DNA of 4,074 bases, taken from IMG/VR virus record IMGVR_UViG_2671181136_000008. One strand, given 5' to 3'. A program made the translations under genes and the position numbers. The DNA comes from a virus (lineage: Duplodnaviria; Heunggongvirae; Uroviricota; Caudoviricetes). The notes beneath the pieces were generated by a model. That model had not been told where the DNA came from. It saw only the letters and a program-made list of their open reading frames with translations, and made no database searches. This document shows positions 1 through 4,074 of this stretch, one piece after another; position 1 is the first letter of the stretch; every line of letters begins with the position of its first letter.

Positions 1-58
1 CGCGCGGTCAAAAAAATGCTAAAAAATATCTGAGAGAGTTATTGCCTGTTACCATAAG

Positions 59-85
59 AAAAAGCGACTTTAGTGGTCGCTTTTT
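59..85. terminator. Putative bidirectional rho-independent terminator: 10-bp perfect stem AAAAAGCGAC / GTCGCTTTTT with loop TTTAGTG
   Basis: Seen in sequence: stem 59..68 pairs with 76..85 around a 7-nt loop, with an A-run on one side and a T-run on the other, so it can terminate in either direction. It lies just 3' of the minus-strand gene 104..328. Confidence 0.5.
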
Positions 86-103
86 GTGTCATATATAAGT
101 CGT

Positions 104-328
104 TTAAGTAAACCTGTCTGAACAGGTGCTCTGGTCGTGTTTGTCTTTGTTGGGTACAAATTGAGAATATTTTTCATTAATTAATCTTCTTCTGCAGGCT
201 TCAATAACCCACGCTGAAAAATTACCTGAACCTTTCAGGTCAAGAGCGATGTTAATTTGTTCAATTATCTGGTTTGGAAATCGGATGTTGCGGGTTGTTG
301 TTCTGCGGGTTCTGTTCTTTGATGACAT
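104..328 (-). CDS. Small prophage protein, YlcI/YnfO-like (DUF3950-type), function unknown
   Basis: 74-aa ORF with ATG at 328..326. The N-terminal motif MSSKNRTRRTTTRNIRFPNQIIEQINIALDLKGSGNFSAWVIEACRRRL matches my recollection of the small YlcI/YnfO proteins that sit next to Nu1 homologs in E. coli lambdoid prophages (DLP12, Qin). Recalled, not searched. A hairpin terminator lies downstream. Confidence 0.6.
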   Translation of the reverse strand: MSSKNRTRRTTTRNIRFPNQIIEQINIALDLKGSGNFSAWVIEACRRRLINEKYSQFVPNKDKHDQSTCSDRFT

Positions 329-329
329 A

Positions 330-535
330 ATGTTGCCCCGTATTCAGTGTTGCTGATTTGTATTATCTGAAGTTGCTTTTACGCTAATTTGATGCAGATC
401 AATTAATACGATACCTGCGTAATAATTGATTATTTCTCGTGGTTTGATGGCGTACACACATGTCGTGATAAACCTCATGTAGATGATAATTATTATCATT
501 TTCGTGGGTCCTTTCCGGCGATCCGACAGGTTACG
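330..535 (+). other. cosQ-like region, the phage genome right-end sequence immediately upstream of cosN
   Basis: AT-rich non-coding stretch ending in ...TCCTTTCCGGCGATCCGACAGGTTACG directly before the cohesive-end 12-mer. As I recall it, this closely resembles the last ~200 bp of the lambda genome, with scattered substitutions. Confidence 0.6.
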
Positions 536-547
536 GGGCGGCGACCT
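536..547 (+). other. cosN: 12-nt cohesive-end sequence GGGCGGCGACCT, the terminase nicking site
   Basis: Exact match to the lambda 12-nt cohesive end, flanked on both sides by lambda-like sequence (..CAGGTTACG | GGGCGGCGACCT | CGCGGGTTTTCGCTATTTATGAAAATTTTCCGG). It sits about 185 bp upstream of the terminase small-subunit start, as in lambda. Confidence 0.85.
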
Positions 548-700
548 CGCGGGTTTTCGCTATTTATGAAAATTTTCCGGGATCCATGTCCGGTTTCTCT
601 TCAAGTTAACTATATGAAAAATATAAAAACAGGTCTTCTGTGAACCGGACATGAACAAAAAACAGACATGTAAACCGGACATGACCGGTTTTGTTGTGAT
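548..700 (+). promoter_or_regulatory. cosB-like terminase small-subunit binding region: three copies of a CCGGACATG motif (one inverted, two direct) separated by an A/T-rich putative bending segment
   Basis: Seen in sequence: CATGTCCGG at 585..593 (inverted), CCGGACATG at 645..653 and again at 675..683 (direct, 30 bp apart). An extended AACCGGACATGA core is shared by the two direct copies. A/T-rich segment 597..642 lies between the inverted copy and the direct copies. The layout parallels lambda R3-I1-R2-R1, but the repeat sequence is not lambda's. Confidence 0.5.
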
Positions 701-730
701 TGTGAGGTGAGAGTTTTTGCGAGGTGAGGA

Positions 731-1240
731 GTGGCTACGCAGACTGAAGTTGCCAGGCATTTAAGTCTGACCGATCGCCAGCTTCGCAGATTGCAGAAAT
801 TGCCGGGTGCCCCGATATCGAATAAGCGAGGGCAACTGGATCTGGATGCCTGGCGCGATTTTTACATATCGTATCTGAGGAGAAGTAAAAACGATGTGCC
901 TGATGGCGATAGCGAAGACGACTATGAGGAGAAATTGCTTATTGCCAGATGGGAACTGACAGCAGAACAGGCTGTTACACAGCAGTTAAAAAATGAGGTG
1001 TCAAAAGGAAAACTTATTGACACCGGGTTCTGTATTTTTGCCCTCAGTAAGCTGGCAATGGCGTTATCCAGTACGCTTGATTCCATCCCTTTATCCATGC
1101 AGCGACAGTTTCCTGATTTAACACCGCGCCATCTTGACCATCTGAAAACCCTTATTGCGAAGGGGGCAAATCAGTGTGCGCGGGCAGGGGATAAATTACC
1201 GGATTTACTCGATGAATATATCAGAGCAACAACTGAATAA
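731..1240 (+). CDS. nu1: Terminase small subunit (Nu1-like) with a divergent N-terminal DNA-binding domain
   Basis: 169-aa ORF with a GTG start at 731, preceded by the purine-rich GAGGTGAGGAG. The C-terminal half (..TGFCIFALSKLAMALSSTLDSIPLSMQRQFPDLTPRHLDHLK..LPDLLDEYI) resembles lambda gpNu1 (..TAFCTFVLSRIAGEIASILDGLPLSVQRRFPELENRHVDFLK..IPGLLSEYI). The N-terminal ~60 aa are unlike lambda. The 3' end overlaps the large-subunit start by 29 nt, as in lambda. Confidence 0.85.
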   Translation: MATQTEVARHLSLTDRQLRRLQKLPGAPISNKRGQLDLDAWRDFYISYLRRSKNDVPDGDSEDDYEEKLLIARWELTAEQAVTQQLKNEVSKGKLIDTGFCIFALSKLAMALSSTLDSIPLSMQRQFPDLTPRHLDHLKTLIAKGANQCARAGDKLPDLLDEYIRATTE

Positions 1241-3140
1241 TATGATGGCTGCCGTTTCGGTTGCGCTGCAGCCTCTGGTCAGGGTTGTACCAATGACGGC
1301 AGTTGAATGGGCTGATCAAAATTATTATCTGCCTAAAGAATCTTCATATGGTGAGGGAGAATGGAAAACGCTGCCATTCCAGATCGCCATTATGAACTGT
1401 ATGGGTAACGACCAGGTTCGCACGGTTAACCTGATTAAATCTGCCCGTGTTGGCTATACAAAGATGTTGCTGGGGGTGGTCGGGTATTTTATTGAGCATA
1501 AATCCCGAAACAGTCTGCTTTTTCAGCCCACGGATTCTGCCGCTGAAGATTTTATGAAGTCTCACGTGGAGGCGACGATTCGGAACGTGCCATGCCTGAA
1601 AGACCTTTCCCCATGGCTGGGTCGTAAACATCGTGACAATACTCTCACGCTGAAACGCTTTTCATCGGGCGTCGGTTTCTGGTGCCTGGGCGGTGCAGCC
1701 GCCAAAAACTACCGTGAAAAATCCGTGGACGTGGTCTGCTATGACGAGCTTTCCTCGTTCGAGCCGGATGTCGAAAAAGAGGGCTCGCCAACCCTGCTGG
1801 GGGATAAGCGTATTGAGGGCTCTGTATGGCCAAAATCCATTCGCGGCTCGACGCCTAAAATCAAAGGTACCTGCCAGATCGAAAAAGCGGCCAACGAGTC
1901 GGCGCATTTCATGCGTTTCTATGTGCCCTGCCCGCACTGTGGGGAGGCGCAGTATCTGAAATTTGGCGATGAATCCACGCCTTTTGGCCTTAAATGGGAG
2001 AAGGACAGCCCCGAAAGCGTTTTCTACCTCTGTGAACATCATGGCTGCGTGATCCATCAGTCTGAGCTTGACCAGAGTAACGGGCGGTGGATCTGTGAAA
2101 ACACGGGTATGTGGACCCGTGACGGCCTGATGTTTTTCAGCGCCCGGGGGGATGAAATTCCGCCGCCGCGCTCCATCACGTTCCATATCTGGACGGCGTA
2201 CAGTCCGTTCACCACCTGGATACAGATAGTCTATGACTGGCTGGATGCACTGAAAGATCCCAACGGCCTGAAAACCTTTGTGAACACCACGCTGGGCGAG
2301 ACCTGGGAAGAGGCCGTGGGCGAAAAACTCGATCACCAGGTACTGATGGATAAGGTTGTGCGTTACACGGCGGCGGTGCCTGCCCGGGTGGTTTATCTGA
2401 CGGCGGGCATTGACTCGCAGCGAAACCGTTTTGAGATGTATGTCTGGGGATGGGCACCGGGAGAGGAAGCCTTTCTGGTGGATAAAATCATCATTATGGG
2501 CCGTCCCGATGAGGAAGAGACGCTGTTACGTGTGGATGCGGCGATCAACAAAAAATACTGCCATGCAGACGGAACCGAAATGACCATTTCCCGTGTCTGC
2601 TGGGACACCGGGGGGATCGATGGCGAAATTGTCTATCAGAGGTCAAAAAAACACGGTGTTTTCCGGGTGCTGCCGGTAAAAGGTGCATCTGTTTATGGCA
2701 AGCCGGTGATCACCATGCCAAAAACCCGCAATCAGTGGGGCGTGTATCTGTGCGAAGTGGGGACGGACACCGCAAAAGAAATTCTCTATGCCCGTATGAA
2801 AGCCGATCCCACGCCTGCGGATGAAGCCACGTCGTATGCCATCCGTTTTCCTGATGATCCGGAGATTTTTTCGCAGACAGAGGCGCAGCAACTGGTGGCG
2901 GAAGAGCTTGTGGAGAAGTGGGAAAAAGGAAAGATGCGTCTGCTGTGGGATAACAAAAAGCGGCGTAACGAAGCGCTGGACTGCCTGGTGTATGCCTACG
3001 CGGCATTACGTGTGTCCGTGCAACGCTGGCAGCTTGATCTGGCTGTACTGGCAAAATCCCGGGAAGAAGAGACGACCCGGCCAACCCTGAAAGAACTGGC
3101 AGCGAAGCTGTCCGGAGGAGTGAATGGTTACAGTCGCTGA
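1212..3140 (+). CDS. A: Terminase large subunit (lambda gpA-like: packaging ATPase and cos endonuclease)
   Basis: 642-aa protein starting at the ATG at 1212 (MNISEQQLNN..), matching the lambda gpA N-terminus MNISNSQVN. The 1155 start in the ORF track is an upstream in-frame extension. Collinear similarity to lambda gpA runs the full length, for example TAVEWADQNYYLPKES, KSARVGYTKM (P-loop-like), GSVWPKSIRGSTPK, FVNTTLGETWEE, YLTAGIDSQ, ICWDTGGID, KKRRNEALDC. Confidence 0.95.
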   Translation: MNISEQQLNNMMAAVSVALQPLVRVVPMTAVEWADQNYYLPKESSYGEGEWKTLPFQIAIMNCMGNDQVRTVNLIKSARVGYTKMLLGVVGYFIEHKSRNSLLFQPTDSAAEDFMKSHVEATIRNVPCLKDLSPWLGRKHRDNTLTLKRFSSGVGFWCLGGAAAKNYREKSVDVVCYDELSSFEPDVEKEGSPTLLGDKRIEGSVWPKSIRGSTPKIKGTCQIEKAANESAHFMRFYVPCPHCGEAQYLKFGDESTPFGLKWEKDSPESVFYLCEHHGCVIHQSELDQSNGRWICENTGMWTRDGLMFFSARGDEIPPPRSITFHIWTAYSPFTTWIQIVYDWLDALKDPNGLKTFVNTTLGETWEEAVGEKLDHQVLMDKVVRYTAAVPARVVYLTAGIDSQRNRFEMYVWGWAPGEEAFLVDKIIIMGRPDEEETLLRVDAAINKKYCHADGTEMTISRVCWDTGGIDGEIVYQRSKKHGVFRVLPVKGASVYGKPVITMPKTRNQWGVYLCEVGTDTAKEILYARMKADPTPADEATSYAIRFPDDPEIFSQTEAQQLVAEELVEKWEKGKMRLLWDNKKRRNEALDCLVYAYAALRVSVQRWQLDLAVLAKSREEETTRPTLKELAAKLSGGVNGYSR

Positions 3141-3330
3141 ACTGCAGGCGCTGCGTCAGGCGCGCCTTGATTTATTAACCGGTAAACGGGTGGTGTCTGT
3201 CCAGAAAGATGGTCGCAGAATTGAATATACGGCAGCTTCTCTGGATGAGCTTAACCGGGCGATCAATGATGCGGAGTCGGTACTGGGGACAACCCGCCGT
3301 CGCCGTCGTCCGCTGGGAGTGAGGTTATGA
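3124..3330 (+). CDS. W: Head-tail joining / head completion protein (lambda gpW-like)
   Basis: 68 aa, the same length as lambda gpW, with clear similarity (LTGKRVVSVQKDGRRIEYTAAS here, versus [22 protein letters not shown] in lambda) and an Arg-rich C-terminus. GGAGGA Shine-Dalgarno at 3114..3119. Overlaps the end of A by 17 nt. The stop TGA overlaps the next gene's ATG (ATGA at 3327..3330). Confidence 0.9.
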   Translation: MVTVAELQALRQARLDLLTGKRVVSVQKDGRRIEYTAASLDELNRAINDAESVLGTTRRRRRPLGVRL

Positions 3331-3959
3331 AACGAACGCCTGTCCTGATTGATGTGAACGGCGTTCCGCTTCGGGAGAGCCTCAGCTACAACGGTGGCGG
3401 TGCAGGATTTGGCGGGCAAATGGCAGAGTGGTTGCCACCGGCGCAGAGTGCCGATGCGGCCCTGCTGCCCGCGTTGCGTCTGGGGAATGCCCGTGCAGAT
3501 GATCTGGTGCGCAATAACGGAATAGCGGCCAATGCGGTGGCCCTGCATAAGGATCATATTGTCGGGCATATGTTTCTGATCAGCTACCGTCCGAACTGGC
3601 GCTGGCTGGGGATGCGGGAGACCGCGGCAAAAAGTTTTGTCGATGAGGTGGAGGCGGCCTGGTCAGAATACGCAGAAGGGATGTCTGGCGAGATCGACGT
3701 GGAAGGAAAACGCACGTTCACGGAATTTATCCGTGAAGGTGTGGGCGTTCATGCGTTTAACGGCGAAATCTTTGTGCAGCCGGTCTGGGATACGGAAACC
3801 ACGCAGTTATTCCGTACGCGTTTTAAAGCCGTGAGTCCGAAACGGGTGGACACGCCAGGACACGGTATGGGGAACCGTTTTCTGCGGGCCGGGGTGGAGG
3901 TCGATCGATATGGCCGTGCCGTTGCGTACCATATCTGTGAGGATGATTTTCCTCGGTAA
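3327..3959 (+). CDS. B: Portal protein (lambda gpB-like), N-terminal ~210 aa only; truncated relative to full-length ~530-aa portals
   Basis: Strong similarity to the lambda gpB N-terminus (GGGAGFGGQ, LLPALRLGNARADDLVRNNGIAANAVALHKDHIVGH, KRTFTEFIREGVGVHAFNGEIFVQPVWDT, LFRTRFKAVSPKR). The frame ends at TAA 3957..3959 where lambda continues (..EDGYPGWMPQKW..). No portal-like translation continues in any frame over 3960..4074. Confidence 0.8.
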   Translation: MKRTPVLIDVNGVPLRESLSYNGGGAGFGGQMAEWLPPAQSADAALLPALRLGNARADDLVRNNGIAANAVALHKDHIVGHMFLISYRPNWRWLGMRETAAKSFVDEVEAAWSEYAEGMSGEIDVEGKRTFTEFIREGVGVHAFNGEIFVQPVWDTETTQLFRTRFKAVSPKRVDTPGHGMGNRFLRAGVEVDRYGRAVAYHICEDDFPR

Positions 3960-4074
3960 CCGGCTCATTTAAACCGTCTGGTCTGTTTCCTCCGGCTCTA
4001 CAAAAATAATGTCCATCATTTTTAATGGACACTATCGTATGAAACACCGGACCTGGATCACTGAAGCTTTACGT

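Follow-up and report, generated by a model that had tools for sequence, protein, structure and literature searches.

Terminase genes at the locus

The DNA analyzed here (the window) is a 4,074-nt stretch from the viral record IMGVR_UViG_2671181136_000008 (Caudoviricetes), and all positions given below are those of the whole window. It carries a gene for a terminase small subunit (TerS, 169 aa, GTG start; 731..1240, plus strand), whose product is covered by PHROG 57 'terminase small subunit' over residues 1-169 and which is also annotated as a coding sequence in PhiR12_1. The TerS gene lies directly upstream of, and overlaps at its 3' end, a gene for a gpA-type large subunit (TerL; 1212..3140, plus strand) with the Pfam domains GpA_ATPase and GpA_nuclease and 66% amino-acid identity to lambda gpA.

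TerS appeared to consist of three parts: a predicted winged helix-turn-helix (winged-HTH) domain at residues 1 to ~54, of a type designated here as class A (~55 residues, with the N-terminal sequence type 'MATQxEVAxHL...'), an acidic linker (~55-63) and a Nu1-type central and C-terminal region (63-169). The Pfam family Phage_Nu1 (PF07471) matched residues 49-150 only (profile positions 62-163; E-value 1e-18; score 67.9 bits, the curated threshold being 30). The small subunits of lambda, 21, N15 and phi80 could be aligned only from residue ~60-73 onward, with 40-47% identity, and global alignment with lambda Nu1 gave 23% identity over residues 1-62 and 41% over residues 63-169. The initial annotation of this DNA had described the C-terminal half as conserved, which agrees with these values, and the N-terminus as unrelated to that of lambda. 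The latter part should be revised, since the TerS N-terminus is predicted to have the same winged-HTH fold as lambda Nu1; nonetheless, the similarity between the two N-terminal domains was not significant (hhalign probability 18%), no sequence match to the domain was found in PDB and the best Foldseek E-value was 0.54.

The predicted model of this small domain also matched many MerR-type proteins. The class A domain might have originated by capture of another winged-HTH protein of the MerR-like kind (an excisionase or a satellite protein resembling Rpp, for instance) and its fusion to a Nu1 core. We consider this origin unlikely, and it would concern where the domain came from and not what it does. 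The DNA-binding domain of RppC/RppA from Gram-negative PICIs (PDB 6HN7, 6HLK) shared only 17% identity with that of TerS.

The probable cos site upstream of TerS

Upstream of the TerS gene, a cosQ-like element that is conserved in lambda (GGGTCCTTTCC; 506..516, plus strand) was invariant at columns 506-515 in 47 cos haplotypes, whereas the bases flanking these columns varied strongly. It falls inside the stretch labelled cosQ in Figure S1 of Fillol-Salom 2019, and in phage 21 this sequence carries the annotation of an R4 box. The cohesive-end 12-mer of cosN (GGGCGGCGACCT; 536..547, plus strand) is the same as lambda bases 1-12, and only 1 of its 12 columns was variable across the 47 haplotypes. 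The spacer between cosN and cosB (548..580, plus strand), which contains the I2 segment, is 100% identical to lambda bases 13-45. I2 (approximately bp 18-50) is conserved in lambda, 21, N15 and Gifsy-1 (PMC4856287), and an I2 IHF site is annotated at the corresponding place in phage 21.

Altogether, positions 520-580 were 100% identical to lambda 48487-48502 plus 1-45 (last bases ...GAAAATTTTCCGG), and the wider left flank (181-580) was 88% identical. The similarity broke off at position 581, and the next alignable stretch was 1295-3793, with 66% nucleotide identity to the lambda A-W-B region. The same break was observed in a megablast search against phages (query 3-251, corresponding to window 332-580). 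Thus, both the lambda identity of the cohesive 12-mer and the following ~33 bp up to about position 580, and the abrupt end of similarity thereafter, which had been noticed from the letters of the sequence, could be confirmed by alignment.

Repeats and an IHF-like site in cosB

Beyond the break, the 11-mer AACCGGACATG is present in three exact copies, at 585-595 (minus strand), 643-653 (plus strand) and 673-683 (plus strand), so that the inverted-direct-direct arrangement proposed by the initial annotation is borne out. Further copies were found at 680-690 (minus strand, one mismatch) and 660-670 (plus strand, two mismatches). When up to two mismatches were allowed, the window contained six copies compared with 1.19 expected, and six were reached in none of 200 shuffles.

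The first site, R3' (585..596, minus strand; top strand CATGTCCGGTTT), lies at +50..+61 from the cos end and is an exact inverted copy of 672-683. In lambda-type cos sites, R3 follows an AT-rich I2 spacer at a fixed distance from cosN, at approximately bp 48-65. R3' occupies the place of lambda R3 (bp 50-65), none of its 12 columns was variable in the 47 haplotypes, and its TCCGGTT core was found at the R3 position in every class A locus with a locatable cos end. R2' (AACCGGACATG; 643..653, plus strand; +108..+118) is inverted relative to R3', with a start-to-start distance of 58 bp vs 57 bp in lambda. Three of its 11 columns were variable, all at low frequency, and it occurred at the same offset in class A loci of Salmonella, Citrobacter, Enterobacter and Klebsiella. 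R1' (AACCGGACATG; 673..683, plus strand; +138..+148) has the orientation of R2', and 2 of its 11 columns were variable. It was located at +138 in Enterobacter and +151 in Klebsiella, and no R1' was present in the class A loci of Salmonella and Citrobacter. In contrast to the repeats, the spacer at 654-672 was variable in 12 of 19 columns across the 47 haplotypes, in which the TerS domain was essentially identical.

The one-mismatch copy CATGACCGGTT (680..690, minus strand) overlaps R1', with which it forms a near-palindrome, and has the orientation of R3. Two E. coli haplotypes have lost it, and it was absent from the other genera and from the cos2 site of a PICI (see below); it is therefore unlikely to be essential. 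In orientation and offset (+145), it resembles a lambda-style R1; as it is not conserved, it was rejected as an essential R1. The degenerate copy at 660-670 was also rejected as a site, since the spacer that contains it is the most variable one and the copy was not kept in PhiR12_1 or other haplotypes.

With a strict IHF consensus (at most one mismatch), no match could be identified anywhere in the window. The IHF site was therefore judged by positional comparison among loci, and lambda's own I1 was scored in the same way. A candidate I1-like site (TAACTATATGAAA; 607..619, minus strand; +72..+84) has two mismatches to YAANNNNTTGATW and is thus a weak, predicted I1; lambda I1 at +74 scored equally (two mismatches). 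An IHF-like site of the same orientation was found at +72..+77 in 12 of 13 multi-R loci, comprising all three TerS classes described below, and had no mismatches in class A of Klebsiella and class C of Salmonella. Relatives thus had closer matches (0-1 mismatch) than the window at this position.

Covariation of TerS classes and R3 motifs

To relate the repeats to the TerS N-terminus, 27 loci were compared (14 of class A, 7 of the N15 type or class B, and 6 of the lambda type or class C). A scan of genome contigs yielded nine loci, none of which belonged to class A, and the diversity of class A was drawn from contigs encoding related proteins and from IMG/VR. Three N-terminal classes of TerS tracked three R3 motifs: TCCGGTT for class A, GTTGTTGT for the N15 type and the lambda/21-type motif for class C. 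TCCGGTT was present upstream of TerS in all 14 class A loci, none of which had GTTGTTGT; conversely, all seven N15-type loci had GTTGTTGT and none had TCCGGTT, which was found in one of the six lambda-type loci, at a different position. The association between class and motif gave a Fisher p of 7.5e-7, a value that ignores phylogeny, as the loci are not phylogenetically independent. Class B has the N-terminus of N15 gp1, and its motif GGTTGTTGTT is the published R3-N15. The association also held in distant relatives whose cosB has a single site, among them those of Pseudomonas and Aeromonas. The three N-terminal classes were joined to near-identical C-terminal halves (90-95% identical to one another).

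Covariation could also be observed within class A. TerS proteins with Arg20 and Leu/Met36 went with AACCGGACAT, and those with Asp/Asn/Thr20 and Tyr/Trp/Phe36 went with AACCGGAA(A/G)(T/C). The repeat with A in place of C at position 8 reads AACCGGAAATG. It was suggested by this pattern that a recognition rule of class A may be readable, in which residue 20 (Arg vs Asp/Asn/Thr) and residue 36 (Leu/Met vs aromatic) correspond to C vs A at position 8 of the repeat. We propose this rule tentatively and jointly with the reading of PICI cos2 given below. It should be noted that all members of the Arg20 subtype may belong to one clade, in which case the pattern could represent one evolutionary event.

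A proposed exchangeable specificity cassette

Flank alignments of loci of the other classes delimited a putative specificity cassette (~577..935, plus strand) that comprises cosB and TerS codons 1 to ~68. Locus L010 was 88% identical to the window over 194-576 and 95% identical over 936-2735, with nothing alignable between; in place of the class A cassette, its cosB and TerS N-terminus are of the N15 type. In the class B and C loci with homologous flanks (L010, L009, L028 and L026), the alignment ended at 576 and resumed at 920-944. The earlier proposal that cosB and the TerS N-terminus were swapped as one specificity unit beside a conserved cosN is supported by the class-motif covariation, by L010 and by the invariant repeats with varying spacers. 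With regard to mechanism, the cassette probably recombines between the conserved cosN-I2 region on the left and the conserved coding sequence for the linker and coiled coil on the right, and such exchange would give rise to otherwise similar lambdoid prophages with different packaging specificities.

On the other hand, the break at 581 could simply mark the boundary between a constrained cosN-I2 region and a fast co-evolving cosB and DNA-binding domain that diverged vertically. This is in line with cosN-I2 being conserved in every lambda-like phage examined, even where the genes are very different, and the 66% nucleotide identity of the downstream genes implies that the right side was not recently exchanged with lambda. 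However, in both L010 and L009 flanks of 88% and 95% identity surround an unalignable cassette of another class at 577-935, a pattern that gradual divergence cannot yield. In addition, three N-terminal classes sit on nearly the same C-terminal half, and the left flank at 181-520, which is outside known cos function, is still ~88% identical to lambda. We therefore regard purely vertical divergence as improbable, and a cassette exchanged by recombination is the reading followed here.

It is very improbable that the repeats act as hairpins, in RNA or in DNA (an intrinsic terminator at 672-691 would be one such case), or as operators of another regulator of late or head genes: a terminator-like scan flagged 672-691 and 577-593 and the RNA of 665-705 folds at -11.5 kcal/mol, but the hairpin z-score was -1.8 (10 of 200 shuffles folded as well), 570-605 folded no better than shuffles, the hairpin partner at 680-690 was lost where R1' was kept (some E. 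coli haplotypes, other genera and PICI cos2), the motif changes together with the N-terminal class of TerS and is fixed at the R3 position relative to cosN, and there was no Rfam match and no promoter-like site in 1-1300.

On the basis of the sequence anatomy, the positional conservation, the class-motif covariation, the cassette boundaries and the predicted fold, positions 506-730 most likely represent a lambda-type cos site, the packaging start of a common E. coli lambda-like prophage, and the cosB repeats together with the matching TerS N-terminal domain are predicted to form a third lambda-type specificity class; we assign a probability of roughly 0.8 to this explanation as a whole. The portal gene in the window's own prophage copy is broken by an IS66-family element, and the copy is defective; its cos site may never be used. 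The cos sequence of this defective copy is that of the commonest haplotypes.

By analogy with lambda, we infer that a dimer of the class A domain would contact both R3' and R2', with the DNA between them bent by IHF, and anchor the gpA-type TerL, which would nick cosN at positions 12 bp apart, whereupon packaging would start rightwards. Binding by the class A domain, its specificity, the dependence on IHF and the nicking are all taken from this analogy.

Comparison with known cos systems

The order of elements is that of lambda (cosQ, cosN, I2, R3, I1, R2, R1 and then the start codon, at +196 here vs +191), and the R sites lie at offsets of 50, 108 and 138 vs 53, 110 and 155, the R3 position and the R3-R2 spacing agreeing within 1-3 bp. 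The likeness extends to the protein, with a winged-HTH domain at the N-terminus (predicted here), a central helical region, a C-terminal Nu1 region and the overlap with a gpA-type TerL gene. In contrast, the R sequence is AACCGGACATG here and CGTTTCC(G/T)TTC in lambda, and the N-terminal domain lies outside the Pfam Nu1 match, its 23% identity to Nu1 coming from a forced alignment. The orientation of the third site also differs: R1 is oriented as R3 in lambda, 21, phi80 and Gifsy-1 (PMC9026076), whereas the conserved third copy R1' (673-683) has the R2 orientation, opposite to lambda R1. The case of N15 indicates that the R1-as-R3 orientation is not essential to the family.

Phage 21 offers a similar situation, in that it shares cosN and I2 and has another cosB and TerS specificity. 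Lambda/21 hybrids are possible because the N-terminal half of TerS determines DNA specificity and the C-terminal half binds TerL (PMC9026076). The R boxes of 21 contain CATGTCGG, which is superficially like CATGTCCGG of the window. However, 21 gp1 has a lambda-class N-terminus and the TCCGGTT core is absent from 21; moreover, it is precisely in the CATGTC common to both that the class A subtypes differ from one another, so that the resemblance is probably coincidental. The cosB family of phage 21 (TTTCATGTCGGNCCTT R boxes) was rejected for the window accordingly, as only CATGTC..GG is common and the N-terminal class is another one.

The N15-type TerS has a distinct recognition domain and a distinct R3 at the same position, and N15 has a single-R cosB and Monarch a cosB with three R sites and IHF (PMC4669245). 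Class A likewise takes two forms: the enteric loci have several R sites, and the Pseudomonas, Aeromonas and 705R4 relatives have one tandem TTCCGGTTCCGGTT site. N15 specificity (R3-N15 GAGGTTGTTGTT) was rejected for the window, since no GTTGTTGT was found upstream of TerS and the N-terminus is of class A and not of class B. The comparison of cos regions with those of lambda, 21 and N15 that had been advised at the outset thus showed that the class A motif belongs to none of them, and the repeats are present in related cos sites. A literature search on the repeat string returned only unrelated primer and p53-site matches. The recognition mechanism would be of an already known kind, and the specificity class seems to be new to the searched literature.

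A class A cosB in PICI EcCICFT073

The cos2 site of EcCICFT073, a PICI of E. coli CFT073, was 90% identical to window 530-682 and 93% identical to PhiR12_1 over 179 bp. It holds cosQ, cosN, I2, R3', the I1-like site, R2' and R1', and its homology to the phage cos stops exactly after R1'. In contrast to the window, cos2 has no adjoining terminase gene and lies in inverted orientation beside rppA and cos1. In published work, the cosB of cos2 was called completely divergent and its cognate phage was not named; cos2 was dispensable for transfer by lambda and phi80 and was not the RppA target, and no role was assigned to it. Judged by its sequence, cos2 is a class A cosB, and the fact that it ends exactly after R1' suggests direct packaging by class A helper phages. 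The Rpp proteins differ from TerS in that they lack a TerL-binding C-terminus and work as heterodimers with the phage TerS, and the Rpp site GTGAAGGTGACACCACCACC in cos1 is unrelated to AACCGGACATG.

One possible explanation is that cos2 is a complete class A cos derived from a PhiR12/O157-type prophage and is packaged by an unmodified class A terminase without Rpp, and that cos1 and RppA serve helpers of the lambda/21/phi80 class. This reading would account for the presence of a second cos site in the island and for the fact that, with lambda and phi80 as helpers, cos2 can be dispensed with and is even slightly inhibitory. Taken jointly with the recognition rule for residues 20 and 36, we would place it somewhat below even odds.

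Distribution and implications

Among 5,426 complete E. coli genomes, 1,167 were found to carry the class A cassette, frequently with several copies per genome, and O157:H7 and O145 strains were included. PhiR12 phages with a cos and TerS of the window's type have been deposited as complete genomes, with K-12 or E. coli C as the listed host, and the PhiR12 series thus represents cultivable class A phages.

Packaging specificity sets which DNA is encapsidated by lambdoid phages or satellites and hence bears on transduction and on the spread of virulence genes carried by E. coli prophages and islands. The experimental base for lambda-type cosB recognition consists of lambda, 21, phi80 and N15, and class A, although present in approximately one-fifth of complete E. 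coli genomes, has seemingly never been analyzed. Together, the three classes provide a natural system in which a conserved layout is combined with interchangeable domains, and the residue-to-base covariation within class A points to specific contacts. Class A also offers a testable account of the second cos site in the best-studied Gram-negative PICI; if this account is true, the island would have two packaging 'keys' that are independent of each other, one for each of two terminase specificity classes.

The cos site and its break with lambda

The 4,074 bases of the window cover the junction from the late region to the head genes of a lambdoid prophage. The cos region lies between a YlcI/YnfO (DUF3950) ORF (104-328, minus strand) and the terminase small subunit (TerS) gene (731-1240; GTG start, 169 aa), which is followed by genes for a gpA-type large subunit (1212-3140), gpW (3124-3330) and a lambda-family portal protein (3327-3959). 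The portal gene stops after 210 codons, cut by the end of an IS66-family element (about 120 bp, 3956-4074; its tnpA starts near 4039), and the phage part of whole-window matches in E. coli ends at 3952-3955. Thus, this prophage copy is defective.

Direct alignment with circularised lambda ends revealed that window 520-580 is identical to lambda 48487-48502 plus 1-45, including the cohesive-end 12-mer GGGCGGCGACCT at 536-547, which bears out the initial annotation that cosN and the next 33 bp are those of lambda. These 33 bp correspond to the I2 segment already described, whose conservation extends across lambda, 21, N15 and Gifsy-1 (PMC4856287). The wider left flank (181-580) shows 88% identity. 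Similarity is lost at 581, as had been noticed, and returns only at 1295-3793 (66% nucleotide identity); megablast against 50,697 phage records broke at the same place. The lambda right end shares about 88% identity with the YlcI/YnfO ORF and with window 181-520, the DNA as far as cosQ; lambda record J02459 annotates no feature there at 47700-48502.

Three N-terminal classes of TerS

TerS homologues carry three N-terminal classes on near-identical C-terminal halves: class A, found in this window (MATQxEVAxHLxLTxRQLRxLQKLPGAP), class B (MAxLLNKSDMASSIGISVQAFDKWGV, the N-terminus of phage N15 gp1) and class C of the lambda/21/phi80 type (MKVNKKxLAxxFG..RTIxxWQxQG). The Pfam Nu1 model covers only TerS residues 49-150, and alignment to the lambda, 21, N15 and phi80 proteins begins only at residue ~60-73; the conserved C-terminal part proposed initially was thus recovered. 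The accompanying claim of an N-terminus unrelated to lambda fared less uniformly. By sequence the two are nearly unrelated: hhalign of the class A and class C profiles gave a probability of 18%, with the HTH segments aligned in register, and profile searches of PDB sequences with the class A N-terminus found no match. By predicted structure, on the other hand, they do not appear unrelated: the domain-only AlphaFold model (pLDDT 85) contains alpha1 (4-10), alpha2 (15-22), a wing loop and alpha3 (38-52). PHROG 57 ('terminase small subunit') also spans the whole TerS, residues 1-58 included. On the basis of the predicted fold and this coverage, we treat the class A N-terminus as a predicted winged-HTH that has diverged strongly, or has possibly been replaced, and that takes the structural and functional place of its lambda counterpart.

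A lambda-type cosB with different R sequences

Three exact copies of AACCGGACATG were found at 585-595 (minus), 643-653 (plus) and 673-683 (plus), in the inverted-direct-direct arrangement first described; we refer to them as R3', R2' and R1'. Copies with one and two mismatches lie at 680-690 (minus) and 660-670, respectively. Allowing up to two mismatches, there were 6 matches against 1.19 expected, a number reached in none of 200 shuffles.

Counted from the first base of the cohesive end, R3, R2, R1 and the TerS start codon are located at +50, +108, +138 and +196 in the window and at +53, +110, +155 and +191 in lambda, with an R3-to-R2 spacing of 58 and 57 bp, respectively; the published R3-lambda spans bp 50-65, of which 55-63 are contacted by protein (PMC9026076). 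The strict IHF consensus had no match anywhere in the window. When every locus was scored alike and compared by position, a YAANNNNTTGATW-like site was present at +72..+77 in 12 of 13 multi-R loci, all classes included, with two mismatches in the window and in lambda I1, one in 21 and phi80, and none in one class A locus from Klebsiella and one lambda-class locus from Salmonella. The exception was an Enterobacter locus, whose best IHF-like site lies at +85 in the opposite orientation. Both the offsets and the position of this site therefore indicate that the layout is that of lambda and only the R sequences differ. The sole architectural difference is that lambda R1 has the orientation of R3, whereas the conserved third site of the window has that of R2. 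In a Salmonella locus with a lambda-class TerS (L028), the cos-to-start distance is unusually long (about 273 bp) because cosB appears duplicated, with two successive sets of AGATCC(G/T)(T/A)TCTT, IHF-like TAACTAATTG and GAAAGGATCT.

The repeats are conserved within E. coli. The 77 IMG/VR loci with an essentially identical domain comprised 46 distinct upstream haplotypes, and together with the window and the deposited phage PhiR12_1 gave 47 distinct cos haplotypes. Among these, R3' (585-596) had no variable column, and R2' and R1' had 3 and 2 of 11, all at low frequency, whereas 12 of 19 columns varied in the spacer 654-672, which argues that the repeats are protected. The degenerate copy at 660-670 sits within this spacer and was rejected as a conserved site.

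Pairing of TerS class and cosB motif

We compared upstream DNA from 27 distinct loci (14 class A, 7 class B and 6 class C). TCCGGTT was present in all 14 class A loci and in no class B locus, whereas GTTGTTGT was present in all 7 class B loci and in no class A locus; class B GGTTGTTGTT is the published R3-N15. In class C, TCCGGTT occurred in one of six loci, lambda itself, as a single copy at the I2/R3 junction and not at the R3 position. The association gave a Fisher p of 7.5e-7, which is only indicative because the loci are not independent. It extends to Pseudomonas phage LPPA33, Aeromonas phage phiARM81ld and E. coli phage vB_EcoM-705R4, in each of which one tandem TTCCGGTTCCGGTT site directly precedes the start codon, some 50-65 bp away from the cos end. 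The distant class A loci with TTCCGGTTCCGGTT were L032 (about 140-160), L033 (about 50-68), L034, L030 and L031; where the cos end could be identified, the cos-to-start distance in distant class A phages is short (~78-80 bp). Their single tandem site, without inverted repeats, parallels the simple cosB of N15.

Class A sites lie at fixed offsets and fall into two subtypes, based on a comparison of L016, L115, L117 and L119 with the window, L019, L022 and L024. TerS with Arg20 and Leu/Met36 (E. coli, Salmonella P0021, Citrobacter and Enterobacter) accompanies AACCGGACAT, and TerS with Asp/Asn/Thr20 and Tyr/Trp/Phe36 accompanies AACCGGAA(A/G)(T/C). Residue 20 falls within the predicted recognition helix (15-22), and residues 20 and 36 are candidate contact residues; the covariation is a lead and not proof, since all TerS with Arg20 may belong to one clade. 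The R boxes of phage 21 (L004 273-288 and 316-331, TTTCATGTCGGNCCTT) share CATGTC..GG with window 585-596 (CATGTCCGGTTT), although its TerS domain belongs to a different class. This likeness is probably coincidental, given that the bases in common are those that vary between the class A subtypes.

By analogy with lambda (PMC9026076), a dimer of the class A domain would contact both R3' and R2', with the DNA between them bent by IHF, and the large subunit would thereby be placed for nicking at cosN. Salmonella and Citrobacter class A loci lack R1', which would therefore have an accessory role. TerS binding, IHF dependence and the specificity of the class A cos are all inferred from this likeness.

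An exchangeable cassette

In an Escherichia sp. class B locus (L010), window 194-576 and window 936-2735 have counterparts at 88% and 95% identity, respectively, and the DNA between them could not be aligned; here the same lambda-like left flank adjoins an N15-type cosB. In other class B and C loci, alignment resumes at 920-944. Thus, the exchanged unit is about 577-935, comprising cosB and codons 1 to ~68 and ending in an acidic linker before the central helices. Judged from these alignments, the pattern in L010 requires recombination, and, with TerS class tracking motif, the initially proposed specificity swap inside cos gained support. The cassette agrees with the division into domains already seen in lambda/21 and lambda/N15 hybrids (PMC9026076).

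The end of the lambda-identical I2 segment (572-583, AAATTTTCCGGG) resembles the class A core ATTTCCGGTT, and lambda's own junction there, TTTTCCGGTTT, is the sole TCCGGTT match among class C loci; this may reflect microhomology at the left joint of the cassette. In L007 and L008 (Shigella flexneri and E. coli), an insertion element truncates the small-subunit gene at about residue 68, the right boundary of the cassette.

The cassette alone was detected in 1,167 of 5,426 complete E. coli genomes, including O157:H7 and O145 strains, with a median of 2 copies per carrier genome.

A class A cos in PICI EcCICFT073

The sequence printed as 'EcCICFT073 cos2' in Figure S1 of Fillol-Salom et al. (2019) contains this class A cosB. 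In E. coli CFT073 (L121; NC_004431.1 1372000-1402000), cos2 lies on the opposite strand just past rppA (about 16340 down to 16162, minus) and matches window 530-682 at 90%. Compared with PhiR12_1, it shows 93% identity over 179 bp, from cosQ to the final base of R1'. The stretch R3' to R1' contains a single mismatch, and directly after R1' homology stops. It is a complete class A cos without a terminase gene, inverted beside rppA and cos1. The published work on this island reported that no phage cosB was identifiable in it, that transfer by lambda/phi80 needs cos1 (the RppA target) and not cos2, and that cos2 deletion raises such transfer; the later papers searched do not mention cos2, and the literature assigns it no role. 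The PICI-flanked version was found at ≥80% coverage in 63 of the 5,426 genomes. The simplest reading of the sequence, offered as a hypothesis, is that cos2 would open the island to direct packaging by class A helper terminases.

Significance of class A

The Feiss-lab papers treat lambda, 21, phi80, Gifsy-1, N15, Monarch and PICIs (PMC9026076, PMC4856287), and in the O157 Sakai prophage paper, Sp4 and Sp14 were aligned with lambda for their 'putative cos' and Nu1, and cosB goes unmentioned. A literature search with the motif string and related terms returned nothing on class A, whose TerS genes routinely carry the annotation 'terminase small subunit'; within the literature searched, this specificity appears undescribed. 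Comparison with the lambda, 21 and N15 cos regions placed the R motif with none of them and the N-terminus in a class of its own. Overall, the initial interpretation, once corrected, is supported. The proposed mechanism of recognition is that already known for lambda, and the specificity class is apparently new and very common in E. coli.

Follow-up and report, generated by a model that had tools for sequence, protein, structure and literature searches.

An ISCro1-like IS66-family insertion sequence as the very probable cause of portal gene truncation in a phage-21/lambda-like Escherichia coli prophage

The portal gene of a phage-21/lambda-like Escherichia coli prophage has, with high probability, been interrupted by a 2,699-bp ISCro1-like insertion sequence (IS) of the IS66 family. 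The element would have transposed into codon 210 of the gene (the cognate of lambda B), at portal nucleotide 629, duplicating 8 bp of the target, TTTCCTCG, and its terminus, GTAA, would set an in-frame TAA directly behind Arg210. The interrupted gene would then yield at most a 210-aa N-terminal fragment that lacks about 60% of the portal, with the remaining portal and all downstream head and tail genes intact beyond the IS. The portal is essential for head assembly in lambda-like phages. From this role we infer that the IS-bearing prophage has lost phage production: without a functional portal it would be unable, alone, to make packaging-competent proheads, and would thus represent a recently inactivated prophage.

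The truncated portal gene and its neighbours

The window, by which we mean the whole 4,074-bp stretch of DNA analysed here, carries the features listed below.

104..328, minus strand: YlcI/YnfO-like (DUF3950) gene, immediately before cos in the reverse orientation (from ORF listing and gene calls)
536..547, plus strand: cosN, GGGCGGCGACCT, identical to bases 1-12 of the phage 21 genome (annotated cohesive end)
536..730, plus strand: cosN and, behind it, the cosB region reaching to Nu1
731..1240, plus strand: terminase small subunit (Nu1-like), 169 aa, intact (PF07471)
1212..3140, plus strand: terminase large subunit (gpA-like, TerL), 642 aa, intact (PF05876 and PF20454)
3124..3330, plus strand: gpW-like head-tail joining protein, 68 aa, intact (PF02831)
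3327..3959, plus strand: portal ORF, 210 aa, ending ...CEDDFPR and a stop (ORF and translation)
3327..3955, plus strand: 5' part of a lambda-family portal gene, from codon 1 through the second base of codon 210 (PF05136)
3948..3955, no strand: 8-bp target-site duplication TTTCCTCG, left copy; repeated directly after the right end of the IS in the long contig L023 (see below)
3956..4074, plus strand: left end (119 of 2,699 bp) of the ISCro1-like IS66-family insertion sequence (repeat matches and RefSeq annotation)
about 3956..3977, plus strand: left inverted repeat of the IS, GTAACCGGCTCATTTAAACCGT (comparison of IS ends)
3957..3959, plus strand: TAA stop of the portal ORF, formed by bases 2-4 of the IS terminus GTAA and not by portal sequence
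4009..4074, plus strand: first 22 codons of the IS66 gene tnpA (MSIIFNGHYRMKHRTWITEALR...), running off the contig end (RefSeq tnpA start and translation)

The original prediction described Nu1, A and W as full-length and undamaged, and the comparison with intact prophages agrees: Nu1 and gpW are 100% identical to their proteins (WP_000235436.1 and WP_000259002.1, respectively), and TerL is one residue apart from that of the O111:H2 12A prophage, its nearest relative in that comparison. Exact-sequence look-up also placed the window's exact TerL in prophages with intact 530-aa portals, on several other contigs. The closest complete-genome relatives of positions 1..3955 are E. coli prophages (99.1% identity) with 530-aa portals, and phage 21, whose portal is likewise 530 aa, is 97.9% identical to the window across 3000..3952. 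The mechanical ORF list starts the large terminase at TTG 1155 (661 aa, with an extra stretch at 1155..1211); gene calls and RefSeq relatives start TerL at ATG 1212, giving a 29-base overlap with the end of Nu1, an arrangement shared with phage 21. In the vicinity of cosN, the local match to phage 21 extends over 41 nt at 95%. Despite the identical cosN, the Nu1 of the window is largely dissimilar to that of phage 21 in a crude ungapped comparison, so that cosB/Nu1 specificity probably differs between the two.

The portal ORF was predicted to stop after about 210 aa with some 320 residues missing, and it is indeed 210 aa long, against 530 aa in intact relatives, which read ...EDDFPR-SGSGRWER... 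where the window stops. It covers only positions 2-172 of the 354 in the PF05136 (Phage_portal_2) profile, and all 210 of its residues match the N-terminus of the 530-aa portal of O55:H7 CB9615. The loss of homology beyond the break is equally clear in the alignment to intact relatives, which sets the last portal base at 3955: megablast homology to intact phage-21-like portals (97-99% at the nucleotide level) ends at that position in thousands of records. The tail of the window had been described as AT-rich and non-coding in character, followed by a new ATG at 4039. It is AT-rich to a moderate degree only (42.9% GC versus 57.6% in the portal fragment), and it is in part coding, being the end of an IS with a tnpA ORF that opens at ATG 4009; the ATG at 4039 is present, but is codon 11 of this ORF rather than a gene start.

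The IS66-family element and the far side of the insertion

Foreign DNA acquired at the junction had been offered as one of two explanations for the break, and this DNA can be named as an ISCro1-like IS66-family insertion sequence. When the window was aligned with three other copies, the shared sequence began exactly at G3956 (GTAACCGGCTC...) in four unrelated contexts, those of the three copies being a terminase gene, a dinI-like gene and a Stx-type phage record. Positions 3956..4074 match 5,339 places in 2,416 E. coli records, 1,349 of them on plasmids, as befits a mobile element, and the matches are annotated in RefSeq as 'IS66-like element accessory protein TnpA', tnpB and 'IS66-like element ISCro1 family transposase'. 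Complete copies are 2,699 bp long, with a GC content of 55% over the whole IS. Their ends, GTAACCGGCTCATTTAAACCGT and ...ACGGTTCTGACGAGTCGCTTAC, are complementary at 16 of the 22 terminal positions; equivalently, the left inverted repeat matches the reverse complement of the right one, GTAAGCGACTCGTCAGAACCGT, at 16/22, giving an imperfect inverted repeat that starts with GTAA. Terminal inverted repeats of the IS66 family are reportedly imperfect, about 20-30 bp long, and begin 5'-GTAA.

The sequence beyond position 4074 was read from L023 (GCA_041227445.1), a 5.12-Mb E. coli contig that was found via the window's exact TerL and is identical to the window at 4074/4074 bases. Its IS copy, identical to the window over the shared 119 bases and different from another E. 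coli copy at 3 of 2,699 bases, encodes the three-gene tnpA-tnpB-tnpC layout of the IS66 family, of which the window itself holds tnpA codons 1-22 only. The three proteins bear PF01527 (E=1.8e-14), PF05717 (4.7e-40) and PF03050 (2.5e-103): the third combines zf-IS66, LZ_Tnp_IS66, DDE_Tnp_IS66 and DDE_Tnp_IS66_C domains, and the other two carry HTH_Tnp_1 and TnpB_IS66. The tnpA translation in the window matches the 225-aa TnpA of this copy, the protein with PF01527.

If the IS had entered by simple insertion, the right junction would read ...GAGTCGCTTAC, then TTTCCTCG, then CTCCGGGAG. In L023 the complete IS is flanked on both sides by TTTCCTCG and the portal resumes at once (...TTAC, TTTCCTCG, CTCCGGGAG...), and in silico removal of the IS together with one copy of the duplication restores a 530-aa portal ORF. 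The repeats that were to be sought around an insertion are thus present, as a perfect 8-bp duplication and as the imperfect inverted repeats at the IS ends. IS66 generates target-site duplications of 8 bp (Machida et al. 1984, as cited in PMC6778807), and perfect 8-bp duplications also flank three other complete copies of this element (CTAAAATC, GTTCATCG and TGTTCCTG). TTC occurs in three of the four duplications seen (GTTCATCG, TGTTCCTG and TTTCCTCG), and a weak TTC target preference of the ISCro1-like IS is possible. The copy with GTTCATCG (L002 4007..6705; NZ_CP025862.1) lies in the large terminase gene of another lambdoid prophage, with similar hits in ETEC-2265 and strain 16843. In all these respects the element resembles its relatives IS66 and IS679, with which it shares the tnpA/tnpB/DDE transposase layout, a length of about 2.7 kb, GTAA repeats, the 8-bp duplication and many copies on E. 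coli chromosomes and plasmids, with no notable difference from the family.

Downstream of the portal, L023 carries an S49 protease/scaffold, a decoration protein, a capsid gene, FI, FII, Z, U, V, G and T. The earlier suggestion that the element lost its head genes therefore does not hold for this contig, which is identical to the window over 4074 bases and keeps the protease, decoration, capsid, FI/FII and tail genes. A 301-aa ORF (MLHIFEP...), the C-terminal leftover of the portal that had been predicted beforehand, is present in L023, and exactly the same ORF occurs under the E. coli CT-series accessions CTW48742 and CTX77862. The 210-aa fragment is found under CTW52271 and CTX74688, about 3,000 numbers away from those of the 301-aa ORF, a proximity compatible with both halves lying in the same assemblies of the window's series. 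Taken with the identity of the long contig, it suggests that the window's own strain (GCA_001285985.1) would have the same right-hand side as L023. Searching for homologues of the predicted C-terminal leftover ORF gave mainly partial sequences at contig edges, and of the right-side ORFs guessed from six relatives, four exist in the collection. One protein with CT-series accessions (P0095) was considered as the C-terminal half belonging to the window and rejected; it is five residues off the true L023 fragment and belongs to a different disruption event.

The exact left-junction pattern gave no matches in species-representative genomes, JGI metagenomes or IMG/VR. The predicted right-junction pattern likewise gave none in JGI metagenomes or IMG/VR, a result that is uninformative because the left junction is absent there too. 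A synthetic right-junction query had no spanning hit in complete E. coli genomes, from which the left junction is also absent, and none of the 5,426 complete RefSeq E. coli genomes that were searched has the insertion at portal nucleotide 629.

Other explanations for the abrupt end

The window is the entire 4,074-bp contig CYBD01000075.1 of GCA_001285985.1, as established by exact-sequence look-up of the 210-aa product. Altogether 24 contigs, none reaching 10 kb, encode this product; they derive from several isolate assemblies, from metagenomes and from SRA runs. In the nine inspected contigs that cross the junction, 28-139 bases of the IS precede the end of the sequence (119 bases in the window). 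Short-read assemblers break at multi-copy repeats. The end of the data at 4074 is thus an assembly effect, a short-read draft contig broken inside a multi-copy IS, and this is why the window holds no downstream portal; the portal/IS junction is itself real and recurrent.

The first alternative to a simple insertion is an IS-mediated deletion, in which recombination between IS copies would have removed the remaining portal and the head genes and left a cos-terminase remnant. IS66 copies mediate such deletions, which are recognisable by non-matching 8-bp flanks, matching flanks being the mark of simple insertion (PMC6778807), and the window alone, ending inside the IS, is compatible with either. 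This alternative is nevertheless very unlikely, as L023, the only long contig with the junction, has matching TTTCCTCG flanks, a resumed portal and head and tail genes, and as the matching 301-aa C-terminal ORF is found in CT-series E. coli assemblies like that of the window.

It is extremely unlikely that the window represents a functional module, either a naturally short portal-like protein or a selected, domesticated cos/terminase unit used, for example, in satellite packaging. The original prediction had raised both forms of this idea. A short portal-like protein is contradicted by the stop codon, which is IS sequence and not portal sequence, and by the 210 aa, which coincide with the N-terminal part of a complete 530-aa portal. 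An intact terminase and cos call for no selection, satellite use or domestication when the same TerL occurs beside intact portals and a near-identical empty-site allele exists; intact prophages have the same terminase proteins, so that there is no signature to interpret, and the IS-bearing prophage of L023 has since acquired a nonsense mutation in its capsid gene (described below), which points to decay.

What gives the satellite idea some footing is that helper-embedded satellites integrate in lambda late-gene cognates, including gene B (bioRxiv 10.1101/2022.07.18.500453), and occupy the portal gene in sister prophages that share the window's TerL. Such portals, split at nucleotides 814-826, were observed in L027 (3041..12028 in CYER01000046.1; same TerL) and L032 (16341..27225 in NZ_CP049101.1), and satellite-split portals occur in at least 60 complete E. 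coli genomes. The 10,885-bp element encodes integrase, AlpA, Bro-N, primase, SSB, capsid, decoration and TerS genes and is flanked by a 13-bp core repeat, AAGGCGAT[G/T]TATG; its excision would restore the 530-aa portal. The element matches the published helper-embedded satellite at the gene B site. These loci share with the window an interrupted portal gene, a truncated portal ORF beside an intact terminase and the same or a similar TerL, but differ in that the satellites are elements of about 11 kb with integrase, AlpA, primase and capsid genes that use site-specific recombination at the 13-bp core, whereas the element at nucleotide 629 is a transposase-driven IS. Beyond the window's junction there are IS66 tnpA, tnpB and tnpC only, where a satellite (helper-embedded or PICI) would have integrase, AlpA and primase genes in the orientation of the interrupted late gene and an att core repeat on either side. 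Satellite insertion was accordingly rejected as the cause in the window, given the IS66 genes and the 8-bp duplication at nucleotide 629; satellites are relevant to this portal gene family, yet are not the event recorded here.

A chimeric portal/IS join in a strain whose portal is truly intact is hardly conceivable, even though the draft contig that forms the window is short and stops within a repeat and some junction contigs come from metagenome assemblies, since the identical junction occurs in at least nine independent contigs (of the 24 with the truncated product, from isolates, metagenomes and SRA runs) as well as in the 5.12-Mb contig and bears the hallmarks of transposition, an IS terminus and an 8-bp duplication.

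Age, variation and meaning of the insertion

An insertion of the IS into the portal gene would leave cos, Nu1, A and W undamaged because it is recent. The same TerL is found in intact-portal prophages and the empty-site allele L025 differs from the IS-excised L023 sequence at 5 of 14,437 bases, so there has been no time for decay. For the same reason, dN/dS on the terminase genes, proposed as a test for selection, is uninformative: intact relatives have the same Nu1 and gpW, and several have the same TerL too, leaving no divergence to analyse.

The major capsid gene of the IS-bearing prophage (L023 18352..19380) carries an in-frame nonsense mutation, Q227* (CAA>TAA). The resulting 226-aa truncated product occurs on three contigs, which makes a sequencing error unlikely, and none of the three has CT-series accessions, so the mutation may be a later lesion in a sub-lineage. 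It fits ongoing decay rather than domestication.

The junction-bearing contigs are not uniform upstream of the insertion. Their divergence from the window, compared for L004, L005 and L010-L013, reaches about 2% and is concentrated in blocks of terL (1251..2900), and two metagenome contigs and one SRA contig (ending at the junction) have 8-12 differences in the portal fragment (3327..3800) that leave the 210-aa protein unchanged. These upstream differences most likely arose when sister prophages resident in one cell recombined, or when near-identical prophages were collapsed in assembly; several insertions at one and the same nucleotide would be a less parsimonious account. Matches to the window region number a median of two places per genome and up to 20, and co-resident sister prophages could supply the portal in trans. 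With a portal provided in trans, by a sister prophage or by a helper-embedded satellite, the allele would be kept and exchanged by recombination between prophages, in keeping with the occurrence of one junction on upstream backgrounds that diverge by up to 2%. That the cos, Nu1, A and W genes are still usable in this way, with the allele persisting and recombining, or else that nucleotide 629 is a hot spot for the IS, nonetheless seems unlikely.

IS inactivation of a prophage is an already known kind of event. Like other IS-inactivated (defective) lambdoid E. coli prophages, the one described here would be complete but for a single IS in a gene essential for morphogenesis, and the same IS also splits the TerL gene of another prophage (the L002 copy above); it differs in that the site at nucleotide 629 has been seen only in draft assemblies, metagenomes and one 5.12-Mb contig. 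The case is a cautionary one: where a gene breaks off near the end of a short contig and all homology disappears, the usual reason is a mobile-element junction combined with a repeat-induced assembly break, and not a deletion or a domesticated module. For E. coli itself, the insertion would record the recent inactivation of a lambdoid prophage in one lineage by a common IS, a well-known route to defective prophages.

Follow-up and report, generated by a model that had tools for sequence, protein, structure and literature searches.

A conserved inverted repeat at the tnpA start of an IS66-family insertion sequence interrupting a prophage portal gene, and its candidate role as an RNA hairpin

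IS66 elements and the control of transposase expression in insertion sequences

Elements of the IS66 family are among the commonest insertion sequences (IS) in E. coli, Shigella and plasmid genomes. In other families, the InsA proteins of IS2 and IS1 are HTH repressors that act at their own left-end promoters. IS66-family elements produce an 8-bp target-site duplication, and their terminal inverted repeats measure about 20–30 bp and start with 5′-GTAA. Within this family, ISCro1 has been given as 2824 bp long (PMC8764528), against the 2699 bp of the copies considered here.

Structures overlying the transposase initiation region have been described for several elements. In IS200, an inverted repeat located at the left end, in the 5′UTR of tnpA, sequesters the Shine–Dalgarno (SD) sequence, and an antisense RNA, art200, covers the same region, both the RNA and the effect on translation having been shown experimentally (PMC4513863). 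In IS10, RNA-OUT is an outward stem-loop RNA that covers the transposase initiation region and ends at about nt 47 (PMC5006887). For ISPpu9 of Pseudomonas putida, the transposase is described as being controlled by two sRNAs together with a 5′UTR structure (PMC8450116). The literature searched yielded nothing specific on the regulation or expression control of IS66, IS679 or ISCro1; as far as this literature shows, the IS66 hairpin considered below is undescribed, and its kind is known from other IS families.

An IS66-family left end within a prophage portal gene

The window, i.e., the whole stretch of 4,074 nucleotides that was analysed (viral record IMGVR_UViG_2671181136_000008), carries packaging genes of the lambda/phage-21 type, namely Nu1-like, terminase A, W-like and portal genes, the last of which is interrupted by the left end of an insertion sequence. 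The features found at this junction are the following:

3327..3955, plus strand: 5′ part of the portal gene, about 210 codons, lambda/phage-21 type, cut by the insertion (ORF list; megablast)
3956..4074, plus strand: left end of an IS66-family element, its first 119 bp, IS679/ISCro1 group (about 99–100% identical at many sites)
3956..3981, plus strand: terminal inverted repeat IRL, GTAACCGGCTCATTTAAACCGTCTGG (flanks diverge just before GTAA)
4039..4074, plus strand: first 12 codons of tnpA, encoding the IS66-like accessory protein TnpA, 215 aa from this ATG

The truncation of the portal gene, already recognized in the initial annotation, is real, since megablast identity to 'phage portal protein' stops exactly at 3955, and the stop codon that closes the truncated frame (TAA, 3957–3959) comes from the IS end. 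The accompanying proposal that something had been inserted at this point was likewise borne out, the inserted sequence being an IS left end that begins at 3956. When the window was compared with two unrelated sites, one in a DUF932 gene and the other in a terminase gene, the common sequence started at GTAA, at position 3956. The segment 3950–4074 matched 5339 places, no more than 18 of them in any one genome, in 1743 of the 5426 complete E. coli genomes, on chromosomes as well as plasmids, and these matches were always annotated as 'IS66-like element accessory protein TnpA'. Elements with the genes tnpA-tnpB-tnpC have this left end at many different sites. The junction between portal and IS was itself absent from the 5426 complete E. 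coli genomes and from all the collected loci (designated L here), and also from the phage, viral, metagenome and species-representative genome collections.

Two of the collected loci, L001 and L002, are identical to the window over 3956–4074 and carry tnpA, tnpB and tnpC, the three-gene content that characterizes IS66 being found in both of them through PF01527, PF05717 and PF03050. Both loci also match zf-IS66, LZ_Tnp_IS66 and DDE_Tnp_IS66_C, in addition to the NCBIfam models NF038385, NF033819 and NF033517, with every one of these profile matches above its cutoff. TnpB corresponds to TnpB_IS66 (PF05717) and shares 99% identity with a UniRef entry called 'IS679 transposase orfB', and TnpC, which matches DDE_Tnp_IS66, zf-IS66 and LZ_Tnp_IS66, bears the PGAP name 'IS66-like element ISCro1 family transposase'. 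The complete copy in L001 occupies positions 3506–6204 of that locus (2699 bp). Its right end, taken in reverse complement, reads GTAAGCGACTCG and gives the terminal repeat IRR GTAAGCGACTCGTCAGAACCGTATTG, so that IRL and IRR both begin with GTAA, as the terminal repeats of IS66 do. On either side of this copy TTCTCCTG is found, displaced by 1 nt on the right; the window holds the left end only.

It is almost certain that positions 3956–4074 are the left end of an IS66-family element of the IS679/ISCro1 group and that ATG 4039 is the start of its tnpA. In this lambda/phage-21-like prophage, the element is inserted into the portal gene and has truncated it, and because a gene for head assembly was inactivated by the IS, the prophage is probably defective. 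The insertion explains the truncation of the portal gene, and the ORF that follows is a gene for transposition and not for a phage accessory function. It had been suggested that a cargo or moron gene lay at the junction, an idea that had to be abandoned: the insert is an IS66-family insertion sequence and the ORF its accessory gene tnpA. That candidate is ruled out by the occurrence of the IS end, from 3956 onwards, at at least 89 different sites.

The tnpA gene and its start codon

In the window, the tnpA frame reads MKHRTWITEALR and runs off the end. The claim that ATG 4039 opens a real gene was confirmed, since the frame runs for 215 codons in identical copies elsewhere, and the suspected link with HTH proteins reappears in the encoded TnpA, which has the Pfam domains HTH_Tnp_1 and HTH_23. 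This protein matches the NCBIfam model NF038385 with 295.8 bits. In the RefSeq/PGAP annotation, tnpA starts at ATG 4009, which is situated in the 5′ arm of the inverted repeat and gives a 225-aa form of the protein. The NF038385 model starts at residue 13 of this 225-aa form, two residues past Met 4039, and most TnpA homologues have 204–215 aa and start with MKHRTW or MEYRTW. The frame opened at 4009 is broken in L014 by an added T in the T-run (GTG TCC ATC ATT TTT TAA) and is frameshifted in L048 and L049 by a 1-nt insertion. Taken together, these sequence comparisons suggest that the RefSeq start (ATG 4009) has been placed 10 codons too far upstream.

A coding role for the repeat, in which it would encode an N-terminal extension (MSIIFNGHYR) of TnpA, was also considered and was rejected because this frame is broken in L014 and L048 and because the homologues and the model start at 4039. 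Since relatives do not keep the frame open from 4009 to 4039, the repeat is conserved as nucleic acid and not as protein.

The inverted repeat ahead of tnpA

A perfect inverted repeat had been noted just upstream of the new ORF, and direct reading of the sequence confirmed it, with TGTCCAT at 4010–4016 and ATGGACA at 4025–4031. As for the spacer, described as 8 bp of A/T, the length stood and the composition did not, as CATTTTTA has one C. Around the repeat, the letters of the window are acaaaaataaTGTCCATcatttttaATGGACActatcgtATGaaacaccgg, and a repeat search found longer arms of 11 nt with one A.C mismatch (91% complementary). The region can be divided as follows:

4000..4010, plus strand: conserved A-rich tract, with a –10-like hexamer, AATAAT here and conserved as AATAAT or AATAGT, at 4005–4010
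4006..4016, plus strand: 5′ arm, ATAATGTCCAT, with ATG 4009 within it
4017..4024, plus strand: loop, CATTTTTA, whose T-run is polymorphic in length (8, 9 or 10 nt among close relatives)
4025..4035, plus strand: 3′ arm, ATGGACACTAT, with ATG 4025 and GGA 4027–4029 within it
4025..4042, plus strand: mini-ORF of five codons, MDTIV-stop, whose TGA overlaps the tnpA ATG as ATGA

GGA 4027–4029 is the sole Shine–Dalgarno-like triplet and lies 9 nt ahead of ATG 4039. The A-rich tract is AAAATAAT or AAAATAGT across the clade and, when read on the minus strand, positions 4000–4010 become a U-rich tail that follows the hairpin. An intrinsic terminator on the plus strand was ruled out, as the stem has no U-tract after it. 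In Rfam there was no meaningful match, the best being RAGATH-33 with 17 bits versus a gathering score of 120, and when the IHF consensus WATCAANNNNTTR was looked for by eye, ATCA alone was present.

A 7-bp inverted repeat is not in itself unusual, and the whole window contains 17 inverted repeats that are closely spaced and have arms of 7 nt or more. The motif TGTCCAT-N8-ATGGACA is expected 0.04 times per shuffled window. Over about 2 Mb of collected loci, 203 of about 206 motif sites were found directly ahead of a tnpA start. No further copies were found in the element, right end included, at up to 3 mismatches, and the one additional half-site in the element, ATGGACA, is the start of tnpC. 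The regulon for which the initial annotation proposed to search the genome did not materialize, there being one site per element, nearly always before tnpA.

Conservation within the ISCro1 clade

Elements of Pantoea, Photorhabdus, Xenorhabdus, Scandinavium and Erwinia, with TnpA 52–65% identical, share a near-invariant block, AAAATA(A/G)TGTCCATCATTT(T/C/A)TAATGGACA(C/T)TATCG. Because it is kept in relatives whose TnpA has diverged to this extent, the repeat is taken to be a real feature, on the grounds of its conservation in the compared sequences and not of window statistics. The mean pairwise identity of the parts of the left end, calculated over 13 lineages of the clade, was as follows:

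A-tract and repeat block: 0.90, the highest of the left end
Terminal repeat IRL: 0.84
tnpA, first 50 codons, all positions: 0.73
Spacer from IRL to the repeat block: 0.61
tnpA, first 50 codons, third positions: 0.51

No significant covariation was detected in the ISCro1 clade, in which the stem is essentially invariant. The sole variable pair, the fourth from the outside, occurs as A-U (4), G-C (4), G.U (1) and A.C (7), and these counts match the expectation for two independent sites.

The fact that loop and arms are nearly invariant in the clade, without covariation, agrees with the proposal that the block is kept mainly for packed primary-sequence signals, its symmetry being secondary. The signals proposed are a promoter –10, an ancestral start (RTG-GAC-AC), a mini-ORF acting as a leader coupled to tnpA and, possibly, a subterminal site that transposition requires. 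The mini-ORF MDTIV-stop that begins at ATG 4025 is kept in L014 and L010, its overlap with ATG 4039 (ATGA) would suit such coupling, and it is in frame with tnpA in L048–L050, and short TnpA frames open with GTG-GAC-ACC or TTG-GAC-ACT (VDT.., LDT..) in L253, L355 and L364. However, the stop of the mini-ORF is lost in L004-type copies, and primary-sequence signals leave unexplained that the 5′ arm follows the 3′ arm from one arm sequence to another and that unrelated hairpins occupy the same place in distant IS66 elements, two observations that come from outside the clade. An explanation of the block mainly by such signals is given very little probability.

Other IS66 lineages and compensatory change

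In further IS66 lineages, the same place is occupied by an inverted repeat whose arms differ in sequence. The more diverse members were obtained from phage records and from a pattern scan for IRL, the protein searches having been saturated by close relatives. Such differing arms were found in L167, L171, L252, L253, L372, L364, L355, L359 and L047, and the repeats include:

L167: GCGCCCATCTAT / ATAGATGGACAC
L171 (ISEc23): CTTAGACGCCCATCTG-ATA-TAGACGGACATCTAAG
L252 (ISEc8): GGTGTCCAC-N10-GTGGGAACC
L253 (Pseudomonas phage): CACAATGGTGCCCAC-CATTTTTTA-GTGGACACCATTGTG
L372: GATAGAGTCC-N16-GGACTCTATC
L364: AAAGTAGTTCCCA-N11-TGGGAACTACTTT
L047: AATGTCC-N15-GGACATT
L359: GTGTCCAC-N9-GTGGACAC, with a third arm, GTGGGCAC

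The 9-nt arms of 14 lineages were aligned by anchoring them on the invariant CC/GG core, with the loops reduced to a constant tetraloop. In this alignment, changes on both sides were observed in 7 of the 9 pairs. Paired cells made up 85.7%, versus 73% after shuffling (0 of 500 shuffles reached the observed value) and about 33% when the partners were slid by 1–3 columns, figures to be read in the light of a register that was picked with structure in mind, of lineages that are related and of an alignment that leans towards structure because it is anchored on the CC/GG core. Across the family, it is pairing rather than sequence that is kept, as judged from these aligned arms, and the changes on the two sides of the stem are compensatory.

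In four distant elements (L254, L255, L258 and L259), whose TnpB is about 40–51% identical, unrelated hairpins were found. The 3′ arm includes the start codon or the SD in L258 and L259; in L254 and L255, the hairpin stops a few nt short of the SD. No hairpin is present at this place in a Leptospira element, and L146 carries a natural deletion of the right arm. When the region from –60 to +12 was folded and compared with dinucleotide shuffles, 12 of 15 elements exceeded chance significantly on one strand or both. GGA is located 6–9 nt ahead of the start codon in the other lineages with a GGAC arm that were examined, with the exception of ISEc8, in which the distance is about 15 nt.

A protein operator or a hairpin

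The repeat is located where a regulatory element would be, as had been pointed out before. Of the initial view that it marks the regulated 5′ end of a gene and has the spacing of a dimeric HTH operator, the first part held in that this is the 5′ end of a gene, and the fixed operator did not, because the spacing varies: the loops measure 8, 9 or 10 nt in near-identical copies (compared in L014, L142, L143, L137 and L166), which is at odds with a fixed N8 distance.

An operator may also be conceived more broadly, the palindrome being a DNA site bound by dimeric TnpA, itself an HTH protein, or by some other protein, with autorepression of the tnpA promoter as the outcome, and this we regard as distinctly unlikely. 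The HTH_Tnp_1 and HTH_23 domains of TnpA are necessary, and not sufficient, for binding of this kind, and the protein is weakly similar to the 'IS2 repressor TnpA' model, NF006928 (35 bits, below the cutoff of 229). The primary sequence of both arms and of the loop is highly conserved in the clade, –10-like hexamers are present in the loop (TTTAAT here; TATAAT in L010, L050 and L156) and just 5′ of the core (AATAAT, 4005–4010), and symmetric half-sites would likewise give 'compensatory' changes. A complete TTGACA-15-TATAAT was found in L010 and L156 only. However, the half-sites do not keep a fixed distance, since, besides the loops of 8–10 nt in near-identical copies, the TGTCC..GGACA cores lie 12, 13, 14 or 15 nt apart across lineages. 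Contiguous complementarity extends over 13–16 bp in L364, L253 and L171, far beyond an HTH half-site, and the arms are kept although the N-terminal domain of TnpA differs (L047) or is absent (L169, L171, L253 and L372). Moreover, the promoter scan of the left end predicts none, and each element has one site, the right end being without any. Given the variable spacing and the long stems, base pairing fits better than protein half-sites, and the repeat is therefore probably a hairpin rather than an operator.

Folding of the plus-strand RNA over the tnpA start

On the plus strand, the 3′ arm carries AUG 4025 and the Shine–Dalgarno-like GGA, the 5′ arm would act as the complementary 'anti-SD', and AUG 4039 lies 3 nt outside the stem. 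In an mRNA that contains both arms, the hairpin would form and hide these signals, so that little TnpA and little downstream protein would be made. Transcripts that read in from the surrounding prophage would certainly include both arms. In contrast, the element's own weak promoter, if its –10 is AATAAT at 4005–4010, would start transcription inside or after the 5′ arm, and the block would be escaped.

Partition-function folding is in line with such a difference. With the 5′ arm present, in transcripts starting at 3860, 3956, 3990 or 4005, the predicted unpaired probability of GGA and AUG 4025 was at most 0.02, whereas both were about 50–60% unpaired when the transcript started at or after 4017. 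AUG 4039 was predicted to be about 56–70% unpaired with or without the hairpin, which counts against sequestration. For the plus-strand hairpin of the window, the folding energy was –8.6 kcal/mol (z = –2.4), and relatives whose arms are perfect gave values of –13 to –16 kcal/mol. When the left end was scanned for promoters in the window, no sigma-70-like promoter above the threshold was found, and the A-tract gave weak promoter-like matches in relatives only. The promoter position, like the role of the hairpin as plus-strand RNA and its effect on translation, is one that we infer; for a native start inside the hairpin, this is because no promoter passes the scan.

The explanation tentatively preferred, to which we give slightly less than an even chance, is that a plus-strand RNA hairpin sequesters the tnpA initiation region, most likely limiting the output of the transposition proteins, as far as modelled folding and comparison can indicate.

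Some properties of the region weigh on the other side of sequestration. GGA is a weak Shine–Dalgarno sequence, the loop is conserved in sequence as well, something not needed by a hairpin with a purely structural role, and the invariant stem of the ISCro1 clade lacks covariation. With respect to a plus-strand role in particular, the better folding of the minus strand in several lineages is a further point against.

An antisense role of the minus strand

The main rival to a plus-strand hairpin assigns the function to the minus strand, on which the hairpin would be the stem-loop of an antisense RNA that covers the tnpA initiation region, and in the clade its terminator too, or, alternatively, a plain terminator for leftward transcription out of the element. 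We consider this unlikely, albeit less so than the operator. The minus-strand fold of the repeat, a stem of 14 pairs closed by an AAAA loop, has an energy of –16 kcal/mol (z = –5.1), whereas the plus-strand values are –8.6 kcal/mol and –2.4. The bias towards the minus strand is seen in L167, L171, L253 and L252 as well, strong minus-strand stem-loops with z from –3.6 to –5.3 being found in seven lineages. The minus strand folds better because the A.C mismatches of the plus strand are G.U there. Among 20 non-Watson–Crick cells, 11 were A.C when read on the plus strand, and G.U on its complement, versus 2 of the opposite type, a count that does not represent independent events because the bias is partly shared by descent; in ISEc8, L169, L051 and L359, the wobble is the opposite one.

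After the minus-strand hairpin, the ISCro1 clade has UUAUUUUUGU, derived from the A-tract at 4000–4009, in a terminator-like arrangement. Hairpin and U-tract end at about nt 45–50 of the element, which may be compared with the end of IS10 RNA-OUT at nt 47 (PMC5006887), and in IS200 an SD-sequestering hairpin and an antisense RNA share one region (PMC4513863). On the other hand, conservation of the U-tract does not extend to L167, L171, L253, L372 and L364, the site was not called in the terminator scan, and Rfam gave no family match. No conserved sigma-70-like antisense promoter came out of a relaxed and crude scan that covered, in 17 loci, the tnpA gene up to nt 260.

A more inclusive proposal, for which the probability appears as low as for the operator, is that the IS66 left end is a post-transcriptional control module, in which an RNA-OUT-like antisense RNA, with the hairpin as its stem and terminator, would pair with the tnpA initiation region and bring about copy-number-dependent inhibition. 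In a variant of this module, a three-arm switch, as in L359, would toggle between a sequestered and an open state.

Comparison with known systems

Returning to the plus-strand hairpin preferred above, its place over the tnpA start and its conservation across the family make it a candidate for the control of IS66 expression. The element itself is well known, i.e., an ordinary mobile element with an undescribed candidate regulatory hairpin. It has the same tnpA-tnpB-tnpC order, repeats starting with GTAA and size of about 2.7 kb as IS679 and ISCro1 of E. coli and Citrobacter rodentium, from which no structural difference was found, and the window copy is a further copy at a new site.

Like TnpA, the InsA proteins of IS2 and IS1 are small, contain an HTH and are the products of the first ORF of their element, and TnpA shares the HTH_Tnp_1 fold family. 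However, its match to the IS2 repressor model, at 35 bits, is far below the cutoff of 229, and the spacing of the repeat is variable. ISPpu9 belongs to an unrelated family, and its likeness is one of concept, namely an mRNA 5′-UTR structure that limits the transposase.

The resemblance to IS10 RNA-OUT lies in the minus-strand hairpin and U-tract, which end at about nt 45–50 here; IS10 differs in having a defined pOUT, whereas the scan of the present elements revealed no conserved promoter of this orientation. IS200 differs in its HUH transposase and its near-perfect SD, whereas here GGA is the only such signal and the pairing is predicted from sequence. With IS200, the present element shares a left-end inverted repeat over the transposase initiation region whose complementary strand folds too. 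The arrangement proposed here for the IS66 left end is also that of the 'fold-back' mechanism by which IS10 and IS50 are protected from read-through transcripts.

Start codon of tnpA and its possible ancestry

In the RefSeq/PGAP annotation, tnpA begins at the ATG at 4009-4011, within the 5' arm of the hairpin (L001:3559 in the locus with a complete copy of the insertion sequence), which yields a product of 225 aa. Three lines of evidence all point to ATG 4039 as the true start, with a product of 215 aa: the lengths of homologues, the NCBIfam model, and indels that break the reading frame in relatives. Thousands of database entries for tnpA are therefore probably overlong by 10 codons. The RTG-GAC-AC of the 3' arm (compare window 4025-4032) also forms the first codons of the short TnpA in L253:815-830 (a Pseudomonas phage), L355, L364 and L252:803 (ISEc8), and the N-termini opened in this way read VDTIVDTPP.., LDTEVKPS.. 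and VGTKV... Since RTG-GAC-AC begins short TnpA frames in these other lineages, ATGGACAC in the window may be a relic of an ancestral tnpA start, kept as the long-TnpA clade acquired its additional N-terminal HTH domain.

The same arm opens a very short reading frame:

4025-4042, plus strand: mini-ORF of five codons (ATG GAC ACT ATC GTA TGA; MDTIV-stop), beginning within the 3' arm

In the window, its TGA shares bases with the tnpA ATG at 4039 as ATGA, and such a stop/start overlap is the classic layout of translational coupling. Among relatives, the mini-ORF is also present in L014 (as GTGA) and L010, is joined in frame with tnpA through a 1-nt insertion in L048-L050, and has no stop at the corresponding position in L004-type copies.

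Interrupted portal gene and packaging region

The TAA stop of the truncated portal ORF comes from the terminal GTAA of the insertion sequence (3956-3959), and the remainder of the portal gene should lie ~2.7 kb downstream, beyond the window. With the portal gene thus split, the prophage is probably defective in head assembly. Further features were found near the packaging genes:

104-328, minus strand: 74-aa ORF (MSSKNRTRRTTTRNIRFPNQIIEQINIALDLKGSGNFSAWVIEACRRRL...) upstream of the packaging genes; its product resembles a small DNA-binding protein of the ribbon-helix-helix type
476-506: AT-rich near-palindrome CATGTAGATGATAAT/ATTATCATTTTCGTG, just upstream of the Nu1-like gene
594-621: AT-rich near-palindrome TTTCTCTTCAAGTTAAC/GTTAACTATATGAAAAA, just upstream of the Nu1-like gene

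Both near-palindromes occupy the expected place of cos or a terminase-binding region.

Variation and possible alternative pairing at the hairpin

The hairpin region is a rearrangement site in several copies. An IS copy is integrated exactly 3' of TGTCC in the 5' arm of a second copy (L120:~43-63) or within the IRL of a second copy (L143:~509); foreign sequence ending in ...GGGGCGCAGTT substitutes for the left end as far as the loop (L127:~67, L177:~821, L205:~821); and the entire 3' arm is missing in one copy (L146:~586).

The heptamer of the 3' arm, ATGGACA, recurs as the tnpC start (L001:4603-4609), with which the 5' arm TGTCCAT could pair ~1 kb downstream. This recurrence is probably due to chance, since three heptamer matches were found in 7 kb versus about 1 expected. 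In another IS66 lineage, the left end on an IMG/VR contig (L359:13596-13720) carries three successive arms, GTGGGCAC, GTGTCCAC and GTGGACAC, of which the middle one, GTGTCCAC, is able to form a stem with either of its neighbours, an arrangement that looks like an alternative-hairpin switch.
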